Part shown: positions 1-64,000 of the stretch, piece by piece
How positions within the stretch are numbered: the first letter of the stretch is position 1
Layout of the letters: every line of letters starts with the position of its first letter
Source: Chrysomallon squamiferum
Lineage: Eukaryota > Animalia > Mollusca
Assembly: GCA_012295275.1 (NCBI GenBank)
Contig: CM022670.1
Span: 31,496,001-31,560,000 of the forward strand
Length of the DNA stretch: 64,000 nucleotides
Reading direction: 5' to 3'
Position numbers and translations under genes: made by a program
Notes under the pieces: model-generated
Told to the model about the DNA's origin: nothing
The model's database searches: none
Seen by the model: the letters and a program-made list of their open reading frames with translations, nothing else

Positions 1-950
1 ATAAATAAGTATCATTTTTTTTTTTAAAAGAGCTTTCAAACCAAGATTGATTAGTAATTTTCTAACTTACAGAACTTCATGACATTATCTTCTTTTGCAT
101 TACTACATCAACAGTAATAGTAATTGATATCCAAAATGAAAAAAATTACTTAGTGTATGAAATTAAAATGGAAAATGAAAGAAACTATTCATTTACTGTG
201 GACAAGAGGTCTCATTCTATTACTCTGCCCACCAAGACAGCTTACTGTGCCTTTGCAATTCTTGATTTCCTACCAATTTGCAGAAGTCATTGGGATGAAG
301 TGGAAAAAAAAATTGAAATAAATGGCTACACAATAAAGGTGTTCATAATACCTGTGAACCTCTATTTGAATAAACTGATTCTCTAAATCTTTTGTAACAA
401 TATTTAACCAACAATGTCATAAAAAAAATATAAAATAAAAAATACTGATCCTCTTACATATGAATATTTTAAAAGGTTTTATGAACATTTTCAATCAACA
501 ATAAACAGCATTTTTTTTAGAAACAAATGTAACCCATCATACTGAATGAAGTCTTAAGCTGCATTTTGACTGACTGAAGTAATGAACATTTTCTGTTTCC
601 TGACTATAGCTCATTCATCCCTCTATCACACTTGGTAAAGTTGGCAAAAATACCTGCCGTTTTTTCTGAAAGATGGCATCCACAAATAACAGTATGCATA
701 AAAATGTTCTAGAACACACCTTATGATTCATATCTTTCAATGTTTTTCTCTGCATCAAAGACAAAAAATAAATAAATATCAAAATGGTGAATTTTTATCA
801 CTTCACTATTGTTGGCCATACTCTTAAGACCTGGTCCAATGTGATGAGTAAAAAATGTACAATCATTCTCTCTAAATACTACTACTCATTTGTAGTTAGG
901 TTTTCTGAAGTAGGTATTTTACAGTATTCAAGTAAAAATCTAATTTCTTA

Positions 951-10463
<9,513 letters not shown>

Positions 10464-11396
10464 GATGTACTCAACAATGTAATAATAACTTCAACGGAGA
10501 GAAGCAAGAAGTAAACTGTTCGTGTTTGTCAAATGGCGTCGTATTTAAGTCTCGATAAGCTGGTAATTGTAATCGCGCTACATTGACAACGCCAAAGAAC
10601 CGAAAAATACCTAAAGTAATTACAATCCTTTACATTTTGTTTGAATTAATGTTTGAGAGCATTTGCCTGATTTTAAGCGTTTACATTTGTTATATTATAC
10701 ATCTACATTGTTTTAACAAAAAGAAATACACTAAAATGTTTCACTTTATATATATATTGTTTATCAATTAAGTTAGATACGGTAAATTGGTGAATATTTA
10801 TTATTACTGTAACTTGTAAGCGTAGTCATTACTTATAAAGTAATAATACGGAATAAGAAATAACTTGAAACCAAATGTAAGTAAATTATATACATTTTAT
10901 CTTTAGGTACAGTTAAATTTAAGGATAGATTTAAATTTTAATAACATTTGTTAATTAAACACTAGTATTTCTATAATTTATTTCAAAGACATGATATTAT
11001 TATTATTAATTAATTAATTTATTTATTTTCTTCTTATTATTATTTTGAAAATAAATATATTCCTGTCCGTGTATAAAGTCATATTCATCTTTTGCACTGT
11101 TTTGGTAATCAAGATCGCAGTTTCACGTGTCATAATACAGTGTTGATTTTTAATATTTTTTCATTTAATTAAAAGTTCAACTATTTAGAAAATAAAATAT
11201 TATATGAGGGAAATGATAGAAATTTGTTTTATTATTATTCTTTTGATGAGCAATTAATTGTTATTAATAGCTATGATGTCAGAGACCAAAATACTTTCGA
11301 CTGGTTAACATTCCATTTTTATTCCTGGAGAACTTTTAAAGGTTTCTGGTGTACCGAATTGTAATTACATAAACATTTATTGTTATTGAGACTAAA
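10464..11396. promoter_or_regulatory. Divergent (bidirectional) promoter region VCP/LEPROT
   Basis: ATGs face away from each other about 930 bp apart. CpGs are locally retained, with a YY1-like AAATGGCG at 10531. Confidence 0.6.
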
Positions 11397-11804
11397 ATGG
11401 CCGGCATTCGGGGTGAGTGATTGTCATGTGGTAAATAATAAGTTTATCGTCAATGAATTAAGGTTGAAATGTTTTTTCTCTGCTGTAATTACTGACAGTC
11501 AGAATATAAAATGAATACAAATATCGAAACTCATTTATTATTTGTATTCATTAATTTCATAATAAAATAACTATTTTTGTATTGAACAATACTAAATTAT
11601 TAAATAGTAAATTACTTACTACAAGTATTAATACTATTACGTTTTATTTTTCATTCATTAAGTGCCTTTGTCATTATTGTAGTGGACATATTAATATTCC
11701 GTGTTTTTAATTTGATGTTTAATGTTATTTTATCGCATGAAAACATCATCAGTTTTATATTCCCATATGTACCAATTACTGCAAGGATTTGACAGCTCCT
11801 AAAA

Positions 11805-11843
<39 letters not shown>

Positions 11844-14800
11844 TTAATCTGTTATATATAACGATGCATCACATGTTCCATTCAGTTCACTAGCATTCAT
11901 AAGGTATCGATTTATAACATACAAATCAGGCTTGGAATATAAGACAGTGTTTACTAGAACCAAACAACAAAACAACAACAACAACAACAACATCAAAGTA
12001 AATTTCTGAAGTAAATGTTAATAACTACAAATTAGAAAGGCAATATCTTGGGAAAAGATTATTTCTATTTACTCATTATGACCTGTTTATTTAGTAACTG
12101 TAATAAAAATATCCATATGGTATATGTTAAGGAATGTTTTGCCTTTACATTTATGTGTCTGTTATAAACAACCAAATTATATCATTCACTAGTTGTTTTA
12201 AAAAGTTGTCATTACTAACAGTATTTGTACTTGTATATATATTAATAATAATGATTCTCTGATTAGATCCAAAAAGACAGTTACATCAAATTATAGTTTA
12301 AATGCAGACAAAAATGATTATAACTTGTTTGCCATTGCCATCCAATTTAGCATATATATATATAGTTTACATGCCAAAGTAGATTCATGATGCATAGATC
12401 ACATGCCAAAGTAGCATCCAAAAATGTTTCAAAGAAATGTGCAGAGACAGAAAATATTCATATACATTTTAATCAACTTTAAAATAAAAATGATACATTG
12501 ATAGTTTATAAAACAGCAGTTCAAACCTTGAGGTGTTTCTTTCCAATAAGAATGCTTTTATTAAAAATAAAATATGTCAGTAAATTAAATTTTCAGACTG
12601 AAAGAGAGCAACATTTTTATAAAATTTGAAGTGAGATTTGAAATATTGTAGAATTTGTAAAGGAACATTGTTAAAAAAGATACAAATACTGTAATATTTT
12701 CAGGTCTGTTTTGTACCTTCGATTCTTTCTCCATATTATTAACCCAAACGATTTTACCCTTCCTCCAGGGTGTGATGCAACATCAGTTCTTATGAATTTT
12801 AGTTAACCAAACATAATTTATGTGTACTGTCATTTATTTATTTAATGGAATGATCTACACACATATTGAATTAGATAAACAGTAATTTATGGATGAACGA
12901 TTTGTCATTGTAAGGTAACACTCTTGCGTCCCTCGGCGGAAGAAAGAAAACTACTAAATCTCAGAATAATTTTTAATCAGCTTATTCTTAGAGTCATTAC
13001 TGAAAATCAAAATTCCAATTATAAAGATATGAATTAAATTAAATGTTCGTTTATTTATTTATTTATTTATTTATAAGGTATATTTCATTTAATTACATTA
13101 TATATATATATAATGTATATATGTACCCCAACTTCAACAAAGTCTTGGGGAAATAATATGTGGTTTTGTTTCCAACTCCGTTTTTTAATTATTTAAAAAA
13201 AAATCTTTTCAATAACAATTTTAATTTATCTTAACTGAGTATTTAGTATATGTAGACTATTTAAAGCAGCATGAAAGTAGCTAAAATTTTGTAAATTAGT
13301 TACTTTAATAAAGGAAATTAGAATCATATTATTGCATTATGAAGTTCAATTACATCTCAACATTTGAAAACCTGGTGTATAAATGTCAAAAAAGTTTTAC
13401 AATAAATTTGTTTTGTCCTTATTTTTGTTATATTTAATTTAATTATAATCTGACTTTTCTAACTCGGATCATCATTGTAAATACAAAATGTAGAATTTTC
13501 AAAATACATTTAATTAGGACAAGGCACATTAAATTATTAAATGAATGTTTATTTTCAGTAAGAAAAAGAGACTGATTATTTCACAATGCCCGACAATTCA
13601 CAACCAAAATGATGTTATTGCTAAAACAGTAAAAATATAGTCATTGTACTGAATCTTTAATTAATGTGCACTATGAACATCACAATCAAAAAAAAAAAAA
13701 AAAAAAAGAATATAAAAAAATAAATTAACAAAGAAACCAATAAATTAATAGGAATAATAATATAAAACAGAAATTAAAAAAAAAAAAAAAATCAACCCTC
13801 TTTTTAATTTTTTCGTTTTGTATATATACTCGTAAATAACACAATTGAAATGCAATTACTTGATGTTCACCTTCAGAATCGTTTATTAATAATATGTTAG
13901 AATCAGTTGTTTTCAGTCTGAATTCCAAAGTTTTTAAACTTCTCGTTCTAGCGGCCTTGCGCTCTAATAGGTTTTCCCGATTGGAATGAAATTTCTAGTA
14001 TGAAAAACGAAATTACCATTTTCAAAATAAATTTTTCCAGTAGTTATATGTCGGTAATTGCAATTATATATTCCCAGTATCAAAATACAAATATTTTTAC
14101 TAGTTATGGTTAAAGTTGACAACGTAAAATGTGTTTCATATATTAAAATGGGTGCTGCTTTGGCGTGTGATCTACCCGATCAAGTAATCTATACTGAGAA
14201 AATTCTACGCGCTTATTTTATTTCAATTACTATTTGATTTATTCTTTGGTTGTTGTTATTTTTTGTTTCTTTTTTTATATATATATATAATTTATCGATG
14301 AATTAAGCGTGAAGTTGGCAGGATTTCGCCGTTTTCCCTTTTCTTCGACCTTTCTTCACTTCACCACCACAGTGACATTTCCTTTATCGTCGCCATTTTT
14401 TTAAAGTACCTAACACGCCAATGTAGTTTCACGACGCGTAATTTACATGCCAAAGTAGATTCATGACGCGTAGATCACACACCAAAGTAGCACCCGAAAA
14501 TGTTTCACAGAAACGCGTGAAGACGAAAAATATTCATATGCATTTAAATTTTTATTTTAATCCATTTTATATTTTTAATGTACTTTAAAATAAAAATGAT
14601 AGTGATAGTTTATAAAACAGCAGTTCAAACCTTGAGGTGTTTCTTTCCGATACGAATGCGATTATTAAAAATAAAATGTCAGTAAATTAAATTTTCAGAC
14701 TGAAAGAGAGCAAAATTTTTATAAAATTTGAAGCGAGATTTGAAATATTGTAGAATTCGTAAAGGAACATTGTTAAAAAAGATACAAATACTGTAATATT

Positions 14801-17306
14801 TTCAGGTCTGTTTTGTACCTTCGATTCTTTCTCCATATTATTAACCCAAACGATTTTACCCTTCCTCCAGGGTGCGATGCAACATCAGTTCTTACGAATT
14901 TTAGTTAACCAAACATAATTTATATGTACTGTCATTTATTTATTTAATGGAATGATCTACACGCATATTGAATTAGATAAACAATAATTTATGGATGAAC
15001 GATTTGTCGTTGTAAGGTAACACTCTTGCGTCCCTCGGCGGAAGAAAGAAAACTACTAAATATCAGAATAATTTTTAATCAGCTTATTCTTAGAGTCATT
15101 ACTGAAAATCAAAATTCCATTTATAAAGATATGAATTAAATTAAATGTTCGTTTATTTATTTATTTATAAGGTATATTTCATTTTTTATTGAATGTAGAG
15201 AATCAGTTTTAATTATGACATGTTCCTTTATTTCCTCACTGCCGTCATAAATATATAGATCCTGAGTAACCTGGCAGTTACTGTTTTTCGTTCGTCTACA
15301 AGATTTGGGGCATAATTAGATCTTAGTTACATTACTGTTTACGCATTTTATAAAATTAATCTTCTTTGTATTTACAGTAAATAGAATTTATTTATTTTTT
15401 TATTATTATCTTTTAAAATTATTATTATTAATTTGTTTTGATTTGAATAGATAATTTTTTTCATTTCTTTATTATTTTGTCGTCCAATCAGAATGTTTGA
15501 TCTGTAGGCTTGTAGTTAGACGGTGCGCTATATACGGTTTCTCATGAATTTGTTTTCTTTTTGTTTTAATTGAAATATAATTTCTCATATGGATCCAGTT
15601 TATGGTTGGTAATAATTTCTGTGGTTTTATCAAATTATATTTCTTAAGGTAGAGAAAACAAAAAAGATCAGAAATTTTCCTAACCAAACTGCACTTGACA
15701 ATTATTGAAATCATTTATGCGTATGCTAGTCCTAATTTTTACTGGTGTCTCAAATATAATTCAATTATTTTTAAATTTAATACAAACGAATAAAATAGTG
15801 ATAATTATTTTCAGTTATTAGTCTTTATATATGTTTTTTTTTTTTCTTTCCATATCCTGTTCTCGATTTCAACATGGATATAAAATAATAGCGTAAGTAT
15901 TTGATTTTTTTTTTTAACCTGCATTTAAAAATGAAATCAAATATAAAAAAGTTGTTCATTATTGTTTATATAATAATAATTATTATTATTTGCATGTATT
16001 ATAATGCTACTTAATTATTAAAAGAGATTTGTTTCTTTAAAATGGATATAAATTATTACTTTTGAATTCAGTGTAAATACATACTCTGAAGACTGTAAAA
16101 TAAATTATTGAACTAATGTTTATTTTTTCCATTAGTTTGGTTGGGTTGGCTTTCTCAGCTGCAATAGGTGTTACTTTTTTGGTTCTGGGATGTGCTCTTC
16201 CAGACTACAAGTAAGTTCAATTTATTTTTCTTGATAATTTTTGGTGATACATTTTATTGAATAAATATGCTTTTTATATTTTTTATTTTTATAATTATTT
16301 TGTTTTAAATATGCTATTTTTGTTAAAAAAAAGAAAGAAATACAAAACGAATTATTTTTAAAAATTGCTACACATTTATTCTTATTTGAAAATTCAATTT
16401 AATATCTGCAAATGTTTACTCTGAAGTCTGATTAGACCTAACTATCTAATTTTTCTTCCAGCAACTGGTGGCCTATGTTTGTATTATTTTTTTATGTACT
16501 GTCGCCTGTCCCCACAACAATTGCAAAAAGACTGGCAAGCAGTTATGAGTCTTCCAGTGCCTTAATTGAATTGTGCACCTTTCTCACAACTGGCATTGTT
16601 GTCTCAGCTATTGGGCTTCCTTTGGTTCTGGCACATGTTAATGTGGTTAGTTTTCTTATTTATAATTAAAACAGTTCTGTTTTAGGTTTAAATTATTTTT
16701 AAATATTTGAAAAAAAAAACCTTTATAAAAATGAAAAGCTTTTCATTATCTTAGACTGCAATGTTATATTTATTATTAAATTATTATTTGTTAAAAAGGT
16801 ATTGAAAATAAAAATATTATTTTAGAACCGATTTATAAAAGAAAAAATATTAAAAAGATAAAAGAAAAAAACACTTCAAAAATGATGATTTAAAAAAAAA
16901 AATGAAATGAATTAAATGAATTAAAATGTACGTGATAGTTTAGAACCAATGTAGTCTTAGGTAAAGAATGCTGTTTTCAAGATAATTAATGCTGAAATCA
17001 AAGTATAGAAAAACAAATTTAAAGGCATACCCACACATTTTTCACTAATATTTAAACAACTGGACTATTCTTTGACATCATCTATAGCTGTATGACTCAA
17101 AGCCATTTGTTATTTCTTTGAGATTAAGCCACTCTGGTTTTGCAACTTAACATGTTATTTTTTCATCCTAAATAACAATATTATACTTTCAGATTCAATG
17201 GGGAGCCTGTGCTCTTGTGCTTGCAGGAAATGTTGTTGTATTTCTTACAATATTGGGATACTTCTATGTATTCACCAATGATGATTTTGACTATGGTATG
17301 TGGTGA
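11397..17306 (+). CDS. LEPROT: Leptin receptor gene-related protein / endospanin / VPS55 family, 129 aa, 5 coding exons including a 1-nt exon
   Basis: Exons 11397-11412 (16 nt), 15892 (1 nt), 16136-16210 (75), 16462-16645 (184), 17193-17306 (114) total 390 nt. Protein [48 protein letters not shown]...[19 protein letters not shown]...[23 protein letters not shown]...DYGMW*, a typical 4-TM Vps55 pattern. LEPROT and LEPROTL1 cannot be distinguished. Confidence 0.95.
12366..13090 (+). repeat. Copy A of a ~730 bp direct duplication in LEPROT intron 1 (CpG-decayed)
   Basis: Near-identical to 14442-15184 and flanked by short (TA)n tracts. Confidence 0.9.
14150..14495. mobile_element. ~346 bp MITE-like element with 26-bp TIRs and 32-bp subterminal repeats
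   Basis: GGGTGCTGCTTTGGCGTGTGATCTAC (14150-14175) is the inverse of GTAGATCACACACCAAAGTAGCACCC (14470-14495) at 24/26. About 2.5 tandem units of ACAYGCCAA.GTAG.TTCAYGACGCGTA lie before the right end. Confidence 0.6.
14442..15184 (+). repeat. Copy B of the ~730 bp direct duplication (CpG-retaining)
   Basis: Near-identical to 12366-13090. Begins inside the right end of the MITE-like element. Confidence 0.9.
15892..15892 (+). CDS. LEPROT: Single-nucleotide microexon (C) of LEPROT/VPS55
   Basis: Context ...AATAATAG|C|GTAAGTAT with a long pyrimidine tract at about 15833-15870. Required to restore frame: G + C + T = GCT (Ala). Confidence 0.82.
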
Positions 17307-20300
17307 GACATGAGACAGGTACTGGGTGAGCAAATTAAAAAAAACAAAAAAACTCTCCAACATGTCAGTTTAAAATAAGGTTGCACTGGAAAAGACATTT
17401 GGTATACAGAATTAGGCAAGTCATAAGGGAAAAGCTGGAAATATGTACACAGCCTTTTTTCATAACATGGAAATGTTACCTAATATCATTCATTAAGGCA
17501 GTAATCAAAACTTTTGATAAGTAAAAAATACCATAACATTTAGAAACACCCAAACTACCAGTATCTGGCATTGTTCAGTCCATTGTCCAGTTTGATTGAT
17601 GTGTGCCACGTCTTTTTATTAACAATTTAAAAAATTAATATTTTCTGAAAAGCATTCTACCCTTAAAAAAAAAACCCCAAAACCAAAAAAAAAAAGAACA
17701 AGAAATGTTTTGTTTTAATAGTTAGTAGGATTGATAATCTTATTTTATTTTTATGTATTTCTTATTTTTGCTAACATTTTTGACATCACCAAAGAAAAAC
17801 AAAGTCATCTGTAATAGAAAATACTTATTAAATTAACATACTTAATAAATACTTAGTATGACTCACATGCATTGATAATTTGTAATATCATGGCTTGTAA
17901 ATGAGAAAACTTTTCATGCAATTAATGCTTGGTCTTCCACTTGTAGTATGATGCTGATAACTAATTAAACAAAACAAAATTTCCATTGAATCTGTAACAG
18001 CAGGTCTAATTAATTGTTAATGACATAACTGTAATGAATTATATTTTACAACATTAACTTAAAGTCACTGTCACTATCTGAGCAATCATGAACTATTAGA
18101 AGTGCAAAGGTAGAAAGAAATTTTAAAATATTGCATATAAACATTAAAATTAGTATGTATTAGACGCTAAGAATCTGAGCAAATGAAACAAAGTAAGAAT
18201 GGAAAAAATATGTTGGTTGACTTCTGATTTTTATTATCTTTTATTAATGAAAACATAAAAAAAAAAAAATGTAGCTTCTATTCATTTAAACAAGAATATT
18301 ATACTTCCTTTGTTTTTCAAAATAATAATATATGAAAACAAAATTTCTTGAAAGTAAATTATTTGACTTGTAAAATTGGTGTGCTGATACCCTTGTGTAA
18401 ATATTATCTAGATTAGTATATCAGTACACAGTACATTTTTCAGTTATTTATCTGGTTTTTGCAGTACAAGAATGTATAAAAAGATATAATTTTATTCTGG
18501 GAATGTGGCTTTTTAAATCTGTATATATATATATATTGCTTGTCTGTGCATTGATGTAACTGGTAAGATCATTTACCATACTCTTTTAACATGGTTTGAT
18601 GTAAATTTAAGTGCTCTGGACTATTATTTGGAGAAAATCAATGAATCTCACATTATGATCAAGATAAAATCTTTTTTTGTTTAATTGGTTATTATGTAGA
18701 ATTATAAGAACTTTAACAATAGCACACACATGCACATACACACTGAACCTAAAATACATTGTGGATTTTGAAGAAATAGAGATCAAGTGAAACTAAGACA
18801 GACATGTAAGTGTTTATTTCTTATTTTTTTCCTGCTAAATTTGTTAGATCTTTGTGAGAATTTTATCTGTTGCTGCAGTGTTTAAACTACAATAATATTC
18901 AAAACTGCTTAGATCCATGACATGAAAAAGTTGAGACAAATTACGGATATAAGAATAATATAATAAAACATTCTTGTACACTATTAATTTATAAATAACA
19001 AACAGGTGTAAATCGATATGTGTATATAATTATGTTAATATTTATTGCTTGTATCTATTCAATTTTTTGTTAAAAAAAGTAAATCATTTTAGTACATTAT
19101 TTCATCATTTTAGAGATTTAGAAAATCATGTTAAAAATTTTAAACTTATTATTGTAATAAATTTTAAAATCATATGGACATCCACTTAAAATGATAATAG
19201 TTGTCTGTAGTTTGACACTGGTTATGGATATCACATGCACATTTTACTGTTAATGGAGAGCAATAAATTGATAAATATATTAAAAATAATTTTTTAAATT
19301 GTTGACCAAAAAATAAAATTTTGGTTGCTCAGGAAAGCTATCAAAATTTTCAATTTTTTTTTTAAATTAACTTTCAAAAATAATATTTTTCAGATTAAAG
19401 ATGTACATTGTACATGGTTAAACAGATTAAATGTATTATAAGATACATTTGATGGTGTTAATAATTATTTTTAATAAATACCTGGTTGACTATTAACAAA
19501 ATCAGACAAGATAAAAAGAAAAAAGTAAAATGATTTTTTTTTTTCATTTTGCACTTATTTTGTTACATTAATGTAGTGTTAAATACATATTAAATTATTA
19601 CAGTCATTTAATATTGTTAATCTCTGCTTATAAATTATGGTTTAAAATGCTCATCAAAAAAGAAAACTCAATTGATTATAATAGAGCAATTAAATATGAC
19701 ATCATTTTATCCTTTACAGAATTTGTATCTTTATCATCATTCTCGTTTTGTAATAATATACAGGCATCTTGTTAATAAAATTGAAACAGCTCAACTTGTT
19801 GATATTTTTTTTAAACTTTACTATGTCATTTTTAAAATTTATCCTAGAATTAGGAACAGTTTAACATTGATGGTGAGGTTAGGAAATTTATCAGTTAAAA
19901 CAACTTATTATACAACACCATAAATGTTTTAATTGTGTATGCTTAGGGCTCATTTTGTTCTGTATCACATAATATTATGAATTATAAGAAGGGTAAACTA
20001 TGTGGGGGTTTTCTGGCAACATGTAAGACATGTTCAGAAGCTTAGAGTGAAAAAAGGATCACTGGAAAATTGTTGATGCTTATCTTTTATATTTATAAAA
20101 GGATTCACTCCAATGTGCCAAGAAAAGAAAATTGTTTCCATTTTTTTTTCCATTTTTATTCTTTCACCGTTATTCTGATTACAAACAGAAAATAAAATTC
20201 TTTAGACAAAATACGTTCAAAATCTATAACCTGAAAATAGTGAGTCCAACAATATAAAATAATTTTACATATATTCTTATCCCTGAAACAAGCCTGTATG

Positions 20301-22584
20301 TATAAATTTGTATTTAAGCCTATAAATACTATTTATTAATTAGGTTCAAAAGTAAAGCCTAATGGTTTTTCTTTAAAGCTGATCAATAACAGGAAAACCA
20401 TTTTAGGACATGATTGATATGTTTGTATTTTAAATTACACAACATGAAATAATACAATTACTTTTTGTAAATGGAATTTAAAAAGATAATTAATATGCAG
20501 TGCTTCATTAATATATGGTACATCATTTCTGGAAACAAATGAATGGTATTACTTGCACAAGTAATGAGCAGATCATAGCCTGTATAAAGAACTTGAGCTC
20601 TTGAAGGACCATTTTTTAGCTAAATTGTTAAGGTTAATAAAGCTCTGAAATGGATATAAATATTTTATTACTGTTAATACATACTTCATTATATTTCATT
20701 GTAGATCATATAGTTAGCCAAAAAAAAAAATTCAAGCAGAAAAATGAAACTGGGTATAAAAAATACGGACTATAAAATTATAGTAGTACGAGAACTTGAA
20801 TATAAATTTTGTGCCCAATTTTGTGCAATTTTTGATACTTCTGTCATCAAACAAAAATATTTTTAAAATAATATAAAAATAACCTTTTCTAATAATAATA
20901 AACAAATGTCCGGCTATTATTGGGGTGGCCTGTAGCCATCAACAAAAATAAATATTTCAATTCCCATTAGTAATATTGCCATACTCTAGCATCATGTTTA
21001 ACAAGTGCATACAAAAATGTAACAAACAGTATGTCAGCAATTCCAAATAAATGAAACAGAATTGGGTTTTCAACTAATGATTGTCACTGATTTTGGAGTA
21101 TCGGATTAAAGACTTGACTTTTGGTTAACAACCCACTTTCTGTAATTTGTATAAATAAAATACTTAGCTTCAAATACTGGCTGTATGTGGTCAAATTATT
21201 TTTTTAAAATCTGGAGTCTCAGATACATGTCCGAGATTAAAGAAATATCCTTACTAAGTAAACACATAATGTTGATGAAATGTTTTGATGAATATTCATT
21301 TTATGAGATTAATAATAACTGGTTATCTATTTATTAATTTTACTATTAAATCAATTGTAATTTAAAAAATAAAATAATAAAAGTAAAAACCATAAAAGAA
21401 CATGAAGGTAAACATTTGTATAATTCAGTTTTAAAATGAGCATTAACAATAGCACTTGCATTTTAAAAACAGGACCAAAATTACCTGCATTTTTCTGAAG
21501 AGGATAACTTTTAACATACTCATTTTACATCTTAACAGGTTAAAAAACAAAATAGTAAAATAACTACAAAAGAAAATATTAAGAAAAAGTCAAACAGGTC
21601 ATTAAATGAAATATTTTATCATTAAAAATAGCAATATTACGTTGAATTTACAGTTCTTAAATATCTGGACCAAAATATTAATTTTCCAAAAGATATTTAC
21701 AAATAAGCTAACAATATAGATTTTTTTTTACTATTATTCATATTTTGACAAAGTTTAAATAAATTATCTTTCACATCTATTTTTTTACTAACATTAAAAT
21801 CAATTTTTTTAGAAACAACATGATCTGTTAGTCTTAATTACAACATGGCAAAAATCTAATAAACTATTTTAAAACAGACCTGTGAATTTAAAAAAAAAAA
21901 TTTAACATTCTACATAACACAATTTTTATTTAAAAAAAAAAAAAAAAAAAAAAAAAATTACCATCTGTTTATATTTTTTTAAAAGTTAGTGCAATGAACT
22001 CTTCTACTAGCTTTTAATTACTTAGTAATATTTTTTTTAGAACTATTTGAGAAATGTCATATAAATAGTGAAAAATATAATTTAAAAAAATATAAACATA
22101 CTACCATTTTTTGGTTTAGAGTATTATTTAGAATTTTAAATATTTGTAAAATGTTTTGCAAATTAGGTTCTCATTCACAACATACCCTCTGATACTTTTT
22201 GTTTGGAAACTGTGTGGAAAATAATACAATACATTTAAACAGATATGCAATATTGTGGTTTTCATTGCTGAAAAAAACAGGTAAACATTTCTAACTGAAT
22301 AATGACTTAATCCTTTTCCTCTTTCAGTCAATATTGCACTATTTGGTTCTTTAATCCACAATGATTATTTTATGTTTATGTTTATGCAATAGTTTGAAAT
22401 TTGTTGTATTACTAATTCATACATTTTTTCCCCTATCTTTGTTATATTTTACATATGAAACTGCATATAAATTTCAATTTAGCACTCTATATTATTTTTA
22501 ATACAATACTAATACAATTGTAATGGGTAATATAGGTCTCATCACTGTCAGATTAGTTTAGATGTGAAATGACTGTCATAATAT

Positions 22585-25195
22585 CTAAGCATCATCAGGT
22601 CTCAGTTTGAACAATATGTTAATGACGTTTTCATCAGCAAGTGTGGAGGTGTCTCCAAGATCCAGGTCACCCACAGCTACCTTTCGCAGAATGCGTCTCA
22701 TTATTTTACCAGATCTTGTTTTTGGCAATGCAGGTGCATTCTGGATGAAGTCGGGCTGTGCAAAGGGCCCAATTTTTGTTCTCACTGAAATACATGTATT
22801 ATAAGTTGTCATTTTAAAAGTGATTTTAATTATATTTATTATTCTTTTATTCTTTTTATTTCTTGTAAAAACCAATTCTATTTTATATAGGCTATTAATG
22901 TCAGTGTAACATTATAGAAACCAATGAAATAGTCATCCAACTTTTATCATATCTGAAGCTCAAATAAAAAAAGCATTCCTGTAGCTGGTGTGTCGTTATA
23001 TGTAAATACACAGACAGACAGGCGTATATATGGATTCCTTAGCCAGAAAAACATGGAATAAATAAATTACAGAATGATTATCTGCTAAAAAGTATCTTTA
23101 AAAACCCACACAAAACAGTTGGGGAAATTATTTTATGGGTAACGTATTATTTTTGACTTTACCCATATTTTGTAAATTTTGTATTTACCCATATTCTTCA
23201 GTTCCTGCAATAGATTATCGTTGAAACGATATCCCTGAAAAATAAAGAATCTGTCACATGACTGCAAAAACTGTAATTCAATAAAATGGTTTTTTTTTTT
23301 TTTACCTATTCACAATGATCTCCTAAATAAGGATATATAAAAATAAACATTTTGTGGTAAAATTATTCGTCCCATGCCAGAAACAAAATTCAGTCCTACA
23401 AATTAAATTACAAAGGTTACTGAAAATGAAATAATCTGAAAATAACCGACATTATTTTCATAAACTAGTGTTACTCACTTGAATGAAGTAACATTAAATA
23501 CACAAGTATTACTGACAGTTATGTGTTGTGAAAAATATAAACTATACACTAACTGTTTAAAACCAGTTCTTACTTCTTTCAGAGTGACAAAACAGTATAT
23601 GCAGTCACCCTTTATATCATGTGGGTGGGAAACCGATGCTGCCTCAGTTACAGCCTCATGCTCAATCAGAGCAGATTCCACTTCTGCTGTACTCAGTAGA
23701 TGTCCAGATACATTGACCATATCATCAATGCGTCCTGTGATCCAGATGTAGCCATCTTTATCTTGTCGTGCACCTAGTAGAATAATTGATATTATTATTT
23801 GGTATCAAATTAAAAAAATTGTTATAATAATGAAATAAAATGAAAGAAAAAAGAAAAAGCAATATTTATTGTGGAATCCCAATATATAACCTGAGGAGTT
23901 ACTGAACATAATATAAATTACCATCTCCAGTGCAATAATATCCTGGGAATTTCTTAAAGTATGTTGTTTCAAATCTCTCATGATTGCCATATACGGTTCT
24001 CATTATTCCTGGCCATGGTTGTTTAAATACCTACAAAAATATCAAAAAAAAAAAAAAAAAAATATTACTCAGAAAACTGTTTTTATCTTTCAGTTATTAA
24101 ATAAAATTTTGCAGTTATCTAATTGATTTATTTTTGTAACAATTATTTTTAATAAGTTTCTTAAAGTTTTAATTTTTAATTTTTTGTGTATGCATGATAT
24201 ATACATATAAAATTTATAAAAATAAAAATTGGGTTAAATAAATAATTACTGCTCAAATTTGTTATCTATAAAATAGTATTCATTTTACATTTTAAATGAT
24301 GTCGGTTAATTAATTGAAATTAAACCAATGCTGTTGGAAGTCAGGTTATGTCAAGATACCTTGTCTAAAGCTTTTCATATTTTAATTGACAAATAATACT
24401 TAAAATATCTAATGATTAAAAGTAAGAAAAAACTTACCAAATAACCTTCTTTGTTAGAATTCTCTGGAATTTTTTCTCCTGTTTCTGACAAAATTTCTGG
24501 GACAACTCCAAAGAATGGAAAGCACTTAATTAAAAAAATATTATTAATATTAATTTTTTAGTTTTGTTTTGTCAAGGAAATATCTGAAAGTCAGAATTAT
24601 ATAATTCAGTTATCTATGCTAATTAACCACTACCGTATAACCAAAATTTCCAAGTAAAAAAAAAGAAGTAAATAAATAAAATAGAAAACAAGGCAATACA
24701 AAAAATCAATTTACTTACTGCTGATCCAGGTTTGGTTGGTGTTGCCCCTGGCAATGGTGTTATAACATGGCCTCCCTGAAAAATATATTAGATGTATCAT
24801 GATTGTTATTTTAAAATAATATATAATGCAGAGATAAGCTGCTAAAATGTATTTATGAATATTCTATACATTATGTAATATTTATATTAATGTGATCATT
24901 ACTATTTTATAAAAAAAACCACCCAACAAATAGAGACAAGAAAAGGTTTTATGTAATGTACTTTCCATTTATTATTTACTTTTTTTGTCAGTGATACAAT
25001 GCCCAGATTTTATTAGTAGAACATAAATACTAAATCTTATAAAATAAAAGATAAAAACATACTGTTTCAGTCTGCCAGAAGGTATCTACAATTGCACATT
25101 GTTCATTGCCAACTACTCGATGATACCATAGCCAAGCCTCTGGATTAATTGGTTCTCCAACAGTTCCCAGTATTTGTAATGATTTTCTTGAATGC

Positions 25196-25274
<79 letters not shown>

Positions 25275-28200
25275 TATATATATATAATTTTTTATAGCAA
25301 AATAATTATCATTAAAAAAATAACAGATGCAAACAAATGCATATTAATGGCACGATTTAAAAAATAAACAGAACATTTTGTTTTTGTTTTTTTTGTTCCA
25401 GTTTGCTAAACAAAGTAATTAATAAAATAAAAACTAAGAATTAAGATGAAAAAAATATATATTTAAAAAAAAACAAAAAAAAAAACATATATATATTGTA
25501 AGATTCAAAATGTAAGAATTTCTAAAATTTTCCCAAAACACATTACAACAGAAACTTAATGTCTTAAAAATAGTAAGAATTGTAAGAATGAAAGTAATAT
25601 ATCAAACATACTTTGTGACAAACTCATCTCCATACTTCATCAGAGTTCGAATGGCAGTAGGAGCAGTGTAGAACTTTGTGACCTTGTATTTGTCAACAAT
25701 TTCCCAGAATCTACCAGCATCAGGGTACAGTGGAACACCCTCAAACTGGAATGTGAAATTTTTATATTAATAAGTAATGAAATAAATAAAGAAAGAAAAA
25801 CTAATATTAACTATGAAATCTTTGTATAAGATATGAATAAATGAATACCTGATGTAAACATTAACTTACAACTATTTTGAATAGTATATTCATATTTTGG
25901 GGAACTGTCTTTCTCCAATATGAAAATCAAGCTAGTTTTAAACTGATCTTCATAAATTTTAAACAGTTATTGGAGTTTTTACATTTCTAACATATGTTTG
26001 TTGCAAATAAATAAATAAATAAACTTCATCAGCTATGATTAGCAATGAGATGAAAGGAAATCTGCAAGTGATACAACCTTCCCATGTACAAAAGCAAGTA
26101 ATTATCTTTCAATATTCTTTTATAGTGCAGTTGTTTTACTGGAAAAAACTCCAAAGAGCACAATAAAATGCACTAAGGAGAAAATATCTTGCAACCCATC
26201 ATTTAAAGGTTCCAGATACATTCTGTATTTTGAAATAAGCAAAACCCAGATTTAAATAAATAAATAAACAAACAGATAAATGGGGTAAACTAGCAAAAAT
26301 AAGTTTCGTCACCTTTAAAATACCATATTACACTTACGATTATTCCTGTTGCTCCATTACATAGTGGTCCATAACAAACATATGTATGTCCTGTAATCCA
26401 TCCAACATCTGCAGTACACCAGAATACATCATCTGGATGGAAGTCAAAGACGTACTTGAATGTTGTAGAAGAATAGAGCATGTATCCTCCAACTGCATGT
26501 AAGACACCCTTAGGTTTACCCGTGGAACCACTAGCAAATATTAATCAAATAATTATGTTACTATTGAATAAATTAATTAATTAACTAATGTTTAATGACA
26601 TATCTGCACAAAATTACACTGGCTATTAAGAGTCAAAAAAACAACAACTATATTACCAAGTCAATGAAAATACTCACATGAATTCAGCACTAACAAATTA
26701 ATTGGGTATTCATTAATGTTCCAAATAATTAAAGTAAAGCATAAAGTGTTTTTGTTAGAATTAATTGTATTCTGTTGTTCACAACCATTTTTCTTCAAAT
26801 ATTTTAAAAAGTTTAATGTTTTTGTTTCAGTCTTTATAAGAATTATATTTAAAGGTTGGTTTTTCTAAATCAAATTATGAAAAGTAAAATATCAGACCTA
26901 ACCTAGTATAAAGCATAAAAAGAGGATCTTCTGCGTCCATCCATTCTGGCTCACAAACAGGAGACGACTCTGCCATCTGTTCGTGCCACCAAACATCACG
27001 CTCAGAGTTCCAGCTAATCTGAAAATTACCAGTGACAATATTAAATAAATTTATTTATTTATTTATATATTTTTGTTCACACAATACCGGCTTGATCAAT
27101 TAAAGTTGTTTCTAACTGCTTTTGATTAATTAATATTACATTACAAATGTTTCAGCTGCAAATTGAAAAAAAAAATATATAATTAAAAAAAACTTAAAGG
27201 AGTATTATGAGATCACATTTAAAACACTAGCTTTTAATTTTTTTTTTTTTAAATCATAATTTTAAATCATACAGTCATTTATTTTGGGCTTTTTTTTTTT
27301 ACATTATAAGATGATTTAAAAATAAAATGAAAAAGAATAATGATGATGATAATAATAATAAAGTCACTGTTTAATTAGGAATGTAATGACATGAATAACA
27401 TTTTACCTTGAATTTTGCATATGGTCTTTTAGCTGGAGGTTCATCACCATTGATACTTTGATCCACAATGACCTCATCTTCTGGACTCAAATGTCTGACC
27501 ACAATGCATTTTTCTACTTTGTGGCCCCTGCCAGAAAATTGTTTTATGTTAATTGAAAAAACATTGTTTATTCAATTTTATTTTTAAATCATATTATCAG
27601 TAAAGATAAAAATGATTCAAGTAAATATATAAAAAAGAGAAACTATGTTACTGAAAGAAAAAAAAAAGAAAAACCCACAGAAAGAAATTACAAAACAAAA
27701 GTTTATATTCACATATTTAATAATAAAATTTGTTTAAATGCCGAGTATTAATGGCATTTTATTTATTTATTTTTAGAATTAATATTTAACTTAAAAATAA
27801 AAAAGAACCGTTACAAAATATTTTTTATGAATATTTACACAGAATTACCTTTCATTACACAAGTCAATTGCATCATCAACAATTTTTTTGAGATTCAGCA
27901 ACTTTGTACCTCTCCATACACCATCTACGTAAATTATTCAAATTTTGATAATTAGGTTTAAAAATAATACAATTCTATATGCTAAATATATCACTATAAT
28001 TGAGAAAACAAATTATTTTAAGTATATGACATTAATATTACTATTTTATTAGTCATAACATCTACTAATAATACAGTAATAAAAGAATATAACAAAAAAA
28101 AAAACATTTTGTTGAAAACTTTTACAATTTATTTATAATTTATCAAATTAAAAAAGACAATTTCAGACAAATATATTAAAAGTATTTTGTTTACTATGTT

Positions 28201-29909
28201 CCATGTTAGTCCATAAAATAATAATCAAAACAAAAAAAAAAAACAGAAGAAAAAATAATTGTAACAAGTATTTAGTAATAAAATTGTTAATATTTTATAC
28301 AAACTGTAACTGTGAAATCATCTGAAGATTTCAGAAATGTAAAAAATATATTACATAAAATCATTAACAATAGGGTTTTACTGATTAAAAATATAAACTT
28401 TAACAGTTTTATTGAAATGATTTATAATTTGCCATGCACAAATACAAAAATCATTATAGTGAAAAAGAAATAAGTTCAACTGTATTAATGTAAAAATATT
28501 AATACTTCTTAAATAATTCTTAATTAGTGATAAATTTTAAAAACTGAAGCATCTAAAAGGTATTTGTCAACCTGTCTATGTTAAGAAAATTATTACTGAA
28601 AACAATTAAACTACACATGTATATAATTAGATTTAAAAATGTGAAAACCAGGTAACAGATATAATAAAGAGTAAATCAAAGGATTACATAAAATAAACAA
28701 AATAAATGTTTGAGGTAATTGCAGAGTATTTATTTATTTAAATCTCAGTAAACAAGAATAATGAAGCTTTTAAACAAAGATATAAAAACTGATTCTATAA
28801 AGAAAAAAAACTGTTCCTCTCATCAAACATGAAAATACTTCAAGCAGAATACTCTTACAAAAAGCAAAACAATGAGGTATATAAATATCAATCCACCACC
28901 AATACCTGTGAAAGATTAGCATATTTATTGAAGCAATCCAGCACAGTGATAATATTGTAAAGATTTAAAACATCTAATCTTTAAAAGGTAATTACCGTAT
29001 ATACTTGTGTACAAGGCGACCTTATGTATAAGTCGATGTGTATTTTAAGACCAAAAATTGCGTCATTTTAGGTATTACTTGTGTATAAGTTGACTGTAGA
29101 TTCCAGGCACCGTCACTATTTTTAGACCAGTGTGACAGTGCCATGAAGGCCTACATTGTATGCCTACTGTAATATAACTTGCATGAGCTGTAACTTGCAT
29201 GTGCAATTCAAAGTAAGATAATTTCGGAACCTCAGCAATATTTTTTTCGGTCAAAACTCTGCTACAAGACATGCCCCCGATCCTATTCCTAGCGCGCTAA
29301 TTGGCCGAGGCTTCGCGCACTTGGCAACCGACTAGAATAACAAACATGGCGAGAAGTTGAACTGATTTTTGTTGCAGAACGTTTATAGAAATTTAGTTTG
29401 TCGGTAGTGGATATTAATGACGATTGCAATATTATTTCACCAAATTCTTTACAATTACACAAGTGAGTTTTGTTTATGAAATTAGGACCGATATTTAGTG
29501 CAATTTGGCAGAGAAGTCTGCATTCCTAGATCATTGCACGACGCCGTAAGGCATAACGCCGTACTGACGGTTTTCTCGCTTTAAAATGTATTGTTATGTC
29601 ATTAAACGGAAGAATATCATGTTTTACATTCATATTTGGTTTTGTTATTTAATTTTTCAAAAATTTTTATACGATAAAATTATATTTTTGAAAAGCTGAA
29701 AGACCGCGATTATTTTAGATGCATCCCGTAGCAAAAAATAGTCAAAATGGCGACTCTTCAGCAACAGCTACAAAAGCATTACCTATGTATAAGTCATCCC
29801 CACAATATTACCTTAATATAGTCTCCCAAAAATTCAACTTATACACAAGTATATACGGTATATACTCCTCTTTAAATATTATATCAGTAGTAACTGTAAT
29901 ATCTATTTT

Positions 29910-29953
<44 letters not shown>

Positions 29954-31616
29954 ACAAAAACATTTATAAACTGTAAAGAGATTCATTAACTTATTCATAT
30001 ATCACACCTAACAGCAGATGTAATCATTCAGTCATTATTAATGTAATAACAGAATTTAAAACAGCAAAAAATATATTTATATATATATATAAAAAAAAAA
30101 TAAACACCAGCATGATAATCAGTAGGTCCCTACACATTACTAAGTGTTAAAATCCAACTACAATCTCCTTCTTCTTGTTGATTTGTTAACAAAGGAAAAC
30201 CAGATATAATACAGTTAATATACTGAACCATGTTTGTGTTTGACTCAATTACTCCATTACTTTAAATGCATCAGACTGAAAAATATGTCATATTACAGAG
30301 CTTCATGCAGAATTACAGAGCACTTACTGTGTTACAAAAATAGAAACCATTTTTAATTCTGAATCAGTACATGTATTTAAAAAAAATGTATCAACACTGA
30401 AATTATTGTAGATAAATTATATATGGTTTATATCTGCCACAAACATAAAATCTGACACAGATCAGAATGAATTAGCATTTGGTGTGCAACCAAAAAATAA
30501 TAATTAAAACATTTCACAACACACTGCCTTATTTTGACATTCACATCCAATTATCAGCTGATGTACTTAATTGACTTCAGTTCATCAGGTGATAACTGTC
30601 CGATTATATGTTAGAAATTAATATGACATGTTTACAGGACGTGATCTGCTTGAGGTACAGAAAAAAAATAAAAAGATTTTTATCAAAATCTGTGTAAAAA
30701 ATGCTATGATAAATTGTGTGTTGTCTGAAAAAAAGAAAAGTATTTTTTTTTTTATTAACAGTATACCAAATTTTAATTTCAGTGTATTGATTAGAACCTT
30801 TCTTTTAAAATAAATGGCACATGGCTATAGGTTTGTATTAAAATATTGGAGCCATCAAAAATAAAACATCAGTAAAAACACACTAAACATATGTTTCCTT
30901 TATTATTTATTTTCCTTTTTGTTTAAATCTGTTAAAAAGAAACTCCACTTTTTAAACATTTAATTATATAAATTGCAAGTTTCAAACAAAAAGTGAACAC
31001 ACTAACCCACATTTTAGGACATACTTAGACACTTATAGGAATAAAATTTCATTTTAAATATATCAGCATATTTTACACTTTTTACTGTGGCTATTACTGT
31101 ACCAGCAATTAAATATTAATTCTCTAAAGACATACCATTTAAAAAAATAAAAAACAAAAATTCTCACAATCATGCCACAAGCTAAAGAGAAAACAAAAAA
31201 GAAAGATTTATTTAATAAAGGCAATTTACAAAAACACTTTCAATGTGAAGTGTAAATGCAGCTATTAAATTTTTTTGAAACTTTCATGGCTTCTGAGTGC
31301 TCATTTATGAAGACCAACAATTTTGGATCTAAAATATTCTTCTGCATATCAAAAGCAATTTTTGAAAATTTTATAGCCAAACTTTTTAAGAGCACACACC
31401 TGATGTAATTATTGCTCTACATTTGGCATCAATCACTCGATTGGATAAGGATTCTGAAGAAAACCCAGCAAACTAGAAAAAGAAATAATTTGGTTAACAC
31501 AAAATTAAACATAATACACCAATCAACACCAGCTGTACTAAGAGAAAAATGGCAGTAAACATGACTGTTAAAAAAGTAATTCACTACAATGTTAGTTCAA
31601 AAATAAAAAATAAATA

Positions 31617-31666
<50 letters not shown>

Positions 31667-34600
31667 CAACAATAATAAAATATAAATAAATAAAGTCAAA
31701 CAGAGAATACAGAAAACAAATATGTTTTTTTAGGCAAGCTCTTTTATGGTTTTCTTACTATTTGACATTTCCTTCATGTTACTGGTGAGCTACAGATAAC
31801 TTGAAGAAACAGTAGCCCATAATTAAAACAAAAAAGAATTGCTCATTTACATATTAAAAAATAATTAAAAAAAACATTCCCTGACTATATCTCTGAAAAT
31901 AAACTATCAAGGCAGTTTGCAGTTAAATTCCTAATGAATAAAATAAACAAATTAATGCATACTAAAATAAAATCTTCTGAAAAAGACATTATAGGGTGAA
32001 AAATAAGAAAAACTGTAATTCAGGGTATAAAGACTGGATCATTTTAAATTATTTTTATTTTTAGATAATTCCTATAGAAACGTTATGATGATAAAATTCT
32101 TTTGACAGTAAGAAGTTTATTCAAATCTGAATATTGATTATTTATACTTTTCAGATACATCATACAGGCATCTAAAATGAAAAAAAAAAAAAAAAAATTA
32201 TAATAACCATTGCTGTTTGAACTACATTATTATATAAAACATCAACAGATTAACAAAATCCTTGATGTATGAAAACATGAGAACAAAATTGGTTAAAAGC
32301 ATGCAAAACAAGCTGGTTAACAGAAAGCACACAAGCAGGGTATTAACTAATTGCATATATGAAAGTAGATCTGACAAAATCAAAGAAAATACTGATTAAA
32401 AAATAATATTAAATTTCAATTTCGAAAAATTATTTCCTTTAATTCTGTTATTTAAATCCAATTTTCTTATAGATTATTTATTAAATTACTGGAATATGAA
32501 CCATTTAGGCATGTCAACATTTGTATGATCTGGGTAACAATACAAAGAAAAGGGTTTTTTTTAAATTCAAGAAATTATAAATGCTGTAACAAATATATAT
32601 TAATTTTAATATTTAAATTTCTTTTCAAAAATAATCCAAATCATACAACTTCCATTCAGATCTAGGTATAAAAAAGGAAAGAAAAGAAAAAGAATTACTA
32701 AAGATATGGCTAACCTCCTACTAACAAAATCTTTGCTTGACCATCACAAATGCGTTGAGCAAGTGAGAGATCAGAATAGCCACCAAACTAAAAAATAGTA
32801 AATAGTTAAAAGAATAGAAGAAAATGTTAATATTAATGTATATCAAACTAGTATTGTTAGTCAGATACATGTCCACTATAGAGACTAATGAAACGAATGT
32901 AATTTTATCAATAGTATCCAAAATAAAACAAACAGGAGACTACTGCCCTTTGTAGATGTTAATCTGTAACTATAAAAGTAAATTCTGGAGTGTTTCAATT
33001 TTTTTCAGAATTTCAACAAAGAGTTTAATATGATTTACTTTTCTAACTTTATATGAAATGGAATGATGCATACATACATGCATTAACCCCATAAAAAGAA
33101 AAAAAAGAAAATCAAAATATTAAGTTTAAAAAAAGAGAAAGATACAACATTTACTGACAACAGAATTTTCATTATTATCCTAGTTATTTCTACTTCAGGT
33201 ATAAACAAAACAGACCAATTATTAAATATATAAGGATAATTTATATAAATTCACATATATATAACTTATGTCACATAAAATGTAAATTACTTTCATTTTA
33301 GTTTACTGTGAAATTTTAAGAAATCTTACAAAGCATATTTATATATTTTTTTTAAATAAACTTTATTTAGTAAGGTGTTTTAATTATTCACATTATAATC
33401 ATTATCATGATCATTAGTATTATAATAATTATTTCATGATTAATTTAACTGACACAAATAATGACAGCTGTAAAATATTTATTCCTTACCACGATGGAAT
33501 GAATAGCACCAATTCTAGCACAAGCCAGGAGAGCAACAGAAAGTTCTATAATCATGGGCATATAGATGGCTATACGGTCACCTTTTTTTATACCTAAAAC
33601 AAAAAAACAAAAACAAAAAATTTAAAATTTTCTATGTATTGTTGCTACTGAGACAAAAGTTTCAAATTATAAAATTGTTTAAAATAATAATAATAATAAT
33701 AATAATTTTCAAAATGAAAACAAAATTTTAACAACTTTATTTTAATTTTATTTAATTAAAACATGTTCCATTTCATTATAATTAAGCCTTTCATAAACGA
33801 TGTTTTTAAAGTGGTGTAACAAAAAGGTTTTTCTGTACAGTTATTAACAAATAAAAGATAAATCATAGCATATATTTATATCAACTCACCAAATGATTTC
33901 AAGACATTGGCAAATTTACACACCTCTTCCAGAAGCTTGCTATAAGTGATCTGCCTATGATCTGTTGGATTGTTACCCTCCCTAAAAATAAAATAATTTG
34001 TGTATTTTAATAGTCAATATTATTCAGCAACATCAAATATTCTGTACTCAAAAGAAACTGTATTAGGTATTATCAAATTGCTGACCTTTTTAAAATATAA
34101 AATTAATAAAATGCCCTACCTTTTAAACATTTTTTATTAGCATATTACATTATAAACAGCATTTGATATATTTTTGTTATAGCTCTAAAGCTAAATCCAT
34201 AAATCTCCATCTGAAAGTGTAATTTTCAAAACAAGTCAAATGAAATAATAATAATGATAATTCAGTTATGAATGAAATGCAGCCTTTTTCTGATAAGAAA
34301 ACTGGCACAAATCAAAATAAATTTACTTAATATATTTTTATCTTCAAAATATATTCATTGACATTTCTCAAATATATCTATTAAATGCATTTTTTCAATA
34401 AAAATGTTATTTCATTTCAGCATTGCAGAAAAGTTTATTTTCATGAAATACATACACGTATATTAATTTCAAAAAGTTATCTTTGACTGGATTTATTTAC
34501 ATAAATTTAAGTCTTTTTTCTTTCTTTCTTCATTACACAAAACAGTCTGGCTGATCACTGTTGAACACCAAGTTATCTTCAAACAGTTTATATCTTTTAC

Positions 34601-36189
34601 ATCTTTTTAAATAACCACAATGTTAATTTTGACTTTGATATTAATTATTGTATTTATTTTTATATAGTAATTAATATTTAAAAGAAACAAACAAATAAAA
34701 AATATATATGTATATTATTATATATAATTTGAAATGAACATCCATTTAAAAATATAAAAAAATGCTTTGCTTTAATTTAAAATAAGTGTACACTCAAGCT
34801 GCAACACTAAATTAAACAAAAGGATCCTGCTTGTACCATAGACCGTAACTTGTACTGCCTACAGAATGTCAGATATTTATACAAATATATATATATAAGT
34901 AAAAAAAATTATATTTTAAAAACACATGTATACAGATAATACACATATGACTATGGGTAAAAGCATCATTTAATTTTTATTATTATTTTCTTTTAAAAAG
35001 AAACATCAACAAATAAAAGTTTATCACTAAATAAATAAATCATTAACAAGTGACTTTTCCTTTCTATTAGTAATAAAGGTAAAAACAAGTAATTACAATT
35101 AAGGTACATGTGTCATATTAATGTCCTAAAAGTTAAAACTGCTGGAATTATAACATACAAAACAATCTTGATCTTAAAAGTTAGCTTTATGTCAAGCTTT
35201 TTCTGTTATCAAAGCATTATATAAGTTTAGACACATACATATATGTGTACTTTAATAAATCTTTCTGGTTGAACTATATATATATATATAAAAATGCACA
35301 ATTAAGTAAGTACAAATGAACACTGTTGCATATATCAAACAGTTCTAAATGTATACACATAAACAGGCCTACACAAACACACACATTACAATTATTTTTT
35401 TAAAATTTAATTTCAGTTATTTAAAATGGTTAACATTAGCAAAATAATAATAATAAATAAGGTCATGGCTCCTGGATTGGTCAATATTTGCTTAATACTA
35501 TCTTTAAACATACACTGATATTAACTATAATAATGAAGATTATACTATTTTTATAGTATAAATAAAATTAATAAATTGACAATTAACAATAAATACAATT
35601 ATATTACACAGTAAATCTTCAATAAAACATATCCATTATAATGATTATTCAAAAATAAAAAAATAAAAAGGACTTATACATGATGTACAACTAACTGAAT
35701 GATAATGGATACAATTTTAAATTATGTGTAAATTGTTAATACTAATATAGTAATATTAAAACTTAAAAGGCCGTATTTAAAAGAGGGGGTGGGGAAATAG
35801 AGTTATTAACTTATTATGATTATAATATATTTATCGATTACAACCAAATGTTCTTACCAGTAAAATGCAACTTTGTCACCAAGGCCATTTTTCACGTGTC
35901 TGTCGACTGCATTATAACAAATATTTGTTGTTGCACCTTTCATCCACCTTATATAGATAGGTCCTTTTCTTATGTCAAAATTGAACTCGAAAAATTTGCC
36001 AATTGAAAAACTCTTCCAATAAAATTGTTCTGCAATGTTCCCCCAAAATTCTTCGGGATTGTCAACAGATTTCTTATACATCTGTCTGTACTGCTGCATT
36101 GATTTAATGTGTGCATCATTGCGTATGTCCTTCGGAGGGCTGAAAACATCCATGTCAATAAAATTATTGGCCAGAGTGTCGGCCATCAT
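22585..36189 (-). CDS. ACSS2: Acetyl-CoA synthetase, cytoplasmic type (ACSS2-like), 16 exons with alternative exon 4
   Basis: Exons: 35858-36189, 33890-33981, 33490-33593, [32715-32787 OR 31400-31472], 27849-27924, 27407-27527, 26903-27018, 26338-26530, 25612-25745, 25063-25195, 24719-24775, 24438-24524, 23922-24030, 23574-23773, 23189-23234, 22585-22784. Motifs [43 protein letters not shown] and [12 protein letters not shown]. No obvious mitochondrial presequence. Confidence 0.96.
25198..25285. repeat. Compound (TA)n(CA)n(TA)n microsatellite abutting an ACSS2 splice acceptor
   Basis: Directly visible. Ends a few nt from the AG of exon 25063-25195. Confidence 0.95.
28995..29858. mobile_element. 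Non-autonomous Tc1/mariner-pogo type DNA transposon (864 bp) in an ACSS2 intron
   Basis: TIR CCGTATATACTTGTGTA...TACACAAGTATATACGG, 17 bp perfect and extending with mismatches. TA on both sides (28993-94 and 29859-60). Internal TGTATAAGT subrepeats, CpG-rich interior, no transposase ORF. Confidence 0.85.
31400..31472 (-). CDS. ACSS2: ACSS2 mutually exclusive exon 4b ([24 protein letters not shown])
   Basis: 73 nt, phase 0 to 1, acceptor tctttttctag and donor gtgtgt. Closest to vertebrate ACSS2 FAGFSSESL. Confidence 0.92.
31621..31676. repeat. (AAT)n/(AAC)n microsatellite
   Basis: Directly visible. Confidence 0.9.
32715..32787 (-). CDS. ACSS2: ACSS2 mutually exclusive exon 4a ([24 protein letters not shown])
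   Basis: 73 nt, phase 0 to 1, acceptor tattttttag and donor gttagc. Open frame homologous to exon 4b. Confidence 0.85.
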
Positions 36190-36229
36190 CAGAAAACACA
36201 CTTCAAAGCTAGCACCGCTTTAAAGAACT

Positions 36230-36256
36230 GTTCATTCGATTGGCTAGTTTTTTCTT

Positions 36257-36297
<41 letters not shown>

Positions 36298-36540
36298 AAA
36301 TAAGATGAATTCTGATTGGTCAAAAATATCACCTAATCAATCGCCTTATTAACCTACATTTAATGTGTATACTAGCCCTTAAGCAACCAAAAAAGTATAC
36401 CAAAAATGGCGAACAGTTCCAGTGTGGATTTTTTTTTATTAGTATGAAGGCTGCCATGTCCGAAGTTACTTAACAGACATTTCAATTTTGTACCTCTATA
36501 CCCTTTTGGCGACCATCTTTAAAGATGGTCATTCGACTTC
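36230..36540. promoter_or_regulatory. ACSS2 proximal promoter
   Basis: Two CCAAT boxes on the minus strand (GATTGG near 36238 and 36314), YY1-like AAAATGGCG near 36403, and a 20-bp palindrome at 36511-36530. Confidence 0.45.
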
Positions 36541-36678
36541 TTCCAAAATAGTGGATATAATCATATATGTCAAATGTCTATAACTCTCAACCATTTTTAA
36601 AAGGAACATGCAATCTGTATTAGTTTGTTCTATTTAACATTTTGCACATGCTGATATATAATTATTCATATTTATATG

Positions 36679-36715
<37 letters not shown>
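36679..36715. repeat. (CA)n microsatellite
   Basis: Directly visible. Confidence 0.95.
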
Positions 36716-36719
<4 letters not shown>

Positions 36720-36859
36720 CCAATATAAAATTATTTCTACATCACTGGAAAAAGAAGGGAAAAAATTCAGTAAAAAGATACTGCGTTTATGATGGTACTT
36801 GATAAATAACGGAGTAATGGCAGTTTTATGTTCAGAACATTCTTTTTATTTTGGCCTAT

Positions 36860-36919
36860 AAACGTATAAGTCTTTCGTATATTAAGTCGTCACATTCAGC
36901 GGTTGTTGTTTTTGTTACT

Positions 36920-36991
<72 letters not shown>

Positions 36992-37290
36992 CTTGTCACT
37001 TTCCAAGACTGATTTAACTGACACTTTGAAAAGTCCTTTGTTTTACCACCTTGATATATTATACTATTTAAAATTGTGTTTGGTCTTCTGCATCTGAAAA
37101 AAGATCGTACAGGTGTTATTGTGTAGATCCAAATGTTCATGGAAATTCAAGATGAGTACTTTGATTACAAACCAGTATATACAGCCATGGGTGGAAATTC
37201 TATGGCTTGTACTACAGTTTTTCCATCAGACAAAATACTTCACATAATCAAAAAAAAAAAAAAGAAAAAAAAGAAAAAAAAAAGAAGAAA
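36860..37290 (+). mobile_element. Decayed non-LTR retrotransposon (RNase H-bearing, I-clade-like) fragment interrupted by (CT)n and followed by an A-rich tract
   Basis: Broken translation ...LPP*...KIVFGLLHLKKDRT...FMEIQDEYFDYKPVYT..GNSMACTTVFPSD resembles the connection/RNase H start (consensus VYTDGS...VACA.VF) of such LINEs. Recognised from memory, not from a search. Confidence 0.5.
36924..36986. repeat. (CT)n microsatellite
   Basis: Directly visible. Source of the spurious RE/LS-repeat ORFs. Confidence 0.95.
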
Positions 37291-37415
37291 AATCAGAGAT
37301 TCAGTTGCATTCAATTTATTATTTTTACCGACTCACTTTGTTAATAAAATGTTAAAAATTAAAACAAGAGACTCTTATTTATAATTTTCCTCAGAAGTTA
37401 CATTTTGTATTAGAC

Positions 37416-37625
37416 CAGGGATCACCAACGCGGTAATTGCGGGCACCAGGTCGCCCCCAAGAGCAGTATGAGTCGACCGTAGGCCTTTTCCTAAAATATT
37501 TAAACACTTACTGAGATAACAGAATTAAAGGTTGAATATTGATATTATCTGTATCCAACCTTGTTAGGTCACTGGAGATAATTATTGTGAGAAATCATTA
37601 ACATGATCAGTGTCTTCACATAATT
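37416..37625 (+). mobile_element. hAT (Charlie-like) transposon 5' end fragment
   Basis: Terminus CAGGGATCACCAAC preceded by a TAGA-type target, followed by GC-rich subterminal GCGGGCACCAGGTCGCCC. No matching right end seen. Confidence 0.45.
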
Positions 37626-37629
37626 GCTT

Positions 37630-38290
37630 TAATTTGCGAGCCAAAATCCGAGTAACATTCTATCGTCAGATATGCTGCCTCTAGTTGGCGCAACGAACAA
37701 CACAACCTCCGCCCAGCATCCCGTGTTTTACTCGTTTGCTCCATCTGATTACTTCACCGTGGAAGCATCTCTGTTATGTTGTGCTCGCGTTTTGTGCATT
37801 ATTTTGCCAAATTTCTTTTTTCTGGCCATGGATTGTAAGAAAGTGAGTGCAAAGAACAGTGCTGAGGACATGATGTCCATTGAATTAAAGCTTGAATTCA
37901 TAGAAAAACATGAGCGTGGTGTGCATGTAGTTCACTTGGCTAGGCAGTACGAGCATAGTACTTCTGCGATATGTACCATACTGAAGCAGAAGGAGTCGAT
38001 AAAGGCTGTAACTCCAGCCAAAGGCATTAAAATAATTTGTCTGATCTCCAAGAATAATACACTTTAAAAAACCAATTTATTTCTTTACATTCTCTTTTAT
38101 TTTGTGTTTATACAACATTTGTGATTTATGAATACATTTTTCTTATTTAAAAACACGTACAATTTTTTTTTTTTTTTAAATGGGGTGGTTTTGGAGGACT
38201 GGAACGGATTAACAGTATTTCAGTTAATTTCATTTGGGAAAATATGAGCAATTTGAGTTACTAATTAAACTTGTAAGTCGAGGTACCATG
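37630..38290 (+). mobile_element. Tigger/pogo transposon relic with truncated CENP-B-type HTH transposase N-terminus
   Basis: ORF 37672-38067 contains MMSIELKLEFIEKHERGVHVVHLARQYEHSTSAICTILKQKESIK (HTH_psq/CENP-B N-like) and no DDE domain. Tigger-like right end CTTGTAAGTCGAGGTACCA at about 38270-38288. Confidence 0.8.
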
Positions 38291-38734
38291 AGGTATTTAC
38301 ATATGGAAATTTGTACATCTATTCACCAGTTCAGATGTCTGGCTCAGGGACTATAAAGTGTATTTATTTACCAAAACCAACTTATTTTTATTTATTAATA
38401 TTTACTTTTTATCTGCTGTTTTAATGTGAACCCTTGTTTTATTCTTATTTATACAAAACTGACGAATTGAAACAGCATACCAGAAATACTCATTTACACA
38501 TGACAATGATTGTATTATAAACGAAGAATAACCGTTTTAATCCAACGATACTATTACTATGCGGGGACAAAGGCTACTAATTTCTGGCAAGACATTTAGA
38601 GAGGTTTATTGAAAGAGCTTTAACTGAAAACAGAAATTAAATATTTCACACCTTTCTCATTAGTGTGAATACAATAATAAATAATAAAATATACTTCTTA
38701 GGCCGAATATCTGTCAACAAAATCGCTGAATCAT

Positions 38735-38858
38735 TTGTTTTACTGCACTTTCTCCAGTTCAGATTATTTAGTGATTTTGTTGGAAGAATTTCTCCAATTC
38801 CACTTGTACAACTGCTGACACTGCTGGTTCTGACTTTCCTGCTCTGGTAAGACAAATT
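38735..38858 (-). pseudogene. Inverted, frameshifted fragment of the large DNAJC14 coding exon
   Basis: Minus strand reads LSYQSRKVRTSSVSSCTSGIGEILPTKSLNNLN versus LSYQSRKGSTSSVSSGTIGIEEILLTKSLNNLN at about 41211-41336. A 2-nt deletion follows. Confidence 0.88.
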
Positions 38859-39224
38859 TACATTAAATAAAAACTGTTTCTAAACCCCACAGCAGGTCGT
38901 CAGTATTAGAATTAATCTTATTTTATTATTATCTTATTTTTTCGTGACACATTTGCCATGATTTTAACATTCGTTACATTGTTACTGTCAGTTTCCACAA
39001 TGATGATTATTATCAGCTCATTGCGTATCATGGTAGCTATAGAAACTGCTGAATATGAATAGAAACACAAGTCCTTTATTATATTTGTTAAAGAAAAGGA
39101 AAACTAATTAAGAACAAAAATTTAAAATAAAGATATGCATTTTATTTAGATGTTTTATGTCAGGGTTACAAATAATTGAAACCACAAAGCTTTCACGGTA
39201 AAGTATCGTCTGCTTGTACTAAGC

Positions 39225-39310
39225 CGCATAACATCTCGCAGGAAGGAAGGCGAAGATACCGTCACGTGGGATTCGCGAGATTTTACAGAGTTGACAACTG
39301 CCATGCTGAT
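39225..39310. promoter_or_regulatory. Probable DNAJC14 promoter/TSS region
   Basis: CpG-rich patch with E-box GTCACGTGG (39261) and TTCGCGAGA (39272, TCTCGCGAGA-like), upstream of the acceptor at 40155. Confidence 0.45.
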
Positions 39311-40205
39311 GTAGTGTGGTTTCAAGATTTTTATGTCTCTCGTGGTGGGACATAATTTGTTACTTTTAAAAGTACATGCATTAATAGCTCGCAGTTGTAT
39401 TTATTGCTTCACTGATAGCATTTTACGACGAAATAAGTAATCTGAAGGTTGTTTATAAGTGGCGACGTGCATAGGCCTATCCCTGCTGGCGTTTCAGCCT
39501 GGAATTGGTGGTCCTAGTTTCATTATGCAAACATAGAAACTAGACATATTAATAATTTATTACCCCGAGATACGAAAATGTACTTATTCGTTTTTATTTA
39601 AAGTATTGTTACATTATAATGTTATTTGAAAGTCATCATAATCGTCAGATTTTAAGATAGGATCAACACCTTTTTTTTTAAAGTGGGTAACAATGTTTTA
39701 TATATATATAATATAATATAATAAATCATTCAAAATCTTAATAATCTTGATTATGTCATTTAATAATTCATAGTTGAAAATATCAGCATGCATAATCAGG
39801 TAAGAAAAACAATTATAACAAAAATTCAGAGATAGTACAACTTTTTATTATTTAACTTTATTAAGTCTATAATTATACTAATATTTTATTTGAATAATTT
39901 GGTGCAAGTCTGATGTGACCAGTGACTTAGTATGGCACATTATATCATATATCCCACATGGTCAGGTATAATTTTTATCAGAAAAGGCATACTTTTGCTA
40001 TTTTCAGAGATTTTAATAGTAAAAAAAATAAGAATCTAAGACAGATGTATGCTTTATAGAAATTGATAAATATATATATATATATATATATTTATTTATT
40101 TTAAGAATATTGAATACATTTTTTTTATTATTTTATTTATTTATTTTTCATAAAGGTCAGTCTGATCATTATTTTTAAGATGTGGATAAACACATTAAGC
40201 AAGTG

Positions 40206-43200
40206 ATGGCAGAAGGAGGGCAGAATGATCCATCCAGACTGCAAGGATTCCAGCTTCATTCTAATGGTCTTGGTAATAGCCAAAGACCTAATGAATCAAT
40301 GCCATTCAACAACTGGACTCAATTTAGTGGTGTGAATCCACCAGTTTCTCCGTCAGGGTTGTATTCATGGGACCAAGTCAATCTTTCACATGGTCTTTTG
40401 TCTGAACCATCCTTTATGAGACAGGTCCCAGTAGTTACAAATGATTATGTCACCAAATCTGAACCTGGACCACAATACTACTCCAAGTATTCCAGTTTTG
40501 TCCAGCAAGATCCACAACCCTTTGAGGATTTGTCTTCACCGATTCAGCAAGGTCATTCTGTGCCATGTCAGCATAATTTCTTGGATAATGCATTGCATAC
40601 AACACTTCCTAGGTCCATCCCACAGCAGTGTTTTTCAGCACCACAAAAGGAAAACTTTTCATCAGTGAACCAACCTCAGTTTTGTGAATCACCCCAACCA
40701 CAAGAATTACTTCTTGATTCATCACGACAGTTCTCTGAAGATTTTGTTTACAATATGGCTCACAGGGAAGGCTATGACATGTATGCTGAAGCTATGAACC
40801 AATTAAATTCTTGTGGCAATCATGGGGTTTACAAACCATTTGGAACCACTGACGTTCTAGGTCAGAGCAGACAGAAAGAATTCATTGAAGAAACTGCTGA
40901 CAGTACAAATACTAAGCCTACATACTCTGATGTAGCAAAAACTTTGAAGTCAAAGCCTATGCAAAAGCCAAAGGAAAAAGAGGAATTGGATGGCTTGAAA
41001 AAGAAAGTTGATAATATTCCTAAAAACTTTAAACCTGCTGTTAAAAAATCACACCCAAGAACATGTACTGGACGTACAAGGAGTTTGTCAAGTGATGGAA
41101 ATATTGGTTCTGTGGTCTTGCCAGATTCTAAGTATGGTCTTGATCAGTTTGAAGAAAATGATAAAAGTGGAGGAAAAGGAGAAAAGTTTGGTATATCTAG
41201 CAGTTCAGAAAATTTATCTTACCAAAGCAGGAAAGGCAGTACCAGCAGTGTCAGCAGTGGTACAATTGGAATTGAAGAAATTCTTTTAACAAAATCACTA
41301 AATAATCTGAACAGTGGAGACAGTGCAGTAAAACAAGCTACTGAAAATTCCAGGAAATCTGAACATTTAGGACTTTCAACAGACAGAAACACAAAAGAAG
41401 AAGTCAGCCCAGCATCACAGAAACCAAAAAATAATAATTCTTTCTTTGATCCTAAAAGAATATTTCAGAAGAGAGATAACAATTACAGGAAATCTGAACA
41501 TGTTGGACTGTCAGTAGACAAACACATTAAAGAAGAAGTTAGTCCAGCATCACAGAAACAAAAATATAATAATCCTTTCTTTGATCCTAAAAGAATATTT
41601 CAGAAGAAAGATGACAAACCGAAAGGTGATCACAAAAATGTTTCACATTCTAGATTGTCAGACACTGTATTAAATAATGGAAAGCCTGCTAACCTGAATA
41701 AGTCTTCGTCTGTGGCCTCAAAAAAGACTGATTATATCAACAATGACCTCAGAGATTCAAGAAAGAAGACTAATCACAGTGTTGCAATGACACGAGATTC
41801 CCAAAGTAAGAAGGCTGGTCCATCAGACTTGATTGAAAATGGTGGAGCTGATTCTGTACAAGATACAAGTGGGAAGAAGAAGAAAGAAACATCTAACACA
41901 CAAGCAGGGCTTGCTGCAAAGAATGTTCCTTTGACAGGACACATAGATTGGAAGTTGATAGGTACTAGTTGTGTTTTATTCCTAGATGATTATTTTCAAT
42001 TTTATTTTATTATTATTTAAAGACTTTCATTCTTGAATATAATTTTAAATTATTGATTTTTAAATTCACAGGTTGCAGACTAATCATCTTGAAATATCAG
42101 GAACATAGTTTTGATGATAGTTTCTGACAAAGGGATTTTAGCATTAACTTGAATAAAGATAGCTTGAAGACATTAATGAAACTATCTTATTCATTGTTTG
42201 AAAAACAAAGCATTCATAATTAAATTTTCCATAAAGTTAAAAAATTAACATTATACAATTAAAATAATGTTAAAAGAAATACATTTGTATATTTCATGCT
42301 AAAACTTATTGATATTGATCTTTAAAAACCCAAAACCCATACAGAAAATAATTATATAGCTAACGTAACATTGTTATATTACAGTACACAAAATATTTTT
42401 TTATAATAAGATAATATTTTACCAAATTATTCTTTCTTTTTTTTTCTTTAGTTTTTTTTGGTTAATATAAAATAAAAATAAAAATGAATGTACACTTCCT
42501 AATTTATCATTGCTACAGCTGAGATAACAAGATGTAAAAGAAATGAAAATAGAAATGTTTTATAAATTTCATTTTTCTTTAGATGATTGGTTGTCAGCTG
42601 TTGTTGAAAAAATTAAGGGTCCATTTTGCAATTTTTTGTCATTTGGACTGACACTGCTTATCTATCTTGTTGGAATTCTTATGTTTCTGTAAGTACTGGT
42701 ATGGAAACAAAAAGTTTAATCATAATTCCTTTCTTATTTTTGCTTTGGTTTATTTCTTCTTCACATTTGTAAACTAAAAAATAATTTCTTAAAAAATTTC
42801 AAGCATGCATTTTCATAATCAATTCACCCATAAACACTAATATTAAAAATATTTAACATACAGTGGTGAGTGATTTTTTTTTTTCTTAAATTATTCTTAC
42901 TTGTCCAAACTTGATTAATTAAACTAATGCATTATATATGTTTCAGTTTAGTTCGATAAGATCCATTTTTGAGCAGAACAGATCAATTAAGTAACAATAT
43001 ACCTTTATGTTTTAATTCAGTTTGATAATAAAAATTTATGGCAGACATCTCAGTAAGATAATATAGGGTGCTTAAGGTTAATTTTACTAATCAATATTAA
43101 TATTATGACCAATTAATCCAAGAGATACGATTTTCAGACCAGAAATATTGAAATTCATGGGCATTGTTAGTGAAAATGGTCATAATCAATAAGTAAAATT

Positions 43201-44303
43201 TTGTATGAATATACTGTATGAAAGGGTTGTCTTACCATGCATTTTTTTATTTCATTTTTTTTTTTTTTTTTTTTTTTTTGTAGAGTCACTGGATGTGTTC
43301 ACTGTATCTATGTTTTATGTGGAAGACTATGGAATTGCATTAGAACCAGCATTTTCAAACTGCCGCCAAAAGCCACATGGAATACAGAAAGTGGTAGAAA
43401 AAGACTTGGTCTGGAAGAGAATATTATGTTGCCTAACACAGGTATGGTGGCAGTTTGATATACATTCATTTTATTTGTCCTGTAAATGCTGCTTTTATTC
43501 ATGTTCAAAACAAATTAACTATAATCATTTTGTAACTAAATATTTGAAAAGGATAGATAAAGATACCAAAAGGCTAAAGTCATCACAGTTAATATTTCAG
43601 ATATTTTGGTTTATTCAAGAAACAAAAGAACCAAATAAATTATTGGTGGAAATAATCCAGTGTAAACTAAAAGGAAAATTAAATGAAATTGAAGATACTA
43701 AACATATATACATGTCTATTTTTTCAAACTTTGATTATAGGTGAAGAAGCTATGCGTCGTCTTCTTGCATGTAAAGGAAAAGATTCTTACAGGTAAGAGA
43801 AATTTGTTTGATTCTTTAAAATTAAAACTTGTGCAGTTGTGTTTCAATTTAAACCTTGAGTCATAAATAAAAAAATATTAAAGTTTATATTATATGTTGC
43901 ATGTAAATTTAACCCTTAGTCCAGGTAATTAAAAATTAATATTCAATGGATTTTTATTAAATGAATCGGAATGAAAATCCAACTGTTTGTTAGAAAATGC
44001 TTTTGATAATTCTTTCAGTGGCCTCATTCTGTTTTGATGAGATAATATCAAGTGTGGTTGTGGGGGTTTTGTTGTTATTTTGTTGCAAAATAAATATTTG
44101 ATTAATGCATTATCAGAAGTACCTTTCCACCTTTACAGTATTTTGGGTTTGAGAGCAGATGCTAGTGATGAGGATATAAAAAGGTATTACCGTAAACAAG
44201 CAGTATTGGTGCATCCTGATAAGGTTAGATATTTTTCTGAAATCTAATTTTCGATTACTTTTATATGTATTATTTTACTGAAAGGGGATGCATACATATT
44301 TGA

Positions 44304-44351
<48 letters not shown>

Positions 44352-46985
44352 CTGTATGTAGAGAGACAGATTGATAGAGATACAGGTTCATGTGAAATAA
44401 GTGAAAAGTTTGTGGCCTTCAGATACCTGTTTCTTTGTGTATCTCATGCATGCATGCATTCATTATAATTTGTTCTAGATTTTAATGTATATTTGTTAAA
44501 CTTTGATTTGCCAGTGATTTCTTGGTAGTTGTGATCTGACTGATCTATTTTTTTATGTATATATATATATATATGTCAAGAAGTAAGATTAATAATAAAC
44601 AAACCATTATTTAATATTATAGTCACTTAATTTTAAAATATCTGTCTTACAGAAAACTGGCATAGTTATAAAACTAAATGTCACATTTACTTGAAATAGG
44701 AAGTTATCTAAAAAATATAAATTATTGGGTGGATACAAAAGAATTAAAACTAAACTGTGTTTCTTGGATACTTATTTTGTTATCCATTTTTGTGTAATTT
44801 TAATTTCAGAACCAAGAACCCGGTGCCGAAGAAAGCTTTAAAATTTTGGGTCATGCATTTGAAATGATAGGAGAACCTGTAAGTATTGGCACATAGTAAA
44901 ATTGGATGTGCAAATTATAAAAATTATTATAGTCTTGACTAATATGTTTAGAATTTGTTTAGAAACAGTTTATTAGTTTTTTAATTTCTTATTTTTAATA
45001 TTTATTCATAAATTTTAAAAAAAATTAAACAAATACTGTTTTAGTGCCTTTCTTTTATTTAATTTACAGGCTAAGAGGAAAATGTATGATCTCCAGATGC
45101 AAGAATCAAGTGAGGCTGAAGCTGCTATGGTATGTTTTGAGGAACTGTTGAGAATGCTGTGTAAATTTTAAATTAAAAATGTTAAATTTTTTAATTTATT
45201 TTATTACTTACAACTTGTTTGTGTGTGAATATTTATAACATCTAATTTAAATAGTCTTCATGATTTTTAGTTTAATTTTTCTAGAATATAATTTAAAGTC
45301 ATTTAAAAAATTATATGTTTATATTTTTAAAACAAGCATTATTTCTGAAATCATTTTATTTGTTTTCATCATTTAATTTACTAGTAATATTCAAACATTA
45401 CAATTTATTGTTTTCAGAGAAAATTTTCAGATCTGTTATCTACATTGGAAAAAAAAATTTCAGAGGTAAGCAATTTTTTAACTATAATATTTAGTACTTA
45501 GTGACACATGATTTAAGCAAGTTTAGGACAATAATTACTTAATATATTATTTAATCCATATAATTTTTTCAAAATTCATGATATATGAAGTTATTTAATT
45601 GGAAGTTTATTGTAATTTTGGTGCAGAGGAAATTTACCCCAAAGCTTCTCTGCATTCCATCAAATTTTCATAGTTAGATTTGATATATCTGTGCATGCAT
45701 ATCTGTTAAATCCATTTTTACAAATAAATATGCAAATTTTTTTCAAACTGTTTGCAGGCAAGAAACATGATGCGATGTGATAATTGTGGAGGAAAACACA
45801 AGAGAATACCAATTGACCGTCCTCGCTACAGTTGTCGATTCTGTAGTAAATGTAAGATCAGCCATTCAGCTAAAGAGGTGAGGCATCTAGTGTGAAAGGT
45901 TTGCCATGTCTCCCATGAAATACTTATTTTTGTTTTCATTATCATTGTTATATAACAGTTTTTAACTATTCTTCAAATAATGGATTACTGCCCATCATTT
46001 CATACTCAGGAGAATTGTACACTTTGTCTTTTCTTTTTTTCTCTCTTTTTAGGCAGTGTTTGTACCATATTTGTTTAAACAAACTAACAATATAAAAGTG
46101 TCATATTTCATTCACACGCGTGAGAATAACATCTATTACTTAGACATAAATGTGAATTTGGAACATAAAAAAAATCTTAATTTAATTTTCCTATAATAAA
46201 ATGTGTTGTTATTGATTTGTTTTTAGGGTGATATTTGGGCAGAGACTTCAATGCTGGGATTTCGATGGCACTACTATGCTTGCATGGAACAGAATATTTA
46301 CTGTATAACTGAATGGGTTGCTTGCCATGTAAGTAATTTAAACAGTACTAAGAACTGAACTTTGAAATTGGATTGGAAAGCTATTTTTATCAGTGTTATA
46401 TATTTTTAATATTTATCTATTTTCAGAAAGACTTTTTTAAATCCATGCAACCCAATGCTCATCACGTATTTTATAGACTAGCAACAGAAGGGAACCGAAC
46501 TAACCGTAGGACAGGGTAAGACTATTTGAATACAGATTTCAATAATAATGTAATACATAAACAATAATATATTATTTGTTTTTGTTTGTTTTACTTAATA
46601 TTTTTTAAATAATCATTAAAGACCTAGGGAGATTATTTTTATATAGGTTATTTTTATGCCTGAACATTTTTTTCTTTTTTTTTTTTTCAACAGTTGGAAA
46701 ATTTCCAAATTCACAAATTCTTTTGAATTTTAATTTGATATTTACATACATTCAGTCATTTAAATTTAATTTCATTTGTTTTTCTTTTCTTTTTTAAACT
46801 AAAGTGAACATGATATAGAAGATTTTCTAAACCACTTGTTTCACAAAGCATCACAACAACCAGATGGATCAACTCCTTGGCAACAACAACAACAAACACA
46901 GTCTCAAAATTCTCAGTCACCTTGGACATCTCGTCCTTCTGCACCTGGTAGTAAAAAGGGAAGGAGGAGGAAAAAACGTTCTTAA
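40206..46985 (+). CDS. DNAJC14: DnaJ homolog subfamily C member 14 (DRiP78/Jiv)
   Basis: Exons 40206-41961, 42583-42688, 43284-43441, 43741-43792, 44139-44223, 44810-44878, 45070-45129, 45418-45465, 45758-45877, 46227-46328, 46427-46515, 46805-46985. Long disordered N-terminus, hydrophobic TM region, J domain with HPDK, Jiv90 zinc domain (CDNCGGKH...FCSKCKISHSAKEGDIWAE...ITEWVAC) and basic tail KKGRRRKKRS*. Confidence 0.94.
41351..41620 (+). repeat. In-frame tandem duplication, 2 x 135 nt (45 aa), within DNAJC14
   Basis: RKSEHLGLSTDRNTKEEVSPASQKPKNNNSFFDPKRIFQKRD and RKSEHVGLSVDKHIKEEVSPASQKQKYNNPFFDPKRIFQKKD. Units start at 41351 and 41486. Confidence 0.92.
44308..44350. repeat. (TG)n microsatellite
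   Basis: Directly visible. Confidence 0.95.
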
Positions 46986-49900
46986 TAATAGAAAGTTTAA
47001 TGATTCAGAACTGGAGTTTGTTGGCATTATAAAAGTGATATTTTAGGATGTGGCTGGTGGCCATAATATTTGTAAAATTCCGTATTTCAAATTAGTGCTT
47101 TTCTGTTTTTATCATTCATTTCTGTCTCAAAATAGAAATTGGTAAAAATGGTGTAAGAACAGAAGTACAACAGTTTTTTTTTTTTTTTAATTTTCTGTGA
47201 TATCATTAATAATTTTATTATAAAGATATTGTTTTTAAAAATCCAGAAACTTCCTTCTATTTATTTCTACAACTGCTTTAATACAAAAGATGAATTATTA
47301 AATAAATTAATAATGGCGGTATTTTTAATATTTTAGTTTGCCTAATTTTCCTTGTGTGTCATTAAGTCTATATATTTTGGGCACTGTCTGTGTGTTAGTA
47401 GTTTAAACAAGTGACTTTTTTTTATTATTATTGTTTGTGGTTCAGGAAAGGTATCGGTCAAATAATTCTATTATTACTTCATCAAAATTTGTAATTCTTT
47501 ATTAGTATTAAAAAAAAAATTGGTATTTAAATATGTATATATATAAATGGGTGAGAAAAAATCTGCTCAAAATAAATTATTAAGAAAGATTTAGTGGTAT
47601 TTCTCTTTCAGCAATAGGAACTTTTCATGTTCCAGACAACAGTTTGTTTCACATTCAAAACTAATGAGGCTAAATAATCATTCCAACACTGTGGCACTGA
47701 TATCAGTATCATGTTCTTATATATTTTTTTGTATAACCATTGCTATTAATTTAAAATTCATTATTTCTGGACGGGGTTCTGAGTTTTTTTTATCCATTTA
47801 TCACGTTGTTACTAACTGGATTTGGATTTAAGATCTTGCTTATATGTAACTGAGTATTGTCATTACTTGTTAGCTCAAGTCTGATTGTGGTTGCTTATAA
47901 CTGGATTAAGTTAGCTTGAATTTTAATATTTGGCATCTTGATTTCAATGCAGATTAAGAGGTATATAATAGAACTACAACTAATATTATTTTGTTTTTTG
48001 TTGTCTTTCTAGTCATTTTCTTGTTTGATTCACTGAGCAAGCAAGCTTTTATATGTCATTTTTAAAAAAATCGGCATACTGAGGCATTTATTTGTTACAT
48101 ACCTCTTTTTTTTAACTATTTAAGGATGAATGTGATGGTTTACTGTAAAAGTCATAATTTTATTTAGTTTTGCCAGATTACTGCCCCTTGCTGCATTCAG
48201 TTAAAATATTGTGCTCTGTTAATAACGCATATGCTTTATTTCCAGTTTTGTTTTGGATTTACAGTCTGCTGTGTGTGCACTTTCTGCTGTTGATGTGTGC
48301 CTTACAGACAGAAGAGATTTTCTTGTATTCATGTCAATTCATAATATAATTTTGTTTGCAAGCAGTATTTTTAAGAATGTTATAAAAGATTGCAGGTAGA
48401 ATGGGGATTTTTTGTCAATCTTTTTATATATCTTTTTTTTTTTATATATATCTTTTTTTTTTTTTTTTTATCCTTGATTTCTTTTAACGTTTGTTACACA
48501 ACAAGGATGCCTTTTGCAATGAATCTAAAGACTGAATGAAATTTCAGCATAATACAAGTTTTTTCATATTTTAATGTTTCTAACGCTATCGTCTGATTAT
48601 GTATCCCTTTTTTTTTTTTTTTTGTTATTAATAATTCAGTAATGATGAGAACATCTACTTGTGCTGAAAGCGACAAAAGTACTTAAAGTGCCTTTGACAT
48701 GTTTTAAATATTTTGGCAGATAAACTAGATTTACTGTTATCATCATTACTTTTTTTTTCAGAATGATTGCATTGTGGTAATTAAAACATGGTATTTTGAG
48801 GATTCATTCTGTAATATATTTTCATAATCTGCACTATTTTTAGTTTAGATGATTTTTTTAATATTAACAGTAATAATTAAAAACAATTTCAAATATTGAA
48901 ATAAAAATTAAGTGAAATTGTAACCCATGCTGAATTTTACTAAGCTAAGTTAAATCTAAGAAATAATTACTGATGCTAAAATATTATTAATTATATGGGG
49001 ACATTTTTTTTTAATTTTGAGCTTTTTTTTTTTTTTTTTTTTTGGTATGATAAAGGAATTACAATTGTGGAAAGAAAATTAGTTTATAAAAAGTGCCATA
49101 ATATAGTTTCTAAGCCTTTTTGCAGCATGCTTTTTATAAATGTTTTTGGGTGACATATACATACTATTAATCTATATTTTAATAAATTTCATCTACAGTT
49201 TGATATTGTATACTAATAGATGGCAGGCCATACAGTAAATTAGTTAGATTATTTGTAAAGCTGCAAGTCACTGATATTTGAATTTCTGAATGTTTGTCTT
49301 GTAAATAAACATTTTAATAACTGACACTGCTTGTCTTATTTGTCAGTTCTCAAACTATTTATCAATATTTGTGTTGGAGAATTGCAAACAAATTTGATTT
49401 ATGAAAAATTATTTCTGCTATGAAAACTGACAAATAAAGCAATAATTTGTTGCTCACTTGATAAATAAAAACAGGTTTAAATACCATATAAATTTGTGCT
49501 TAACAGATGTTTTTAAAATAACTTTTTTTTTTAAAGTAACTTTAGTATTTTGGTATTCTTTTTTCTTCATAAATTGTTTGTTGTAAACATCCAGTAAGAT
49601 CTTATTTTATTTTATTTTATATATGGAATATTTTATTTAACAGATTTTGAAATTATCTTTAAATGTATTTGGATTTAGATATTAACATGTCTAAATGACT
49701 CAAAAATTAATTAAAAAAAAGAAATAAACAAGTAAAAGTAAAATCATCCTATCAATTTAATTATATTGTTTTATTTGCATAAAGGCTGCAATGAATTTGT
49801 AGCAAATGTTAATCCTTGTAATGGGATTTTTAATATTTTTAATAATTTTTAAAACATTAAAAATTATAAATACAATTTTGAAATAATATTACCAAAGTAA

Positions 49901-51304
49901 ATAGAAAAACAGACTGCTCAATGTGTGGAATATACTTTAAAATCATAACATAAATGCCTGTTTATCAGTTATTTTATGGGTTTTTTAATTTTTATTTTCC
50001 TTTCCATATATGTATAGAAAATCTATTGAAAAAACAAGGAGAAAAAGTGTAACAAAACAAATATTTCCTTAGTTTACTGTTCAAAATTACTTTTATATGA
50101 CAAAAATAAAAAAAATATCAGCTTTAACATATTCTTGAAAACTTACATTATTTCTTCTGAAAATTGTTTATGCAGTAACATGCATTTTCTGAATTTTGTG
50201 TCGTTAATTAGTCATGCTGGTTTTTAATCCATATTTTGATAATTTTTCGTAACCTGTATTTTTGTTTTTCTGCAAAATAACAGATATGAAAATGATTATT
50301 TATTATTACCTCCTTATTCTCATGTTCATATCTTTATTTAAAAGGAAGATATAGTTATTGGCATATATTGGTACTTAGAAGGCTATTGTTAAAAATAAAT
50401 ATATTTTTAAACACTGAACTGACAGGTGCAGAATCAATCTCTTTGCTATTTTCATGTACATGTAACATGATTATGTAAATTTGCTACGACCTTTTTGCAA
50501 GTGCTACTTAAATATTCACCATTACACAATTATGCATGGACTGATTATATAAATGTGTTATAAATATATATATATTACATAAAATACTGCTCTAGATACT
50601 GTATCATTGGTATGTTAATACATATTGTATTTGTAATCGTACATAACTGTAGAATAAATATTTTCAAAGCAGACATTTTGATGATGGTTATTATTATTAT
50701 TCGGTTGGTAACTAAGAATAAAAAATAGTTCCTGTATTACAATAAAATGATAAAATATTAATAAATCAGAAAAAAAAAAAAAAAAAAAAACCCCACTAAA
50801 ATAAAGATATAGATATATATACATTTATTTTACATTATTATCATTATCATCATTATAAAAAAATTACAAAATTACCAGGGTTAGAATTTAAATTTAAGGT
50901 GGAAAAAGATGGAATTGGGACTAACAATTTTCAAATCCAATTTAAAATGCAAGCATTTGTCACAATATAACCTTGATGAAAATCTAATTGATTAAAATTA
51001 ATGTACCACCAAAAAAGATCACAAAATTCAATTGGATAAATCTGAAATTAGAAAAATAAAAGATAATTCTGCTATGTACTGCTTGAATGTCATTCAAAAA
51101 TTGCAGTTTTATTTCCACTAGTCAAAGAATTATTTCTATAACAAACAGATAGACAAATTAATATATTATTCCATTTATTTAATATTTTAGTGAAGATATT
51201 TTTACCTACTTTTCTATTTCATTTTCAGGTTTATGAATTGCACAAACAAAAGAGATATTTATAATACACCAAAATGTCACAGGATGAACAATAAGTATAT
51301 ATAA

Positions 51305-54300
51305 TTAACTGTTTTTTGCTGGAATGGCTATCAGAACAATGTTTTCTGGTGTTAAAATTTGATCAATATACTGTCTTAAATAGGCAGCCATTTTGTGTTG
51401 CAGTAAATATCTTATTCTGCCATAATCGATCAGTCTTTTACACTTTCGACCAATCTCTTCTCTTTCTTCCTCAGACATCCGCAGCTTGGAACTGAAATGA
51501 AATAATACATTTTTATCATTTTATTTTTTTCTAGTGTTGTCTTTACTGATGTTAAAAGTATGATAGTAGAAATAAAAATTCACAATGATACACAAAGGAT
51601 GATATTTTCTATTTCATAGTGATAGCATCTGATATACAGAAATTTAAACTAAAATATATTTTTTTTAAATATGATTTGTTTAAATTGTATTTGAAACTAC
51701 AAACATTATTAAAATATTGTACATTATGTGATTCTGGTAAAATCTACAACTGCAAATTGCAAATTCCAAATTAAATAATTCAGTAAAATTTTCCATACAC
51801 ACTCTTTAAAATATTTAATTTAAAAAACAAAAAAATATGCACATTAAAATAGGAAATGTGGCTCACGTTTGGTTTAATTCCATTTCTGTTTCATCATGTT
51901 CCTCTGTATCTATTTCTGAAAGTCTCTGAGTGGATGTTGTCTGTCTGTCCACATTTAGACCTTTATGTTTTTAAAATCAAAATATTTAAACTTCTTTTCC
52001 AAACAAATATGGACTTCTAGCTAGTATTTTAATTAAATTATACATCCATTTTGGTGATGTTTATAAAAGGCATCAAATTTTTTAAACTTGTAACATGCGA
52101 AGTGCAACACATCACGTATTAGTACTGGCATTAGTATACTCTACACTTCAGAGTGATTATTTTAGTCTATTTTAGTCTGTTACAGCAGACTTTGGTAATA
52201 ATGTATAGGCAATAGGTTTTTAATGTGGGAAACTTTTATTTTTAAAACAAAAATAGTAAAATGATTTTTTGTCTATTTATTTTATTGTCCAACTTTATTA
52301 TCAGTCAACATTGTTCCTCATAAACAAATAAATGACTTGGAAGAATTCAAAAAATATTTTGGTCATAGTATGTAGCACCAAAGATTTACATTAAATCTTC
52401 TTTTATTTCAGATCCTAGGTCTAAATGAGAAATAAAGAGAATTATAAAATATAAGCTAAAATTATAACAGGTTTTACTAAAACTACCTTCAGTTCTCCAT
52501 CCTTTCCATGTACATGTTGCCCAGCTGCTCATACTTGTAAGGAGTTGAAATTCATGAGGTGAAAATCTGCACTCTCTCATGAATTCTTTCCCCACATAGG
52601 CACTCCATGTGCATCGATGATGACAACACAAAGCAATGACGATGCCTGCTGGAGTTCTTGGATGTAAATTACATATTAAAAACATTTTGTTTATTAGCTG
52701 TTTTATTATTTCTTTAGTGTAATAAAATTATCATTGCAGGTCTCATTTTATTTTTCTTCATTCTTCTTTTTTTTAAATTAAAATTATAATAATTTTCAAT
52801 AAATAGCATATATGTAGAAAAGTTTTTATTTTAAGATCAAGTTCATAATAAAAAAGACAGAGTTTTAATAGCATTACCCCTTTATAAACTTTAACTATAA
52901 AGTCACTATAATGAATTACAACCCACATATCATAGTACAAATTATCTTTTTCCAATGACTATAAAAATTAATATATCAGAAGTATTTCATAAGCAAATGT
53001 ATTGATCTCATAATTACTTAAAATTTCACCTACTTTAAATGGATGTCATTTTCTAATTTTGGCTTTTTAGTAGTTGATTTTTCATCTTCACTGTCATCTT
53101 TATTATCATCTGGGCACTGCATGGTTTCTAAAAGACATCGTAATGCTAAATCTGAAAAAGGTAACACATTATGGCTAATGTAGTGTTTATTCCAAAAATA
53201 ACTATTAGTATATAAACTTTGTGGGGTTGTTTTTTATCCCTTCACACACTCTACTTATAATTATTTATTAATCAGTTACTTATGATTAAAATAATATACT
53301 TAATAATTCTAAAATCCTTTTTTACCACTCATTTTGTACTTTATTAATTTACTATTAAAATAACTATAATTTATTTATCTCCCACAATAACCAACTAATC
53401 ATGGAATTTAAAAGAAAAATGTAAAAAATATTAAAATGTTCTTTGTAATCAATACCATGTTATCTACCTATCTATCTATACAATTTAAAGATTTTGGCAT
53501 CTCACCTGTAGCTCCCCCGCATAAATGTTTACCCATAGCAACAACTGGTCTTTTGCTTTTGCCTGTAGTAAGATGTTTTCCTGCAATTTAAATCTGCAAC
53601 TAAAACTATCTGATATGTGCTGTGTAGGTAATACATAAATAAAGATTAGATCAAGACATAATTGTTTATACTGAAAAATACAACTTCATAAACATTTAAC
53701 ATTTTAAATATTTATTTAATAAAAATACATTTCAAATAAAAATATTAACTTTTCATAACACAAATTTTACAATACTAATTTTAAACAAAATTCTAACTCA
53801 TTGTGACATGCAAAACATATTTTAATTAAAAAGAAAATATATAAGGGTCATTCCATGTCAAATCACCCCAAAAAACCAAAATTTAAACCCGACCGTCTCA
53901 GATTTTTATAAAACTTGGTATACTTGTTGACTGGGATCCCACAGCACCAAATTTTAGCCCAATCGGACCAGTGGTGTGGGAGATATGGCCCACCAAATTT
54001 TGAGATTTTTGGCAAAAATGGGTGTGATCACCAACCTTAGAACCCTCATATCTCAGGAACTACTGAGCCAATCTTCATAAAATTGGTATTGTTGAAAAGG
54101 CAATATGACAAGGATTCCAAATCTGCCATTTTTGTTCAGTTCGGAAAATACTGGAGTACATTGACCTTGTGACCTTTGCTATGACCTTGAAATGGAATGA
54201 CCTTGAGATGACCTTTATTGAAAAATGGAATGTTAACCATATAAAAGTTTCCTGGGTGTAGTATTTTTGATTTAGCCACAATATATTAAAAAAACCACAT

Positions 54301-57300
54301 TTGAAAATAAAACCTTTTCAACCATTAACATCTGATTTTTTGAAACAATTCTGGATGCTAGGAATCACCATCTTTCTTGATCATGTGTAAGACAGGCCTA
54401 TAAAAATCTGAGACAGTCGGGTTTAACCAATGAAATGACCCATAATCAGTATTGATTTATTATAAAATAACCACTTTCAAATATTTTTTAAACAATTTAT
54501 ATGTGAAGCAGTTACGATTTAACCAATAAAATGATAACTTTATGTTTGTTTTGTTTTTCAGATAAAAAGCACTGACTAACCCAAATTTAAATGTTCAATA
54601 TCAATTTGTAGCCTTTCAAACACTGGACCTTCATTTTCTCGATGCTGAAGATCTAACTGGAAATACATCCAAAATTTTATACTGTTGATATGAAATAATA
54701 TGAAATGAGCAAATAAAATTAATTAATTTTCTTTATCATTAAGTGATTAATTTACATATTTCCATTATTGAAAAACAAACATATAAGAACAATTACATCA
54801 TTATTTTAATAAAATACTTCTTAAAAATGACAAAATATTAATTGATGCAAAATTTATGTTCTTTCATATTTATAATAATGATTTGGTAACAATACATCTA
54901 TAAATTGTAATAGATAGTTAACAAGCAGTAAATAACAAAAATTCATCTTTTTTCTCTGAAGGATTTCCATACTTGATAAATATAAAAGAAATCTAATTTC
55001 TGCAATTCAAACACTTAAAAAATAAATAAATAAATAATTAAAAAATATTTATATATAATATAATGTAAATGATATGTAACTGCAAACCTTGTTTCGGACA
55101 TTTTCCCTGTCAACAAGTACAAATGCTACATCACTCACTTTGTCTAGAGCTTTCTGTACCCAGTGTGACAACTGACCTGATTAATATGAAATCTTATTAC
55201 TAGCTTTCTTGATTTCATGTTAAACTTATATTTAGTCGGTTATTATTAATTATTATTAATATTATCCCAATAAGTTTAACATTTTAAGCCTTAAAAAAAA
55301 AATGAATCAATTTTCACCTTAAATATTTTGTGAGTCATTTAAATCATAAGAATTGTATATATATATAAAATTTTATTTATGGAATTTTTGTTATAGGGTC
55401 ATTCCATGTCAAATCACCAAAAAAAAAGATTTAAACCCAACTGTCTCAGATTTTTATGACTGGGATCCCACAGCACCAAATCTGAAATATTAGCCCAATT
55501 GGACCAGTGGTGTGGGGGGTATGGCCGTCCAAATTTTTAGATTTTTGGCAAAAATGGGCGTGACCACCAACCTTAGAACCCTCATATCTCAGGAACTACT
55601 ATGCCAATCTTCATAAAATTGGTATATTGGAGTACATTGACCTTTGTTATGGCCCTGAAATTGACTGTGTGGATCATGTGATGCCAAATGGCACAACATG
55701 TTCTACACAATCAGGAGTTCCTGACCTGCCTGAAGCATCACTTCCTGTTAACCCTTTGAGCCTGATTGTGTAGAACATGTCATGCCATTTGGCATCTTTT
55801 CATATCTTTCAGGCATTCCTTCAGACATGTCAGGTGGGTTTCAACTCAAAAGATGAGTTTTTGGTCTCAGAGAAAATGTACATTGTAATGCATTGTATCA
55901 ATCATCCATGCAGGTATGCATTTCTTAAATCTCTGTTATGGCTAAGCAAAAAATATTACACCCAGGAAACTTTTATATGTGAACTTTATGCATACATGTA
56001 GGCCTACAATGTCTTACTTGATGATCAAGAAAGATGGTGATTCCTAGCATCCAGAATTGATCATTCAGGTTTTAGTTAATCAGATTTAATGGCTGAAAAG
56101 GTGTTATTTTCATGTATGTGCATTTTTTAAATCTATATTGTGGCTAAACAAAAAATATTACACCCAGAAAACTTTTATATGCTTTAGTTAACATATGGGA
56201 GATTAAATTTCAATAAAGGTCACGTGATCCACATGGTCAATTTCAAGGTCATAGCAAAGGTGAAAAGGTCAAAGTACTCCAATATTTTCCGAACTGAACA
56301 AAAATGGCAGATTTGGAATCCTTGTCATTTTGCCTTTCTAATAATACCAATTTTATGAAGATTGGTTCAGTAGTTCCTGAGATATGAGGGTTCTAAGGTT
56401 GGTGGTCATGCCCATTTTTGCCAAAAATCTCAAAATTCGGTGGGCCATATCTCCCACACCACTGATCCGATTTAGCTAATATTTCATAAAAATCTGAGAC
56501 AGTTGGGTTTAACCCATTGGGTGATTTGACACAGAATGACCATATACTAAATTAACATAATAATAATAAGAAGAATCTGGATTATTTTGAACAGCTCATT
56601 TCAAAACTATCTGAATTGAGTAAACGTATGAAAAAAATATTGATATCTTATTTCAAAACCTTTTCCAGCTCCAAGTTCAAGAAAACAGTTTCCATCTTTG
56701 AGTAATCCCAATTTATCAAGTTGACCAATTATTGATGCCTGCAGTGGCAAAAAATAAAAAAATAAAATAACTGTTAGTGAATATGTGTATGAAACATTAC
56801 AGTTCTTCTTATTTTATGTCTGTGTGTGTATAGGTGTATACATATGGATGTATGTATGTGTGTGTGTTTGTGTTGTGTGTGCATATACACACAAGAACAC
56901 ACATACATATTCTAACAAAAATGCATATAAAATAGTAAGTCAAACCTGTTGTTTTCTGTGTCTGAGTGCTTGAATACCGTGTGTTGGATTTTCCAGCTCC
57001 TCTTTCAAACAACTGTGTGTTAATATTTCACTTTCAAGTTCACAAATGTGCTCTGAAAAACAAAAGAAAAAGGACCAATCTCATCTAAAAGAAATTATTA
57101 CTTTAAGTTACTGTTGTGTTAGTTAATGTATTTATAGAAAAAAGCAAGCTCATGGAAATGGAGCCTGGTGTATTTTCTTGCAGCATGTAATTTTGAAGAC
57201 AGAAATGCAAAAGCGTATCTTACAGTTATATTACAGTATTTTTCAAAATTTTATTAGTTTTTGAAATTATCTTTTTTTTCTTAAAATTTTTCATATATAA

Positions 57301-59906
57301 AATTATTTTGTGGTAAAAGTAAAAATCACAGAGAGAACTTTTTTATTATACCATTATATTTTATTTTTAACTAAGGTAACACTGGTTTCCAGAAACAAAT
57401 AAAGTATTAATTTAAAAACACTGAAAAGGAATTAAGGTCATCTCTATACCTATATATGTGCATTTAAAAGTTAAATTATTTTACCTTGATATAGTTTATT
57501 AATTTGTCCAATCATATCCAAAAGTGATTGTTCTGAAACATTTTGTAAAGTAACCTATAATAAATTAAGTAAAAAAAGTGATTCAACATAATATAACATA
57601 AAAAATGTAAGTTAACAGTAACAAATATATTTGGTAATCAATATACTTAAATTGTCATTAACAAAGAACAAAAAAGAACAATCACTTGAAATTAACACTC
57701 CCATTTTACGACTGAATATAAGTATTTGGATTAAATATAATTTTAAAAATAAATTTATTAGTTCTATTATATCATTCAGATGTATTTATATTTGTTTTGA
57801 TAGTAAAATCATTAGGAATATCTTTTAATCTCAGCTATTTATTTAAATTCCTTATTATCAAATTAAAGTTAAATTATACCTACATATCTTAATTTCTTAA
57901 TTCTATTCTGTATTAGCAAAAAATGTTTCCATTTTCTTTCATTATAAAATGGAAGACAAATATTATTTAATACTTCTTCAAATAAAAAGTAAAAAATTTA
58001 TCTCAAGACACAAGTGAAAAATAAATAATTTACATATGAAATAAGAATATAATTTACCTTTGGTACTGGGACAATTTCTCCTTCATTACTACCTGCATTA
58101 ATACCTTCAGTATAGTAAACCTATTTGTCAAAATAGGTGAAAAGAAAAAAGAAAACTTATTAATATTTTGTTATTAATACTTTTGGTGGCTTTGCAGAGG
58201 TTTTAAGTTCAGTATTAAATAAAAGTTTAGTTTTGTGAAATGAAATGATGCTGTCAAGTATTCAAAATCAGACATATTAAGCAATAATAAAAGAAACTAC
58301 CATGCATTTTTCATACTACTCATTTGAATTTAAGTTAAGAAGTTAAAATTATAATTTAATCAATACACATTATATTTAAGGTATGACTAGGGCTAGTAAA
58401 CTTTCATATATCCTCAAGATTATACAACTACTGTGTGTTCTGAGGTGTTGTTTTTGTGTGTGTGTGTGTGTGCACTGTTTATTACACATTTTCAACAAAT
58501 TATATACAGATTATAAAGAACTTAAATAAAACCAAATTTTATACTTACTGCTTTCTCTTGCCATTTTAATTTTTTATGTTCATTACATTTCCTCAGATGT
58601 TTATTTAAACAATCTTCATAACAAGTGCTGATAAAAAGATATTTTAAAATGTTTGAATTAATTTAAAAATCAATTGCAATTTCATATTCTGAATATAATT
58701 AAATTCATTTACCTTAGGATTGGATGAGAGAACATGATTTTATGATCAAAATTCAAAGACTGTACTATACTAATATGGTTACAGTATAATACAATTATAC
58801 ATTATTAAGTGCAAACTGAGAATGCAAATAAAGAGGTAAAAATATCCATTTTGATTTTTGTGGATTAATATTTGAAAGAAAATATTTAAGAAGGCACAGT
58901 ATTGTATCATCAGGTTACAAAGAGTTGGCTTATAAATTCCTAATAACAAATATGCGATACTATTGCACCATTTTTGATACTTTAATACTTTTGGGGACAG
59001 ACTCTGGTTTCTGGATAATTTTCCCAATACATCATGCTTAAACTTTCTGTTAATGTTAGCATTATGGAAATGGTTGACTGCCTTGGAAAATAAAATCTCA
59101 TATGTTAACAAATATAGCATGTATTCCTTACTGTTTAGGATCAAGTGGACATGGTATTCTTTTCCTTTCCAACTGAATCTACAAGACAAATTTAAGGAAA
59201 TGTGAAAACAATGGAAATATGAGCTAGTGATCTAATCTGAAGCTATTGTTGCATAAAATATAATACATTTTTTATTATTATATTTTATTATTTTTTAATT
59301 ACTAACAATGGATATTTATTATTATTATTATTATTTTATAGTAAAATTGGACACTATAATTATAAAAAATTTCAGCTAGAACTATTTCTGATTAATCCTG
59401 GTATGCTAAGACCATTACAAAGGATTTTTTCCCCCCTTTTAATGGCAGGATCTAAGAACATGGCAGTTTTGCTATGTCTAATAGAATTTAGGTAAGCATT
59501 TTTTTTCTATGAAGATAGCTTTGGGTAATCCATGGGATCAATGTTGCAAAAAAAACTCCCACATTTCCCTTACTGGATGTGCACAAATATTAACCATCTT
59601 TTATTAATCTCTAAGATAAAACTGAAATATATTTATATAACATGTGTTGATTTTCCACACATAAAACTAACATTTTTATTTTTATTTAAACTTTTTTCTG
59701 TTTTGAGGGTATTAATTCACATACAGTTAAATTATTATTATAAAGATGCTCTGAACTGAACTTACACCCATAACTGCTAAATGTTCTACGCAAAACTGTT
59801 GTCCTGCATTTGGCCGAAATTTACAATGTCTTCGTTTCTTTTTTAAATAAAACCCACATGATTCATTTGAAGGCTGAGAGTGAGAAGGATTATTTTGATT
59901 TTGCAT
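51305..59906 (-). CDS. TRMT13: tRNA:m(4)X 2'-O-methyltransferase TRM13 homolog, 14 exons
   Basis: Exons 59766-59906, 59132-59178, 58549-58627, 58058-58120, 57485-57554, 56946-57052, 56660-56738, 55088-55176, 54581-54656, 53506-53580, 53034-53151, 52487-52656, 51867-51960, 51305-51491. N-terminal CGFYLKKKRRHC...FCVEH and RIPCPLDPKHTC...HLRKC zinc fingers, then LELGAGKGQLSHW, IDIEHL, KHLCGGATDLALRC, IALCCHHRC, IGRKCKRLIDYGR and TPEN. Confidence 0.95.
53845..54441. mobile_element. Non-autonomous TIR DNA transposon, short copy
   Basis: Ends GGGTCATTCCATGTCAAATCACC ... GAAATGACCC. The body is the reverse complement of about 55995-56541. Confidence 0.8.
55396..56541. mobile_element. Non-autonomous foldback-type DNA transposon with ~230 bp TIRs and an internal 36-bp inverted repeat
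   Basis: Left arm 55396-~55625 is inverse to ~56345-56541 (GGTGATTTGACACAGAATGACC). Internal arms 55680-55715 and 55761-55796 match at 34/36. Superfamily not determined. Confidence 0.82.
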
Positions 59907-60289
59907 TATTCAGTACCTGCTATTGTGGATTAATTTGTGTTTAATGATAACTGCTTTAAAATTATGCCTTATTTTTATTTATCAATTAGCTGTTGTTTTT
60001 GTTTTTTTAAATTAAAGATTACTTCAAAAAGCAACGTGTTGTTAAAACCCGGAAGTAAACAATAAAAGTGCTTGCAGAGAAGGAGCAAATGCTGCAGATG
60101 ATATTAAAATTATCAGTTGTTTTGAATCCTTGTTCAGCATAAATCAACCGAAGATAGTTATTATGAGTTTAGATTTGTCATGCATTTTAATGAATTGCCT
60201 CCTAATCTTCCATATGATCTAAAAGACCAAACATCTTCGTTAACGATACTATTGCCAGAACATTAATTGGTTATTTCGGACTTCCAGCA

Positions 60290-60338
<49 letters not shown>

Positions 60339-60852
60339 GAAGAGAACTAGCTAAATTGCTTTGTTTCCTTTTTAAATGACACGTTTTATATTTATTATTT
60401 TGTTACCAAACGATCTAATACATACAAACTTAATACGTCGTAGTCACGTTTACCTTTTAATAGAAAATTTGCATTTTTGTGTAATTTAAAACATACATGC
60501 ACATACCACTTGTACAACAGGAAATTTGTATGCCATTAACAACAACAATTATTATTATTATATTATGCGTAACTAGATGAAAATTATAAAAAAATAAATA
60601 AACAAAACAAAACAAAAACCAAAAAACAAAGATGAATTTATTTTAAAAAGAAAAACAAAGATAAAGTTATTAAATATTGGTATTATTTTAACTTAAAAGC
60701 CAGTCATCTTGATTGGAGTCAGGGTATTTTATACCTATTTGCTGCGTTATAGTTTTCATGGCGGCCGGTTGAATTGAGTTGCGTTACTCGTCAATTTGCA
60801 TTCGTCATTGTGTAATTAAAAATATAGAGTACATTCTAGCTATATTTTCAAT
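59907..60852. promoter_or_regulatory. Divergent promoter region TRMT13/RAD23
   Basis: ATGs about 950 bp apart. ETS site CCGGAAGT at 60049, YY1-like CATGGCGGC at 60757, (AAT)n at about 60290-60337. Confidence 0.6.
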
Positions 60853-63800
60853 ATGTTAATTACTCTAAAAACATTACAACAGCAAACCTTTAAGGTTGAA
60901 GTTGAAGGAGATTCTTTGGTAAGCATGTTCCAGACATTTATTTTCATCTGTAATGTTCTGCATCTTGTGACTCGTACAAAACTAATACATTCTGGCAACT
61001 CATTACTCCTTAGGTCGACATGTTCCATTTTTAACGAAGTATATTTCAGGTTATAAACATTTGCTGTTTCACAATATATGGTTTAATGCTGATCAGAATT
61101 TGATGTTACGGAAAATATTAAAATACCATTTTAACAAGTAAACAAGGCATTTAATGATTTATAATTTTATAGAAACACCCATGAACCAATAAACTTGTAG
61201 GTTACACCTAGACTTTGACAGTTACCCCAGCATTTTGCAATGATTTTTTTTCCCTCTACAAACATAGGAATAACGAGATTATATAAATGTTAATTGTTAT
61301 CAAGATGCTTTCTTTTTACTTTTTTTTTTTTCTTTTTTTTTTTTTCAACACCTTTAAGTTTTATTTTGTTGGGACCAATACTAGATCAGCCGTATATATT
61401 TTATTAGTTATCTTCCTGATGTTATTAAAACAATAGAGTAAAATAAAAATTAGACAGAACAATGTCATTTTGACATAGTAAATGTTTTGAATCACACCTT
61501 GTAAGTTCATTTATTTATTTTTGTGCTGGGGATAGTTTGTTAGCTTTTAAAAAACTGAAAAGAAAAATGTAATGCATTTGTTTGAAAGAGACTGATGTTA
61601 CTGATATAAATTTAAAGAATTTAAATACATATTCTATTAGCCACAGCGAAGTATGAAGTATATTATATAATGATATGTTTGTCAGCTGACCACAAAATAA
61701 AAATTATCTGAACATTTGATGTGACTTTAATTAGAGTATAACTTTGGCTAATTATTTTAAATTATTTTGGTTTCAGGTGAAAGAACTGAAAGAAAAAGTT
61801 GAACAGCAGAAAGGCAAAGATTTCCCTGCAGCTGGTCAGAAGCTTATATATGCTGGTAAGTTTGAATCATTATATTTATTTTTATAGCCTGTGAAGTACT
61901 TGTAATTTAAAAAAAACAAAAAAGTTAAAAACTGCAGTTCCTTGCATATTATTGATAATGTAAGATTACTTACTATCTGCAATTTTATTTCTTGACAGAT
62001 TATTGAGATGAAGTTAGTTTTAAAAGTGGATTCTACTGATCAGGTTTCAAAGTTAATAAGTTTATCCATTTTTTTTGTTGTGTTTTTTTGTTTTTGTTTA
62101 ATACTTTATTTTATGTTTTTTCTTAAGGTGTCTTCTTTTGTTTGTTGTATTTTTAAATATTCATTAATTTCATTGGTTTATAAACTTCAGGTAAAATTTT
62201 GGAAGATGAAAAGAAAATAGATGACTACAAAATAGAGGAAAAGAATTTTGTTGTCGTTATGGTAACAAAGGTAAGTGTTTAAATATGACATTAATTCATT
62301 ATTTGTAATTAATTCTGTTTATATGTATAATTGAATTTAACGTATCAACAATAAAATTATTATCATCAATTATTTATCATTAAGCTGTATCTAGAACTTA
62401 CTAACAAACATAGAAATAATTTGTTTTATGTTTTTTCAAGGTTTATATACCCATAAATTAAGAAGTGAATAAGACACTAATAAATAACCATTTTGTTAAA
62501 ATGCCCAAAGGTATTTTAGTGAACAGTCATTTAATTGTGATAAGTTGAAGAAAAACATTTTTTTTTTTACATGTACATTTAAAGATCAGACAACATCTTT
62601 ATTTAATCATTAATTAAATGTTTTGATTAAATGTCATCATCACTTAATTCTTAATTTCAGCCAAAGCCACAAGCAGCTGCTGCCAAGCCACCTGACAGTG
62701 CAGCAAATACTGAAACTCCAACAGCCATGCAGACTACTCCTGCTGAAAGAGTTCCAGAACCAAATCCACCACAGATGGAAGAAGAAAAAACAGATGAACC
62801 AAAGACAGAAGAAACAAAATCTGATGTTGCCCAAGCTAGGTAAATCTTATCTTTGTTTTTATTTTACTAATGTTTGAACTGAACTGAACTGAACTGAACT
62901 TTATTTACACTCAAGCAGTAGTCTGTGGCACATGAGGATACACTCATGTATGCATATACATTTCTTGCAGTTATTGATTATTACGCTAATAAGAAATAAC
63001 TTAATTACTTAGATAATCCGGTAATATTTATTTTTAACAGACAAATCCAAAATTTGTGCACTTTTAACAATAGCAATTGTCCGTAAATTAGATGGATCTT
63101 GGATTGTTTGTAAATTTCGTAAGGAATAACCTAAATAGTGAGAGGCTGTTCTATATAAACTATAGATTTTATCTTGAATTATGGTCAGATTTAAAGGTAG
63201 GGTGCTGTGATTCCTGTCCAGTCATTTAAAAATAACTTTAAACAAAACCTATTTTGACTGCCAGTTGAATACATAAAACTGGTTAATTGGCACTAGTAAT
63301 AAATAAAGAATCAGATACGCTAATCAGGGTTGTCTGAATAGTTGTAATGTTACAATAGCTGTTGTATGTGTGTGTTATATTTCATGGAAAACATTGAAAT
63401 AAATATATTTATATGCAATATGCTACTTGATAATCATAAACATTGTAACAGCTTGCTTTTTACTACATCATATGTAATTTAAAATTAAAATTTTAAAAAA
63501 GAAGTTAAGTACGTCATTTGTGGTTTTGAAGTATGTTTGTTATTCTTTACATAACCATGTTTCAGAACATTTATTTCTGATATGTCATTAATCAAATATA
63601 ATCCATGCAAAAACTAAAAACATTTAAATTAGATATTGGTGTGCAATTAGATATGTCAAAATAATAACTTTTGTTTCATTTGCACTGTAATAATAGTAAT
63701 AGATTTTTATGAATAATCAGTTTTTTTCAGAGATTTACTCACAATTTTTCAAAATATAAAAATGTTTGATTCCAGTGCTCCAGCAGCTCAGAATACAGGT

Positions 63801-64000
63801 ACAGCTATTACTATGGCTACAGACACAACACAAGCCAGTTCTTCTCAATCAGCCATTCAGTCCGCAGAGAGCACATTGGTTACAGGGCAGGAATATGAAA
63901 ACATGTTAACAGAGATGATGAGTATGGGCTTTGAACGTGAACAAGTGGTGCAAGCACTGAGAGCCAGTTTTAACAATCCTGACCGAGCTGTAGAGTATCT
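60853..64000 (+). CDS. RAD23: UV excision repair protein RAD23 homolog (UBL + UBA1; continues beyond window)
   Basis: Exons 60853-60918, 61777-61855, 62191-62270, 62661-62839, 63776->64000. UBL: [14 protein letters not shown]...[10 protein letters not shown]...[14 protein letters not shown]1: [41 protein letters not shown]. Confidence 0.96.
62876..62900. repeat. (GAACT)5 pentanucleotide repeat
   Basis: Directly visible. Confidence 0.9.

Follow-up and report, generated by a model that had tools for sequence, protein, structure and literature searches.

How does a gene encode a conserved protein when its first coding exon and the next recognizable one are a single base out of frame with each other? 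The question is raised by a VPS55/LEPROT gene on the plus strand of a 64-kb stretch of DNA from Chrysomallon squamiferum, analyzed here as a whole and referred to as the window. The preliminary description of this DNA had assigned the gene to the LEPROT/VPS55 family, and this membership was borne out by the Pfam profile PF04133, whose positions 1-22, 24-88, and 90-120 are matched by the coding exons; the 61-aa and 37-aa exon pieces score above the cut-off and the 24-aa piece slightly under it. The nearest named protein is that of the vent snail Gigantopelta aegis, with 89% identity across exon 4. The features of the gene are the following, all on the plus strand.

11397-11412, plus strand: exon 1, coding part (16 nt), encoding M-A-G-I-R and the first base of Ala6, with the donor GTGAGT
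11413-15891, plus strand: upstream intron (4479 nt, GT..AG, phase 1), its 5' end placed by RNA and its 3' end from the putative site at 15892
11417-11422, plus strand: tandem +4 donor GTGATT, giving an in-frame Gly-Asp instead of Ala, unused in the single mRNA seen
15822-15889, plus strand: AG-free zone (68 nt), with a weak candidate branch-point A at 15827
15832-15851, plus strand: distant tract with pyrimidines at 19 of its 20 positions, lying 60-41 nt before the C
15892, plus strand: probable one-base exon C, second base of the Ala6 codon, flanked by the acceptor TAG (15889-15891) and the donor GTAAGT (15893-15898)
15893-16135, plus strand: downstream intron (243 nt, GT..AG, phase 2), its 3' end placed by RNA
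16136-16210, plus strand: exon 3 (75 nt), region of the first hydrophobic helix, Vps55 positions 1-22, covered by an RNA contig with 0 differences
16462-16645, plus strand: exon 4 (184 nt), Vps55 positions 24-88, with the RNA joint 16210 to 16462 (GT..AG)
17193-17306, plus strand: last exon, coding part and stop codon, Vps55 positions 90-120, reached by loose RNA ends (runs X2 and X4)

Other coding pieces of the window lie further downstream. They comprise an acetyl-CoA synthetase N-terminus (PF16177; 35854-36219, minus strand), a TRM13 methyltransferase (PF05206; 52386-52727, minus strand), and two open stretches with no Pfam match on the plus strand, of 613 codons (40179-42020) and 144 codons (37633-38067).

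Exon 3 begins at 16136, one base ahead of the L-V-G-L-A-F frame, just as had been described, and exon 1 joined straight to it runs out of frame and stops at codon 16. The earlier proposal was that a single C, lying within the gap as an exon of its own, restores both Ala6 and a length of about 130 aa, and the prediction held: with the C included, exons of 16, 1, 75, 184, and 114 nt yield an open protein of 129 aa. The gap between exon 1 and 16136 spans 4723 nt and contains eight AG-N-GT sites, two of them with C as the central base. The letters TAG-C-GTAAGT at 15889-15898 were confirmed, and this is the sole AG-N-GTRAG in the gap; the 9-mer AG-C-GTAAGT has a single copy in the window. Among 1000 gaps simulated with a Markov model, AG-C-GTAAGT arose in 7, AG-C-GTRAG in 23, and AG-N-GTRAG in 137. 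Both introns that would flank the C are of spliceable size and both are GT..AG. Within the long intron we also observed a duplication of about 730 nt (12363-13090 and 14439-15184, 90% identity), which contributes four of the eight AG-N-GT decoys.

The preliminary description had called the one-base exon required. For the DNA taken by itself this was too strong, because the +4 donor and the acceptors at 16159, 16168, and 16204 also leave the frame open. Without any microexon, seven direct joins are open, including those with the +4 donor (after 11416) and with these three acceptors; 136 frame-restoring AG..GT internal exons of up to 300 nt are possible, and the frame would be mended, too, if the assembly had slipped by one base in the donor's G run or the acceptor's T run. 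The part of the claim that stood concerns the transcript, where exactly one C is found.

Four sequencing runs (X1, X2, X4, and X5) were aligned to the window over 15700-16700, as contigs. The deciding contig comes from the RNA run X2 (2593 nt, depth 16.1): it matches 16136-16210 with 0 differences and 16462-16645 with 1, the two being joined GT..AG, and the 20 loose letters ahead of 16136 equal window positions 11394-11412 followed by one C. Past 16645, the loose ends of the X2 and X4 contigs continue into 17193. By its length, the X2 contig extends about 2.2 kb past the stop codon, indicating a long 3' UTR (17307 onward). The search for inclusion and skipping products that had been suggested earlier thus returned a contig reading exon 1, C, 16136, and no skipped form in it. 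The junction is covered in one of the four runs, by one contig, and contigs lose rare forms; X1, X4, and X5 have no cover at the junction of exon 1 and exon 3, and their short matches at 15800-15950 and 16250-16330 are low complexity. Accordingly, a C is present in mature mRNA that adjoins neither flanking exon in the genome, as read from one contig against genomic junctions known from the window.

The letters of this RNA dispose of most of the options that the DNA had left. For the X2 transcript, skipping and longer exons were rejected by the sequence exon 1, single C, 16136, and the Gly-Asp form of the +4 donor by the RNA letters themselves. The acceptors 16159, 16168, and 16204 were rejected by RNA cover that already starts at 16136, and assembly slips in the G run or the T run by the identity of the added base, a C. 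Among the 136 frame-restoring internal exons, only the one-base ones with C agree with the RNA. Because no read or contig in the alignment over 15700-16700 links 15892 to either neighbor, we infer, and do not observe, that the C comes from this position. Taken together, it is highly probable that the C of the mRNA is a genuine spliceosomal exon of one base, lying at 15892 and supplying the middle base of Ala6.

The preliminary description had also pointed to the VPS55 orthologs of other invertebrates as a place where the site might recur. A scan of metagenome contigs yielded 41 loci, 24 of them genomic; 13 of these hold an exon matching 16136-16210, and the other 11, which do not hold it, were left out. 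In 12 of the 13 the matching exon begins in phase 2, as it does in the window, and in 8 of these 12 the motif AG-C-GTAAGT lies 109-644 nt upstream of exon 3, where 0.0006-0.003 per locus would be expected by chance; two others carry AG-G-GCAAGT, and two have no site in the available DNA. Across the 193,552 nt of the 24 genomic loci, both strands counted, the 9-mer was found nine times, and eight of these are at this site. The loci with a site are as follows.

L028, L031, L032, L034, and L035: AG-C-GTAAGT, best named matches Capitella or Lingula (65-71%), with L028 and L032 near-identical (74/75 nt)
L039: AG-C-GTAAGT, best named match Mya (91%)
L040 and L041: AG-C-GTAAGT, best named match Tachypleus (61% and 50%)
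L036 and L037: AG-G-GCAAGT, readable in two ways, as a single-G exon followed by a GC donor or as 7 nt of exon ending at a weaker GT donor

In L039 and L040, exon 1, the C, and exon 3 lie on one contig, and the protein start is normal with the C; without it, a stop is reached within 8 codons of the start. The first nine coding bases of exon 1 are repeated in L040 (765-780 and 975-1000), and the alternative N-terminus that results recalls the extended-first-exon form of plants. In L036 (80-215) and L037 (1-64), introns of 54 and 55 nt surround a single G; by our reading these two loci, which have no close named match, are nematode-like, judged by the 55-nt introns. An unnamed protein model (P0210) omits the first helix at the same point as the L036/L037 exon. 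Two near-identical contigs, L025 (1518 nt) and L027 (406 nt), have a phase-2 acceptor and no AG-N-GTRA in the available DNA; their exon may be a G or may lie beyond the contig end. A transcript similar to them (L004) has Gly at this residue, with G as the middle base. On the other hand, a copepod-like locus (L021; Tigriopus, 74%) has a single phase-1 intron of 213 nt and no one-base site. Human LEPROT presumably has the phase-1 intron only. No relative was found among viral_contigs (0 of 49 candidates) or genome_contigs (0 of 34), and no solved structure was matched. The two adjacent introns likely predate the split of molluscs, annelids, and arthropods, with vertebrates and the copepod-like lineage having the first intron only.

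These loci bear on two readings in which 15892 plays no part. In the first, the assembly would have lost a C beside exon 1 or at the 16136 acceptor, the gene would have one intron here, and the site at 15892 would be there by chance. No DNA contig lies over either junction (run X5, which may be DNA, leaves 16006-16209 uncovered, and the genomic bases at the acceptor are known from the window alone), and the 137 simulated gaps with an AG-N-GTRAG set the rate at which such a site arises by chance. Nevertheless, the missing base is a C and does not extend a G or T run, the same frame gap occurs in 12 of 13 other genomic loci and the same 9-mer in 8 of them, and four protein models (two octopus, Capitella, and Bradybaena) have the right start and then mend the frame at this very codon, so that an assembly error is scarcely conceivable. 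In the second reading, the source of the C would be position 14308, where AG-C-GT also occurs, or else RNA editing or a non-standard splice. The RNA letters fit the C of 14308 as well as that of 15892; however, the donor at 14308 is the weaker GTGAAG and the acceptor AAG, whereas in the eight other loci the donor is GTAAGT and the distance to exon 3 (109-644 nt) is comparable to the 243 nt at 15892. We know of no C insertion in animal nuclear mRNA. An origin of the C outside 15892 is thus highly improbable.

The four models just mentioned belong to a wider set of database proteins, compared as representatives of 90% clusters, with the members inside the clusters left out of the count. An exon of this size had been called invisible to gene predictors, and the comparison agreed: the start M-A-G-I/V-R/K-A-L is present in 0 of 28 named lophotrochozoan models, in 54 of 74 named vertebrate ones, and in 5 of 9 unnamed short-contig proteins. 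Nearly all of the wrong lophotrochozoan models diverge at the Ala6/Leu7 boundary. In twelve of the 28, x-Ala precedes the Leu, frequently with Phe-rich text ahead of it, a pattern expected if the acceptor is read through into the C, and eight have Arg or Ser at that point, which read-through of the phase-2 acceptor would produce; the four named above have the correct start with the frame patched at the Ala6 codon (Capitella falls into two groups of this tally). Because mis-started vertebrate models likewise end in x-Ala, the x-Ala group proves nothing when taken alone. At 15831-15892 of the window, an in-frame ATG within the pyrimidine tract is followed by no stop through the C into exon 3, and gene predictors would likely use it; the Phe-rich starts of the scallop and Mya models point that way. 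The public lophotrochozoan VPS55/LEPROT models therefore look wrong at the N-terminus, and can be fixed.

The sequence around the C departs from that of an ordinary acceptor. An AG-free zone of about 65 nt and a long pyrimidine tract before the AG had been described; the zone was confirmed, at 68 nt, but the tract is not where it was placed, as the 20 bases that precede the AG include only 7 pyrimidines and the best 20-mer (19/20) ends 40 nt upstream. The AG-free zone of the one-base exon has a median of 78 nt (59-170, n = 9 including the window) compared with 31 nt (20-114, n = 18) for the next two acceptors, a difference with a nominal p-value of 2e-4 among loci that are not independent. The donor is GTAAGT in all nine sequences. 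A distant pyrimidine tract is clear in the window only, the best 20-mers of the other eight loci having 13-16 pyrimidines, and in three annelid-like loci a branch-like motif lies just 7 nt upstream of the one-base exon. TGC occurs within the last 20 nt in 2 of 8 sequences and is absent there in the window.

One base would be too small for factors to occupy both splice sites simultaneously, and the signals may for this reason be spread out. U1 would bind the consensus donor, and the branch point and pyrimidine tract would lie 40-70 nt upstream, behind the AG-free stretch, so that the distant branch point and tract together with the strong donor would form the unit that defines the one-base exon. 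The short downstream intron of 243 nt would then be removed first, leaving a 76-nt exon that starts with the C, and the upstream intron of 4479 nt would follow, cut at the first AG past the branch point. We regard this order by exon definition as moderately probable. It is preferred to recursive splicing because the long AG-free zone and the distant tract resemble those of the 4-nt exon of human MPC1, for which 67 nt of the upstream intron and a 6-nt donor suffice and the branch points map to -68 and -64 (PMC9929638). In that study, the MPC1 exon still works when cut to 1 nt, a mutant of its AG still removes the downstream intron, and its authors favor exon definition. For a plant microexon, 41 intermediates with only the downstream intron removed and 0 with only the upstream one are reported (PMC8831610), and a downstream-first order is given for 58% of SRRM4-dependent microexons in another study (PMC10250204). 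Human minigenes show inclusion that tracks donor strength strongly and AG-free length weakly.

The opposite order was the one favored in the preliminary description, which had called the splicing recursive-like. The exon would be just as real, the long upstream intron would leave first, and exon 1 plus C, followed by GTAAGT, would then serve as a donor. The upstream intron is indeed the first to be transcribed, and its removal would place exon 1 and the C directly ahead of a consensus donor. However, the site is not a strict recursive splice site (AG-GT, with an exon of zero length), given that one C stays in the mRNA; the acceptor has no nearby pyrimidine tract (7/20), and the MPC1 exon, argued as exon definition, still loses its downstream intron when the AG is mutated (PMC9929638). 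The 12 of 28 x-Ala models would fit an intermediate in which the upstream intron is kept and the C is joined to exon 3, which is suggestive only, since the pattern would look no different with an ordinary phase-1 acceptor. No recursive-like intermediate was present in the RNA contigs aligned to 15700-16700. We consider this order unlikely, and exon definition, as in MPC1 and related cases, the likelier route.

That the exon is constitutive, in turn, rests on one RNA contig and on the frame argument. The exon could instead be regulated: skipping might lead to NMD, use of the +4 donor to a protein with Gly-Asp, or a different first exon, ending at the C, to another N-terminus like that of early land plants. 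Skipping would bring the stop at codon 16, with two junctions still to follow, and the +4 donor is in frame. A stop very close to the start codon may escape NMD. The repeat in L040 provides a second in-frame start 25 nt before the C, and an in-frame Met is found upstream of the C in 7 of 9 sequences; such Met codons would be expected anyway in an AG-free, T-rich stretch. Two forms of VPS55 are reported in hornwort, liverwort, and Selaginella (PMC8831610). Against regulation, the inclusion form alone is seen in the one junction-spanning contig, and the +4 direct join is not among the open joins of L039, L040, and L036. Regulation thus seems unlikely.

Comparable exons are few. In the literature searched, subscription journals excepted, no animal nuclear gene was found with a natural exon of one base; a 2026 review offered nothing relevant, nor did MEPDB on VPS55. 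The one-base exon of placozoan mitochondrial cox1 is reportedly flanked by self-splicing, not spliceosomal, introns. That exon shares with ours an animal host and the length of one base, and differs in being mitochondrial (PMC5436844). Human annotation contains no 1-bp exon according to the MPC1 paper (PMC9929638). Plant one-base exons in VPS55 and APC11, which the preliminary description had mentioned, are in print, for plant VPS55 (PMC8831610), Zygnema VPS55 (PMC11096116), and Arabidopsis APC11 (PMC4674806), together with one in Fusarium CYP621A (PMC12940212).

The closest of these is plant VPS55 (cluster 2 of PMC8831610). It belongs to the same gene family, is one base long, lies in the N-terminal region before or at the first helix, has a strong GTRAGT donor, and escapes annotation, which leaves the N-termini wrong; it falls inside the first 13 residues, and its absence costs one helix. 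It differs in that the host here is an animal and the upstream intron is 4.5 kb long, and early land plants have a second form produced by retention of the upstream intron. In our own comparisons, the best 150 of 982 cluster representatives included no recognizable plant sequence; a region search for plant VPS55 gave two proteins, neither from a plant, and Atlas gave chordate-dominated clusters.

The remaining systems differ in other ways. The APC11 exon of Arabidopsis (PMC4674806) is a constitutive single base, likewise needed for the frame, with a branch-point candidate unusually far away (44 nt), whereas it belongs to another gene, in a plant, between short introns, and has been proven by minigenes. 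The Fusarium CYP621A exon (PMC12940212) is the middle base of a conserved codon between phase-1 and phase-2 introns, and is also backed by conservation and RNA reads; unlike ours, it is fungal, confined to a single genus, and surrounded by introns that together total about 139 nt. Human MPC1 (PMC9929638) has an exon 2 near the start codon that is constitutive and frame-shifting, with a long upstream intron, a distant pyrimidine tract, a signal about 67 nt upstream, and a consensus donor, but it is naturally 4 nt long and reaches 1 nt in engineered minigenes only. By analogy, we infer that the VPS55 one-base exon would work as the MPC1 microexon does. The neural microexons of the SRRM4/eMIC program (PMC8797185, PMC10250204, bioRxiv 2024.09.17.613571) resemble it in a long AG-exclusion zone and a weak 3' context, whereas they are tissue-regulated, usually frame-preserving, and have UGC near the AG; the exon described here is frame-shifting, has a length of 1, and carries no UGC mark in the window, which places it outside that class.

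In all probability, then, what is new is an animal example of the one-base exons described in plants and fungi; it shares its gene, VPS55, with one of the plant cases and is conserved in several protostome lineages. With it, the smallest size of a natural exon in an animal nuclear gene would be one base, here in a housekeeping gene and beside a long intron, and the exon offers a natural test case of splicing at two sites that leave the spliceosome no space between them. The presence of the site in mollusc-, annelid-, and arthropod-like genes, together with the plant VPS55 exon, also makes it possible to ask whether the adjacent introns are ancestral and why they were not lost. We see an even chance that two introns one base apart in VPS55 were inherited from an early eukaryote ancestor of plants and animals, and that the exon has been kept since by setting VPS55 output or its N-terminus. 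If true, this would contradict the view that the VPS55 microexon first appeared in the lineage leading to land plants. The exon would also be the first of its size, natural and spliceosomal, to be demonstrated in animals, and would rank with the oldest microexons known, the same single base having been retained for more than 1 billion years, and in animals even with introns of kilobase size around it.

Follow-up and report, generated by a model that had tools for sequence, protein, structure and literature searches.

An ACSS2-type acetyl-CoA synthetase gene of Chrysomallon squamiferum carries two tandem exons of 73 nt, 4a and 4b, between exons 3 and 5. We consider it likely that the two are mutually exclusive and that one duplication, in an ancestor shared by molluscs and annelids, gave rise to the pair. 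The two resulting isoforms are predicted to differ in how they handle CoA. The splice switch would sit in an enzyme that channels acetate into lipid synthesis and protein acetylation.

The gene lies within the 64,000-nucleotide stretch of DNA that we analysed (the window; Table 1). The predicted protein has ACAS_N and AMP-binding domains, its nearest named relatives are annotated as cytoplasmic acetyl-CoA synthetase, and the gene tree places it close to Gigantopelta (87% identity); the gene is that of a gastropod, and a vertebrate origin was rejected. The close relative P0138 matches Salmonella Acs with an E value of 4e-220. Judged by its domains and its nearest annotated relatives, the gene is provisionally assigned to ACSS2, the cytosolic AMP-forming acetyl-CoA synthetase; the gene tree, made with FastTree, contained no protein named ACSS1 or mitochondrial. 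The 3′ end of exon 1 agrees with a loose end at 33982 in RNA contigs.

Table 1. Exon map of the ACSS2-type gene, in positions of the window.
Feature	Positions	Strand	Basis or remark
ACSS2-type gene, first ATG to stop	22585..36189	-	tblastn exon map with mollusc proteins; Pfam ACAS_N, AMP-binding_C; gene tree
Coding exon 1 (ACAS_N domain)	35858..36189	-	start codon assumed to be the first ATG of the ORF
Exon 2, 92 nt	33890..33981	-	tblastn exon map; RNA contigs
Exon 3, 104 nt, phase 0 end after H-S-I-V	33490..33593	-	joint 32787/33490 in 4/4 RNA runs
Alternative exon 4a, 73 nt, divergent a type	32715..32787	-	spliced form in RNA runs
4a-4b intron, 1242 nt	31473..32714	-	one TGCATG (32305), one ACTAAY (31596)
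Alternative exon 4b, 73 nt, canonical b type, intact	31400..31472	-	sequence; no splice joint in four runs
Exon 5, 76 nt, constant	27849..27924	-	joint 27924/32715 in 4/4 RNA runs

The two exons, with the peptides that a first-pass annotation had given for them, were recovered on the minus strand. Both are GT-AG exons with a phase-0 start and a phase-1 end: 4a has the acceptor ...TTTTTTAG and the donor GTTAGC, and 4b the acceptor ...TTTTCTAG and the donor GTGTGT. Identity between them is 7/24 at the residue level and 33/73 at the base level, and their GC content (0.41 for 4a, 0.37 for 4b) compares with 0.22–0.27 in the flanking introns. A degenerate exon pattern matched twice in the window, at 4a and 4b, and never in 100 shuffles; because the pattern was built from 4a, 4b and homologous exons, this result tells only that the window contains no further match. 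Nor did an exhaustive scan of the interval from exon 3 to exon 5 turn up a third copy (next best score 20, against 122 and 116). In silico, mRNAs joined 3-4a-5 and 3-4b-5 keep an open frame. Inclusion of both exons brings a stop inside exon 4b and omission of both a stop inside exon 5, which bears out the earlier proposal that only mRNAs with one of the two are productive. In equal length, phase, splice sites and one-of-two frame logic, the pair fits mutually exclusive exons that arose by tandem duplication.

Transcripts were available as assembled contigs from four RNA runs of one study. The 3-4a and 4a-5 joints occur in all four (depths 184, 28, 93 and 88). The first-pass annotation had doubted 4a rather than 4b, and would have taken it for a pseudo-exon had it lacked both transcripts and conservation. 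The doubt was misplaced: splicing in 4/4 runs rules out a pseudo-exon, and 4a has counterparts in molluscs and probable annelids. It is 4b that had no joint, neither 3-4b nor 4b-5, in any of the four runs, whose contigs drop rare variants; its coverage comes solely from unspliced contigs at depth 3.6–8. No 4a-4b joint was seen in the same four runs, where 4b had no joint of any kind. The 3-4a-5 route is the sole single-exon mRNA path observed, and no one species was observed making both mRNAs. Assemblers collapse bubbles of the sort that two exons of equal length create. Because contigs drop minor forms, we do not count the missing 4b joints as evidence that 4b is silent. In other animals, transcript-sized contigs encode proteins with b-type segments (P0005, P0111 and P0130).

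The first-pass annotation also held that the duplication is old and that both copies were kept, and the copies found in other animals support this. Two copies are present in 24 of 53 metagenome loci, always with a before b, and represent 14 distinct DNA pairs. The two-copy clade is not molluscan and is probably annelid: in the gene tree two of the two-copy loci, L044 and L049, group with Capitella rather than within Mollusca, the annelid label resting on this one named annelid (support 0.78). For the annelid-like loci we computed dN/dS, as had been proposed earlier: the 15 distinct a exons give 0.08 and the 17 distinct b exons 0.22. These loci are related, so that neither these values nor the motif counts given below are independent observations. 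Variable columns fall at third positions in 22 of 34 cases for a and 20 of 33 for b. These figures indicate purifying selection on both exons, and because the same pair is under selection in probable annelids, these animals likely make two versions of the enzyme.

The window exons each resemble their own kind. Exon 4b differs from the annelid-like b exons with pN 0.30 against pS 0.68, in line with purifying selection, and its pN to the a exons is 0.48; for 4a, pN is 0.35 to annelid-like a exons and 0.44 to b exons. Among molluscs, 4b matches Aplysia at 18/24 residues and Mya at 17/24, and 4a matches Gigantopelta X2 at 16/24. Segments like a occur in the RefSeq X2 proteins of five molluscs. An X2 label by itself is no proof that X1 differs at exon 4, and the mollusc evidence is therefore an outlier test. 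Patella X2 and Lottia agree at 11/24 positions in the segment and 47/48 in the flanks, Ruditapes X2 and Mercenaria at 14/24 and 45/48, and Octopus X2 and a cephalopod-like transcript at 10/24 and 41/48. Nine control pairs gave 16–21/24 in the segment and no outliers. Such sharp outliers in close pairs are as expected where paralogous exons are being compared. Mean identity among mollusc copies is 10.5/24 within a and 16.4/24 within b.

How might one exon be chosen over the other? Steric exclusion was rejected, as the first-pass annotation had argued: the exons lie 1242 nt apart here and 415–1876 nt apart in the 24 two-copy loci. Incompatibility of U2 and U12 sites was rejected too, all donors being GT and none GTATCC, which we take to be the U12 consensus. 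The docking/selector elements that had been suggested for the flanking introns were sought among inverted repeats and shared intron 10-mers, and no pairing was found. Of 351 inverted repeats across the window, the 25 longest are either AT-rich or ends of transposons. No intron 10-mer recurs in more than 5 of the 12 annelid-like loci, and the recurrent ones sit near splice sites. The annelid-like loci do have candidate RBFOX-type and QKI-like motifs flanking the exons: 14/17 loci have TGCATG in the 120 nt that follow b (shuffle mean 2.9, maximum 8), and 11/15 have CTAAC or ACTAAT downstream of a (shuffle mean 1.5, maximum 5). In the window such proximal motifs are absent: 4a has its nearest TGCATG some 410 nt downstream, and for 4b the distance is some 1090 nt. 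We propose that RBFOX-type and QKI-like splicing factors may select one exon, that 4b would be used in other tissues or conditions, and that nonsense-mediated decay would clear mRNAs with both exons or neither.

There is precedent for control of this kind. In C. elegans, exons 7a/7b of unc-32 and 5A/5B of egl-15 are reported to be mutually exclusive and under RBFOX control through UGCAUG (PMC3585155). Although both genes are unrelated to ACSS2 and the window gene has no proximal motif, unc-32 as described there has UGCAUG downstream of its second exon, as do the annelid-like ACSS2 loci. The unc-32 motif is reported to promote the first exon in neurons, so that the position of the motif does not tell which ACSS2 exon is favoured.

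By alignment, exon 4 corresponds to F163–A186 of Salmonella Acs. F163, G165, S167 and R174 are invariant in both a and b copies. The signature of 4a, in Salmonella numbering, is Y166, A180, a residue other than T at 185, and G186. In a model of the a-type Gigantopelta protein (pLDDT 91), a loop (181–184), a helix (185–195) and a strand (199–203) are followed by a hairpin (206–213). This model is alignment-based and was used for secondary structure alone; as its alignment is mostly b-type, folding of the a form is not independently shown. From the model, exon 4 is predicted to encode the loop-helix-strand just ahead of the CoA-binding loop.

F163 and G165 presumably line the CoA adenine pocket, and a literature search for contacts of F163, G165 and Arg194 found no paper. 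The CoA-binding loop is encoded by exon 5, including the equivalents of R191 and R194/K. R191 and R194 are the CoA-phosphate residues named in published work. The proposal that the pair swaps a segment of the CoA pocket thus stands in part: the segment directly precedes the loop, but because those arginines belong to the constant exon, the swap alters the scaffold leading into the loop and not these contacts, and any kinetic difference between a and b is one that we infer. We envisage that the swapped loop, helix and strand lead straight into the CoA-binding hairpin, and that the a form, by replacing a near-invariant Thr185 and often Ala186 just ahead of it, would shift the loop and so change the Km for CoA or kcat. 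In a bacterial Acs, residues at the start of the loop set its position and the catalytic bias, according to a preprint (bioRxiv 10.64898/2026.07.06.736832). A bolder version of the idea is that a duplication before the mollusc-annelid split created a splice switch whose a form repositions the loop and biases the enzyme towards the acetate- and ATP-forming reverse reaction, or towards propionate, at low oxygen. We think this improbable; if true, the switch would be the animal equivalent of the bias that the loop controls in Syntrophus Acs.

For the origin of the pair, the exon tree favours one ancient duplication: it unites the a copies of gastropods, Octopus and the annelid-like loci with a Tubulanus segment at support 96/84, in a tree informed by 24 columns only and with long a branches. 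The alternative is that the exon duplicated independently in molluscs (perhaps repeatedly) and in annelids, the upstream copies converging and the exons still being mutually exclusive. AU tests do not reject separate duplications (p = 0.24 with annelid a and b held together, 0.085 with mollusc a and b), and the a clade leaves out the two bivalve a-like segments, which keep Cys180 and Thr185. Among loci grouping with lophotrochozoans, L030, L043 and L047 span exon 3 to exon 5 with a single copy, so that losses must be assumed if the origin was single. Of the 32 outgroup segments, 5 carry Tyr166 and 6 carry Ala180. We nevertheless regard independent duplication as rather unlikely. The order, a then b, is identical in both clades, the best tree beats the constrained trees by 12–20 log-likelihood units, and by pN each window exon is nearer to its annelid-like namesake. 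Moreover, I, V or L at 185 is found in 4/4 gastropod and 12/12 annelid-like a copies and in 0/16 mollusc b copies, and neither this state nor the other common to a copies, G186, occurs in any of the 32 outgroup segments. A profile score (annelid-like a minus b) was only partly supportive across phyla, with means of +1 for mollusc a, -23 for mollusc b and -10 for outgroups, and scores of -10 and -14 for the two bivalve segments.

The choice could also have been fixed in the snail, with 4a constitutive, 4b a recently silenced leftover and one protein made. The absence of 4b joints and its confinement to unspliced contigs would fit, as would a 4b donor that is weak by inspection and without a proximal TGCATG like that of the annelid-like b exons. 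We hold this to be very unlikely, given an open frame, an intact AG and GT, 11 pyrimidines in the 12 positions ahead of the acceptor, high identity to working b exons, and RNA evidence that consists of one study's contigs, prone to dropping rare variants. A stronger contender, though still one that we doubt, accepts that both exons are used and assigns them another purpose: stability, contacts within the oligomer or with partners, or reduced output through unproductive splicing and decay. It would explain why the most variable positions (168–173 and 175–182) lie on the helix and following turn, away from the invariant FxGxS motif, why the published CoA contacts belong to the constant exon, and why a copies are so diverse among molluscs. 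However, a pure poison-exon role is hard to square with the amino-acid constraint seen in both exons, and the a-type changes that are most widely shared map to the strand anchoring the CoA-binding loop. A switch that acts on CoA handling remains our preferred reading.

A comparable switch is known in the same superfamily. According to two reports (PMC1543647 and PMC2868784), a mutually exclusive exon pair in mammalian ACSL1 and ACSL6 swaps the fatty-acid gate-domain, and the isoforms differ in activity. As described there, the likeness extends to a short exon pair, an active-site-adjacent motif and a Phe/Tyr difference. The differences are as clear: ACSL1 and ACSL6 belong to another gene family, their segment is a fatty-acid gate near the ATP site rather than the lead-in to the CoA loop, their exons are 78 nt and preserve the frame whereas 73 nt breaks it, and their pair is described in mammals and ours seen in molluscs and probable annelids. 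With 73-nt exons, a different peptide and a short-chain enzyme, the ACSS2 pair is rejected as a member of the ACSL1/6 gate-domain pairs and is an analogue only; it would parallel their switch at another site of the same fold. A motor-protein gene offers a second likeness in its tandem-duplicated exon clusters, kept across phyla including lophotrochozoans and independently lost, but it has many clusters and ACSS2 one cluster of two exons in a housekeeping metabolic enzyme.

ACSS2 is absent from the ten supplementary files of a human catalogue (PMC5740500) in which ACSL6 occurs, and the pair was not described among the matches listed in literature on acetyl-CoA synthetase/ACSS2 and on lophotrochozoan mutually exclusive exons. 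The mechanism class is already familiar, and database isoform models already include the a exon. Even so, if the switch has persisted in two phyla, it would rank among the older mutually exclusive exon pairs of a housekeeping enzyme, and the pair offers a natural experiment that compares two states of the element just ahead of the CoA-binding loop. The pair also carries a warning: in molluscs and annelids, single gene models and transcriptome assemblies take up one exon or the other arbitrarily, which distorts orthologue comparison in the 24-residue segment. Human, fish and cnidarian ACSS2 have the single exon; in one fish locus (L003) and three cnidarian loci (L004, L033 and L052) the same 73-nt exon, with the same boundaries, lies in one copy between the flanking exons.

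A pair of alternative 73-nt exons, 4a and 4b, in the acetyl-CoA synthetase gene of the window is real and conserved, and is older and more widespread than the first-pass annotation supposed. Both exons lie on the minus strand where that annotation had placed them, with the splice sites and peptides it gave. They have 7/24 residues and 33/73 bases in common and lie 1242 nt apart; no third copy was found between exons 3 and 5. Joined in silico, 3-4a-5 and 3-4b-5 each keep the frame, and including or skipping both exons leads to early stops, in agreement with the one-of-two logic originally proposed. Given these stops, the frame-shifted mRNAs would be removed by decay.

Features of the window (positions are those of the whole stretch)
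Feature	Position	Strand	Remarks
Acetyl-CoA synthetase gene	36189 to 22585	minus	contains the 4a/4b pair
Exon 3	33593-33490	minus	constant flank, before 4a
Exon 4a	32787-32715	minus	73 nt; pyrimidine-rich AG before, GT after
Exon 4b	31472-31400	minus	73 nt; pyrimidine-rich AG before, GT after
Exon 5	27924-27849	minus	constant flank, after 4b
Element inside 4b-exon 5 intron	28988-29865		39-nt inverted ends, 79% complementary
Neighbouring CDC48/VCP exons	3153-6242	minus	Pfam CDC48_2 on one exon
Neighbouring 613-codon open frame	40179-42020	plus	no Pfam match
Neighbouring TRM13 methyltransferase exon	52386-52727	minus	

The ACSS2 identity of the gene rests on domain content and the names of database matches; for exon 1, the best named matches are mollusc 'cytoplasmic' acetyl-CoA synthetases. 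A gene tree, built without the alternative segment and including no ACSS1, pairs the window protein with Gigantopelta aegis inside Mollusca (87% identity over 578 columns, support 1.0). This makes the host a gastropod rather than a vertebrate.

Five sequencing runs cover the region, four of them RNA and all four from one study. Within the span examined (27300-34100), the joints 33490/32787 and 32715/27924, with canonical ends, occur on one contig in 4/4 RNA runs (depths 184, 28, 93 and 88). Exon 4a, which had been allowed to be a pseudo-exon should transcripts and conservation both be absent, is therefore genuine, and 4b is skipped in this mRNA. No joint to 4b was found in any run, assembled contigs being evidence of presence and not of absence; 4b is covered by unspliced contigs only (depth 3.6-8). 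Unspliced RNA contigs at 30035-31595 (depth about 2-17) span 4b and about 1.4 kb downstream, and 27981-28661 in the same intron is almost without RNA coverage. The unspliced RNA could be nascent, a retained intron or a transcript ending early after 4b, among which contigs cannot distinguish. RNA contigs that differ at several letters are stacked at depth 300-1300 on the intronic element with inverted ends, which is likely a high-copy non-autonomous DNA transposon.

Most mollusc homologues carry the canonical, b-type segment, and window 4b agrees with those of Aplysia and Mya in 18/24 and 17/24 residues, respectively. A divergent segment occurs in five RefSeq 'isoform X2' proteins (Gigantopelta, Haliotis, Patella, Octopus and Ruditapes) and in the bivalve-like, transcript-derived protein P0002; that of Gigantopelta matches window 4a at 16/24. 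Patella X2 and Lottia share 11/24 segment residues and 47/48 in the flanks (equally low in 0/593 other windows), Ruditapes X2 and Mercenaria 14/24 and 45/48 (0/553), and Octopus X2 and the cephalopod-like transcript P0130 10/24 and 41/48 (7/614). Nine control pairs gave 16-21/24, none an outlier. An outlier segment between close relatives is the pattern that comparing paralogous exons would give, an indirect sign since the comparison covers proteins, one isoform per species.

A search pattern combining the exon and its splice sites matched 53 loci on metagenome contigs, two copies in 24 and one in 29, many of the latter on contigs too short to judge copy number. The divergent, a-type copy comes first in 24/24 two-copy loci (14 distinct DNA pairs). 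Two of these, L044 and L049, lie outside Mollusca, where they group with transcript-derived P0163 (0.99) and, one step further out, with Capitella (0.78). The segment of P0163, on a contig of 3.2 kb, is of the a type. From the grouping with Capitella we call the clade annelid-like, a provisional name that extends to the other two-copy loci by near-identical exon peptides, only L044 and L049 being in the tree. Pooled Nei-Gojobori dN/dS, over pairs that are not independent, is 0.08 for 15 distinct annelid-like a exons and 0.22 for 17 distinct b exons, indicating that both are constrained. The earlier proposal of an old duplication with both copies kept is supported. The annelid-like locus L049 has, at 6849-7185, three tandem copies of the 3' portion of an ACSS2 exon (the ITGHTY... 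stretch).

Twelve loci cover exon 3 to exon 5, with two copies in four and one in eight: fish L003, cnidarian-like L004, L033 and L052, basal L028, and the unplaced lophotrochozoan-like L030, L043 and L047. The single exon is b-like in L030, L043 and L047/L021, and likewise in L035/L042/L050, which are also lophotrochozoan-like and unplaced; of these loci, L030, L043 and L047 have the complete span. For single-b lophotrochozoan-like loci, exon loss and a split before the duplication are both candidates.

Did the pair arise once? In the best exon tree, which has 41 rows of 24 columns, omits the majority of b and outgroup sequences and samples 4/11 annelid-like a and 4/15 b peptides, gastropod, Octopus and annelid-like a segments join the segment of the nemertean Tubulanus at 96/84; b segments fall elsewhere and two bivalve a-like segments lie outside the a clade. 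Residue 185 (Salmonella Acs numbering) is Ile, Val or Leu in 4/4 gastropod and 12/12 annelid-like a segments, in 0/16 mollusc b and in 0/32 outgroup segments; in annelid-like b this position holds T, A or M. Gly186 occurs in 2/7 mollusc a, 8/12 annelid-like a, 1/16 annelid-like b and 0/32 outgroups. AU tests did not reject separate grouping (annelid a and b together, p 0.24; mollusc a and b together, p 0.085). We consider a single origin with later losses the probable history. The annotated Tubulanus segment (P0168) clusters with a-type exons, and transcript-derived P0222 has another unusual segment; these may be further lineages carrying the pair.

The pair works like the ACSL1/ACSL6 gate-domain pair but is a different one (PMC1543647, PMC2868784), and it resembles myosin heavy chain clusters in age and patchy retention (PMC3912159). 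ACSS2 is absent from 10 supplementary files of a human exon catalogue where ACSL6 appears (PMC5740500). Among the matches listed in full-text literature, with subscription journals mostly outside coverage, we found no description of the pair; a-like sequences are already on record in RefSeq isoform models, though apparently unremarked.

How is one exon chosen? Steric exclusion is rejected because the spacing, 415-1876 nt across the 24 two-copy loci, is too long, as had been argued from distance; all donors there look U2-type. No docking/selector complementarity, which the earlier annotation had proposed to look for in the flanking introns, was found among the 25 longest of the window's 351 inverted repeats or among intron 10-mers shared by annelid-like loci. 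The a acceptors are poorer in pyrimidines than b (5-9 vs 7-11 of 12). Among annelid-like exons, and for motifs picked after inspection of the flanks, a is followed by CTAAC or ACTAAT in 11/15 (shuffle mean 1.5, max 5; background 12%) and by strict ACTAAY, as ACUAAY the QKI/STAR site, in 5/15 (mean 0.8, max 5). Of 17 distinct b exons, 14 have TGCATG in the next 120 nt (shuffle mean 2.9, max 8; found in 8% of background windows). RBFOX proteins act through UGCAUG. In the unc-32 gene of C. elegans this motif follows the second exon and promotes the first in neurons (PMC3585155), so its position in ACSS2 does not reveal the favoured exon. Proximal TGCATG and ACTAAY-type motifs are absent around the window exons, and 4/4 sense-strand TGCATG of the window gene lie between exons 3 and 5.

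The swapped exon encodes the counterpart of residues F163-A186 in Salmonella Acs and contributes the first base of D187. In the confident model of a-type Gigantopelta it forms a loop, helix and strand leading straight into a hairpin, the CoA-binding loop. R191 contacts CoA phosphates (PMC10455477), as do R237 and K240 of the Leishmania enzyme (PMC11584562), which would map to the same loop allowing an 8-residue offset; in Syntrophus Acs, two residues at the loop start (E188/G189 equivalents) set loop position and catalytic bias (bioRxiv 10.64898/2026.07.06.736832). All are encoded by constant exon 5, and F163, G165, S167 and R174 are kept in both copies, so the 'CoA-pocket swap' first proposed is better described as an exchange of the scaffold leading into the CoA loop. 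The best-shared a-type changes fall on the two residues immediately before that loop. Altered CoA kinetics between isoforms is our preferred inference, though we would hold it evenly balanced. The loop in exon 5 starts G-V and has K at the R194 position, resembling the ATP-forming Syntrophus Acs1 (G196, T197, K202), where Salmonella has E-G...R; the G and K are common to most animal ACSS2 proteins compared and are not specific to the window.
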